This document shows, one piece after another, positions 1-64,000 of a stretch of DNA of 64,000 nucleotides; positions within the stretch are counted from its first letter, which is position 1, and each line of letters starts with the position of its first letter. The notes under the pieces were generated by a model, which was not told the DNA's origin, searched no databases, and saw only the letters and a program-made list of their open reading frames with translations. Location: NCBI RefSeq assembly GCF_001194135.2, contig NC_068991.1, positions 44,341,317 through 44,405,316 of the forward strand, given 5' to 3'. This stretch comes from Octopus bimaculoides (Eukaryota). A program made the position numbers and the translations under genes.

Positions 1-1812
1 ACTATAATTAGTTTTTCATCAAGCAATTCTAATTATTTTATTTATTGTTTATTTTTCTTAACATGTGGTAAATTTCTAAATTGTCAAAGTCAATTTGCAG
101 AGATGTTATGTGTGCATTAGAGAGAATGTTTTACAAATTTTGCTCTGTTTCTGTACTCTGAATCCAGATCCCACCAGAGTCAACTTTGCCTTTATCCATT
201 AATAAGCATAGCACCAACCCAGTGATGATGCACCCTCCTCTTCCCCTAACTTTCACATCTGGGAAGGTCAAAAGGGTATCTATGTGTGTTCACAACCACA
301 AGGCCCCCTTAAACAGCGAAAGTGTTGTTCATACAGCTAAGTCATACTCGGTTGCAAGTGATGGTCATAACTTATTCCCTGCTTAATTTTCATTATTCCT
401 TCTGAGTTATATTGTACATTATAGGAACAAGTTAAGAAGTCATGAGAAAATAAAATAATACTTCTAAACTAAGATGAAAAATTTTCAATATCAAGTCAGA
501 TATAATTCATTATATGTATATACCAACAATAGGTTTTATGAATTGGTTTGAGGTTTGACAAACTAAAAATTAACATCATTGTCTTAACATACACATTTCC
601 TTTCTCATTGAGGTAGATTTTCTACAGTTAGATGCCCTTCCTGTTATATTTCCCCATGGCCAGACATGTTTCCATGGAAGTTTAGAAATGAAGAACACTG
701 CTTGTTTGAGGTTGAAGCTCATTTATAACTATCACATGTTGTCAAGACAGAGGTACCCCTGCGTGCATGCAATGCACACACATATACACAAAACAGGCTT
801 CTTTCAGTTCTCATCTACCAAATCTGCTTACAAGGTTTTGGGCAACTTAGGTTATAGTAAAAGATATTGCCCAAAATTCCACATAGTGGGACTGAACAAA
901 ATGCCATGTGGTTGGGAAACTTCTTGATTACATAGCTATGGGATGTGCCCAGAGTGAAATGCAAAGTTGACCTTAGTGGGAACTCGGGATGAAGAAATGT
1001 CATAAAGCATTTTTCTGACACTAACAAGTTTGCCAGCTCATCACCTTAAAAAAAATCTCAATAAAATCATGTAAGCACATTTAATTTTCAAAAAGATTTA
1101 AAGAGGGTTATTAATATAAACTGAAGTTACTATTGTTGAAATATCTTAGTCTTCTTGAATATTTTTTCTTTAAAACCCTTTTACCTTGAATGATGACCCC
1201 ATGCCTCACCCCACCCATCTTTAATGTTTTCACAGTTGAATGTGCTTCTTGTCAAAATGTTGAGAAGAAAACTGGTTTTACTTTTCAAGTAACTGAAAAT
1301 AAGAGTTACATGCTTCAATAAGGAGCAAAGTGCAATTATTTAAAGTGGTTGAAATTATGAGAATGTAGTTCTGCATGTCTAACAGACATTTGTAATCTTT
1401 TTATTATCATTACTATTACTAGTGTTATTTTTAAGATTGCAAGTATAGCCCTGTCACACAATTGGTAGATACCTGATGGAAGTCATTTTTTAAGGTCATT
1501 GTGGAGTTAATGAACCATGAATTTATATCAAGATAAGACGCTAAGAGGAGAGGAGCCACAGGAGAATTGCTTCTCCTCTAGTTATAGATTTTTTCACAGC
1601 TGTTGTACATTTTTTGTTAGATCTATGACATATTTGTAGCTGTGAGATGACCAAACATCATCATTACATTGTTCATTAGCTCCCACAAATAAAGAACTAA
1701 ATTTCCTTTACCGTAAGTTCCATAAGAATCTAGAAAAAATTTGGGGATTAGGAATGAGTATTGTTTCTCATGTCTCCCTAATAAGAAACTGTTTCTTGTC
1801 AATGCTGTTTAA

Positions 1813-2021
1813 TCCATTAGCTACCATATATCTATTTAAAATACACTGCCTTTATTTCAATTACATTTGAAAATGAAAAATTTAGTAAAATGACTTTGAC
1901 ATTATTATTAAGCTAGTGTTAGGACATAAATTAATATGAAAATTTGATGGAAATGTTGATTCAGATCACTTGAAACAGTGAGTTTGTATTATAGAACTAG
2001 GGGCTGGTGATATCAAAAAAG
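1813..2021. mobile_element. degenerate TTAA-flanked (piggyBac-type) MITE, copy 1
   Basis: ttaa-tccattagctacc ... gatatcaaaaaag-ttaa. Internal similarity to the copies at 4671 and 40553. Confidence 0.45.
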
Positions 2022-2091
2022 TTAAATATGAACATTGCATTTGTCCATCCTTGCTGCCCTCCTTTTATTAACTATTAATTTTGTCATTCTG

Positions 2092-2092
<1 letters not shown>

Positions 2093-2146
<54 letters not shown>
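2093..2146. repeat. (TA)n microsatellite
   Basis: Uninterrupted dinucleotide run. Confidence 0.95.
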
Positions 2147-2151
<5 letters not shown>

Positions 2152-2355
2152 GTAGGGAGTGGATCTTGCAATTCTCAAAAGTTATTTCGTATTAAAAAGA
2201 AAGTTATTACAAGAAAGATTTTATCTTGCCTTTCTATTGAAAATGTTTTGTGAACTGTTGCCTTTTTATTAAAAGTTTTCATTTAACAAATATGTAAAGA
2301 AAAATACATTTCTCTGTATGATAGACATTTTTTTCTCTCCTCCCAATTATTGCAG

Positions 2356-2531
2356 GGCCTGCTGGACCTGGTAGTGCTACATCATCTTCACAGTCGCAGT
2401 CTTCAAGTTCTCATGCAACAAGAAGGCAAAACACAATAGATACTAATACTAATACTACTACAAAAGAAAGTACATTGAGTTCTCGAATGAAGACCCCTTC
2501 TGGTGGTAACATGCCTCTGGAGTCTCCTAAG
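2356..2531 (+). CDS. MARK: MARK/PAR-1 kinase, spacer-region exon (phase 1 to 0)
   Basis: Acceptor ttattgcag|GG at 2355/2356 and donor CCTAAG|gtttgt at 2531/2532. Open Ser/Thr-rich frame PAGPGSATSSSQSQSSSSHATRRQNTIDTNTNTTTKESTLSSRMKTPSGGNMPLESPK, phase-compatible with the next exon. Assigned to MARK by linkage to the recognisable downstream exons. Confidence 0.75.
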
Positions 2532-3329
2532 GTTTGTTTTTTTCTCTCTATGTTGAACTTAATTCATATTTTGAATTTATTTTTACATCTTGTTATTGAT
2601 CTGATTCTTTATGGATCTGGTTCTTTAACAACAAACTAGTAAGGAAGGTTAAAGACTGAAATATATTTATTTTCACTTTCATCCTTTCTCTTTCTGTCTA
2701 CTTCTTTGTTGTTTCAATATTGTAGTCTTCAATATCCTGTTTGAGCTCTTTTGGCATTGGTTTTTCTACTGCTGTTTTTTTTTGTTTTTTTTTATATATA
2801 ATTGTTATTGTCAGTAGTACATGAAGTGGTGTTCAGAAGATTGTATGTGTGTGTAACTATATGACTTTAAAGCAGTAATTCCATATATTGGGACTAAATG
2901 CATTTATAGATATAAATATATGTGTACTCTTTGTTTGACTGTCACTATCCCTTGGAATACTCTGTGTGTGGCATAGTCTTTTTTTTTTGTGTTTGGTAGG
3001 TATATGCCATCTGATTTAATGCTACCACCTGAGCCACAGGTGCTTTTAGCAAATTTCACTCTGTTGCAAGCATGGATGAGGCTCCCAGTAATGCACTGAT
3101 ATCAATTACCTTTCCTAGATACCAAAAAACTAAAACAATAGTCACTAAATAATACTCTCTCTTGGCATCCATAATTTGATCCAACCTAGACATTATACAT
3201 CTTCTCTTACTAACATGCAAATCATACACACCCTATGCCTCTCCAATACAAATCTCGAGACCACTGCCTATAGTCTATCTCTGCTGAACAAGCTACACTC
3301 TTTACTCAAACTTCACACTGAAAGGTGGT

Positions 3330-3505
3330 GTCCACTCCTGCTATTCACATTTCACATCTTGTCCTTATTATGTACAATCATCGATACAGATAGATTGTGC
3401 AATTGCTACCACTTTTTCACCTTTTTTATGGCATTTTATCATAGCCAGTTTATCTTCCAGCATTATAGCATGACACTTAGCACTTCTGCTATGAATTTTC
3501 ATGGG
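3330..3505 (-). mobile_element. pogo/Tigger-like transposase N-terminal HTH remnant
   Basis: AIMLEDKLAMIKCHKKGEKVVAIAQS followed, after a frameshift, by IVHNKDK. Resembles the psq-type HTH of Tigger/CENP-B-like transposases. Confidence 0.5.
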
Positions 3506-4126
3506 GGCAAAAAATAAAGTCACAAATGAATGAGAATGAGAAAGTAGCTGATAAACAGATATAAACAAATCTGAATTGAAAGTAATTGCAGGTATCACGA
3601 GTGACAACAATACCTAATGATAGATATTGGAACTACAGTGCAATACGAGCTCTGAAAGATTGATAAACAAGATAACACAATTGATTTCATGATTTCATTC
3701 ACTAAGCTACACTACTTTATTGCCATTCATGAGAATCATCTTTCTGTGATTCATCTCTTTCATGGAGCTACAATCCTGGATCAAGCAAAGACCAAGATTA
3801 TGAATGTTGTCAGGTGCTCATTGCATTTTATCAGCCAAACAATAACAGTGAAAGTTCCATGCTTGCATTCTATAGAAGACTAGTAACAAACCCAAACATT
3901 TGTATACTACCCAGGCATTACTGAGTTGTAAAGTTGTATTGAGTAGGATTTTTTTTTTTTTAATTTCATTTGAATTTTTTCTTTTTTCATTCAGTTTTTG
4001 AGTAAATCCCTTCACTCTATGTAACATATCTTTGTGATCTCCCCTCCATCTGATGCCCGTGTGGCCAATAAAGAAAAGTCATTATCATTTATTATAATAA
4101 TAATAATAATGAATTTTAAATTGCAG

Positions 4127-4305
4127 ATTAGTGCAAGTCCTGTTAGAATGTCGGTACCAAAAAAACCAAGTGGACCTTCTACAACACCAAAGAACAATGT
4201 TGTAAGTGGTTCTTCTCTAACACGAAGAAGTACTTTTGGACCTGGAGATAATAAGACAAGTATAGAAAAAAATAACAGAACAACTAATGGTCAAGACTAC
4301 CGGAG
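4127..4305 (+). CDS. MARK: MARK/PAR-1 spacer exon (phase 0 to 2)
   Basis: ttgcag|ATT ... CGGAG|gtaaga; ISASPVRMSVPKKPSGPSTTPKNNVVSGSSLTRRSTFGPGDNKTSIEKNNRTTNGQDYR. The LTRRSTF motif resembles MARK spacer motifs. Confidence 0.85.
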
Positions 4306-4670
4306 GTAAGACATTTGAATTCTTTTGATATTGCTTTTGTTGGTTTTGTTATGGGTAAGTAGAAGAAAAGTATAATTTTCATCTTATTAGAATTTATGTA
4401 AACTAAACTTTTAATTTGTCTTCTGTTTTAGCTCAGTGGTGTTTGATTTATGCAAAAGCTTATATATTTCCTTGTATATAATAAACTTGCTAGTATGTTT
4501 ACTAATATTTTCAGATTTTCTAAATTATCTTTATTATTGTATTGAAATATAAACATATGTATGTGGGTTTTATTTTTTTTGGTTTTTTTGTAGCACTACA
4601 CAAATTACTTGAAGTAGTCTTTGACTTATTCTTAGATAAATTGTAAGATAGTCACCAGAAACTTATCTAA

Positions 4671-4889
4671 TCCTTTTGTTGCCATATTTCTTTTGAACTA
4701 CACCCTTTATAATGCAATTTGAAAAATATTAAATAAGATAGTAAAATAACTTCATCGTTATTAAGCTGATGTTTGAAACATAAATTAGCATGAAATTTTG
4801 ATAGAAAATTTTAATTTAAGATTACTTTAAAACAGGAAGTCTGTACCTTAGAACCAGAAGTGATCTCAGGTGGGATGGTATCAAAAGGG
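4671..4889. mobile_element. TTAA-flanked (piggyBac-type) MITE, copy 2
   Basis: ctaa-tccttttgttgcc ... ggtatcaaaaggg-TTAA (4890-4893), about 220 bp. Confidence 0.6.
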
Positions 4890-5329
4890 TTAAATTAACT
4901 ACTGAAATAGTTCTAAGATAGTAACTATACTATCAGTGATTGATAGTATTTGAAACAATTATTTGTCTGAAATTCAAGTAAAACTCATTTTTAATTATTA
5001 CAAAGCTTAATTAATTAGCAGTGTTAACTTCCAGATTGAACTCATCAAGTTGTGGGTTTGTGGTGCTCCAAAAAATTTGACCTTGAGCTCCATTAAGAAT
5101 TTGATTTATCAGTTCACCCAACTGTCCTTGTTATTTAATATGGTGCATATCGCACTAAAACTTCCATTAGTTCAAATTAATTCAATTCAGAAATGCAAAT
5201 AAATAAATAGATAGATAGATAGGTAATAATGATATTATTATTATTATTATTATTAATAATAATAATAATAATAATAGTAATAATAATAATAGTAATAATA
5301 ATAATAATAAATTACTTTCTTTAACATAA

Positions 5330-6240
5330 TAAACTGGAAAATTAGTGAATTGAAAAACTTAGAAGATCCAGGAGCCTATTAACAGCATACAGAAGTTGCC
5401 ACCCCGAAGCAGACACAAACAGTATATATGTACCTTACTCAGAAGGAGGTTGCGGCTTGACACAGATAGAGAACTACTATAACAGTTGGACTAGAAAAAT
5501 ACTTAGAAACAACAAGTGGATGACTACTACCTGTAATAAAGCAACACAGAAAAAAAGAAAATGCTTTTCTCTATACACAAGGAGTTGTCTCTGGCTGTCC
5601 AGTCCTAGCCAAATCTGAATATATAGACTGGCATAACTGATTAAGTAGTTATATCCACTGGGGAATATGCCAATACTACAATAAAAAAAAATGTTTTAAA
5701 CTAACAAGAAATGGTATAAGCATGCGCCAAACAATGTATATGACAACGACCAGGCCACTATCATCTGGGATTGGCTTGTTCAAACTGACAAAGGAATCAA
5801 AGCTAATCAAGGATTGGAAAAAAATACCTGCTTACTGATAGACATGGCAGTCCCTTCTAACCAAAAAGAAGTGGAGAAATTGTCACAGTACAAAGATCTC
5901 AAAATTGAAGTTTTGAAAATGTGGGGCATGAAGGTGAAAAAAGTACCAGTCATAAATGGAACCTTAGGGTGTGATAAAAAAACATATGAGTAAAAACATA
6001 GAAGCTATACCTGGACCCTCAACAATATACACTATCCAAAAAAGTAGCCCTGCTGGGAACAGCCCACATCCTATGCAAGACTCTATCAACCCAAGTAAAA
6101 TAATTCACAAACACAAAACACACTCTGTATGATAAATATTCAATAAAATAAACAACCCTTACAACAAGTACTCTACAGTTGGATATCCAACAGAACAACA
6201 CAACTCTCATTACACACACAACACAATACAAACCTTAATA
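5330..6240 (+). mobile_element. 5'-truncated R4/Dong-clade LINE remnant, copy 1
   Basis: Degenerate RSLLTAYRSCHPEAD..YVP.SEGG.GL, SGCPVLAKSEY...HN, LIDMAVP and P...GTLG segments (RT thumb to RLE region). Starts just after the (AAT)n array. Confidence 0.8.
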
Positions 6241-6539
6241 CAACAGAAGACTGTGCACTAATGCAGTACTAGACAGTGGCTCTCATGGCTTCTGATGTTA
6301 ACTGATTGGTAGTGTTATTATATACATAAAGTGCTTTGGTGTAAAAGATGGCCTACAGCAAATATTCTGCTCAATACCACAGATTTGCTTGTCACTTGCT
6401 TGATTGTAACCAGTTGAACATGTCCCTCAGTGACTGACAATATGTGAATCTTTGATTATGAGCAGTGGAGGAGCATCAGTCATGTGTTGGGAGGGATTCT
6501 TTGGGGTTTTAATAATTCAGTACTGGAAAAATGGGTGTT

Positions 6540-6800
6540 TCATTTATCATCCTTAAACAACCCTTATTCAGAGACCTCTTGAGCAGGATGGGCTACTCAA
6601 CTTGAAGAAAATTCTAACTGGTTCCCACCTGCTAGGTCATGCACTGTTTATCTTGATAGGAGATCACCATGTCATGCACATATTGTTGTGGTCCATGTAC
6701 CTGGTGTGCCCATATCAGATGGGTAGTTATGTTGAGTACATTGGGCTTCATATATTTGTAACCCAGTGTCATTTTGATGACATGCATTGTTCTTTCACTC
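6540..6800 (-). mobile_element. SINE-type interspersed repeat
   Basis: Degenerate copy of a repeat I recognise from octopus DNA (reverse complement of ...gacatggtgatctc.tatcaagataaacag...). Recognised from memory only. Confidence 0.45.
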
Positions 6801-6814
6801 AATAATAATGATAA

Positions 6815-8160
6815 TAATACCAGGAGAGTTAAAAAGCTATTTAGGTCTAAGCTAAGTGGAGGGAACCTGATTAGAGGCATCAATGCATGGGCTGAAGGTG
6901 TGATACCTTACTATGCAGGAATTGTGGAATGGATAGAAAAACTAGGTAAGTAATAGCTATGCATGGGTGCCTAGAAATTTGCCTGAAACTCTCAATTGTT
7001 GAATAATAATAATAATACCAGAAGAGTTAAAAAGCTATGTAGGTCTAATCTAAACAAAGGGAACCTGATTAGAAACATCAATGCATGGGTTGTAGATGTG
7101 GTATGCTACTGTGCAGGAGATGTGGAATGGACAAAGGAAAAACTGGTCAACATGAACGGGAAAAGTAGGAAGATATTGGCTATACATGGATACCTTTATA
7201 CTAGCAGTAACGTAGCAGAGTTTTACTTAGGAAGGAAGGTGCAAGAGGACTGGTTGGAATAGAGGATACTGTTGTGAAGGTGATTAAGTCCTTGCATCCC
7301 TATCTCAGAAATAGTGATGAAAAAATGTTGCAAGGTGTACTTAATGACAATGATAAATACAATATGAGAACTAATAGAGAAAAGATCATCAACTGAAAAG
7401 AGAAAGTCTTACACGAGAGTTTTTCAAACAGCAAAGGAAGCTGATGAAAAATCCTGGGTATAATTGAAATATTGTATTTTTTTAAAGGAATAGGCAGAAA
7501 GACTGATTGTTGCTGCTCAAGAACACCTTTATAAACCATCTCGATCAAGTGTAGCATTGTTAAAACAGCAGTATCACCTTTGCATAGACTATATGAAAAA
7601 TCATCTAAGACAGTTAGACATATTAGTTGATCTCAAAACTGGCTCAAAAGGAGTACAAAAGATACAATAACTAAGTGGCAGTGCAAGTATACTGGGAGTT
7701 GTGCAGGAAGTATGGGCTAGAATGTTCCAACAAATGGTATAAGCACCAACCTTGCCAGTAGCAGATAATGATCTGGTGAAATTCACACGTGATATGCCAA
7801 TATATGCAGACAAAAAGCTGAAACATAATTGACCAGATATTACTCTCCTACAGAAAGAGTCCAAAGAATGGATCTTCATTGATATAGCTATACCTACAGA
7901 GTAGAATATTGTGAAGACCTAGGATTGGAAGTGGAAAAAAATCCATAAAACCTAAAGATTGAGTGTAGTATCTATTGCGATTGGTGCACTTGGGACCATC
8001 TTAAATACCAAACTTTGTAGGAAGTATTCAATAGGCAGCAATACTTGCAACAGCTCAGTTGGCAGCAATACTTGCAACAGTTGATGAAAGTGTTTTGTCT
8101 CTAAGCTGCAGGATGGAGCTGAGACATGACATAGATAAATCAGTGGAAGTTAAGTGAATA
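6815..8160 (+). mobile_element. R4/Dong-clade LINE remnants, copies 2 (6815-6960) and 3 (7015-8160)
   Basis: RRVKKL..S.L..GNLIR.INAW, GRKVQEDWLE (degenerate GGRGL) and PDITLLQKESKEWIFIDIAIP (RLE). Each copy starts after (AAT)n, and copy 3 ends in an (AAT)n tail. Confidence 0.8.
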
Positions 8161-8189
8161 AAAAGAAAATAATAATAATAATAATAAAG

Positions 8190-8740
8190 AATAAATCATC
8201 TTGCCTCTGGTTGTCCAGTTCTGGCTAAGAAGGAATATATCCACAGACATGGCAGTTTGGTTCTATATACACTGGAAGCTGTGCCAGCACTATGGAATGA
8301 CAACAGAAAAATGCATATCCCAGAAAAGGTTTCAGAAAATGACACAACAACCATTCTCTGGAGTATATCAATACATACAGACAGAAAGATCAAGAATAAT
8401 AAACCAAATATTGTCATCAGGGACCATCAAGAAAAGAAATGGCTTCTAATAGACATATCAGTCACAAAAGATGACAGTGTATCTCTTAAAAGAAGCATAG
8501 AATCTCTCAAAATAAAAAAGTCAGAAATAATCCCTCTAATGGTAGGTGCATTAGGTATGGTTGAAAAACATACACATACATAATCAAAACATTAGGACTT
8601 ACAAATATAATATACAGAAAATAGCACTGCTAGGCACTTCCTATATAAAGCACTTACAATAAAAATAACATCAAAACAAACCATAGCATTTACTCAAGGC
8701 CTGCAGTTGTGCTTGATATTGATAAAAATCTGACTACTGA
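8190..8740 (+). mobile_element. R4/Dong-clade LINE remnant, copy 4
   Basis: HLASGCPVLAKKEYIHRH, then PEKVSENDTTTILWSISIHTDRKIKNNKPNIVIRDHQEKKWLLIDISV and IPLMVGALG. Bracketed by (AAT)n. Confidence 0.85.
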
Positions 8741-8754
8741 ATAATAATAATAAT

Positions 8755-9340
8755 CCTTTCTACTAAAGGCATGAGGCCTGAAATTTTGTGGGAGGGGGCT
8801 AGTCGATTACATTGACCCCAGTGTTTCACTGGTACTTAATTTATCAACCATGAAAGGATGAAAGACAAAGTAAACTTTGGTGGAATTTGAACTCAGAACA
8901 TAAAGGCAAATAAAATGCCACTAAGCATTTTGCCTAGTGTGCTAACAATTTTACCAGCTCACCACCTTAATAATAATAATAATCCTTTCTGCTATAGGCA
9001 CAAGGCCTGAAATTTTGGGGAAGGGGACTAGTCAATTATAATGATCCCAGTATGTACCTGGTACTTATTTCATCAGTCCCGAAAGGATGAAAGGCACAGT
9101 TGACCTAGGTGGAATTTGAATAATAATAATAATGGTTTCAAATTTGGCACAAGGACAGCAATTTGGGAGGAGGGGCTAATTGGGTACATCAACCCAGTGC
9201 TTGACTAGTACTTACTTTAGTGACTGAAAGGATGAAAGGCAAAGTCAATCCTGGCAGAATCTGAACTGTGATTATAAAGATGGATGAAATGCTGCTAAAT
9301 ATTTTGCCTGGCATGCTAACAATTCTGTCAGCTTGTCACC

Positions 9341-9342
<2 letters not shown>
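8755..9342 (-). mobile_element. three tandem tRNA-derived SINEs (8755-8968, 8984-9119, 9134-9342) separated by (AAT)n
   Basis: Reverse complement of the aaggyggtgagctgg...gttcaaattcc...ctttcatcctttc...gaccccag family with (ATT)n tails. Confidence 0.8.
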
Positions 9343-9376
<34 letters not shown>

Positions 9377-10166
9377 TACTCTTGTGTCTTTCTCCATCAC
9401 AACATATGAATGAGAAAGGAATGGGTGATAGATGAATAAAGAAAGAAGGGTAAAAAAAAAAAATGAAACCGTTTGAATTCTGTGTGAATATATATATGTG
9501 TGTGTATGTAAGAAAAATCAAACAGCATTTCAACTCTGTGTGTGCGTGTACAAGAGAAGTATGTGAATGTATGTGAACATTGACAAGTGTATTAATTTGA
9601 TTTACCATCCATATTTATATATAAAATACTACAATTAGCCATCATTTTTGATGGTACGGGGCCAACTAGTAATAATGATAATGTGCTGATATCTTATGGC
9701 CTAGTAAATTGTATTACACTGTTTCTACTTGGTGTATTTGGACACTATGAAGTTTTTCCAAATTTATTATTATACAATCTAGCATTGTATAATTTTCACT
9801 GCATGGCACTAATTACACAGATCACTAAAATTTGGTTCTAGAAATTTTAAAAATATTGAATATTTTAATGTCAGTAGCACATAATTGCATTCTAATGGCT
9901 TGATTATTTGGAACAATTGTCTAAAATGTAATTAAAACTTTTTTTTTTTAATTATTACTATGCATAATTAATTTGACTGGAAAATAGAGAATGCTATGAG
10001 GGTAGAATTTCATTCAGTTTTCTTAACATAGTATGCATTTTTCAGAAAATTATTTTGGAATCATTTAAAAATGATAACAATTTTGTTGCATTTGCCATTC
10101 AAGATTAGCTGCTTCTGCCTTTCAAGCTAATTGTTTGTTCCAGAAATAGTTCTCGTACAAAATTTG

Positions 10167-10205
<39 letters not shown>

Positions 10206-12176
10206 CAGTGAAATGGATATATATTTTAATTTCTATCATTATTTTACAGTAATACAAAGCACATTATTTAGTAATATTATCTCTAATACATTATTATATA
10301 ACTAGTATGCTGAGTTTCCAGCATATTGTCTATTCATGTTATGAAATTTAATACATCTGGTTGATGAAAGAGGAAAATCTAAATGTGTGTCAAGTCTATA
10401 AATTTGCTTTAGCTTAGGATGATGAAGCTGCTTCTACTTTGGTTGTAAACTTATTTCAAGAATCTGTAACTCTAAACACAAGAAAATGGTATACAAACTT
10501 TTGAATATAGTTTTCAGTTGGAATTTTGTTTTTAAATATTTTCCATTTATACACTGACTAACAGTCATAATTAGGAAAATATTTACTTTCATTTAAAATG
10601 AAAATTTTCAATTTGATATGCATGTAAACTTTGTAGACCAAACTATTTCTTCTACTCCCTAATTATACATCAACTAACTAAACTATTATCCAACAAGTTA
10701 CTAACTCATACTCATCTAGTGTTATGTGGTGGCTATTTAAACTTTCATGAAGATGGGGACTTTCTGAAAATGTTAAAAAGAAAACTCATGTGCAATGCTT
10801 ACTTTAACCAAAAAAGCAAAACTTTAAATTGCTTTCCTTTTTAATAATCTGAATTTTTATCATTCACATCAGAGGTTGATGGAGGAACTTTGTCCTGTCA
10901 AATGAATTTAATAGATTTATTCAGATGTCCTAATTATTGATTTCTGTTTGGAAAAAATACTTTTTGAAGGACTGGTTTTTATTTTGTTTTTTGTTTACCT
11001 GAAATGCTGTTGAATTCTATTGAGTATAATTGGTAATTATTTTTGTTTGTCATATTCCAGTTTTGACTCACAGCAAATTCTTGTAACAAATCACTTTTAC
11101 TTATTTTCACTTCTGGTAAATTACATTAATTTCGGCCCTGCACAACCATTTAAAGTCTGCTGGATATCTTTACATCATGGAGTCAATATTTACGAAAAAA
11201 AAACCAAACAAACTCTAAGCTTTCTTTAAATAACATTTTATTAACATTAATTTTTACTTACATAAACTACTTGTAAAAGTCAAGTGATCTACACATTTTC
11301 TAGATTACTTCCATTTTGTTATACAAAATTAGATATACTCATAAGTTTATTTATTAGATTCTCTTATGTTCTGTATTGAACACTGAAAAAACATGGTTTT
11401 TAAGTAGTTTAGTTTTTAATTTCTACCCAGCAAATTGAACTAATATTAATGGTATATAAATTTCTTTAATAGCTCTGAGGCAATCAGAAAGAATATGTTG
11501 CTTGATCCAAAAATAGGTGACGTTTCTTTCCATTGAAGATTATTTCTTTGACTGCTTCCAGTTCATCTTGGAATTGTTTTGCCTCTTATATTTCCCACAA
11601 GCCTATAAAAAGTTTAACTTTTTGTAAATAAAAAAGGAACCAGATGAGTTCTTTTAGTCAAGATAATTGTCTTCTACACATGATGTTAGATAAAATATTT
11701 TTAGTTTGATTTTTCTTTGGGCCAAAATCACTCTGTTCATATAATTCTACACAAGCTCAGCATATCAAAATTTCAAATGCTTCTCTTAGAGTTTCTTCTG
11801 ATTCCATTAAGGAACACAATACACATATTTCAAAAATAGGAATATTAGAATAATCAAACTGGAGAAACATCCAAAAATAGTTTTACTGCTAATTACTTAA
11901 CATGTTATCATTATATCAACACTTTTCTATCACATTGTTATTATTATACTGTCTGATGGCTCTGGTTTTGCTGCAAAGATTCTATGGTTTTAAACTTTTG
12001 TTTATGCAAGAAATTCTACAAATACAGAAGATCAAATATATTATGCTACTCATCAATGCAACAGCTATTCAGATTTACCATATGGATTGATTGGCCTTCA
12101 TCAGTGTCTCTGCCTCATTTCCTATTAGTAACTCTGCCTGTTGTAATGAACCTGAGAATCTGCTTTTCTCTTCCAG

Positions 12177-12326
12177 CCATATACCAAATTCTACTTCCAA
12201 TCCATCTTCAGAGCCCCCATCAGCAAGGCCTAAGGGCCATGTAAAGTCAGCCAGCACATGTCAACCATCACGAGTCCCAGATTTGCCACCTATTAGTTCA
12301 GACACATCTGATACCTATAGGCCAAC
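12177..12326 (+). CDS. MARK: MARK/PAR-1 spacer exon (150 nt, phase 2 to 2)
   Basis: cttttctcttccag|C ... CCAAC|gtaagt; (S)HIPNSTSNPSSEPPSARPKGHVKSASTCQPSRVPDLPPISSDTSDTYRP(T). In frame with both neighbours. Confidence 0.85.
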
Positions 12327-12590
12327 GTAAGTACAGATTGGTGCTACAACTGCTAGAAAAATTAGTTCCTTGCCATGGCCGATTTGAATTTTGATGGTTC
12401 TTTGGATTTTTGAAATATGTTGCCTTTGTATTTCCACCACCTCCTACATCGGATGAATATTCCCTCCTCCCTAAATATTCTGTCAATTGTCTGCTTTTTA
12501 TCTAACACTCTGCACCATCTTGCATGATTCTTTGTTGAGGACATTTCCAATCCTTTACATCATTTTCATTATTTCTCTCTCTTTATAATT

Positions 12591-12632
<42 letters not shown>

Positions 12633-12646
12633 TATGTGTGTATATA

Positions 12647-12705
<59 letters not shown>

Positions 12706-13007
12706 NNNNNNNNNNNNNNNNNNNNNNNNNNNNNNNNNNNNNNNNNNNNNNNNNNNNNNNNNNNNNNNNNNNNNNNNNNNNNNNNNNNNNNNNNNNNNNN
12801 NNNNNNNNNNNNNNNNNNNNNNNNNNNNNNNNNNNNNNNNNNNNNNNNNNNNNNNNNNNNNNNNNNNNNNNNNNNNNNNNNNNNNNNNNNNNNNNNNNNN
12901 NNNNNNNNNNNNNNNNNNNNNNNNNNNNNNNNNNNNNNNNNNNNNNNNNNNNNNNNNNNNNNNNNNNNNNNNNNNNNNNNNNNNNNNNNNNNNNNNNNNN
13001 NNNNNNN
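12706..13007. other. assembly gap inside a (TA)n microsatellite
   Basis: 302 N with (TA)n on both sides. Confidence 0.99.
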
Positions 13008-13057
<50 letters not shown>

Positions 13058-14868
13058 CATTTTTTTCATCAAATTGAAAATTTTGTGATGCAGTTATTAC
13101 TTAACAATTCCTATCCCCGTTTATCATTTAAACAGAAAAAAAAATAAAGGGAAATAAGTCTTAAATAAGCATTTTTGTCCTCAAAAGTTGATATCCATTT
13201 TTGCTCTTTCTTACAGGACTGTGTAACTAATTATAGAACTACTCTAGATTTAATTTATATGGACCTATGTTGTGTCTGTTGAAGTGTAAAATTTTGCTTC
13301 TAGTGATGTAAAATTCTGTTCAGTTACTGCGAACTCAAATGAAATATGTTTTTTTAATTATTATTATATAGTTAAATTGATAATTATTTTCTTAGACAAT
13401 TTCCAAGTTCTCATATAAGTTTCTATTCATATACTTTAAATTATGTTCTTTAAGTAAAGCAGTATTAAACAGGTTCCTCTTACTTATGAAATGTAAGATA
13501 GTGGATATGATAATGATTCAAGGAATAAGTGTTGATGTGGGAATAATATTAACAGCAACAACAGTAATAATTATTATTGCTTTTTATCTAATTTTTACTG
13601 TTAAATAAAATTATTTCAACTAAAAATAATTTTTTAATGATTAGTTTATTTCCTTATTACTGAACAACTTATGTTTCTAAGTATCTTGCATATATTTGTT
13701 GGTGTGTGTCTGTATGAGCTTTGGATTTGCACAAAATTTTGACTGAGTTTTTGTTATTTATTTTTTCTAAAATTTATTTACAGATTTTAAAATGTTGATG
13801 CTGATTTGTTATCTCATGATTGTGTATTTAAGTTTTTCAGTCCCTTTTTTTGTTACTAATACTTTGAATTTTATGCCCCAAACCCCCATTTTTTAATGCA
13901 TTTTTCTTGGATTATTATTTTGTAGATTAGAAACATTTTTCAATATTGTTAATTATCACTAAAGCTTTAAAAAAGTTTGATGTATTGGGTACCCACCTAC
14001 TTCATAAATTACAGTAAATCCACACTGTCAAGTTAGAAAATCATTCTTTAGAGCCCAAAAATATATATACCAAAATATCTTTAGAAGAATTCAGTTCTAC
14101 TTCCACCTCTTATATAATTCTAAATTGAGCAGAGGGCAATATTAGTCTTTTTGACTCCTATTGATTTTCCTTACAAAATTTCAGATTTTGTGTCGTAGGA
14201 AATTACAGTTATCAGTATGGTAAAGATGAAGTATCAGAGAGCTTAGTCTTTATGTTATGTACTATCTCTCACACAGTAATAGATTCAAATATTAGTGTTA
14301 ACTTTCATCTTTATTCTGTGAAGTTGATAAAAATAAGTATCAAGTAATGAATTTGATTTCTTAGTAAAAGTGTGCTATAGGGACAAAAAAAAAAAAAAAA
14401 AAAAAAAAGCAGCTCTATTATTGATATGTTCTAAACTACAACAGAGATTTTTTTGGTGTCTTATATAATCAGTTTATTTTATTTCCCATTGCAGCTACTT
14501 AGTTATACTGATGTTTTTAGGAAAATCAATGTTTGAATTTCACAAATCACTCACTATACCAAGTTTTGTCCCTCTCTAAAATTTTAGCAGCAACAACTTT
14601 GTTTTACAACTCCCACTGCTACAAACTGCATGGATTACATCATACCTTTTCAATAGAGATTATTACTTAAGAAATTTTAAAAACTGTATCTGATTCAGGT
14701 CATAAATTTTAACCTGATCTTGCCTGTGCTGCATGTAAAAGTATGCAATATATAGCTTAATCATTTAAATCATCACATCTTGAATACATTTACTGTAGTC
14801 CACTCTGTTGCAAGCATATGGGCTAGGTATCTGGTCTGGGGATAACTTCTTCACACCAGCCACAAGTG

Positions 14869-15072
14869 GCCTTCAAAGGAGCTGCAGGTACTACCTTTCC
14901 TATTTTGACTAAAGCATTAGGGGAAGGCATTATTTTTGGGGTTTTGTTTGTTTTTTAAATCTATATTTAAGTAGCCTTGAAAGGAACTGCAGGTACTACC
15001 TTTCCTACTTTGGCCAAGGCATTAGAGGAAGGCATTGTTTTTTGGGGGGGTTTGTTTGTTTTTTTTAATCTA
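14869..15072. repeat. two-copy direct tandem duplication, period about 105 bp
   Basis: gcctt.aaagga.ctgcaggtactacctttccta.ttt...gaaggcatt.tttttggg...aatcta at 14869 and again at 14974. Confidence 0.9.
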
Positions 15073-15127
15073 CCTTTTTTAAAAATACCAATATGAAAAC
15101 ATTGCAAATCATCTTTATCTATCTATC

Positions 15128-15189
<62 letters not shown>

Positions 15190-15205
15190 TATTATTATTT
15201 ATTAT
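15128..15205. repeat. (ATT)n microsatellite about 85 nt upstream of a MARK exon
   Basis: Trinucleotide run with minor interruptions. Confidence 0.9.
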
Positions 15206-15288
15206 TTGTTTGTTTGTTAGTGTGAATGACTGAGTCTATAAATAAAAGAAAATATTTGTTTTATCTCACAATCATATTTCATTTTCAG

Positions 15289-15516
15289 ACCGGCTCAAGG
15301 GAAAACTTCAATTCCCTTATCACCTGCTTCAACCAAGCCTTTATTCCGAGGCACAGCAGGCCGAAATACATTCCACGGAGGCCACATTAGGGACCGACGG
15401 CAGTTCAACCAATATAACGGCCCTGGTGTTCCTGGACATACTCAGGATACCACAACAGCCGGACAAGTAGCTCGAGTGTCTTTCCTGAACAAACTAACTT
15501 CAAAATTTAGTCGAAG
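15289..15516 (+). CDS. MARK: MARK/PAR-1 conserved late-spacer exon (228 nt, phase 2 to 2)
   Basis: attttcag|A ... CGAAG|gtaagt; PAQGKTSIPLSPASTKPLFRGTAGRNTFHGGHIRDRRQFNQYNGPG...SFLNKLTSKFSR. Matches the MARK motifs FxRGxxxRxTFHG, YNGP and FxKLTSKxxR. Confidence 0.95.
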
Positions 15517-18500
15517 GTAAGTGGCTAAGGGAGTTACTGCCTATTTACTGACACTACATCTGTGATGGGAGAAATATTGCTGTATCTGACTCATGGCCTT
15601 CAACCAGTTCCCAGAGTGAAGCTTTTTTTTACATTCCCCATCTTCCATTTCTTAGATTGGTTACTCACTGTGTTGTGACTGATTATTTTATATTTGTCAC
15701 TATGTGACTAACTTTTAGTCTCTTCCCATAGACGGATTTTTAGAGTCTAATACTATGTTGATCTTTTAGTCAGCACTGTTCAACAAAGGCTTTGTAACAA
15801 GAACAATAAAGTATTTTTAAAAAAATATATATTATTCTATCGTAGTTTATCTTTTTCTTTGAGTAGATTTAGACATAAAATTCTAAAGAAAAACCTTTTT
15901 TGTTTTTCTTTTTCTTTTTTTGTCTTCTTCTGAACGGTAAACATCAGCCTATATTATGGCAACTTGAATTTGTTTGTAAAGTACTTCTGCAAATGAAGTT
16001 CTTTACATATCAAATAATGTTTTAAATTATTTTATTGCTGGCCTGGGATTATTAATTTATTTACTTTTCAAATTTGTAAAGATCTTACACTTCACGTTTG
16101 ATTTTAGACACATGTTTCTGAAAGGGTTGTTTTCTCCACTTCTTGATTATTAGTTTAGAGGTTGGGATTCACGGAAATAAATGAGCTATCTGATGATAAA
16201 TGAATTGGATTCTTGGATGAAGCACTTTACTCTATCAGTCCCAGACTGTCTAGATACCTTCAAGAAGAGTTGAAATGAGATAAAACAAAATATTTCTCTC
16301 TCTTCCATCCTATTTTTCTTATGCAGCATACACACTAATTGATAATATACAATGGTTATATTGTAAGATATTTTGTTGTGGTTTCATTCATCCCCATAGA
16401 CATTGTATTATGTGAACAAATAGCTTCAAATTTTTGTCTGAGAAGCTAAACGATGTACCCTATCTCACTTGCAGTAAGAAATGAACCAAAATGTTTGTTG
16501 AATCCAAGATTTAAAATGTTTGTTTCATGGCACTTTTGGAATGAGTAGCAAGGTACATGCATCCATCCATACATACAGAAAGACACAAACACCTCTCTCT
16601 CTCATTTATTTCTACATGTATAGTTGTCAGTCTTTCTTTGATTAGGATTCACTTGTTTGATTAACCTTTTTCAGAATTAGTTTGTCAATGACTGAGCATT
16701 CTACAGATTCATTTATCTTGAATGTAATTCTCAGGTGGAATCAGTGTGATACAGTTTGTGCGACAAAACTGTACCTTTTGAATTACATGTACAATCTATC
16801 TTATGTACACAATTTCTGTCACCCAATTCTACTTACAAGATATGTTATCTCAGTAAATGACACACATTGGGATAGAACTCAAGACCTCATGAGTGCAAAG
16901 AAAACTTCTTAACAGCTCTGCCATAATGTGCTTTACGTATTTTTTTATGCATATAATAATTTACGCACACACACGTTCTATGGAAACATCTTTTTCTCCT
17001 TCTCATATGCATATGTATTTGCATCTTATAGTTTGTTTGCTTCTATGTCTGTATTATGTTGTGTGTTTTGTGTTTGTTTCATTTCTGTAAGGCTTATTGA
17101 AGGCTTATTTTACCCTTTTCTCTGGTTCAACTGAAAATTCAGTTATTGTGATTTGTGTATTTGTAATGTTATTTCCTGTCCTTAGGACTACAGTGTTCTA
17201 CAAGTTTTAAGAGTCCTTGTATTCTAATATATTTATATATTGTTATATTTGATCTAATCTTACAATTATAAACTTGGGGATTTTTTTTTTAATAAATATT
17301 TATCAGCAATGGTGATGCACAATAACTGAGGCTATGGTGTTACAATGCTCTGTCTTATGTTCAAACATTATATGTTTGTTTTCCTAGTAAAGGCACATAG
17401 CTTTGCTTGTTTCAGCTTGCCTTATTAACAAACTGGTTCTATTTCTATTTCATTACTGCATATTTCACTCTAAAATCAAATGATTGAATTAAAATTTCCC
17501 TCAGTTTTACATGAATGAGACAACTGAAAATTGTCTTTGAAAGGTAAAAGATAAGCATTTTTTTGTGTTAGAAATGAAATCTATCCTTTATCAGCGATTT
17601 GTGTTTTTTTTTACTGTGAAAATAATCTGCGCATGTGTATGTGGGTGTGGACTTGTTTCAAACTTGCAATATAAAATTTAGATCACCTCCATTATAGGAT
17701 AGCTTATCTCCCCTTACAACGTTTTTTTTTTTTGTTTTTTATTTGCTTGGACGTTCAATACTCTCCCCACTTTACAAAAAGAAAAAAAGGTATGTGCAGA
17801 CTAAATTCTCTGTGCATGGGAAGAACTTGTAAATGATTAGTTTTAGCATAATTTACATATCACTAAATTTATTTATAACCATCCACACATGCAGTCACCC
17901 CAACCTTAACAGCATTTTCAGTTTTCAATGACAAAATTAAAACCCCAAAATTTATTATTAAATTGTAGTCTCTATATGTCTTATTTTAGAATACGAAGTA
18001 ATAATAATGAAATAATTTTTTTTTAAAATATTGCAATACTTTCCAAAATGTTATAAAATGAATTTATTTCAATGATGCAAATTAGGTTAAAATCTTTTGA
18101 TGAGTGTGTGATAAATATACTGTTAAAAACGTTTCTTTATAGTACTTAACCACATCATTGACACACATGCACGCGCACCACTGTTTCGAATTCATGTACC
18201 AAATAATACTTGGGAGATGAGATGAGTTTAGTAAATTTAGATAGATATGCTTTTGGAGCTTGAGGTTTTACTGTTAAATGCAGTTGACCACTTTATAGTG
18301 AGATAGAAGTGTAACATGTTAACACCTAAGTAGACTGAAGTTATGCATATGTGTGGTGGTGGCAGTAACTGGACAAGATTTTCAGTCCCTGATTATCCTT
18401 ATCCTCAATGCCACTATGATTGCAACTTTAGAGCTTGGAAAATTTTGGGTGATGTGGACAGACTTAAATGGGTAATTTGTAAGATGAGCTGAAATATATG

Positions 18501-19481
18501 CATATCACACATTTTGTATGTTGCCTAATTCAAACTAATAATCTCACTGCACAACATATTATATAATCTTATAGTTATTGGCTGTTGGCAATCCATATTT
18601 CTAAATTTTGATTTGAATGCTACAAGGAAGTAAGTCATTCTACACTGTATAATAAATTATAGCTGCCTGCCTACATAGAGCTGCCAGAAAAGCAACATGA
18701 ACTCGGTTACTTTTTGACAGCCCTATTTGAGCAAAGTTAACTAGGGATTCTTAAGCCAACTAACCATCTTAGCTCTATGCGCGTGCGCGTGCACGCATGC
18801 ACACACACACACACACACCTCCCTGCCTCTCAAGCATCCACTACAAAATAGTAAATGGCTACAAGTATTTCTTACTACCACAGGTTGCCTACTATACAAG
18901 AATACTTCTAATCAGAAAGATATTGCTGAAATGATTTATGTGCATGTATTTTGACTTACAGATATTTAGACGTATAAGTAATGCCATTGTTACCTTATTG
19001 TCTAGATTTCTGTACTTGCACACATTGGATGTGTCTGGAATACAGCACTTCTTCATGCATCTGAAACCTTATATTGCCCCAAATCTGTTGCAGTTGCTTC
19101 TATTCTAAGTCTTATTTGATATGACTCTATCAACAACTCTTACCGCTTTTCCACTGGTTTCTCTCGACTGCAGAAGGCATGGAAGGAAGTGCTAAGGTCA
19201 AATGTTTAAAAACCGAAGGGAAGAAGTAACACATGATAGCTTTATGGATTGTAATAAGATACTCTATCTAATTTTTGTCAGCATACAAAAATACTGTAAA
19301 ATGCTGTGCATAGAGTGTGTGCAGGCTGCATTTGCACATGTTTGTATGAGTAAATAGATACACACATTCACTATGCAGAGAAAGTAAATATGATGTTTTT
19401 GCATAGCTACAACTGAAATCTGTACTATATCATCATCATCATCATCATCATCATTTGTCATCTGTGTTCCATGCTGATATT

Positions 19482-20176
19482 CATCATCATCATCATCATC
19501 GTTTAACGTCCGCTTTCCATGCTAGCATGGGTTGGACGATTTGACTGAGGACTGGTGAAACCGGATGGCAACACCAGGCTCCAGTCTGATTTGGCAGAGT
19601 TTCTACAGCTGGATGCCCTTCCTAACGCCAAATATTGGTTGTATATATATATATGTATGTGTGAAATTTTCTTTTCTTTCATACTGTTTGCATTAGTTTT
19701 TCTGACATACGAATAACTTAGCCATTTTAGCTGTTCACATATTGTTGGAGCAATTGTTTTTCTATAATTGATTGCCCTTCTTTTATAGTGTTACTTTAAA
19801 AGATTAGAGCCTGTTATAAGCTGGGTAGAATGGAGCTAGATACTTATGCATTTCTTGTAAGCATAACAATGAGTGTAACACACAGTTCTAGGTCTTTACT
19901 GTGTACACATACTTGCACAAAATCACTTGAATATTTTATTGCTATACCTTTTTCTGTCTCATTATTGACATTGTTGATTCAGTGGAAACTTTCTGAGGTA
20001 TGAGATCCAGGTGTGTATATGTATACATATTGGCGTTAGGAAGGGCATCCAGCTGTAGAAACTCTGCCAAATTTAGATTGGAGCCTGGTGTTGCCATCCG
20101 GTTTCACCAGTCCTCAGTCAAGTCGTCAAACCCATGCTAGCATGGAAAGCGGACGTTAAACGATGATGATGATGAT
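19482..20176. repeat. head-to-head inverted pair of near-identical SINE 3' fragments
   Basis: 19482-19631 is the reverse complement of 20030-20176, with 4 substitutions and 1 indel over about 131 non-tail nt. The (CAT)n/(GAT)n tails face outward. Confidence 0.95.
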
Positions 20177-20874
20177 ATGTACATCAACTTAGTCAGTACA
20201 ATTTAGTTCATTTAAATAAGATATTTAATCACAGTTTGTGTTCAACAACTCAATAGGTAGTTGGAGTTCTGATTTAAACAAAGAAGAATAGATCTCAGAT
20301 ATACCACATAAAGTAATTATAGAATAATAGTCATTTTCAGTTGTTGTTTCTTTTCTTTTTTTTCTGGGGGGTTTTTCTCATCATATTTTGTTGACTACTC
20401 ACCTCATCAGACACTGTTGAACCAAAAACAGCTACTTGTTTAGCCACACAATATATACCAGCTCAAGGCAGAAAATACCTTCAAAGTACTGTACTGGCTC
20501 TTAAATGCCTACCAGAAACTATTTAGTAGCTAGGCACACATGAACCTAGACGGTACAATCTTAGATCATCTAAGTGAGGTATTTAATTATGTAGGGTGCA
20601 CAGTGACTCAATAGGGAATTGATATTACAATTTTATGTCTGTGAATTAAATGTATATTGAGATGCTTTATATATTCTGGGTTCTTCTGTGGTTAAACAGC
20701 TACCATACTGTACCAGTTCTGTTTCCCTTTGGGCAACATCCTTGGTATGGAGAGAGAGAGAGAGAGAGATGCTGAATGGGAAAACTGATAGTCTTACTAA
20801 AACCTTCCTGCAACAGGTGCAGATACGCAGTAAACCCTGACTAATTAAAACCTTTATACACGTGTGTGTGAGAT

Positions 20875-21075
20875 CATCAACATCATCATCATCATCATTT
20901 AACATGTTCTTTATGTTGGTATGGGTTAGACACTTTGACAAGAGCTGGTTAACCAGAGGACTGCACCACGTTCCAATGTCTGTTTTGGCTTGGTTTTTAC
21001 AGCTGGATGCCTTCCTAACACCAACCACTTTTACAGAGTGGACTGAGTGCTTTTTATGTGACACCAGTACCAGCA
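20875..21075 (-). mobile_element. older SINE copy of the (GAT)n-tailed family
   Basis: catcatcatttaac ... acagctggatgccttcctaacaccaacc ... gtgacaccagtaccag. Confidence 0.65.
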
Positions 21076-21946
21076 AGATTTGTCTATGTGTCTGTATATC
21101 TGTATAAAATAGTATGTATTATGACCTGCCTTTTTGCATCATTGTCATGAAATTGTCCATAAAATATCTATTGGGATGCTAATGTGTGATGAATTGAATG
21201 TGCAATGGATCCTTGAATAATTAGTGTACAGTTAGTATGGGAATTTACAGTCAAATCTAAAACACAATTGAAGATTTCCATTTGGTACTGAGTACTGGTG
21301 CAGCTCCCACTTAAGCTGTTCTATAAGGACTCAATTTTCGTACTAAAAGCTAATGTAGTAGTATCATTGATGCAGTTTTCCTGCTACTTACATCAGCACT
21401 GAGCTTTACTTTTGCATGTCACTTATTTGCTGCATTGCACCAAGGCAGCTAGGATTAACAGGGACATACTGTGATGAGATATGACCCATCAATTTAAAAC
21501 TTTCAGCAAACTTTAGTGATTTCACAAAATCATTTATCCATGTACGCAAAATACATGGATAAATTGATTTGCAGAATTCTGGTCAGAACATAAATTTATC
21601 ACTTAATGAAAACTGCTTTATTATACACTGGCCAAAATAAATTTAAAACCAATGATGACAGTTTTATCCCTTAATATATTTTAACAAAACTGTGTAAAAT
21701 TATTTTACTTTCTACAGTATATGTGGAACTTTTTTTTTTCTTTGGAATGATATAGGAGTTGGATATCTTTTTACAATTCGAATAATTTTAAAGCGCAATT
21801 AATTTAAATGATTAGAAATTCTCGGCAAAATAAGTTTAAGACTGTACCAAGATTATGCAAATTAATAAACCAAACAGGTGGTCATATGGCTGGTCGTACT
21901 GCACTGTTTTGTTCTATAATTGAGCATTGTTACACATTAATTCACT

Positions 21947-22949
21947 ATGGGAAAGTGTCGTGGTATCAGCCCAGTTATTAGATCAAAGATTGTGTTGCTT
22001 GATCAGCAAAATGTGTCCTTCATGAACATTAGCAAGTAATTAGGATGCAGCAAAATGGCTTGTATTCAAGCTTGGAAGCTTTACCAAGCCACTGGTCAAT
22101 ACAAAGATTGGCAAAGAATGGGTGCTCTGAGAAAGACAACAGTACAGATGGATCGGCGAATTCATAAGCTCTCTGAAGGTAACCAAATGCTAACAGCAGT
22201 GGACATTTGCAAGCAATTATCTGATGAAACTGACATCAGCTTTATATCACAAACTGTCAGAAACTGCCAAAAAGAACTTGGACTGTTTGGCTGGATTGCT
22301 TGAAAGAAGTTGATAATTTCTGAAATGAACCAGCAGAAGCGGATCAAGTTTGCTAAAAGTCATATTGAATGGATGGCTGAAGACTGGTCAAAAGTTCTTT
22401 GGAGCGTCAAATCCTGCTTCTGCATTTTTGGATCTGATGGAAAGACTTATGTTCAACACTGTCCAACTGAAGAATTCCATCCTAAGTGTGTCAAGAAAAC
22501 TGCGCAAGCAGAGTGGGGATAGGGGGTAATGGTATTGGTCCAATTGTTAAGGTTGATGGGTGACTGAACAGTGTAGGCTATCTGCAATTAGTAAATGAAA
22601 ATGTTCTACCATATTTAAATAATCAGATGCCACTGGAATCTGTTTTCCAGCAGGACAATTACTCTGTTCATGAGACTAGGAAAGTTTTGCAATATTTTGA
22701 GCGCAATAATATGGTGGTTATTGAGTGGCCTCAGCTGTGCCCGGATTTGAATCCAATAGAAAATTTATAGAATTATGTTTCTAAAAAGAGTTCATGCTAA
22801 AAAACCAACAAATTTGTCCCAATTATATAATTTTATTGAAGAAATATGGAAGAACTTTCCAAGTGATTTTTGTGCTCATTTGTTGAACTCCATGTCCCCA
22901 CCGTTGTATGGTCATAATTGAAAATAATGGCTCTGGAACTAGATACTAA
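21947..22949 (+). pseudogene. Tc1-family transposase pseudogene
   Basis: MGKCRGIS... paired-like HTH, GALRKTT (GRPRKTT), WSKVLWS, FQQDN-x-WPQLCPDLNPIENL with exactly 34 residues between the second D and the E. Several stops and frameshifts; the first catalytic D (WSDE) reads WSVK. Confidence 0.93.
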
Positions 22950-23081
22950 TAATAAATTTTTGATCGTTGATCATTTGTGCCTTAAATTTTCAATTTAATC
23001 AAAATAATGCAAAATAATATTGGTACATTAGAAAATTACTATTTTTAAATCTCACAACGAGAGATATTCAGCAACAGTACT

Positions 23082-23365
23082 TTGGAGTAAAGATTATTTG
23101 CCAACATAATATGACAGTCCTGGTTTAGGACAAACGTTGCTGTAATTTAGCCCCAGGAAACATTGTCTCCAGCTGGCTGTACGACACGATCTGTGTCCTT
23201 ATTTTTTCGAACAAGTGGGGTGCTAGATTCCCTTGTCCAGAATTATAAGGACACAGATCATGTCGTATAGCCACCTGGAGACAATGTCTCCTGAGGCTAA
23301 ATTACAGCAACATTCGTCCTAAACCAGGGCTGCCATGTTATGTTGGCAAATAATTTTTACTCCAA
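23082..23365. mobile_element. palindromic MITE-like insert nested in the Tc1 element
   Basis: 121-bp arms (23082-23202 and 23245-23365), 11 mismatches, no indels, 42-nt spacer. Confidence 0.85.
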
Positions 23366-25571
23366 TATTGGTACAGTCTTAAAAACTTTTTTGCCAACAA
23401 TTTTTAATCATATGAATTAATTGCGCATTAAAATTATTCAAGTTGTAGAGAGACATATAACACGTACATCATTCGAAAGAGAAAAAATTCTACATAAACT
23501 GAAAAGTAATTTTATATAGTTTTGTTAAAAATAAATCAATGAAGAAATAGAACTGTCATCATCCGTCTTAAACTTATTGTGGCCAGTGTAGTTTTAAGAG
23601 GTCTATGTACAGTTTTCTGGACATTTTGCACATAGAATAGGCATGAAACAAGGTTTATAGATTGTTCCAATTATCTTTATTGCAACAAGACTTGTAGAAG
23701 CTTTTTGCATGTATAATGATTAAATCTATATCAATTGCGAATTTGATGGTTATATTTTACCCTCTAAGGTTAGGACTAATTTCCCAGAACATTTTGTCAG
23801 TAACATCATGTATGATGGCATCCGGTGCTGTTCCTTATTGAGTAGCAAAACAATTTAAATTCACTAAGAACACTAGCAAAATTTAGAAGTCTCTTTACCC
23901 CAATTTAATTTGAGGATAAGTGAATTTAGAATTTGTGTTGGTGATGTACGATTGAAAAGCAATCCCAAATCACTTTCATCACTAAACTTACAAACCTTGA
24001 GTGGTAGAGTTAATCTGTCACCTGGTATAACACTAACATTGACACTTTGGGTGCTTTAAGTGGAGTCTAATCTGTTGTAAGCATTTGGACCAGGTCTCTG
24101 GTTTGAGGATACCTTTCTCCTACAAATCTAGGTGGCTCTGTGAAGGATCATATGGACTGCCTTTCCTCTTGATAAGGAAAGATTAGAAAATAACTAAATT
24201 CACTTACTGCAGTGGAGTTGTGCTACATGCAAGAGAAGCTGAGATCTGCCTAGCTGGAAAACTATAGATTTTATGAGGTAACTCCATGCTGCTTTGTATC
24301 TGTTTACTAAGTTAACAGACTCCAATGTGAATGCTAGCTATATATCTTAGTGACTAGGTTCTTGGTAAACTGTTTACTGTCTTTTAATTAATATTTGGAA
24401 ACTTCTGTTATTAGGAAAGGCAATCATGGAGTAACTTGTTTCCTTTCATTTTCTGTATAAGTCCTTAGTTTGTGCCTTGGTTAAGAATTGTTAATGTGGC
24501 TGATTCTGGTATAGCAGTAAATTTCCAGTAAATTCTAGTGCATTATCTAGTTTTGTTCCCTAATGGTGATCACTTTTTGGAATATCAACTTTCAATTACC
24601 TATCATTCATATTTATATAAAAAGATCAAATATCTGTCTTTCTGTTAGATAATCTTATATTTAAGTTTAGAGATAAGTTCTTTTCAGATCATTAACTGGA
24701 AATTCTGTTAGCTTATGACTAAGGAAGGTATCTTTTCCTCTATCTTACCTTAGTATTCTTTGGCTTTTCGTTATTTATATGAAAACACTTGGCTCCAAAA
24801 TACATAAATAGATGTCTGACTAAATGTATTTAGCTTTAATCCCTATCCATGCAATGAAAGTAATTGAAATAGTTTTTGGTTGATAAAGATTATTGTATTT
24901 TGTTGTCAGTGTAAACTTGCATGTGTTTTGGTTAATTTAGTTGTTCATTAATTTTTGTCTATGTTAAATCATCTTGGACCAAATAAATTTTCTTTCACAC
25001 ATACACCAATGTTTTATTTTCCTCTACAACCCTCTTCTTTTGATTGATTATGGAAACATTTAAAACTTTAGCAGTAACTGCTGCCACATATTTCTTTTGT
25101 TTCAAGTGTGAATTTACAGGGTGGCTTTATTTCTGAATAATTAAAATGTTAGGTAGGCCCCTCTTTTCCTCCTTACGTAAAATATAACAACAAAACTCCT
25201 TTTTCTTTAAGTTTCACATTTATAACCTCATCTTTTATTTCTTCTGTAGCATATACTTAGAAATGTTACATCTTCACCTGTTGTTGATATACAACTTTTT
25301 GTTTCTTTGTCCTACAACAAGTAGTTGTTATTTAATACTTTAACTCCTTAAAACTGCTTCCCACACCATATTTTGTTTTCACTGGTCTCAGCCATTTGAC
25401 AGTGTCTGTGCTGTGATACTGCCATATTAGTTGATGGAAAATTGTCTCATTCATTTCTATTATTTTTCTTTTCATTCTTTTTATTTTGACTTTGATTTTG
25501 TTGTCATTTCTTTTCAGAAACATATAATGTAATTTTTATTTTTTTATTTTTAGTTCTAATGCATGCCACAG

Positions 25572-25577
25572 GAGAAT
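25572..25577 (+). CDS. MARK: candidate 6-nt MARK microexon GAGAAT
   Basis: U-rich tract, ttctaat, tgcatgc, cacag|GAGAAT|gtatat. Frame-preserving in phase 2. Pattern only, no transcript evidence. Confidence 0.35.
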
Positions 25578-25963
25578 GTATATGGTCTCAATAATTTCAT
25601 GCAAAGTGCCAAGGGAAACATTACTTATATATTCGATTTCCGAACATATCTGTAATGAAATTCTCTAAATTCATCTACCACTATTTTCCCTCTTTTTCAT
25701 GAGCTGCTAAATTCTCCCATCAGATTTTACCAATGGAATCTAGTTGAAATTTATACTGGCTTGTCAGTTTATCCGTTAAAACAGTATTACAGCTAGTATC
25801 TCAGTTAAGTGTGCTGTGAAACAATCATTTATACTAAGTCGGACAGCTTGTATTTTTAGTTATTCGTATTAGCTAACCATAGAATAGAACAGGTCTACTA
25901 AATCTTGTTAGCCTTCTCCATCACAGCAACATTATTAACTCCCATGTTCTACTTCCTGAACAG

Positions 25964-25996
25964 GAGTAAATTGAGTCTCCGCCAATTGGAACTGAA
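25964..25996 (+). CDS. MARK: candidate 33-nt MARK cassette exon (SKLSLRQLEL-K/N)
   Basis: attaactcccatgttctacttcctgaacag|G AGT AAA TTG AGT CTC CGC CAA TTG GAA CTG AA|gtaata. Phase 2 to 2, at the position where vertebrate MARKs have short alternative exons (RNLSFRFAR-type). Confidence 0.55.
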
Positions 25997-28099
25997 GTAA
26001 TATGATGACGTCGTCTCTCGTAAGATGGTTGCTGTCTCTTTGTAAGTGTTAATGAGTGTATTTTCCAACCCCTTTCTCAACCATCACACCTTCTCATCAT
26101 CTTCACCACCACCGTTATTACAGCATTTTGTTACCTCTCAAATAGTGTTTGTGTATATATGTATAGCTGTGTATGTGTGTTGGTACATACATGCACTTTA
26201 TACACATGCACTCATGTGCCACACATACACTTTAATATTACAAGCTTCTTTGTTTATTTTTAAGTTGTGTGTGTGTGTTCAAATTGTTTGAATTTTTCCA
26301 ATTTTCTAATCATAAAACTCTGCTTCATTCTTTACTATTTAGTTTCATTAAATCCTTCTCAACACCACTTAGGAAGATATGGGTTGGAATTTCTATTGTT
26401 TTCTTGAGAATTATTATTTCAGATTCCAAGAAACATGTGCACAATGTCTGTTTTCCTTATATTTATGGGTAATCAATTTTTTCATTTGTTTCCTTATAGT
26501 TATTAATGTTATTAGTATATCCTTTATTAAAATTTTTTCAGTTATGTTGAGTTGCCTTCTCTTGAATCTTATCTCTATTCCGGCAATTCCTTGTTTGTCT
26601 TATCAATTAATTTGTGATGATTTAGCAATTGTGTCTTTTTCCTCAGTTTCTGTAGTTTATTGGATATATATTTGAAAGTCTTGTTTTGTTTTGGGTTTTT
26701 ATTTACACTTTTACTTTTGGATTTAAAATTTAATATTATTCTCCTGCCTACCTTCTTTTAGCAGTTAACTGTATCCAATAATTGTTGGAAAAAGAAGAAG
26801 AAAAAAAAGAAAAGAAAAAGAAAAACATTCTTAGATCATATTATCTTCATTATTCTTCACATATTTCAATAATAATTTAAGGCAGTGAGGAGTCTTAGAT
26901 GAGAAGCGGTCTATTCGACCAACACCAATTTTATATCTATCAGAAATATTATTGTGCTAACATTAAGAAAATTTTAATTGGTGGTAGATATGAGTGTCAC
27001 TTGGCCCCTCCAACCAAGCCCTTGTCAAGCAGTCTTACAATCAATATTCTTTGAATTGCAACCATCCCATCTTTTTCAATCCTTCTCAGACAAATTATTC
27101 AGTGCCTTCCTTTCTTTAGCATAGCAAGGATATGATCTGAAAGAGATTTGGCTGCTGTTTTTAGCAAGCTAGATGCCTGCATAGAGACCGCTCTGTTGGC
27201 TCATGGGAAGATGTTGGGGATGAGTGGCTGGCTGTCTAGCATCTTTTCTTTTTGTAGAGCTCTTTGCTTTTTTTTTTATCTTATGTAGCTACTACTTTGC
27301 TCTTATGTTGTTTTCTCTGCATATCCTGAAGTGAAGTTTTTACAAATTTGATACAAAACTAAATGCACATTAAATCCAAATTCATTCATAAACTATGCAT
27401 CAGAAGGAGAAGAATTCATAATGTATTCTTCTGTTTCTTGATTCTGTCCAATTGTTACAGATGTCAAGTATTAGGGTTATTTTTCTCCCTTTTATCTGAG
27501 TATTTTTTAAATTTATTTCTTTTTAACATTAAAATTTTTTTGTATATGTTGGAATAATTTTACATTTAAACTAAGTAAACAAATTAAGTTTTATTTTATA
27601 GATTTGTAAACTGTTTCTATTTTATATTTTTTATTTTATTTTTATTTCTTTTTCTTCCTTTGTAGCTATTGTTTTTCTTAATATTAACATAATTTGTGTA
27701 TTTTGCTTATGTTCATGTTTGAAAAAAAAATTTATTAGTCTGAGTTGCCATGAATTTGTGCTGTCTTGTGAGATGACTGCCCACTCAACATCTTACACAA
27801 CAGATTATAAGGGTTAAGGAATAAATCATAATTGGTATTTGCTAATTTGAAATATTTATATGCACATACACATTAATTCTTTTTTCCCATGAAACACCCA
27901 AATCAGAATTTGAAAACTATCCTTACTTTCAGTTTAGTTCTTTCCATTCTGATAACCATCCTTAATAACCCCTGAAAAATTATTTAAATAGCTTTTTGTA
28001 AATAAAATGTAGCAAATATACTTTAGTGAATAACTTGTAAACTAAACTTGTGTTTTCGTAATTTGATGTAAACTTTTATTTCAATAAAAATTAAGAATG

Positions 28100-28144
<45 letters not shown>

Positions 28145-28518
28145 CTAATTTATAATAACAATAAATAAATATATAGCATAATAATCAGCTCTGTAATCTA
28201 TATACAAAATATATATTTCCGTCTAGATCATTGCTGAAAGAAGGGAAGGCATCAATAACTCAAATACAAACTAGTTATAAACTGCTTTAATGTTGTCTTT
28301 TCATTGCATCACAGTGAAAACTAGTAAACTCTCTTGTTGACTAATCCAGTCCCTGTAGTTTAGTGTTAAGTAATGCTTTTGCTTTACCAATATGGCAACA
28401 CCCCACCCGGAGATTTGTATGATTTTTTTTCTCCCATAAGAATCTTTTAGGCTAATTTTCTTTTAAAATATCTCGTTTTTACTCTTTATAAGGTGACAGC
28501 TTTTTTAATTTCTTCCAG

Positions 28519-28554
28519 TGGTGACCCCAGAAGGGCATACACAGATACCCCCGG
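28519..28554 (+). CDS. MARK: candidate 36-nt MARK cassette exon (GDPRRAYTDTP-G)
   Basis: ttttttaatttcttccag|T GGT GAC CCC AGA AGG GCA TAC ACA GAT ACC CCC GG|gtgagg. Phase 2 to 2, a GC-rich island in AT-rich intron. Confidence 0.55.
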
Positions 28555-31500
28555 GTGAGGAAATCTTTTTGAATAGCACACTAGTCCACTAGGGCAAGAC
28601 ATTTCATATTGCTTGTCCATCTTTTTACCCTCTAAATTTTCTTTCTTTCTCATAAATCTTTTTAAAAATATAATTTCCGAATGCAATTATTTATTTTGAT
28701 AATTATTCTAAATTTATTGTACAATGTTTTAGAATATTTTATTTCTTCTTGTTATATGTCTTTACTCTCGGATGTTCTGCTCTACCTAGGTTCTTTTCCT
28801 CATGCAATCTCTGATCTTTGCGCTCTCTCTTTCTATTTTTCTTTTCTCTTTCCTCTCCCACTAACTTTCAATAACTGAGTCTGTCTTTACCTCCACTAAC
28901 TTTCTGCAATTGTAGATTTTTCAAGGCTAAATCTGCTTGTAACTAAATGTTTCTATACCAGTATCCTCATGCTTTTTTTGCTTGAAACAAACTTTCTCAG
29001 AGATTTTTTTTTTTTAACGTTTTCTTTATATTTTTCTTGCTCTTACCATATAATTAATCCACTAACTTAGAAAGCATTCAGTTCCCAACAAAAGGGAGCA
29101 AATAGATATTCCTAATTAAAATATAAAAAAATTAATGTTGTTTCATTTAAGTCTGAATTTAGATACCATCAAGCAAAACTAACATTGAATGCTGCACAAT
29201 GGATTACAATACTGGCAAGCTGATACTGCTTCTGGTTCAGGTTTTAATCAGAACTACTTCGGGAATATCATGTTGAAACTTCTCATCTACTTTACTTTCT
29301 ACCTTAAACATTTCTAATTTTGTCTGTGTAACCAGAAATTGTTATTAGCTGATGCCAGAAAGAGACAAAGAGACTGTAATCAGTTTTTATTTGTAATTAG
29401 ATTGAATTTGCTTGACTTGTGTCATTAAAAATCTTAAAATTTCTTGAGAAAATCTAAGAAATTGTTATGGGTTGATAAAATAGTACCAGTAATAGAATAA
29501 ATCAATTACATCCTCTGCTAAAGTTTGAGGCCTTGTGCAAAATATTGAAATACCTTTCATTATTATATCTTCCAATTTCAACTTCATATCATCATTTGAT
29601 ATATCAGTTATTAGTACTATTGTGTTACAATTCCAAATTCATTGAAGTGAAGCTGTGAAAGAAGATTGGTAGGGAGAATAAGAAGAAAAGTAATTGCCTG
29701 CTGAGACCCTGCCTTAAATTTCTACCTGCATCTTAGATTTCACCCACCCACCCCAGTTTTAATTTTTTGTCTTCAAAATTGTAAAGTTTAGATGAGGTTG
29801 GAGGAAATAGTGAGGTTCATATAAGTCTTATTTACAGCATGGGAGTTACTTTTGTAAAACATCCTATAACTGAGGTTTGGTTTGTTGGCACTGTAAAAGT
29901 AGTATGTATAAGAGTAAGAAAAGATATAATGGTTTGATGTATGTTTGTTAGATTCTAACATTGGATCCAAACACTTCAGTACACTATTTATCAATCACAG
30001 ACTTATAAATAAAAGGAAAACATTTACAATTTGGTTATGCATATTGTTACATATATAGTTACTTCATTCAACATAGGTAACATCTATGTTGCTCTGGATT
30101 GGTAAATAAGGACACAGAGAAAATGCCTTTTACAAAATAGAAAAGAATAAGCCAGTATGGACAATGGATGTTAAATGGTGATAATGATGATCTGTGGTTA
30201 AGAAGTTTACTCTACATGCACCCAACATCTTTAGCAAGTGTTTTTGTTTTTTTAAAATTTTTATTATTATTATTATACCATAGTTTCAGTTTGTGAGTTG
30301 AATTTGGTAGATGGAAGCATATAAAGTGTATGTGTGCCTAGTTATCTAGAAAGATAGGAAGACAGATGAAAGAAAAGAATTCTCAACACATTTTGTTGAG
30401 TTTATATTTATTTGTATTAGCAATTTGACTCAAAATTAACATTACTTAAAGTTTCACAGGAGTGAAAAAAGACACTCCTGATCAATCAGCTGCTCAGTTT
30501 TGAGCAGCTAGGCTTTTACAGTTTCTAAATGAGGCTGATTGTCATGTTGGTAAGTGAGGCTTGTTCACTGAGAATGTTAAGAAAATTAAACAACCAGTAC
30601 TTTCTCTACAAAGTCCTTTGCAATATATTCTGCACTGAGTTTCAGATACCTCCTTGTCACTCTTGCTGTCAGCAATGCAGCGAAATAGCTTGGCCCATTG
30701 GAAATCTATAAGCAACAATACTGTTCTTCAACAATTGTGTGTAAAATAAAATGAGAATGCAACTGGACATATGGAATTCCAAATGCTTATAAAGAGTGTT
30801 TGCCATAACATGATATCTCTTTAATCTGCCATCTATACTCTAATTTACTGAAAGTCTTAATGTAATTTCTTAACATATTTTAATTATGCAGATATTCATC
30901 TCACAAAATTATTTATAAGTCAGTGTTTCTCTTTTTCCATAACATTGAATTACTTTCTTGTGTGTGTGTGTATATATATATACTTTATTAAAAAGCAGCA
31001 AAAATGTCACAAAAACTGTTACTCAGTTTCATGTCCCTGTTCAACGGACAGTTTTGTTTAGAATGGAACAAAAATAAGGTTATATAAAAAAAAAAACAAT
31101 TAGTTTGATAGATACAAATTTGAAAATGGTTTTGTTTCATTGGTCCTTTCAATAACCGGTTGCATGCAATAACAAATTGTGGAATAAAATCATATTATTA
31201 TAAAAATTGAAGAAAACCTTCAATCAAAAATAGCTTATAAAGAAGGACAAAGCCTGAATACCCAGGGTAAATAATTAGCTGTGAAATATTAATCAATTTA
31301 AAGATATATCCGTGTAAAAAACTTTTCACACTAGATTACATATACATTTAGCAGTATATACACATACCAAACCATCTATAATATACATATATACATTAAA
31401 CATACAGATGCAGGTACATGGCTACATACATATATAGGCAAGACAAATATATATAGAAATGCATATATGTGTATGCATGCAAGTGCACAAAATCTCCTGG

Positions 31501-31697
31501 CATATGCTTATGCAAGTTAGTTGTTACAGGCGAAAGAAAGAGAAGAAAAAAATCAGAAAATAGTGGTGGTGGTGGGGGGGGGGGGAAAGAAGTAGAAAAG
31601 AAGAAAAAAAATTAAAAGAGAAAAACAAAATTAGGGAGAGAAAGGGAAAAAGATATATAGGGGTAGAGAGTGTTACCTGATGACGTTAGAGAAGTAT

Positions 31698-32340
31698 CCA
31701 AAGACGATTAGATACTTCGTTTAGTTTGCGCAATGAACACATAAAACGACATGTATATCTACTTAAATACAAACATACATACAAATATACACACATAGAT
31801 ACGCATACAAATATACAAAAAATATGTATGCGAATACATGCCCGCATATATAAAAGTATATATACATATATGTATATAAATATATACATATACCTACAAT
31901 ACATACATACACATAAACATATAGAAACATATCTTCACAGGATAAATATATACATCATAACGTATCTATGCAAACAATTTTAAAAACTGTCTGGTGTATA
32001 TAATATTATGATGTAGATAGTTACCTTGACGTGAAGATATGTCTCTATAAATATGTGTATGTATGTATGTACATGTGTGTGCATATATGTGTATGTATGT
32101 GTGTGTGTGTGTATATACATATATGTATGTATACATTTATACACACACACACACATATATATATATATAAATGTGTATGTATATGTGTATATACTTTTAT
32201 ATATGTGGGTATGTATTTGCGTACATATTTTTTGTATATTTGTATGTATGTTTGTATTTAAGTAGATATAAATGTAATTTTATGTGTGTGTTTTTATGTG
32301 TTCATTGCGCAAACTAAACGAAGTATCTAATCGTCTTTGG
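31698..32340. repeat. fold-back with a perfect 49-bp outer inverted repeat and microsatellite-like inner arms
   Basis: 31698-31746 is the exact reverse complement of 32292-32340, and imperfect similarity continues about 150 bp inward. Confidence 0.9.
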
Positions 32341-32403
32341 TTGTTCGACAAGAAGATGTGGAACTCTCATTTGTCATTTAATAGAAGAGAGTTCACAATA
32401 TGT

Positions 32404-32945
32404 GTGTGTAGGTACAGACGTGGTTGTGGTAAAAAGTTTGCTTCCCAGCCACATGATTCCTGGTTTAGTCCCACTGCGTGACACCTTCAGCAAGTATCTT
32501 CTACTATAGACTTGGGCAAGCCATAGCATTGTGAATAGAAGGTAGCTGAAAGAAGCCTGCTGTTAGTGTGTGTGAATACTGCTTGATAAATGGTGTTGGT
32601 TTTATTTACATCCTCATAAGTTAGTATTTTAGCAAAAGAGACCAATAAAATAAGCATCCGGCTTTAAAAAAATTAAAATAAGTACAATACTGGAATTCAT
32701 TTGATTAAACCCTTCAAGGTGATGCCCCAGTATGACTGCAGTCCAATGACTGAAAAAGCAAAAGGTGTGTGTGTGCATGCGTGCGTGCATGCAGCAGCTG
32801 TTCGGGATGAAGTTTGCTTCACAACTGCTTTGTTCTGAGTTCAGTTCTACTGCATGACATCTTGGGCATGTAACTTTTGCTCTAGTCCCAGGCTGTCCAA
32901 AGCCTTGTGAGTGGATTTGTTTGGCAGAAGATAAAAAAAGCCCAC

Positions 32946-32985
<40 letters not shown>

Positions 32986-33150
32986 CTTACACAACTGAGT
33001 GTTTGTGGCCACCTCCCTGGCCTGACAACTGGCATTAGCTTGTTTACAACCCTGTCAGTCAGTGGTTTGGCAAAAGTGACCTGTAGAATAAGTATCAGGC
33101 TTTAAAAAAATATGCACTAGGATCAATTTGCATGACTAAAATTTTCACAG
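32404..33150 (+). mobile_element. two degenerate tRNA-head SINEs with internal (TG)n
   Basis: gtggttgtggtaaaaagtttgcttcccagccacatg...cagtcccactgcgtg head; gccttgtgagtggatttg and ggcaaaag.gacc..tagaataagta body segments. Confidence 0.7.
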
Positions 33151-33624
33151 TTAAAAGACTGAGAAAGTAAAAGATAAAAGATAGTGTAAGTGTCTGTCTG
33201 TCTGTGTGTTATGTAAATACATGTATATGTGTATATATACATATGTCTGCACATGTATATATGGTGTGTGTGTGTGCATGATTATATATGTTTGTGTAAT
33301 GTAAACCTGTGTGTATATATGTATATCTACACACACACACACGTTTTTTTATTAATAAGTGATAGAAGTTGCAGAGTGACTTAAGCTGAGTGTTTCATGC
33401 ATTGGCACCTGTGAAACCTATCGGTATGTATTTTCATGGGACAATTACATCCTAGACCTCTGATTCACCAATAATATGGAACTTAACCACAGAGCAATGG
33501 TGTTGCCAACCATTCTTGCAGGATACAATGTGTGTTCCAAAACTATCCAAAGTTAAAAACCATACAGGTGTCTTGGGGAAATTTCGAACTTGGATTCTCA
33601 TTATTAAGGTATTTTTCTTTTCGA

Positions 33625-33655
<31 letters not shown>

Positions 33656-34133
33656 GTTACTGTTCAGGTCACTGCTTGGAATCAAACTCGGAATCTTGGA
33701 GTAATACAACATTTCGCAAATATCTCCTTGAAATAAAACCACCAATAAGAGAATATGACCAAAGACTGCATGTACTCCATCCCATGCGACTGTGGTAGGT
33801 TATACAAAAGCAAAACATGCCGCCCCCTCAAAATAAGGGCAGACGAACATCACAAAGCTGTGACACGAGAAGATATTGATAAATCGGGTATAGCTGATCA
33901 TGTATGGAAAAATGGAGACCACTTCCCCCTGTGGGATGAAGTTAAAATAATAGACAGAGAATACCACTGGAAAATATGGAAACTAAAAGAAGCAGCACAT
34001 ATGCTAGGACACAACAATCTCCTAAGCAGACCGAGTGCAGATATGAACAGCATATGGGAACCGGTATTAAGGAAGGATAGGAGAATATTAGATTTATATA
34101 TAAGCCCTAAAATTCACTCCATAATTGCCCACA

Positions 34134-34203
34134 GGCATATGGCGTAGTGGTTAAGTGTGCGGGCTACTAATCCCAAGATTCCGAGTTTGATTCCAGGCAG
34201 TGA
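34134..34203 (+). other. tRNA-like segment with Pol III A and B boxes inside the Penelope terminal repeat
   Basis: A box TGGCGTAGTGG (34140-34150), anticodon-like arm GGG-CTACTAA-TCCC, B box GAGTTTGATTCC (34183-34194). No convincing acceptor stem, so not a functional tRNA. Confidence 0.7.
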
Positions 34204-34271
34204 CCTGAATAATAATAATATCGGGAAAAAAATACCTTAGTAATGAGAACCCAGGTTTGAAATTTCCCCAA

Positions 34272-34317
34272 GACACCTGAAGAAGGCTGGAGGGTATATC
34301 AGCTGAAACGTTGTGTT
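34272..34317 (+). ncRNA. minimal type-I hammerhead ribozyme motif
   Basis: Stem I GACAC/GUGUU, core CUGAAGA plus an extra A, stem II GGCUG/CAGCU, GAAAC, palindromic ACGU stem III. Predicted cleavage after GUU at 34312. Confidence 0.7.
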
Positions 34318-35744
34318 AACAACAAACAAGATGAGGACAAATATCCGTTGAATGTAAATAATGTACATAATTCCTCATCTCTTAAATATAGATCAGTAGG
34401 ATTCTTATGAGATAAAGAAGAACAATCTCAAATTGCTTAAAGAACCTAATAATAGCAAGAAGTCTCACACCAAAAACAGTCTTTCAGATATTGAAAACAC
34501 ACTCATACTCCCCAAGAAAAAGAAAGGGAAGAGAAACCAAGGCAGTTGAAGATATAAAAGGAACCCTAAGCCTGCTACAAATCTGCAGAAGAATCTGTCA
34601 TGTTGCGCTACTTGATAGAGCCATTGTTTATTACAACAGTCACTGACTGCAGACCCTAGGAGGTTAAACATTTCCTAAGTGTTTTCACCTCCTCACTGGA
34701 CAATATGCAAATAAGCAAGCATGATGAGTTTTTCAACAATGCAGCTCCACACACAGAAGAAACAAGTATCCATTTCATTGGTGTGTGGAACTGAGCATCA
34801 GGCCTTGATTGTTTTCCAGTTATTGTTTTAAAAACAAGAAAGCTCTTGTAAAACTGTTGCAGATTCTTTTACCAGAGTTTCCTCACAAATAGCTAATTTC
34901 CCAAAATGTTAGAAGAGGTATCATATGCCCTATCCACAAAGGTGGGAGCAGAGCAGATGCTAACAAATACAGACCTATCTCTCTGACTCCACATGTCTGC
35001 AAAGCCATGAAAAACCTTGTCAGAAAGAAGCTGATCACTTCTTAGAAGAAAATGACCCACTCATTGACATACAGCATGGCTTTAATGCTGGAAAGAGCTG
35101 CCTCACACAGCTATTACAACTTTATGAGTTCTGAAACAACAACTCAACCAGTCAATTGTAGATGTGATATATCTTAATTTTGTCAAGGGTTTCAACAAAG
35201 TCAATCATGGGATGATCTGTCACAAATTGCATGACTTTGGTATCATTAGTAAACTAAGGGAATGGTTGTGTGACTTTTTTTTTTAAAGTCACAACCAATG
35301 GTCTTCTCTCTGAGAAGACATTAATACTGATTGAGGTGCCTAGGAAACTGTATTAGTTCATGGTGATTCCCTCAGACATACTTCAATCAGATACTCAACC
35401 ACTCTCACCAGGTATACTGATGATAAAAAAAAAAAAGTATCACAAGCATTCAAGGACCCCGAAGATACTATGGAAAGATTTGAACACAGTATTCAAGTGG
35501 GTTTAAGAAGTCACTATGCAACTCAGTGCTGACTGTTTTCAAGTATTCTAATATCGACTCGCAAACATTGCAATCAAAATATACAGGGCCAAGGAGTCAT
35601 TATGGCTGAAAGCAATAATAGAATAGAATTAAAAAAATTTATATATATATGTGTGTAATGTGTATGTTTGTATATGTAAGTATAGGTATATATATGTATG
35701 TTTTGATATATGTGTGTTTATGCAGCATAAACATGTCTTGGCTG

Positions 35745-35880
35745 TGTGGAAATATTACCTTTCTTGGAAACAAGTGAGGGTTGGTGACAAGAAGGGCATC
35801 CAGCTGTAGAAAAATCTGCCTCAATAATACTTTGTTCAACTCATGCTAGCCTGGAAAAGTAGACGTTAAAGCAGTGATCA
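35745..35880 (+). mobile_element. SINE 3' fragment
   Basis: ggttggtgacaagaagggcatccagctgtagaaa ... catgctagcctggaaaagtagacgttaaa. Confidence 0.7.
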
Positions 35881-36918
35881 CACACACACGTGCACACATA
35901 CACACTCATGTATGTGTATGTACGTATTTATCATTTTATTGTTATTTATCAATTGTTAATATACAGCAAGTATTACACTGAATTTCAGATGCTTTGTAGA
36001 TTATTTTATTACCTTTTGAATAGGGCTCTTTTCTTTTGATTTTTTTTCTTTTCTTTTAGTTTTTTTTTCCTTCTCTTTTGCACATTGCATCATGCATTTA
36101 TTAAAATTCATGTACTTTTAGGAGAGGTTGACCCTGATATTTTTGACTGCATTTCCCTTTTCCAAAAAAGAACCTTGCTTACATAGAAACATCACTTCTC
36201 GAGTCATACAAACTTGTTATATTTCATGAATTTATTAATTGGTTTTTCTTACCACAGATCATCATTACTTTCTTTGAATTGTATTTTCCTCCTATTCTGA
36301 TATGTTTAATTACATATTTTCTCATACACTGTTAAAGTGATAGCTCATTGATTTTATTGTATCAGTAACTGTTGTAAGTTTATGACTTGAATTGTCATCT
36401 TCCAACTTAAGATTTTTTTTTTTTTTTTTCATTCATTGTCTGTTATCATTTAAGCATTAGTTGTGAACTAAGAAATATTACACTTGATATGCATCACACA
36501 AACTACCTCTGTTGTGATATTTCTGAGGTTTGAAGAATCCATATAAGTATCTAATTAATTACAATAAAAATTGGATGTAAACTTAAGGTACTGAATTACT
36601 GATAACAAAGCAGGAGATAAAATTTTGCTACTTACACATTTATACTCCAAAGCATACTATTGTACTTGTACTGTTGACCTGAATATAGATATAGGTCCCA
36701 ATTCATAATCAACGTTAATTGTATGATATGAGAGTGTTTGTTCTGGTCTAGTTATTCATATGTATATATCTAAAACTGTCAAAATACAATGTCTCTTGCT
36801 TGTATGAAATAATGGATATCTTGTGACAAAATGAAGAATACAAGATCAAAATACACATATAAATTGTATTGGATGACTACATGTATATATGTATTCATAT
36901 ACACAGGTGTGTGTTTGT

Positions 36919-36951
<33 letters not shown>

Positions 36952-38599
36952 TTTCAGAATATTTTAACTATGCAAGTATTAATGTAACTAAATTGTTTGT
37001 AAACCACTGTTTCTCATTTCCTGTATCGTATGTGTGTACACACATGCACATATATGTGCATGTGTTTTTGTTTATAGTTAAATTTTAAAACAGTCCATCA
37101 TTAAATTGAAGGATCTCAATACCTTTCCATAGAGTAACATATAAAGAAATGTCACTTTGAAGTTTCAGCTGGACTGCTAATTATTTCGGTTTTGCTAGTT
37201 TTAGATATAATTATTTGTGGTTCATTTTGTGGGAAGAGTAAAGCAATACAGCTGTATGTGTGGTATTCTGGAGTATTTTCATGGTATGTACAGAAATACC
37301 ATTATGTATGTTTTAATTGGATGGAAGAAAATTTTGTAGGAATACAAATTAGTAGTAGAATTAATTTGGTGAGAGGAAGCTGAAAGAAAGGGAAAATGAC
37401 AATATCTATAGGTGAGAGTAGGAAAGAAGGATGGTAAAAACATTTTTCTGATTTGATATTTAAAGTTGAAATTATTTGGGTGGCTTAAGGAATTATTGTT
37501 TATGTTATTGTTATACTTCATTGGAGCATGTATGTAAAATATAGGTGCTGTGAGATTTATATAGGAATACAGGTTACAAACAGTTCATACTCAGTGCTTT
37601 AAATTAGCTTTGTTGAATATCTTCAGATGATTTTTGACACTAAATATGTCAGAAATTAACGGTTGATTTTTAATATGGGTGCAGATATAGAGGTGAAGGT
37701 GGCATGTTAGATTTGTATTGGAGCCATAAGTCAAAGATAGGTTAGAGACAGCACAGATTCAGTGATTTATGACTGATTAAGAATTTTGATTTTTCAATAT
37801 TGGCTTTGTGATGAACTCCAAGTAATTATATAATGAGATTTGTGAACAAGCATAGTTTGCACTCTGATTATGGCTGAAACTTCCAAGTAACTGTCAGCAT
37901 TTTCCTTGTAACAGTAAAATAATGCATGTGTGTGCACGCACGCACACACTGTAGTCTTTGTAACATATAGCTGTGAAAATAATACTTATATTCTACTAGT
38001 ACATATAATAATATTTCTGAATATCAGCTATTACATTTTTCCATGAGTCTGTGTAAACAAGAGACATGTTTATGAGTGTGGAACATGGCCTCCAAATTTC
38101 AGTTGATTCACTAGCTCATTACTTTGCCTTGCTCTGGGCACTCTTCATCAACCAACCCACTTCTAATATCACAACTTATTTGTTCCTTTATTGTTACTAT
38201 TTTGATCACATAACCCTCCGTTCTTTTAGATATTCAAGCATGTATATTATCTGAAATTTTTACTTCCATTCCATATCTAAATCTCAGAACTTAAATTTGC
38301 AAGCTACTTGCAAGGTACTTTATTTAGTTCCACTCCATATCTAAATCTCAAGACTTTAAATTTTAGATTCTTCTCCCTAGATATAACTAAAGAAATATTT
38401 TAGTGGAAAATTCATACCTCTGTGTGCTTGTTTAACAGCTGTTGTGAAAGTAAAGTCCACGATTTCAAAACAGCATTAACAATTAAAAGCAAAATCTGAT
38501 AATTTCCCCAAAAGTTTCCAACTCTGTTGTTAGTGTTGCATGTGTAAATAGTAGTTTCAGAAAAAAATTTTCTCTTTTATTATTGAAAATCTAGTTGCT

Positions 38600-39420
38600 T
38601 AGCTCTGGGTTATCTCTGATCAAGCAGGGCAGCCTTGATCACTTAACCTTTTTTAGGAGATGTGGCTATTATTTCTTGCTAATCCAGGAACCATCTAGTT
38701 TTCTCATCAAACATCTTAAAATAAAGGAGGGTTTTTTAAATCTTAAGTTATCATATTCTCTGTTGATGGTTAAGGATGATTGTTAGTATCTTAAATTACA
38801 AGTCATTTCAAAAGTGAACACTCTTCTCGACTGGTTTTACTCCTGAACTGTTGGGATCCAACTATAGGTATCAATGTTCAATTTTCCTTGTTACGTTTGG
38901 AATCTGACCAGGTTTCTAATACTATAGACAACTGTGAGCAGAGTATGTCTCAGTAACTGAGCTTTTCTCCATCCTTTGCACATACGCAAACCAGCTGATA
39001 TTTTACTGTGCCAATATCTCTTATATACTGGTGTGCTTGATTTTCAATAGGAAAATGGTGTTGACCCTATCTTTTCAATTGCTATTAATGATCTACTTTG
39101 GGTGCTTCATGAATGCATGCATTTTTTTTTATATACATGTTTGCATGTTTCTGACGCATATAGTTTGCATTTTACTTGGGATATTACATGCTGCTTGTTC
39201 CAGTCATTCCCTCATCCTTTTAAATGCAAAACTGGTCTTGTTGAAGCTGCAATCTACTTTATCACTGAAATTATTTTCACTACTGATTGTACTACCTTAG
39301 ATAAGTAGATTGATTTACCTCTTCTGACCATCAATGATAATGGGCTTGAATTGTACCATTTGACTAAAGTGAGGACTTGGTTGATAAAATAACTTCAGTT
39401 TTCCAAATATTAATATTCAA
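38600..39420 (-). mobile_element. highly degenerate non-LTR retrotransposon RT remnant
   Basis: Scattered minus-strand motifs KTEVIL and SWFAYVQRME (compare RWFGHVxRM of RTE-like LINEs), with many stops. Confidence 0.3.
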
Positions 39421-40552
39421 GCCAAACTTTCTTACTGCCAAAAGCAAATACTAATATGTCTGTTTGCAGAGTTAGTTTTGAGGTGTAACACTGGTCTTGT
39501 CTGAATGTGTACAATTTCTGTTGAGTTGCAGGATGCCTGTTTGAGCATCTCTGATAAACAGTGTGAGAATAATGTTAGTGCTAGCATGCAGCCCTGCTTG
39601 ACTTCAACTGGAATTCATCTGTGTTACCCAAGCCCTTCTGCTAGTGTTGAGATTGTATCATATAAGCAAACTTTTTCAGATATCCAAACTCTCTGTGTAC
39701 TTATCAGAGGCCAACCAGTTAAATACTTATCAGAGGCCAATCAGTTAAATACTATATTAAATGCATTTGTGAAATCTATGACAACTACACAAAGTCCCTT
39801 GTTCTGTCCATGCATATCTACTGCATCATGATTTTCTTGAAAAATTTTGCTCTAGTAATTATCTTACAAAATGTCTGTATTTGAATAAGTTCAAATGACT
39901 GTAGGACACTTAAGGGAGTGTTTGTTAGAACAATATTAAGCATCCATTATTTCAAAAAGTTCCATAAACTACTGTTTAGATTATCAAAACATTGTAAAAA
40001 TTGATTGAACATGCAATACTGATGCAAGCTTTAGAGCATTTCAATATAGAATAGTTAGTGCTATTGATCGCAATGTTAATCTCAGTTGGTTTTAAATCAC
40101 ATAAAACCAGCATTATATTTATCCATCAATACGTTATATTAGACCAAAGAATCTTTGAAAATTCAACTAACATTCTTTGTTATTTGTGCCAGTTATAAGT
40201 ACATGTGTGTACACACATTTATTAATTGTTAGACTTTTTTGTTTTGTAACGCTCAAATTTTAACTTTTACTGTTGCTCAAATAATTTTACAAATGTGAAT
40301 AGATTTATCTGTAATTCTATTTCATATTTTTGCTTGCTTTGGATTCATTTTGCTTTTCTTTCTGTTAACTCTACCAATTTAACTGGATGTGGTTTTCTGA
40401 CTGAGTATCCTTGAAATATTTTATTTTCTTACAAAAATGCACGCTATAACAAGTTTACAAAGACCATTGCTCATTCAGCTTTTCTTTTATTAATCTTATC
40501 TAATCTTACATATTTTATTTCAAATTTCCTTTACACCCAAATCCTTATATAA

Positions 40553-40772
40553 CCCTTTTGTTACCATATTTCTGATGAAATACATTCCTTTTGTTTCAAT
40601 TAATTTTGAAAATTAGAAGAATTTATTAAAATAACTTCACTGCTAAAAAGCTAGTGTTTGGAACTAAGACAACAGGAAATTTAGATGGATGATTTTAAGT
40701 TAGATCTCTTTAAAACAGAAAATTTCTATCATAGAACCAGCAGCAGTCACTGGCAGGTTGGTATCAAAAGGG
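40553..40772. mobile_element. TTAA-flanked (piggyBac-type) MITE, copy 3
   Basis: ataa-CCCTTTTGTTACC ... GGTATCAAAAGGG-ttaa, 220 bp. Confidence 0.75.
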
Positions 40773-41592
40773 TTAAATATACATTTGTTTTCCTTGATAC
40801 ATTCTAAATTGTACCAGCTATGGAAGCTGAAATACAATTTAAATTCTTTCAATAAAAACACCTAATGACATACTGCTAACGTTAGATATCTCTGTCTTAA
40901 GAGGCTTCCAATTGGAATGTTCATTTGAAAATAATGAATTTTGTCATTTTAGATTATCATTATTAGACAAAGTTTTTAGATGTAAAAATTCTTTCTACTT
41001 TGTTTCCTTTTCCTTTCTAAATGGATGCTTAACCAATGATAATTAAAACCTTTGGCTTTCAGCTAATTCTATTTTTCCCTCTGTTATAATTGCTTGTGAA
41101 AAAATCCAGTTGCACTTGTTCTATTTTTAACCAAATTTGTTTGATACATTCCTGGGACTGTTTTTTCTTTTATTTTGGCTCTGATTTAAATTTTACTCAT
41201 AACTTTAGACTAAGTATATTGTAGAAAATTATGAAGAAATTTTTCTAAAATGTTATAAATCTCACATAAATGCATTGCTCCTCCTCAAATCAATAATCAG
41301 GAGGATGCAAAACTATGCCTATTTAATGGCTGAACTGAATTGCACCGAGCATTTGTATGCGATTATTTTTTTTCTTATTTTTAGTATAACACGCTTAACA
41401 GTTTTGTCCAATTTAATTGTTATTAGAACTTACCTAACTAGATTTCCTCTCAAGTTAATTACATCTATCAATGTCTAATAATATATTTCATTTGTTTGCT
41501 TCCTCATTATTATTATTTATGTTGAATGTGGTGAAATCAGAGAACACAGAATGTTTTGTTCATTTCCAATGTGTGCATGTTTGTATAATGTG

Positions 41593-41627
<35 letters not shown>

Positions 41628-42104
41628 ACAACCACATACACACATAAAAACTCAAACTCAAATACCTTCGTATATCTATGCATACACCAACATTTTATTC
41701 ATATTTGTTCAGTTCATTAAATGTTACATGCAAAATATTCACTTCTGTTCATATGTGGCCTTCTTTAATCTTTATATCCCATATTTACAGTCACTTGTAT
41801 CCTCTCTCCCAAACCCCCATGTAAAGCCTTTATCCTTTCATAGCAATTTAGATTTTTAACCTGAAATATTTCATAAATGTTTTAGTTAATCCTATTTCAA
41901 GTTCCTTTTGGCTTCTTTTTCTTTCTAGTTTTTTATTTATTTATTCTGCTTTTTATGAAATTATTACATTTATTTCAAACTGATGTACTTATTTTATATT
42001 TTTTTAAAAAATGTCTCTAGTCTCTTTCATAGATACAAATTTTGTTTTGTTCTAAAAAGCTCATACAGAAAGGAAGTTGTTTTCCTAATTTCATCCTTTG
42101 TTTT

Positions 42105-42450
42105 NNNNNNNNNNNNNNNNNNNNNNNNNNNNNNNNNNNNNNNNNNNNNNNNNNNNNNNNNNNNNNNNNNNNNNNNNNNNNNNNNNNNNNNNNNNNNNNN
42201 NNNNNNNNNNNNNNNNNNNNNNNNNNNNNNNNNNNNNNNNNNNNNNNNNNNNNNNNNNNNNNNNNNNNNNNNNNNNNNNNNNNNNNNNNNNNNNNNNNNN
42301 NNNNNNNNNNNNNNNNNNNNNNNNNNNNNNNNNNNNNNNNNNNNNNNNNNNNNNNNNNNNNNNNNNNNNNNNNNNNNNNNNNNNNNNNNNNNNNNNNNNN
42401 NNNNNNNNNNNNNNNNNNNNNNNNNNNNNNNNNNNNNNNNNNNNNNNNNN
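42105..42450. other. assembly gap covering the 5' end of the MARK KA1 exon
   Basis: 346 N, preceded by cctaat and a pyrimidine tract and followed by in-frame coding sequence. Confidence 0.99.
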
Positions 42451-42715
42451 NACCAGCTCAATGGATCCTAATGATATGATGAAAGAAATTCGCAAAGTCT
42501 TGGATTCAAACAACTGTGATTATGAGCAACGGGAAAAGTTTCTCTTGCTCTGCATCCATGGAGATCCAAAAATAGACAGCTTAGTACAATGGGAGATGGA
42601 AGTGTGCAAGCTTCCAAGACTGTCATTGAATGGTGTTCGTTTCAAACGGATTATAGGGACATCAATAGGATTCAAAAATATTGCATCCAAAATTGCCAAC
42701 GAACTGAAACTTTGA
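42451..42715 (+). CDS. MARK: MARK/PAR-1 terminal exon encoding the KA1 domain (5' end lost in gap)
   Basis: [87 protein letters not shown], the characteristic MARK KA1 C-terminus. Stop TGA at 42713-42715. Confidence 0.98.
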
Positions 42716-45229
42716 TCTCGGGGGAAAAAAAATTTTTGAAAAAAAAAAAAAAAAGATAATAAATTACCAGGTCTTATGTCTTTGGTTAAACAGCTTGAGA
42801 TTTCCAGCGTGCAAAGTCCTGCTACACAACCTGGTATTGGTTGATCAGTCATCTTGCTCTACAGTGGATCTGTAATTTATAGCAGTTCATTATCCCCTTT
42901 GGTGGACTTACTTTATTAGGCTTTTATTTTGTACAATGTGTAAAGACAAACAAAATTTTAAAAATATCTGAAGAAAAACTCTATCCCAGAACTGTACAAA
43001 ATAGAGAGTCAATTGGTTAAACCTTTGGATGGTAACCGTGTAACCTTTTAAATGTAAGTATTTCACTTAGTAAAAAAAAAAAAACAAACAAAAAAAACTT
43101 ATGAAACAGGCGATACAGTTGTGGATCATGACGATGGCAATTTAATTGAGTAAGACTACAACTGGTAGGTAATACTGCTATTTTAAATGGAAAAAAAATA
43201 ATATTAATAAAAATAATGAAATAAAGGGAAAACTCTTTGAAATATTAGATGAATGAGTGTGAATTTAAGATTTAAATAACACTATTGTTCATCAGTTACT
43301 AAGGAAAATTCTGGATTAGTCTTGTACAAACTGATATCACGGAGAAAGAAAAGAAAAACACCCTCCATGTTTTGTATTTGCACATTTGTTTTTTAATTAC
43401 TCCATAAAGCAGGTTACCAGGATCATGTGGTCTTTGAGCCATTTTTATGGTATTTTCAAAACTGCTCTGACTCCTCTGACTCCTACCAGCTGGGTAATAT
43501 CTACCTCTTATTGCCCGTCTCTTTCTGTGTTTTCCCACCCTTCATTGCTAGAGTTTGAATGTTAAAAGGAAATGCCAATTTCTTTCAATATTTCTTTCCA
43601 TTCACATATTCATATGCTGGGGTTATGAGATCAGGCATAAGTACTGCTATTTCAAGTTAGTTACTTTTACCCCCCTTTCAAGCTCTTTTTAGTTGATGAC
43701 TAATCATATATTATTGTTCTCAAAGTTTTTATTTTTTATTTTTAACTAGAACTAATCAGTGCTTAGCTATTGATTTCAAACTTGAAACCAAATGTGATGA
43801 AAGTAAAATTATAAAATCAGCTTCTTTTGGGAAAGGAATTGAGCATTTGTGAAGGTAATATAGATAAGGTCCCAACAATTGGTTTGGTATTGAGGCTAAT
43901 TTGGCCTTAAGTGCACACTCCAGGTTTAAAAAATAAAAAGGAAAAAAAAAAAAAAGAGCTTATTTCTCTAAATATCACCTGCAGCAAGTTTATTTTTAAG
44001 AAATTATATTGCTTATGTTAATTTATCTTGATACCACATCTATCTATATATGTATATAGATATATAAAATCTATTTTGACAAGTGTTCTTGAGAAGACAA
44101 TTCCTTTAAATTATCTTAGAGCTTAATTATTTTATATAATATGTGTGTGTACATAATACTTATGCACACACATTTTAAATTAATTTATTTTACTTAGATT
44201 TAAAAAAAAAAAATTCTAATTTTGTTTTATTCTGTATAATTCTCTGAAACCAGACTTCTAGCCCAAACCCCTAGCCTTTTTCTACTATAAAAAAAATATT
44301 TTCTTGTTCAGCTTTCTCATATTTTGGAGGAGGGGGCTCTAGGTTATTATTTTTCTACTAAAATAGAATTTTTTACTTTTCTTACTGCTGTATAGATCTT
44401 TCACCAAACCGGTACACATCTTCCATTTTTTATTGCTGTTTGTTGCTGCTTGTACAGCTGTGGTGCATTCAGGTGATATGGAGTTGCTTCCAGAGGGGCA
44501 GTAATACTAATTGCTTTATTTTTCATAAGGGACTGCTAGTATACTGTATTTTGCCATGGTGAAATTGCTGGCAAGACTTGCTTTCATAAGCAATATTACT
44601 GTCAATGTTTGTTGTCTCAATAATATTGCTGACAAGATGCCTGGTTGCTGGGAAGCTGTCTGCTGCTATGGTAAATGTTGGCAAGATGCTTGCTTCCATA
44701 ATAAAGATGCTGTCAGGTTCACTGTTGTCCTAGAGTTTGCAGGGAGGCTGCGTGGTTGTAAAGTAAAATGTTGTTGAATGAGCTGTATTATAAAGGCGAG
44801 ACATGAATATTTTTTTATCTCGGCATTTCATTGAGTATCAAAGCCTTATTATAAGAGTGCAGTGATATGTTAAGCTCTGGCAAACCATGTCCATAAACTG
44901 CTTTCACTTCTACTAATGTTCTTTGGAATAACATAATCACTACAATTCCTTATTTCTCTATTAGTGTAAATTTGATGCTTCATGCCTATATAAATCATTA
45001 TTGTAATCACAGTGATGGAGGAAGACAAGACCAAGAGAGCAAGATTGGATGCTTTATAAATATTTAAACACTTTCCTGAGATAGTTTCTCCAGAATTGAT
45101 TTAACCTTTGGTTGAGAAAATAGTACCAGTAACACTATCCTTTCCTTTTATTTGACATTGTCTCCACTCAAGAATAATGATTTCTACATAGGCACATAAC
45201 CACAAAATTTTGTGAGGAGTGTAGTTGAT

Positions 45230-45815
45230 TAAGTCAGTCTTAGTACTTGACTAGTGCTTATTTTACTGGTCCTGAAAGGATAAAAAGTTAAGTTGGCTTC
45301 TGTGGGATTTGAATGCAGAATACAAAATATTTTGCTCAATGCTCCACCAATTTTGCTAGTGTTGTTGTCTGGTGGTGTGGAAACTGAGATGCAGTTGGAA
45401 GCTCTTGATGAATTGAGCTGGCTGTTTGGCATGCCATTAAAGAGTCTTGGAAATAAATGAGTTTTCCAGTTCTCTCTTAACCTCTAACATTTCATATGTA
45501 ACGAAAATTTGTGGTGGATTTGTGGTGCAACTATATACTCTTGGCAGTCATTCTTCAGGTTGGAATGCTAATGCCTATATGAAAGATTTTAATATATCCT
45601 TCCTTATTCACTCTTCCCTCATGAAAATTTGGTATTACACTCCATCATAAGAAATTACTCTGATGGGTGCCTTCTTTGCAGCAACAAGCTATCAATCTCT
45701 AAACCAAATCTGCAACTTGGTTTTGATTCCTAATTTGAAACTACTTGCATTACTAATGGTCTTGGAAAAAGCATCATAACTTCCTATATCATCAATCCTA
45801 AAAGTTATCTATGGC

Positions 45816-45871
<56 letters not shown>

Positions 45872-46000
45872 GGCAGTGGTGCAAATGGCCAAGGCAGTAG
45901 AACAGTAATCTACTCAAATATGCCTTACAAATATTACCTAACCATATCCCTTTGGGATCAAGTTCAAAGTCGACTGCCATGGTCGACTTTGCCTTTCATC
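45230..46000. mobile_element. two decayed SINEs (45230-45365 minus, 45870-46000 plus) with (ATT)n at 45817-45870
   Basis: gaaaggat.aaa...atttgaa segment on the minus strand and gttcaaa...gtcgactttgcctttcatc on the plus strand. Confidence 0.6.
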
Positions 46001-49000
46001 TCATGGAAATTTATAGATTTGATTTAGTAGGTTTATTATAGTAAATGATTCAAATATACAATTAGGATTTTAACAATAACCAAACTGACAAAATGTAGAT
46101 ACGCTTTTTAAAAACAAAAAAATATTCTTGTTATTCAGTCACTCATAGAACTTCATACATTTTATTGTAAATTTTTTTTCCTTCAATATTTCAATTGAAA
46201 AGAATATCACCTATTTCCCTGCCATGACTTGATTTGCTGTATCATCAGTATATGCAACTCCTTACTTGGACGATAGAGCCAAGAAATAGATTTATAGTGT
46301 CTGTAGTATTGCTGACTCAAATATTCCAGTGTTGACTTTCTTTCATCTCTTCAGAATGAATAAAAGAGGGTGGTAATTAGGGAAAATAATTTATTTGCAT
46401 TCTTGCATCAGTCCTCTCCTCCCCACTTCTTAATTATTTTTGTTTCTATTTCAGTGTTTGTTTTAACCATGTCCTGTCTTCCTAATACTTCTCACATTCT
46501 ATTCTTATTTTAGCCTATGTTCAAAGAAATTAAAGCTTAGAATTTTTTTTTTTTAAAGATACATGTTTAGGGCCATTTATTAAACCTATGCAATTTCTTC
46601 TCCCTTCCTATCAAATCTTTTATTTCAAGTGACTAATTTTCTTTTGACTTTTGTAGTACATAATTACCTCTTAGAATTATACAAGCCTTCATATCTGAAA
46701 GAAGTCAGTGTTATCTAATAAAGTATGAATATACCAAGAAGTAATCTACCTTGCTGAATTTTCTTGGTTTCTATTTAATGGGTGTGTGCATGGATCTCTT
46801 TCTGAATGCAATCAATGGCAATATTCATTAAAATCTAAAATTATATTTGGTTGTCACCTCATAATTTATTTACCTTAATGAAGTTTCAAATAACTATAGG
46901 AGATACTTCCCTTTGAACATTGTTGTTTCATGCCTTTTCCCTTTATTATCTCTTGGAGAAGTCAGAGCATAGTCCTGCTAATTTTGAGCAATTGTAATGG
47001 TTCTACTCTAGATGCACAAAAGATATTTATTTAAAAAAAAAACTGTCTTCTAACTCAATACGTTTTCTTTGGTTAATTTGTCTCTTTCTTTTCACATAAG
47101 AAAAAGAAAATTGTTTAAAAGACTTGGGTTGTAAAATTGGAGTATAGAAGAAAAATTGCTGAGGCAAGAGCTTGAAAGGGGAATTTTCTCTCATTAATCT
47201 TCTTTTCTCCAAATATTTTTCATATTTGACACTGGTTGACCTCATTTCCTTCATAAATACAGCCCAAATTAAAATATGTAAGGTAGAATGAACAATGTCT
47301 CCATCCAAAGAAAAATTACATCATTACTTGACATAGTGTAGTTTGCCTAAAAGAACTGAGTTAAAATAAAGAGCTAGCCTTTCCTTTTAATCTTTCTTCA
47401 CCACTCCCTTAGAATTTTATGTCCAACTTACCAGCCGTCCCTCATGTGCAAATCTTAACTGCCATCCATATTTTGTGTTGACATGTCCACACGCTATTCT
47501 TGTATATTCTATTTCTCTCCTTTTATTGCTATCTGAACCACACATTGTGTGCATAACTCTCTTAAAATTAGGGGAAAATGTCACTTGATCTCTACTGCTT
47601 TATACAACTATCAGTTATGCTCTTGGGTTTTTATACTGTTGTTATTAGTCTTGTCTTGTCTGGTATTTCAGATAAAAATACCCACACACATCACTACAAA
47701 TATTTTCTTGGTTCATGATGCAAGGGGGATGGTATGGAGAGGGAGTTGCTCCCTCTATTTTGCTGGGAGGGAGGGGAGCGGCAGGTTATAGGAAGACTGC
47801 TTTGATTGTACAGTTGTAAATTACTGTACCGTAATTACTTCAGAATCAGGCCTAACCTTATATGGTACCCTTTCTCAGCCAGGACATGACTACCATTCAT
47901 GAATCCTGTCCATAAGATTTCAGTTCTTATCTAATCTAGCCACAAGCTTATGTTTGTTAATTGTCAGTCTATTATTTTCTGTCTTACTTGAAATATTTAT
48001 TGCTCAATCTTCTTAGAATCTCCATTTTTATTTCTTAGGCATCATTATCATAAATAGTTTTCACAATATTTCATTTGAATTGTTAGAATTAATTCTAACT
48101 TGCCCTGGCCAGCTATTCAATGTTTGTATTGGAATGTCAAGCCTAGTCTTGCCCTGTAGTTTATTTTGATCTCAAATAGCAGACAAAATATATATTCTTC
48201 AAGACTTTAATTTGCTTTTTGTTCTGGTTTCTCTTAAGAACTTTCTGTTTTGTGTGACTACTAAATGCTAACAGCACAGTAACTTGGTCTGAGATAATTA
48301 TTTCCTCCCTTACCACAACAAAAACAATTATTGAATAATATACAGAATTAAATAAATGGAATATTTGGTTATTTTTCAGCCTTTAAAGAAAACATTTTGG
48401 TCTTTATATTTTTTTTAATTAAAAGTCCTCTTAAATTTTTAACCAATCATAATTTCTTATAGACTACAATATTTATTCAAATGAAAACAATAAATTAAAC
48501 AAATTCTTTTCATCACTAATATCAAAGATATGATTTCTGATGAATGAATGGTTTTTGTGTAGAATATTCAATTTTGATGGAAGACAAATTTTTCTAAAAT
48601 AGGTATTTTAATGCCCACTGCCACCCTAAGGCCCTTTAAGAATTATTTCAGATGAGGTGTTAGTTGATATTGTGCAAACCTTCTCCCACCCTGCCCAACA
48701 ATATAGCTTCTCTATATACTGTGTGTGCAAAGAGGTTTATGTAAAATAACTTCGTAAATATTCATACAGATATAGTTTCCTTTGGAAAAAAAAATTGCTC
48801 TTGTTTCTATTTTTTTAATTCAATGACTTCAAATTGTACAATGGATAAAGAATAAACATTTTAAATAATTATTTTGCAAGCACTTCAAAGCTTTTTTTTT
48901 TTTTTAAATCCTACTTTTCCCCCCTCTTTCTCTGTTTTAATTAGTTTGCCTTTTTTTTAATATATATTTTTACTATTAAACCTCTTTGGAAGTAAAAGGT

Positions 49001-50045
49001 TTTTCTAACAAATTTTTGGTTTGACAATATTTTTTCCCACATTCTTGTGAGAAAATTTAATATTTTGATTAAGAAAGAGTACATTTCTATCTCTCCAATT
49101 TTTATTTTAGTCCTTTTCTCAAATTATTCAAAAGCTGTTTATTTCAACTCGCATTTTTACAAATGCTTGTAACAGATATACTAGTGTTTATGTGTGTATA
49201 AATATATATGTCACATATATACTTCATTACACATATACACATACCTATTGTTTATCCACTGGTGGTTGGAAAGAGGAGTCTAAAAATATTTGCAAATATG
49301 TATAACAAAACCCTTAAATATTGAAATGCATAAAATATTTTCATCCATCTTACTTGGATTTCTTTTTTTATTTATCTCACCTCAAATATTATGACCTGAA
49401 AGTTTATTTAAAATGTGCATAAAAATGAAGTAGGAGCATTGCATTTCTTATAACTTGTACCTCAGTTCATTACCTTAAAGACTGAATCTAGTTTCTCTAT
49501 ATTATTTGAATATTAGCCCTAGATAGGCAAGGTCCTTTATTTGATGATCAAAATGAGGATGACATAAGTACAGTTTAACCTTTCCCCTAACCATATTAGA
49601 CAACTGAGGTGTTTCTCCTAATTTGGTTGTAGTTGCTAAAACAGCTCATTTTTATACTTATTTCTGCATTAAGCTGTTGTTTCACACGTAAGTAAACAAA
49701 TACGGGTTCTTACAAGAAATTATTATGGCAAGTTAGTTTAAATACAAGCATTTAAGTTGTAAGGCAGTGACAAAAGATTATAGTAAATGAGAAGTTAGTT
49801 TATTAAATTATTTTCAATATTAAACATCCAGGAAGTGTATTTAAAAAATGTGATAACAAAAAAGTCAAAACTGTCAATGTTGAAGCAGAAGCTGCTGAAT
49901 GTCCAGAGAAAGTACTTGTCAGCTTGTCTTGTTTTCTCAACACTGATAATAGCTTTTGAGATATCATTCACTATCATGGCTCCCTGTTGAACAGAATGCA
50001 AACAACTCACTGATTTATATGCCAAAACTTTAAAAATAAGATTAA

Positions 50046-50051
50046 TTTATT
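50046..50051 (-). promoter_or_regulatory. candidate polyadenylation signal of MOCS3
   Basis: AATAAA on the minus strand about 53 nt downstream of the stop. The hexamer is common in AT-rich DNA. Confidence 0.35.
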
Positions 50052-50103
50052 AAAACTTAGCTTAATTATGGCTAGTTCAGAACATATTAAGTAAGTTCTT
50101 CCA

Positions 50104-50324
50104 TCAATATTGAGGGAAATTTGGTACTAGTTGGGCCCAAGCTGAGATACCACCTCGTATGTCTTTTATAATCAGGTTGGTAAAAACTTCCTGTAGCTTT
50201 TTCACTGCAATTTGTGAATCATTACCATGGTGACACACCACCACAATCAATTTCCCCTGATCTTGGTCTTCTGAAAGCAGTGACTTGATTTTCTTTGCAT
50301 TTCTTATGTCAGACATTGGAATAT
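50104..50324 (-). CDS. MOCS3: MOCS3 terminal exon, rhodanese active-site loop
   Basis: (N)IPMSDIRNAKKIKSLLSEDQDQGKLIVVVCHHGNDSQIAVKKLQEVFTNLIIKDIRGGISAWAQLVPNFPQY*. Matches the MOCS3 CxxGNDSQ.AV and D..GG..AW...FP.Y C-terminus. Only the aag| acceptor at 50325/50324 keeps frame. Confidence 0.96.
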
Positions 50325-52074
50325 CTTTCTGTTAAGGAGTAAAATTCCACCACTGAAAATCATGTACAGAAGAAAATCATTTGCAATGAATGTATACGTT
50401 AAATATTACTGCAACACTAAAACTACCAAAAAAAAAAAAAATCTCAAAACCAGTATTTAGAGGTAATGATAATGGTTACTTTCACTAAGTTATTGTTATA
50501 TACTTATTGAATAAGAGCTGTGATTACCTAAATTTAAAAGTTTTTAATGAGAATCTATAAGTATACAATATTTTACATATTTGTTATGTAGATTTTCAAT
50601 CATCACAAATGCCCCAAATTGCATAAGATGAATTCAATATAAACAAATTCATAATTAATTGTAAACCTCCTATTCATTTATAGTGTTGAGATTCCAAAAC
50701 AAAATTTAACACTAGAGACAATTTATCATCATCACATTTCCATGCCTGCATGGGAATTGGATGAGGCAGGTTTCCTATGACCTGATGCCCTTCCTTTTGT
50801 CAACTTCACTTGTTTCCATAAAAGGTAATACTTCCTCATAGCCTGACATGTTCTCATGGAAGATTGGAAATTGTGGACACCATTTGTACAATGGTAATAC
50901 TTCTTTACAACTTGTAAGCAATATCAAAGACATGGAGACACTTATATATGTGTGTATATGTATATAACAAATGCCTTTCAGTTTCCATCTACCAAATCAA
51001 CTCATAAGATTTTTGTTGGCCCAGGAGCTATAGTTGAAGACACTCAAGTTTCTTCTACAATTTATTCCACTGATCACATTCTGCACTCAGTGACATTGGT
51101 TATCTGGAGTAACAACATGTAGCACACATGGGAGGATTTGACCAATGGACCAAGTGAGAGTTCATGTTTCACACTTACAAAGCAGNNNNNNNNNNATGGA
51201 CCCAGTGAGAGTTCATGTTTCACACTTATAAAGCAGAATTATAACAATTTCTGTGAATATTCTCTTTTCAAACTGTCTGGAATGGGCTCTACATATCTCG
51301 ATGCTCTTCAAGCCTGTCGTGAATATCCTGCTGAGTTCACATCCTATCACTAGCACTGTTGTTGTTGTTTAGCTCCAGGTCAATTCAGTTTCATTAAACC
51401 TATGATCAAATGCATTCCAGCCATGAATATTCAATCTTATATTCAGTGTGTGACACACAACTATGTCCTTGTTTTAGGTGATATGATACGACAGAAATTA
51501 GCTACTTTTAATACATGAGCTGTCATATAGAGGTTCCTTTAATACATTGTATCTACAGGCAACACATTTTCAATGAACAACTCCCGTCTAGAAATAAGTA
51601 TTGCAATTAGCTTGATTCAGCAAGTAGTGGCAATATAGTGCAGTTGAGTATGTCATTAACTTAGTGTAGCAGTTATTGTTCCTCATTCATCATTGACATC
51701 AATGTTGATAAATGAATTGATATTCTGCAGTGGAGTTAATGATTATTTCATTTATATACAACAGCTGAATTATAGGCTTTCATATAAAGCCATGTACAGT
51801 TGAAAACCTTCTATCTCTAAGAACATTACTCTTTCATCCATCTAAAGTACTGGCACCAGGTTGATTATTGTTTTCTATTAGAAAACTTTACCTTTTTGTT
51901 TTTAACCTTATTGTAGATATTAAATCTGGTTTCTTCTCTTTCAACTACATTAATTGTACATTTTTGTTTGAAATTATAAGTTTTACAGATTTGTCCAAAA
52001 CAGTGGCTCTTGACTATTTGCAAAAGTAATCCAAATAATTCTGTCACAGTTTTCAATGCAATTCAAAAGGATAC
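50325..52074 (-). other. MOCS3: U12-type (minor spliceosome) GT-AG intron of MOCS3
   Basis: 5' splice site GTATCCTTTT (52074-52065), branch point TCCTTAAC (50338-50331) just upstream of the AG, and no canonical polypyrimidine tract between them. Confidence 0.88.
51186..51195. other. 10-N gap flanked by a duplicated ~40-bp sequence
   Basis: atggacc(a/c)agtgagagttcatgtttcacactta(c/t)aaagcag on both sides. Confidence 0.95.
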
Positions 52075-52174
52075 TGATAGCCTTCTTTGGCAGAGAACAG
52101 ATTTCTAATTCAACAGGTTGTCGAACATCAATAAGGACATGAGGCAAGTGTTGGTCAAGAAAAGTTTTGTATTC
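52075..52174 (-). CDS. MOCS3: MOCS3 rhodanese-domain exon 1 (phase 0 to 1)
   Basis: ttgcag|GAA ... ATC A|gtatcctttt; EYKTFLDQHLPHVLIDVRQPVELEICSLPKKAI (DVR..E..IC.LP motif). Confidence 0.93.
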
Positions 52175-52180
52175 CTGCAA

Positions 52181-52825
52181 ACAACAACAATAATTTCAAA
52201 TTTAGGAACAAGGCCAGAAGTTTTGAGGGGAAGGGTTACTTGATTATACTGACTCTACTACTTGACTGATACTTTATTTTATTGACCTGAGAGGAATGAA
52301 ATAAAAACTTCACTTCAGGATTTGAGCTCAGAATGTAAAGAGCTGAGAGAAATACTGCAATACATTTCATCCAACATCCTACAGATTCTGCTTATCTACT
52401 TCCCTTATAATAATTGTTTTTAAGAAGGCGGTGAGCTGGCAGAAATGTTAGCATGCTGGGCGAAATACTTAGCGGTATTTCGTCAGTCTTTAAGTTCTGA
52501 GTTCAAGGTTAACTTTGCCTTTTGTCTTTTTGGGGTCAATAAATACTAGCAACGTATTGGGGTTGATCTAATCAACTGCCCCCCTCCCCCTAAATTTTTG
52601 GCCTTGTGCCTAAAGTAGAAAAGAATTGTTTTAAATTTATGGACAAGGCCAGCAATTTTTACAGGGAGGTAGTTAGTCCATTATATGAACCCATGAACCC
52701 AGTACTTGATTCTGGAAAGATGAAAAGTAAAGATGATTTTGACATGATTTGAACCCAGAATGTAAAGAGCTGGAAGGAAATACTGCAGGGCACTTTTTCT
52801 AACACTAACAATTCAGCTCTTATTA
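52181..52825. mobile_element. three adjacent SINEs in alternating orientation (52181-52410 minus, 52425-52625 plus, 52633-52825 minus)
   Basis: Same family as 8755-9342. The plus copy is well preserved (aaggcggtgagctggcagaa...gttctgagttcaa...gccttgtgcctaaagtagaaa). Confidence 0.85.
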
Positions 52826-53234
52826 TGGTAGGCACTAAAAATCAGTGATGCTGTAAGAGAATTATCAGCAAATATGTAAAAGGTAGGTAAACAGTGTGGT
52901 TCATCATAGATAAAGAGTTGGATATTAGTGTTGAAAAACTAATTGGAAGGAAAACCCATGGAAAGGTGGAATATTTAAATCTTGGAGTCAATTTTTATAT
53001 CACTGTGCTACTTAAAACACCAAAGTGGTTATTGTGGGGGGCTAACCATTCTCCAGATTGAAAAACTGAAATTGTTAGTGTAATTAGAAAAAAAAATAGG
53101 TTAATTTGGAAGAGATTTAGCTTAGATGAGATGCATACTGAAGTACCACCAATAATCTCTTTCTAGTGAGACAACTTCTGAAGAAGGTCTTTCAAAGAGT
53201 ATCATATTTAGAATAGTTGTCAGGTGCAGATTGT

Positions 53235-53445
53235 GGAGGCACATGGCTTAGTGGTTACGGTGTTGCATTTGTGATTGTACCTGGACTGGGCAATATATTG
53301 TGTTCTTGAGCAAAATACTTCATTTCATGTTGCTGTAGTTTACTCAGCTAACAAAACTTACTAATCCTGTGATGGACCAGCATCCTGTCCAGGTAGGGAA
53401 TATATATGCCACAGGATTCAGGAAACTAGCCTTATGAGCCTATGG
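53235..53445 (+). mobile_element. tRNA-head SINE
   Basis: ggcacatggcttagtggtta (A box) ... tgtgttcttgagcaaaatactt ... gatggaccagcatcctgtccagg. Confidence 0.65.
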
Positions 53446-55229
53446 ATCTTTGATTCTTTTGAGGTGTAGATGAATAGTTTGTGAGAGCCCCATGTCAACC
53501 ATGTACAAAGATAAGTCAAAAAGGTAAAAGTTAGCAATGTAGACAGGTGTCACACCAACACTCATTTCTCAGCTTCCTCCTGTTTATCATAGTTCAACAA
53601 GCCATAATATAGGAGTTTAAGACCAGCTATCCATGTAAGCTGATGACCTAATTCTCATAACTGATTCCGTTAAAGAATTAGAGAAGAAATTCCAAAGGTT
53701 GAAAGAAAACCAAGAATGATACTTCGTACCAATTATCAGATAACAGCACACTCACTAGTAAGAAAATGGGATCATGAGCTTTAAAATTGAACCAATATAG
53801 TGTGAAAGACTCAAGATATTAAAATATGTAAAGAACCAAACCACAGTAATATACAACAAAAAAATATATTAAAACAAAAACGTGCAATATGAAGGGAAAT
53901 TCCATGATGCCTATCTTTTATGCTTATTTTTATGTTTAAGATTTTTTTCAAGTAGAGTGACTTAAATTGTTCAACAACAAGAATGCAACATCAGGGCAGT
54001 AAACTGGATGAGCATGCTTTTATAAGAGCACTAAACTCAATATAATTAAAATACATCATGCTAAATTGATATGAAATGAGCTGTTATACAGATTTGAAGA
54101 GAAAGACTGCATCAATTTAATGAAAATAGCAGTAACAAACTACCAAAATTTATCAAACAGAAACCCCAAGTTAACAATAAGATATCTCTCAATTGTTTAA
54201 GTAAATGTCATTGGTAAATTCAACCTAAATAACAACAATAAATGGTAATTATAAGTTTAAACATTAAGCAATAGCTTATTGTCTTTGATGTTACGACTGC
54301 AAAATGTAGCCCTTTCCAATTCAATGAACAAAATATTTAGTACAGTCCTTAAACCATATTAAAACAATATCTGCTGTGTTTTGGAACAATGACCTACATT
54401 GCTCTTCATGTGGTTACTTCCATACCATAAATCAATAGAGATAAGAGTATCTAGTGTCAACCACAATAATAGTTAGAAGTAGCTGTAGCTTCCTTAAGAT
54501 ACAATAGAAAATAATAATATATTTTGTCTTCACTAACCACACAATGAAACCAGTTATGAGCTGGATATATGTGTGTGTGTGGTATAGTGGGACAACAGAA
54601 AACGCAAACCCAAACAACAGATGCAGACAAATTCAACCTCCTCATCAGTTGACAAAATTTCATCACAATTTTGACCTTTTTAAAAATATTGTCAAGTTTG
54701 TCAGAGTCAGCAACATAAGCTACTTATGTATAAATAAGTGGACATGATAGATGAACAAGGACAGAGAAATTGAGACAAGTACAATAACAAAAGGTTTGTA
54801 TACCAAAGAGTAAATAAAGAAGAGTTATGAGGAAAATAGGCAAGGATAAAACAACACAGATATTTATAGATATATAAAAGTGTTTTTTTTCTTCTTTTAA
54901 TTAAAAAAAATAGACAAACCAGATTGAAATAAAGCTACTGACAAATAGAATGAGTAGTCAATTGAAAAAAAGAATGGGTAACTTAAAAACAGGAAGATCA
55001 AATGGTATCTTTTGGGAGGGAAATCATGCAGATGGATTGAAAGACAGAATGAGAGAAGAAGGGCTGTTGCAGAGATAATACAGAGTAGGGAGGGGTAATA
55101 TGAAAAAAAGGGAAAAAACAGAAAGAGATAAACAGCTAAGGAAGGAAAATAGAGAGACGAATGAATGCAAGAAAAATATGTAAATAGAGAAAAATATAAG
55201 TATGCGATGATAGGTAAGCCAGTAGAGAG

Positions 55230-56640
55230 TGTCTGCCATGATCTCTGATCAATGGTTCCCACTCTAGGAAGGATCAGCCCTGAGATAAACTTGTCCAAGT
55301 CGGAGGTCATGAACGTCAACTATGATACAGAGGGCTTTGTAGCCTCCATCTTAGAGGTATGTTCACTACTTCACCAAGTACAGGTGACCTCAAAGGAGGA
55401 TGTCCTTACCCTTGGTTCACTGATCTTCCTGCCTGCCATTCTCTCCACCTTCAGTTCTAAGCTCCTCCAGCTTGAAAAATGTCCACCCAGCTCTGTTCCT
55501 GTTAAGGAACTGCTTCACCATGCTAAAGCTATTGTACACCCTCCACAGTGCTCCTTGCTACAACCACAGATCTCAATGCCTGTATCCAACAGGTCACCAA
55601 AGAGAAATGCAACATTCAGTTTGACAACACTGGATGGCAACAGGTCATCTTACTCATCACATATGCTGACCTTGGCTTCATTTTCCAGTCTCATTGGCCT
55701 TGCTGGCTTTTCTCGATGACTTCTTACCGTGTTTTCATTAACAAGGTTCTTTACAACACAATTGAGGCATGTGAGGCAGCCGATGCAACATGGAGCCAGC
55801 TCAGCCTATGTCCCATTGATGTCCATCTCCTCCCCTGTATGGACGTCTGAACCTCTCAAAAGAAATGGGACACCATCCAGTGTAGTATGACAGCAGACAA
55901 GTTAGTGTGCCAACTTGACCAGCACTGTCTGGTATGTTTCTGCTCAGCCTCTGAGCCTCACAGCAGAGCTTGGATCAATGCAGTACCATCACTTGCAAAT
56001 GGCACTAACCTTGATGGCAACTGCCTGCACATTGGCGTTTCCCTGAGGCTTGGTCTTCAGATCTGTGAGCCTCATGAATGCCGCTGCAGGTCCATTATGG
56101 ATTCTTTTGGCCTCCACCCGCAGTCATGCTGTCATAGTGCTGACTGCCTTTAGCAAGATCATAAAGCATGGCGTAGATGTCACAGGCTTCCCTTCCCAGC
56201 TCAAGCCAACAGGTAGAAGACCGTGGGGATGGTAGAAGGCCGGAAGGTATTACAATTTTCTCATTCTGTGGCAGTAGGCCTCTCATCTGGGATGCCACAT
56301 GTGATGTCATCTCCAGGGGCAACTTGGTATTATCAGTTACCAGCCCAGGCTCTGCTGCTGGTCAGGCTGAGGAAAAAAAAAAAACTGTTGAAGGTATCAG
56401 TCACTCTCTGACAGGTTTATGGTTGAGCCTGTGGCAGTTGAGACCTCCAGCATCCTTGGTCCCCAGACCATATCCCTGCTCACTGCTATCAGGGCAGAGA
56501 TTGCTGTCTGCAAATGCAAGCCCAGAGAATCAGAGTGGCTGTTCCAGTGCATCTCCCTTACTATCATCCAGGGCAATGCCTTTTACATTTTGTCTGCTGG
56601 TGCCATGAGAAATGTTTTTACATTGTGAGAGTCAAGATTC
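55230..56640 (+). mobile_element. 5'-truncated CRE-like non-LTR retrotransposon with restriction-like endonuclease, antisense in a MOCS3 intron
   Basis: EINLSKSEV and LGSLI (RT end), WSQLSL, Zn knuckle CRCRSIMDSFGLHPQSC, RLE motifs DGRRPEG, PLIWDATC, AEEKK, PVAVETS.LG and IQGNA. Frameshifted. Confidence 0.8.
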
Positions 56641-58307
56641 TCTGTATTTGAGTAATACAAAGAGAATGGGAAAAAACATTAACATCTTTGAATATTATTT
56701 TAATGAAAACAATAGGCAGAGAAAGCTAAGCATAAAGAAATAAGAGAGGGTAGATAAATATATAGAGGTATAAAGAGAAGTTATCACATGATAAAGGGCA
56801 AAGATAATGTGCCTTTCAGCCTGGTTTACACAAATCAGGGGATGGGAAATAATGAAAAAACGACTGACTATCAACGTGATCAATTCAAAACAATGGCTAG
56901 CTTGAAAATGGGAAGGTCATGTGATGCCTTTTGGGAAAGAAGAGAAGGAAAGAGTAGAGGTAGGTAGAGAGTAAGATAGAGAGAGGAAGGGCCATTGCAG
57001 AGATAAAACAGCTGGGAAGGGTGAAACAGAGATTAATAAAGTGAACAACAAAGATAAATGGATACAAAGTGATCGAAGAATGAGTAGAAAGATACAATAG
57101 CAGAAAGCTAAATGGATGTAAACATAAAAAGAAAGATACATAAATAGAGAAAAAGATAGAAAGATAATTAAGTGGAACTGGTAGACAGAGTAAGCAATAG
57201 AAAGGTTAGTATAAGGAAGAAGAGACAAATAGACATGTGGACAGATGGATAGAGAGAAAAGATAAATAGATGGATAGAGAAGGAAAGAGAGGCCTTGAGT
57301 AAAAATCTCAAATTAAACAAACCAGGAAATGGAATAACACAATTAACCAGTAGAAAGGTCAATTCAAAAAAGAACTGGTGGTCTGAGATTCAGGAAGAAG
57401 GCTTCATGATGCCTTATGAGAGAGGAGAAAGAGAAAGGTACAGGTGGGTTGAGAGAGAGGAGTAAAACAGAGTAGGAAGTGATGAAATGAGGAGAGAAGT
57501 AGATAGAGATAAATGGATGAAACTGGTACTGTCGGCTACAATGATGAGAGTTCCAGTTGATCCAATCGATGGAACAGTCTGCTTGTGAAATTAATATGCA
57601 AGTGGCTGAGCACTCTACAGACATGTACCCTTATGTGAAAATGATGGACAATGAAAGCAATAAGGAAGTATAAAGAAAGAATGAAATCATCATCTAACAT
57701 CTGTTTTCCATGCTGGCATGGGTGGGATGGTTTGACAGGATCTGGTGAGTCACAGGGCTGCATCAAGCTCCAATGTCAACTTTGGCATGGTTTTGATGGT
57801 TGGATACTCTTTCTAACATCAACCATTTTAGAGTGTGTACTAGGTGCTTTTTTTGTGGTACCAGCACCAGTGAAGTCACCAAGTAACTTGCAAGACAGGA
57901 AAAGAACACAAAAAGGTAAAAGTCCCTAAGTGGGGAGGGAAATATTTGAGGAGGGTGGAGGTGAATTTATGCCAAGTGTTGGTGGGTAGTTTAAATGCAA
58001 TAAGGAACAAGCCTGTCTTGCTATAGTGAAGATACATGGCTAGCCTGCATTATATAAGGGTGGGAATAGCTGGGATGAAAAGATGGTAGTGATGGGGAGC
58101 GAGAGCAAACACTTAAGGAGCTATATATCAGATATAAATAACCAATCAGTTATGGCTGCATCATAGGTTTTCTTGATAGAGCTAACAACTCCATGAACAC
58201 AAGTTAAAAACTATTGTAAATCAGAATACTTACACATAATGTCTGGTTGCAATAAGGAAAAGGAAATTTACAAATTGTCTGGCAACTAATTGGTCATATA
58301 AACTTAC

Positions 58308-58355
58308 CGCTGCTGAAATTCGATGTTCATTTGACAAAGTGGATACATGAGTTTC
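58308..58355 (-). CDS. MOCS3: MOCS3 48-nt linker exon (ETHVSTLSNEHRISAA)
   Basis: atattttcag|GAA ACT ... GCA GCG|gtaagt, phase 0 to 0. Fills the linker expected between DK and the rhodanese domain (human CRSLQLLSPEERVSVT). Not in the supplied ORF track. Confidence 0.9.
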
Positions 58356-60779
58356 CTGAAAATATATAATGACCAAAATTTAATGATACTTGGCTTTGTA
58401 GGAGTTATTGTGTTCCAAGAAAAAAGTACATCATTCCATTTGTGTTTTATGAACCTAACTGAACACAAAATTATATTTCCCACATCACAATTTATCAGAA
58501 AATATTATAAAAAGTTAAAATAAAAAAACAAGCAAAAACAATGATATTAAGTCATTACCATAATTAGCTTAACATTGACTTTCCAGTGTGTATACAACAG
58601 TTTCTCAAACTGGTTCTTTGCTTCATGTTAAAGCCTTACATCTTCAGAGTTAATTACTTTGTCTTAAATCTCTCTCAGCCTGCCTCTGCTACCTTAACCA
58701 ATTCAAGAAGTGCTTGGAATTCAATATATACATATTGGTTTACATGTCCACACCAACTTTATCTGGTTATCCATAACCCTCACACTTGAAGTTCTGTACA
58801 ATTTATGGCTACAAATTCTGCTTCCTCAGATCAACAAAAATCAAAAACGAGATGTTTATCGCATACACCAAACAATTATTTCAAATGTACATGTATTTAG
58901 TTTGTCATTCGTGTTCATGCTTCACATTTAAGATTACATTCATCATATAATGAAGGATTCATCTCTTCACTGCATTTGCTTTTCATTTCTGTTCATCCCA
59001 TCTGGACATTGGTATCATTCAATAAACTTTCCATGTCATTTAGTGCCAGTCAGTCCTAATCAAGCAGATCCATTATCAAAGATATTCCAATACTGGCCAT
59101 CTTATTTTGTTTATCTAAGGCTACATTATCCAACATCACAAAGTGATATCCAAGAGAGATTTGACTGCCATTCCTAGAAGGTTAAGAAGCCATGTAGAAA
59201 CTTCCAACATTGGCTAATGAATTCCTTTGTTACTTTCAAAAGTACAACTCAAAACATTAAGCTATAGTGGGTTAGATCACCCCTCTAATTAGATTATGTA
59301 TCAAAATTTTACCAAATACAAACAGCTAATTAACGTTGCTTGTTTAAGAAATTTGAATTGTATTTCAAAGACTGATTCTAAAATAAAATAATTCAATATA
59401 AGCAAATGTAATGGCAAAAATATATTGGATCAAGGCAAAAGAAGCTGAATATGAAAAGGCAATGTGAAATCACTCATGCTTATGTTTAATCTCCAGGATC
59501 ATCAAGAGAGGAATTTTGATTTTATGGCTTTATATGCATAAACATGTATGTGCTATATTTAGACATGTATATATTTCAACTAGAGGCATTCGACATTGCA
59601 TACATTCTCCTATATCTTTCTTTGCTGACAACAGTCTTCATGTAAAGATTTTACTCAAAGAAAGAAACTTAAAAAAGTATTTCTTTCTTCATATTAGTCA
59701 TATATAGCTACAAAAACTACTGCCACCACAACTACCAACAATTAGTAAGCTTCTTACACAACTGCTCAACATATACTCGCCTTAGAGCGAGTGCCTTGTC
59801 CCTGGCAATTCTAAAGAGCATTCTCTAGCCTTGTTTCTGATGAGGCAATCTTTCAAGTCCTTTCTAACTTTATTATGTCTTCATTCATTTGTCAATCCAT
59901 TTAGAGAGTGTACTGAGTGCATTCTGTTGTGTCCCCAGCAAGACTTGAATCCTCACTGCCTACATTGCCACCACTCATTCACCAATTACTTTACTGAGTG
60001 TATTGGGTGCAATTTATTGTGACACCAGCATTAACTAGGTTGTTTCATTCCCAGCAATACTAGAGTTCTCTGTAATCTGGTTTCTCTCTTCCCTTAATTA
60101 TCTTCATACACTCATTCCTTTCTTTCCCACACAACTGATGGGAAAAGAGTCAGAGTGGAGGAATGAAAGAATAGAAGCAAGAGGATGATAAAGGAGAAAG
60201 CAAGGGAGTGGTTGATAGCTACATGACTGTCGTTTGTAAAGAGATTGGATAGAAGCAACATGACCAAATGGGTGATAGGAGAAGAGTAATGGAAGTGGAC
60301 CAGAGTTATATGAATGAGAGGGAGAAAGAGAGAGAGAGAGTAAAGAGTACATGATGATGACAAATGGATTGAATAGAAACAGCATAAGCATTATGATTGG
60401 AGACTGTGCACACTATAAAGTGAATGATGAATGAAAAGAGACAACATACAGTAGAAAGGACTAGAGAGATTGTCTTGTTGGAAACAAAGCTAGAACAGAC
60501 TCTTTAACTTTGCTGGAGACAAGATATCCATGAACAATAAGGGAGTAATGAGAGAAACAGCAGGAGAGCAATGACTGGCAAAAGATCAACAAATTCAATT
60601 TGATGTCATCCCACATTACACAGATAATGTGATGGAAGAGCAAAGTGATAGAAGAGAGACACATTGATAGAAGGGTGAATGAAAGATGAGGAAGTAATGA
60701 AGACAGAGTGAGAGTGGTAAATGCAAACTCAATATGAACTTAATAGTAATGAGCAACCCACCTTACAATCCTAATCTCC

Positions 60780-61330
60780 ATGACTACTACCATCATTTTT
60801 ACATGTAATTTTCCTGGCTCGCAAGTTAGGTATTTCCACTGTAGCACAGCATTTCACAAGTCACAGACCCCTGTCATCTCCCTTATGAGGTTCTACTTCT
60901 CGATACTAGTCTTCACTACTTTGTCCAATGTCTTCTTTGGTTTCTCTCTTCCACAGATTCCATCTATTTGGAGCATTCAGCATTCTTTTATACAATGGAC
61001 ATCCCCCATAGGCATCAGTGTAGTCTTTTCTATTGCACATGACATTTGATTCCTCTTGCATCCAGTTTTCCACTCACCCTCAGCTCATTTGTGTTCCATC
61101 ACTTATGCAAACTAACATTCTACATCCAGTACAGCATGCTTGACTCATTTCTTTTCAGCTTTCATTAATCCTCTGCATTCAAGGTCTTTGTCTACAATGC
61201 ATCATTGCACTTCACAAACTATCATCGTAAATCTGTCCATCAATCTTTGCTGCTAGCAGAGGTAATAGTGTGCTAAACTTTGTCCACTCTGTTCTTATTC
61301 TGGAACTATGCTTTAAAACACTTCCACCAG
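60780..61330 (-). mobile_element. RTE-like LINE 3' remnant
   Basis: Minus strand LQIDGICGREKPKKTLDKVVK...LIREMTG (compare G.RGRP.K.W...V..D), followed by a short tandem tail. Confidence 0.65.
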
Positions 61331-62376
61331 TAATTTGGTCACCTGCATAACAAAAGCTGCCTCAGTTAACCTAGTTTCCAGGAATAAGTACATGTTCTTC
61401 AGGAAATGTTCTGTGAATGTTGTTTAGCGTTACAGCTCCGATTGAGTAGTCCTACAATCAAAGATGTTCCAGATGTTACAATCCCATCTTTACTTCAGCA
61501 AAGTATATTTACAACCACATTATCCCAATGTGTTCTTCCTTTTTTAAAATGGCAGAGTGTAATTTAAGGGAGATTTGACTGCTCTTTCTAGAAGGTCATA
61601 TAACATATGGCGGTACCATCCCTGGCTCATGTTGTGTGAATATTTTTTCATTGAATGAATTTATCTCTCATCAGTATAACAGTGTTGCACTTGGTATATG
61701 GGTCATTGTTGATTGGTATTAGCCATATGTTGTTACATAATAAACCAAATGTGAAATTTGTTGAAATACATTTTATTGTTATTGAAGTCATTTACAATAT
61801 TTACATTTATACATAAAAGTTTCCCAGTAGTTGCCAATAGTGTACTGTAGAAGGCTATAATTGGACATAGCTGTAATTAAGTTATGGATAAAATTATTAG
61901 TATCATGTCAGAGGCAAACTCCAGGTTGAATTTCAGCAAAGAAAAACTTGATGTTGTAAAGGCTAGTTGCTTATGCTTCAAAGGGCTGCTCTTTGATCTA
62001 GTCAGCTTCTACTTTTATAACTACAAAAGCACAGGAACCTAATGTTCTATATGGCATGATATTTCTGCTAGCTGATTGGTTGATAACCAGAAAACATCAC
62101 CTGGCATGAGTGTGGTCTTGTACTGGTAACTAAAACTGTGAGATTTTTATTCTAGGTCTCACTACAACAGTATTGAATCCAGAGCTCATGAAGACATTAT
62201 TTATCATCAGACACATACACACACTGTTGAACAGTTTATAACAACCAATAACAAAAACAACCTTAATGCAAAAAAATATTTCATTAAACAATTAAGGTTG
62301 TTTTTTTGCATTTTCTGTTCTAGAGAATAATGGTAAATTTTCTGAAAGGAAGAATAGCTACATTATAAAAACCTAC

Positions 62377-62537
62377 CTTATCATTTGATTGAGAGCCACA
62401 AAACTGTTCGTAGTCTATCAGCTTTGGTTTTGACCCATCTCCACAAGCAATGCAGTTCTTTTGACTTGGACGAAGTTTTACTTTGTGAAACGAGCAATCC
62501 ATACCATCAAACAGAAGTAAGTGCTGTTTCAGTGAAG
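62377..62537 (-). CDS. MOCS3: MOCS3/UBA4 exon: end of MoeB-like adenylation domain with Zn-binding CxxC
   Basis: xSLKQHLLLFDGMDCSFHKVKLRPSQKNCIACGDGSKPKLIDYEQFCGSQSNDK, donor AAG|gtaggt. Acceptor atttag| at 62537, with an in-frame alternative acaatag| at 62543. Aligns to human PSYSGSLLLFD...CAACG...DYEAFCG. Confidence 0.93.
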
Positions 62538-63109
62538 CTAAATCTATTGTTAAGGCATAATGCATTTACTATATTACAGTTGTCTTTGTGTTTGCAAATT
62601 TATGCAAATATGTGACAAGTACAGGAAATTAATTATAAAAGGCAAAAAAGGATGAAAGTGTGGATATGTGGTCAAACAGTATGTTTTTCAAACACATTTC
62701 TGGGTTTGATACTATAGCACTAATGTCATCTATCATAAACACTGAATGACTTAAACTTTCTAAGTGAAATTTTTGTATCATTCTGTCTTATCAATAATAT
62801 TAATATGCCAACTTGTTCTTTTTGTACGTATGGACCTGTGGTGTGTGTCACACTTACTTCAGAGGAAGAAGTGAGTGGCAAAGCAAGAGAAAGGCAGTAA
62901 GAGAGAAAGAGAGAGAGTGAGAGAAACAGTAAATGGTAACGGTGTTCGTTTTGTGTTTTTAAATGTTTCAGAGAAGAAGTAAGAGAGAATGAGAGAGAAA
63001 GACTGAATGAGAGAGAGAGAGTGAGAGAAAGAAAGAGAGAGTGAAAGAGACAGTGAGTGATGACAGCGTTCATTTTGTTTTTAAATGTTTATCACATCGC
63101 AAGAAAAGT

Positions 63110-63363
63110 AGATACATAAATTGAAAGAAAAGTTGATACATAGATACATACACACATTGATAAATTAAAGCAGGAGAGAGGAGGGACACAGAGGAAATGA
63201 GAGAGACAGTAGATACATAGATCAAAAGAAAAGTTGATACATAGATACATACACACATTGTTAAATTAAAGCAGAAGAGAGGAGGGACACAGGAAATGAG
63301 AGAGACAATAGATACATAGATCAAAAGAAAAGTTGATACATAGATACATACACGCATTGTTAA
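63110..63363. repeat. 2.5-copy minisatellite, period about 100 bp
   Basis: gatacata....aaagaaaagttgatacatagatacatacac.cattg.taa units start at 63111, 63212 and 63311. Confidence 0.9.
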
Positions 63364-64000
63364 CTCAAAGACAAATAACTACAGCAAATACTGGATGTCA
63401 CTTTCACTTTTCATTACCACATGAGGATAAAATTAACTCACAAGTGGCAGAGTACTCCACAGATATGCATATCATTACCATAGTTATCAGAGATTCAGCC
63501 TCGCACAGAACAACTCATTTTGGCCAGCTGAGTGGACTGGAGCAAGGTAAACCATCAAGTTGTTGGAAGAAAACGGAAAAAGATCTTATACAGGGGCAGG
63601 AAAATCCTTTTAGTCATTAGGGTCACCATGAGTGTTAATCAGGTCCTAACAGCAGCATTTGTGGGTCTCACAGATCTGGAGGCCAAGCCCCCAGATAAAC
63701 ACTGATGCGCAGGCTGTTATTATCAAACTGAGTGAGAGTCAAGGGTGATTACATGATGGAATAACAATTATTTTGTCTTAGCTTTCACTGCTTATACTAA
63801 ACACATGATGTTTTTGCCTTACGATATGAAACATTTCCTTTCCTTTCACTCTTTTTTAAAAAATGGCATTCCATCAGTTACGATGACAAGGCTCCTTTTT
63901 ATCTGATCAATGGAACAGTCTGCTCATAAAATTAACGTGCAAGTGGCTGAGTACTCCATAGACATGCATACCATAAGGTAGTTCTCAGGGAGATTCAGCT

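What the first reader, a model, noticed from the sequence alone, without database searches (positions are those of the whole stretch)
50325..52074. Complete U12-type intron splitting the MOCS3 rhodanese domain
Seen: donor A|GTATCCTTTT and 3' end ttttacTCCTTAACagAAAG|. A CAG 4 nt upstream would break the frame, whereas the AAG gives ...KKAI-N-IPM..., matching the human ALHIPL position. Established: GTATCCTT and TCCTTAAC are the U11 and U12 recognition sequences, U12 acceptors are chosen by distance from the branch point, and human MOCS3 is intronless. The branch-to-AG distance here (about 8-9 nt) is at the short end. Inference: an ancestral minor intron lost in the vertebrate lineage could place Moco synthesis and tRNA thiolation under minor-spliceosome control. 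U2-trained predictors will probably mis-splice it.
Basis: partly seen in the sequence, partly recalled or inferred. Interest (0 to 1): 0.75.

Follow-up and report, generated by a model that had tools for sequence, protein, structure and literature searches.

The report
Conserved minor-spliceosome intron in octopus MOCS3
The flagged sequence is a genuine U12-type (minor-spliceosome) intron in the Octopus bimaculoides MOCS3 gene; it is one of three such introns in this gene that have been kept since early bilaterian animals, so it is a real and rather neat example of a well-known kind of feature rather than something new.

Summary
On the minus strand an intron runs from 52074 to 50325. It starts A|GTATCCTTTT and ends TCCTTAACAGAAAG|. 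Only this junction restores the frame and the invariant Asn-x-Pro of the rhodanese domain.

The window is identical to the public Octopus bimaculoides chromosome. The spliced peptide is 100% identical to RefSeq MOCS3 (XP_014770747.1), so the public model already uses this junction.

The 10-N gap lies about 870 nt from either splice site. It is flanked by a 41-nt near-duplicate and affects only the intron's length.

The gene has three U12-type introns out of 11. All three are shared, with the same position and phase and RTATCCTT-like donors (19 of 21 exact, two with one mismatch), by Argonauta, a scallop, a chiton, Lingula, a hemichordate and a shark.

"Lost in the vertebrate lineage" is therefore wrong as stated. 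A shark keeps all three, while a turtle gene is a single exon. The bumblebee has lost exactly these three.

The branch adenosines sit at -8/-9. That is the shortest of the 21 orthologous introns measured, against a reported optimum of 11-13 nt.

Regulatory "minor-spliceosome control" remains untested. This is a new member of a known kind, of modest interest.

The parts
50325..52074 (-). MOCS3 intron 11 of 11, U12-type GT-AG, phase 1, nominal 1750 nt including the gap
   Evidence: Exact protein-to-genome mapping of XP_014770747.1; frame test; conserved position and type in 7 bilaterians
52067..52074 (-). 5' splice site GTATCCTT (U11/U6atac recognition motif), 8/8 match to consensus
50331..50338 (-). 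Branch-point sequence TCCTTAAC (U12 recognition motif), 8/8 match; candidate branch adenosines at 50333 and 50332 (-9 and -8)
50325..50327 (-). 3' splice site AAG; the CAG at 50329-50331 is only 2-3 nt from the branch As and would break the frame
   Evidence: AAG also used by Argonauta
51186..51195 (.). Assembly gap (10 N) inside the intron, flanked by 41-nt near-identical copies at 51145-51185 and 51196-51236
52075..52174 (-). MOCS3 exon 11 ([33 protein letters not shown] + first base of the Asn codon)
50104..50324 (-). MOCS3 exon 12, coding part (..NIPMSDIR...CHHGNDSQ...NFPQY, stop TGA at 50106-50104)
58308..58355 (-). MOCS3 exon 10, a 48-nt mini-exon (ETHVSTLSNEHRISAA) with U2-type flanks (ttcag| and |gtaagt)
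62377..62537 (-). MOCS3 exon 9 (SSLKQHLLLFDG...CGSQSNDK)
62538..64000 (-). 3' part of MOCS3 intron 8, a second U12-type GT-AG intron. BPS GCCTTAAC at 62556-62549, second A at -13, acceptor tttag|. Its donor GT|GTATCCTTCA lies about 1.75 kb beyond the window end

Best explanation
Window 52074-50325 (minus strand) is the last intron of the Octopus bimaculoides MOCS3/UBA4 gene, and it is removed by the minor (U12-dependent) spliceosome.

Inferred mechanism, from the established model of U12-type splicing:
- The U11/U12 di-snRNP binds the intron as a unit. U11 (later U6atac) pairs with the GTATCCTT 5' splice site, and U12 pairs with TCCTTAAC, bulging one of the two adenosines as the branch nucleophile.
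- There is no real polypyrimidine tract, so the 3' splice site is picked by proximity to the branch. The CAG 2-3 nt downstream is too close.
- The next AG (AAG|, 7-8 nt from the branch A) is therefore used, joining ..KKAI to NIPM.. and restoring the rhodanese domain.

The intron is one of three U12-type introns in this 12-exon gene. All three date back at least to the protostome-deuterostome ancestor.

Shown: sequence signals, unique frame-restoring junction, identity to the annotated protein, and conservation of position, phase and type.

Inferred: which spliceosome acts, which A is the branch, and any effect on expression.
For: Signals in Octopus:
- Perfect 8/8 matches to both U12-class consensus motifs sit exactly at the homology-defined exon ends. 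The chance of this is about 5e-8 per intron.
- Only this junction keeps the frame and the invariant N and P of ..AI-N-IP...
- The spliced peptide is 100% identical to RefSeq XP_014770747.1. O. sinensis XP_029642587.1 has the same residues at the junction.
- Spliced transcript assemblies of other cephalopods read ..PAINIPISD.. and ..PTINIPMSE...

Conservation:
- At the orthologous position, all with phase 1, Argonauta, Pecten, Liolophura, Lingula, Ptychodera and Heptranchias all have |GTATCCTT. Five of the six also have a BPS-like motif (0-1 mismatch) with the second A at -11 to -13; the shark's best motif has 3 mismatches.
- Across 8 species, donors at the three U12 sites have 0-1 mismatch to RTATCCTT, while all other introns have 2-6.

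Other:
- The last 20 nt are purine-interrupted (Y fraction 0.65, ending AACAGAAAG). That is a poor U2 acceptor, and GTATCC is a poor U1 match.
- Molluscs, including Octopus sinensis, are reported to have conserved minor introns (PMC10639083).
Against: - No RNA-level evidence from O. bimaculoides itself was available here: no junction reads, lariat mapping or knockdown.
- The branch-to-3'ss spacing (A at -8/-9) is shorter than the reported 11-13 nt optimum (PMC3584512). It is the shortest of the 21 orthologous U12-type introns measured, so splicing could be inefficient or a different branch could be used.
- No formal classifier (intronIC or MIDB scoring) could be run.
- The orthologue gene models are computational annotations.
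Confidence: 0.9

Rival explanations
1. It is a hybrid or 'minor-like' intron that the major (U2) spliceosome can also remove, so MOCS3 expression does not really depend on the minor spliceosome.
For: GT-AG termini are compatible with both machineries. Some U12-consensus introns are reported to be spliced by both (PMC10853781 abstract; intron taxonomy in PMC11347168). In the cnidarian Xenia the orthologous intron has a U2-like GTATGT donor and a pyrimidine-rich 3' end, so type switching at this site has happened.
Against: The donor GTATCC pairs poorly with U1. There is no polypyrimidine tract, and the 3' end is AACAGAAAG. The acceptor is AAG with a competing CAG 4 nt upstream, which a U2-type scan would prefer and which breaks the frame. 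The RTATCCTT donor is strictly conserved in 7 bilaterians.
Confidence: 0.06
2. The intron is U12-type, but because of the very short branch-to-AG distance the 3' splice site is used imprecisely or slowly in Octopus. This would give substantial intron retention or use of other 3' sites and make this intron a bottleneck for MOCS3 output.
For: The second A is at -8 in Octopus against -11 to -13 at the same site in six other species. The optimum distance is 11-13 nt and U12-type 3'ss selection is reported to be error-prone (PMC3584512).
Against: intronIC's BPS search region extends to -5, so such short spacings are contemplated for real introns (PMC7367187). The protein must be made, because it is a single-copy essential sulfur-relay enzyme by established knowledge. 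There is no alternative in-frame AG nearby. No expression data were available.
Confidence: 0.25
3. The motifs are a coincidence in an ordinary U2-type intron.
For: Each 8-mer alone occurs at chance frequency in the window. Loose motif pairs arise in 64% of simulated windows.
Against: Placement exactly at both exon ends has a probability of about 5e-8. The same donor motif is found at the same position in six other species spanning four further phyla, and at two further introns of the same gene.
Confidence: 0.01

Closest known systems
U12-type (minor-class) GT-AG spliceosomal introns, as catalogued by U12DB, IAOD/intronIC and MIDB
   Same: RTATCCTT 5' splice site, TCCTTAAC branch-point sequence close to the 3' end, no polypyrimidine tract, GT-AG termini (the commonest subtype, about 72% in human and mouse, PMC6717393), and deep conservation of position and type across animal phyla.
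   Different: The branch adenosines are only 8-9 nt from the 3' end, against an optimum of 11-13 nt. The acceptor is AAG rather than YAG. The host gene is intronless in human (my own knowledge) and in a turtle (shown here), so it is absent from human-anchored minor-intron gene lists.
Genes with multiple minor introns (in both human and mouse, 50 genes with two and only 3 genes with three; PMC6717393; non-random clustering, PMC7367187)
   Same: Three U12-type introns sit in one gene, consistent with the reported tendency of minor introns to cluster in the same genes.
   Different: Here 3 of 11-12 introns are U12-type and all three are retained together from molluscs to a shark. Where losses occurred they removed all three: the bumblebee selectively, amniotes together with every other intron.
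Non-canonical-terminus minor introns (AT-AA, GT-TG; Larue & Roy 2023, Table S1)
   Same: The gene's intron 5 (off-window) is GT...TG in Octopus and Argonauta, and ATATCCTT...AA in the shark. Both subtypes are listed among conserved animal minor introns.
   Different: GT-TG is very rare (29 cases, 0.039%). The flagged intron itself is canonical GT-AG.

Membership tests
U12-type (minor-spliceosome) intron | 5' splice site matching [G/A]TATCCTT at +1 to +8 | tested here: met
   GTATCCTT, 8/8, at 52074-52067
U12-type (minor-spliceosome) intron | Branch-point sequence matching TCCTTAAC / TTCCTTRAY near the 3' end | tested here: met
   TCCTTAAC, 8/8, at 50338-50331
U12-type (minor-spliceosome) intron | Short, constrained BPS-to-3'ss distance (optimum 11-13 nt; PMC3584512) | tested here: inconclusive
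   Branch As are at -9/-8. That is shorter than the optimum and the shortest of 21 orthologous U12-type introns, but still inside the -55..-5 region that intronIC scans.
U12-type (minor-spliceosome) intron | No distinct polypyrimidine tract upstream of the 3' splice site | tested here: met
   Y fraction is 0.65 over -20..-4, and the last 9 nt are AACAGAAAG.
U12-type (minor-spliceosome) intron | Orthologous introns at the same position are also U12-type | tested here: met
   Same position and phase with a GTATCCTT donor in Argonauta, Pecten, Liolophura, Lingula, Ptychodera and Heptranchias. Xenia has the position but a U2-like donor.
U12-type (minor-spliceosome) intron | Formal classifier score (intronIC SVM probability above 90%, or MIDB PWM bins) | not testable with these tools
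   intronIC and its PWMs are not installed. Only consensus-mismatch counts were computed.
U12-type (minor-spliceosome) intron | Excision depends on U11, U12, U4atac and U6atac snRNPs; branch at the bulged A of the BPS | not testable with these tools
   Needs knockdown and lariat mapping.
U12-type (minor-spliceosome) intron | Host organism possesses a minor spliceosome | not tested
   No snRNA gene is in the window (Rfam scan empty). The literature lists Octopus sinensis among species with conserved minor introns, and molluscs as relatively enriched (PMC10639083).
MOCS3 / UBA4 / CNX5 adenylyltransferase-sulfurtransferase | ThiF (E1-like) domain followed by a C-terminal rhodanese domain with an active-site Cys loop | tested here: met
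   The window peptide hits Pfam Rhodanese (E = 1.3e-11) and carries the C-x-x-G-N-D-S-Q loop. It is 100% identical to XP_014770747.1 (ThiF + Rhodanese). The ThiF-encoding exons lie outside the window.

The most novel reading that the evidence does not exclude
MOCS3 was a triple-minor-intron gene in the bilaterian ancestor, and the three U12-type introns have been kept together for more than 500 My because slow or limiting minor splicing tunes the output of the URM1/MOCS2A sulfur-relay enzyme, and with it molybdenum-cofactor synthesis and tRNA wobble thiolation. On this reading, lineages that lost them (insects selectively, amniotes by wholesale intron loss) rewired that control. The unusually tight branch-to-AG spacing in Octopus would then be a lineage-specific adjustment of splicing efficiency.
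Probability: 0.12. Interest if true: 0.6.

Novelty: new member of a known kind. Interest (0 to 1): 0.33.

Why it matters
As a single U12-type intron it is ordinary. Mollusc genomes hold hundreds of them, and the public gene model already splices it correctly.

The modest added value is comparative.
- MOCS3 turns out to carry three minor introns out of 11-12, conserved in position, phase and type from molluscs and brachiopods to a hemichordate and a shark. In human and mouse only three genes have that many.
- Human MOCS3 has no introns, so this ancestral minor-intron gene is invisible to human-anchored analyses of minor-intron evolution and disease.
- The gene is a compact natural test set. It offers a canonical GT-AG intron with an extreme branch-to-AG distance, a GT-AG intron with optimal spacing, and a rare GT-TG/AT-AA intron.
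- It also documents one selective loss of the three U12-type introns (bumblebee) and one wholesale loss of all coding-region introns (by amniotes).

Tried and rejected
- **Motif counts as evidence.** Both 8-mers are at chance frequency in the window, and a loose pair within 20 kb occurs in 64% of simulated windows. This was not used as support.
- **CAG acceptor 4 nt upstream, and +/-1 nt shifts of both sites.** These give a frameshift or the loss of the invariant Asn.
- **A hidden coding exon in the gap.** Rejected because the junction aligns without any gap to 12 orthologues.
- **An alternative upstream branch site (TTTTAC, A at -15).** This is much weaker pairing than the adjacent perfect TCCTTAAC. 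It is not excluded experimentally.
- **First protein search with the window peptide.** It found only fragmentary Logan hits. The profile search was swamped by insects. Only the search with the closest relative's full-length protein reached annotated molluscs and deuterostomes.
- **Branchiostoma locus look-up.** It failed.
- **Rfam scan of the window.** No hits.
- **Literature searches.** MOCS3 or CNX5 together with U12 or minor intron gave nothing relevant. Supplement searches found no mention of mocs3, and PMC3939875 is not held.

Full report
**1. What is in the sequence**

The feature lies on the minus strand.
- The upstream exon (52174-52075) ends ...CCAAAGAAGGCTATCA.
- The next bases are GTATCCTTTT (52074 downwards).
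- The intron ends ...GGAATTTTACTCCTTAACAGAAAG at 50325.
- The last exon starts ATATTCCAATG at 50324.

Joining 52075 to 50324 gives ...[22 protein letters not shown]...CHHGNDSQ...NFPQY*. Using the CAG 4 nt upstream gives an early stop. Moving both sites by one base changes the Asn codon. The junction is therefore unique.

Pfam places a Rhodanese domain at residues 63-162 of the 170-aa C-terminal peptide, and the junction is at residue 97/98.

**2. Is it more than chance?**

Taken alone, no.
- GTATCCTT occurs twice in the window (2.1 expected) and TCCTTAAC four times (2.3 expected).
- In 300 first-order Markov simulations of the window, 64% contained at least one RTATCCTT...TCCTTAAC-N(2-14)-A[G/C] pair within 20 kb on one strand.

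The motifs count because of where they are. They sit exactly at both ends of an intron whose boundaries are fixed independently by protein homology. With the intron's own base composition, that has a probability of about 5e-8.

**3. The gap**

- The 10 Ns at 51186-51195 are also present in the public assembly.
- They lie 879 nt from the 5' splice site and 861 nt from the 3' splice site.
- The 41 nt on either side are near-identical, with 2 mismatches. This looks like two contig ends that overlap but were not merged, so the true intron may be about 50 nt shorter than 1750 nt.
- The gap is intronic, so frame continuity across it is not an issue.
- No residue is missing at the junction relative to orthologues, so no coding exon is hidden there.

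**4. Identity of the locus**

The window is identical over 15,897 nt to Octopus bimaculoides GCA_001194135.2, chromosome CM046611.1.

The four exons in the window are:

| Exon | Window coordinates (minus strand) |
|---|---|
| 9 | 62537-62377 |
| 10 (48-nt mini-exon) | 58355-58308 |
| 11 | 52174-52075 |
| 12 (coding part) | 50324-50104 |

Together they encode a 170-aa peptide that is 100% identical to the C-terminus of RefSeq XP_014770747.1, 'adenylyltransferase and sulfurtransferase MOCS3'. The public model therefore already uses this junction. Octopus sinensis XP_029642587.1 has the same residues there. The ThiF-encoding exons lie beyond position 64000.

**5. The whole gene**

Exact mapping of the protein onto the 36.5-kb locus gives 12 coding exons and 11 introns.

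Eight introns have GTAAGT, GTATTG or GTAGGT-type donors and pyrimidine-rich YAG acceptors. Three do not:

| Intron | Position | Donor | 3' end |
|---|---|---|---|
| 5 | phase 2, ..IIQ\|HYD.. | CA\|GTATCCTTTT | CTCTCCTTAACTTATCTGTG\| (ends TG) |
| 8 | phase 1, ..GLQ\|SSLK.. | GT\|GTATCCTTCA | TGCCTTAACAATAGATTTAG\| |
| 11 (the finding) | phase 1, ..KKAI\|NIPM.. | CA\|GTATCCTTTT | TCCTTAACAGAAAG\| |

The 3' end of intron 8, including its branch-point motif at 62556-62549, lies inside the window. Its donor is about 1.75 kb beyond the window's end.

**6. Comparative evidence**

The same mapping was done for seven further annotated genes.

- *Species that keep all three.* At all three positions, always in the same phase, these species have a U12-type donor: Argonauta hians, Pecten maximus, Liolophura sinensis (chiton), Lingula anatina (brachiopod), Ptychodera flava (hemichordate) and the shark Heptranchias perlo.
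- *Donors.* In these seven bilaterians (Octopus included), donors at the three sites have 0-1 mismatch to RTATCCTT. Donors of all other introns in all eight species mapped have 2-6 mismatches.
- *Site iii 3' ends.*

| Species | 3' end at site iii |
|---|---|
| Argonauta | TCCTTCACCTTCAAAAG\| |
| Pecten | TCCTTAATTCTGACCTCAG\| |
| Chiton | TCCTTAGCATTTCCTAG\| |
| Lingula | TCCTTGACACTGTAACAG\| |
| Ptychodera | TCTTTAACCACCAAATCAG\| |
| Shark | weaker motif, TCCTATGC |

- *Spacing.* The second A lies at -11 to -13 in all of these species and at -8 only in Octopus. Octopus has about 3 nt less spacer than Argonauta.
- *Cnidarian.* Xenia has the site ii intron with GTATCCTTTA. It has the site iii intron at the same position and phase, but with a U2-like donor (GTATGTTTTT) and a pyrimidine-rich 3' end. 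It lacks site i.
- *Bumblebee.* Bombus pascuorum keeps four of the ancestral U2-type introns and none of the three U12-type ones.
- *Turtle.* Pangshura tecta has a single uninterrupted 454-codon ORF next to a glycosyltransferase-family-2 gene.

**7. Interpretation**

By parsimony, all three introns were U12-type in the last common ancestor of protostomes and deuterostomes. Site iii as a position predates the cnidarian-bilaterian split, but its type at that node is ambiguous.

'Lost in the vertebrate lineage' is not: a vertebrate keeps all three. The loss seen in amniotes is a loss of every coding-region intron at once, after the divergence from cartilaginous fishes.

**8. Mechanism (inferred from the established model; PMC3584512)**

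- The U11/U12 di-snRNP recognises the 5' splice site and the branch-point sequence cooperatively.
- One of the two adenosines of TCCTTAAC is bulged and attacks the 5' splice site.
- The 3' splice site is chosen by distance from the branch rather than by a polypyrimidine tract.
- In Octopus the CAG ends only 2-3 nt after the branch adenosines and is too close to be used.
- The AAG 7-8 nt away is the first usable AG and the only one that keeps the frame.

The reported optimum is 11-13 nt, so this is at the short extreme. It is the shortest among the 21 orthologous U12-type introns I measured. It is still within the -55..-5 region that intronIC searches. Whether it lowers efficiency or fidelity is unknown.

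**9. What is known**

- Minor introns are under 0.5% of introns, are deeply conserved, and cluster non-randomly in genes (PMC7367187).
- In both human and mouse, only 3 genes have three minor introns (PMC6717393).
- Molluscs are relatively rich in minor introns, and Octopus sinensis was included in a survey of more than 3000 genomes (PMC10639083). MIDB now covers 263 species (PMC11347168).
- GT-TG termini are listed as a very rare subtype, 29 cases or 0.039% of conserved animal minor introns. AT-AA is the commonest non-canonical subtype.
- No paper in the searchable library links MOCS3, UBA4 or CNX5 to minor introns.

The intron is therefore almost certainly present in automated catalogues, but it has not been described. 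Ancestral-state analyses anchored on human introns cannot see it.

**10. Verdict**

This is a real U12-type intron that is correctly annotated in public data. It is a new, undescribed member of a well-known class.

The extra findings make it a tidy case study rather than a surprise:
- three conserved minor introns in one gene;
- a rare GT-TG/AT-AA orthologous pair;
- an extreme branch-to-AG distance;
- selective loss (bumblebee) and wholesale loss (by amniotes) of the introns.

The proposal that Moco synthesis and tRNA thiolation are 'under minor-spliceosome control' is untested. Dependence follows from the intron type; regulation does not.

Noticed in passing
window 62538-64000 (-); BPS at 62556-62549: This is the 3' part of a second U12-type intron (MOCS3 intron 8). 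It reads GCCTTAAC, then 11 nt ending in the acceptor tttag|CT, so the second A is at the near-optimal -13. Its GT|GTATCCTTCA donor lies about 1.75 kb beyond the window end. It is conserved as U12-type in 7 bilaterians, and the cnidarian Xenia has a GTATCCTT donor at the same position.
   Followed up: yes
L004 10457-12193 (Octopus), L005 5264-8129 (Argonauta), L010 about 13825-13896 (shark): A third U12-type intron of MOCS3 (intron 5) has non-canonical 3' ends. It is GTATCCTT...TCCTTAAC-N10-TG| in both octopods (GT-TG, a very rare subtype). In the shark it is a 72-nt ATATCCTT...TTCTTAAC...AA| intron (AT-AA; the boundaries are ambiguous because of an AATAT repeat). The other species end in AG.
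   Followed up: partly
L012 (Pangshura tecta) 1001-2365; L002 (Bombus pascuorum): The turtle MOCS3 CDS is a single exon beside a Glycos_transf_2 gene, so all introns have been lost. Bombus retains four ancestral U2-type introns but has lost exactly the three U12-type ones.
   Followed up: partly
window 42452-42715 (+), after the gap at 42105-42451: An ORF ending ...[41 protein letters not shown] is a KA1 domain (Pfam E = 3.6e-19). It is the C-terminal exon of a MARK/Par-1-like kinase gene, convergent with MOCS3.
   Followed up: partly
window 33755-34147 (+): A 130-aa ORF carries a GIY-YIG-like motif (YSIPCDCGRLYKSKTCRPLKIRADEH). It has no Pfam hit. It may be a remnant of a Penelope-like or other mobile element, but that resemblance is from memory only.
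   Followed up: partly
window 63107-63370 and 62970-63060: A 101-nt tandem repeat (2.6 copies, 93% identical) and an (AG)n-rich simple repeat lie inside MOCS3 intron 8.
   Followed up: no
window 50762-50852 vs 35730-35823: A 95-nt stretch of the flagged intron is 78% identical, in inverted orientation, to a sequence 15 kb away. It is probably a dispersed repeat fragment.
   Followed up: no
L011 (Xenia sp.) 3599-11286: The annotated 585-aa Xenia MOCS3 model repeats the last three exons (EYKKLID...NLPIRDI...IVAVCRY twice) across a 7-kb 'intron' with non-canonical ends. It looks like a tandem duplication or assembly duplication fused into one gene model.
   Followed up: no
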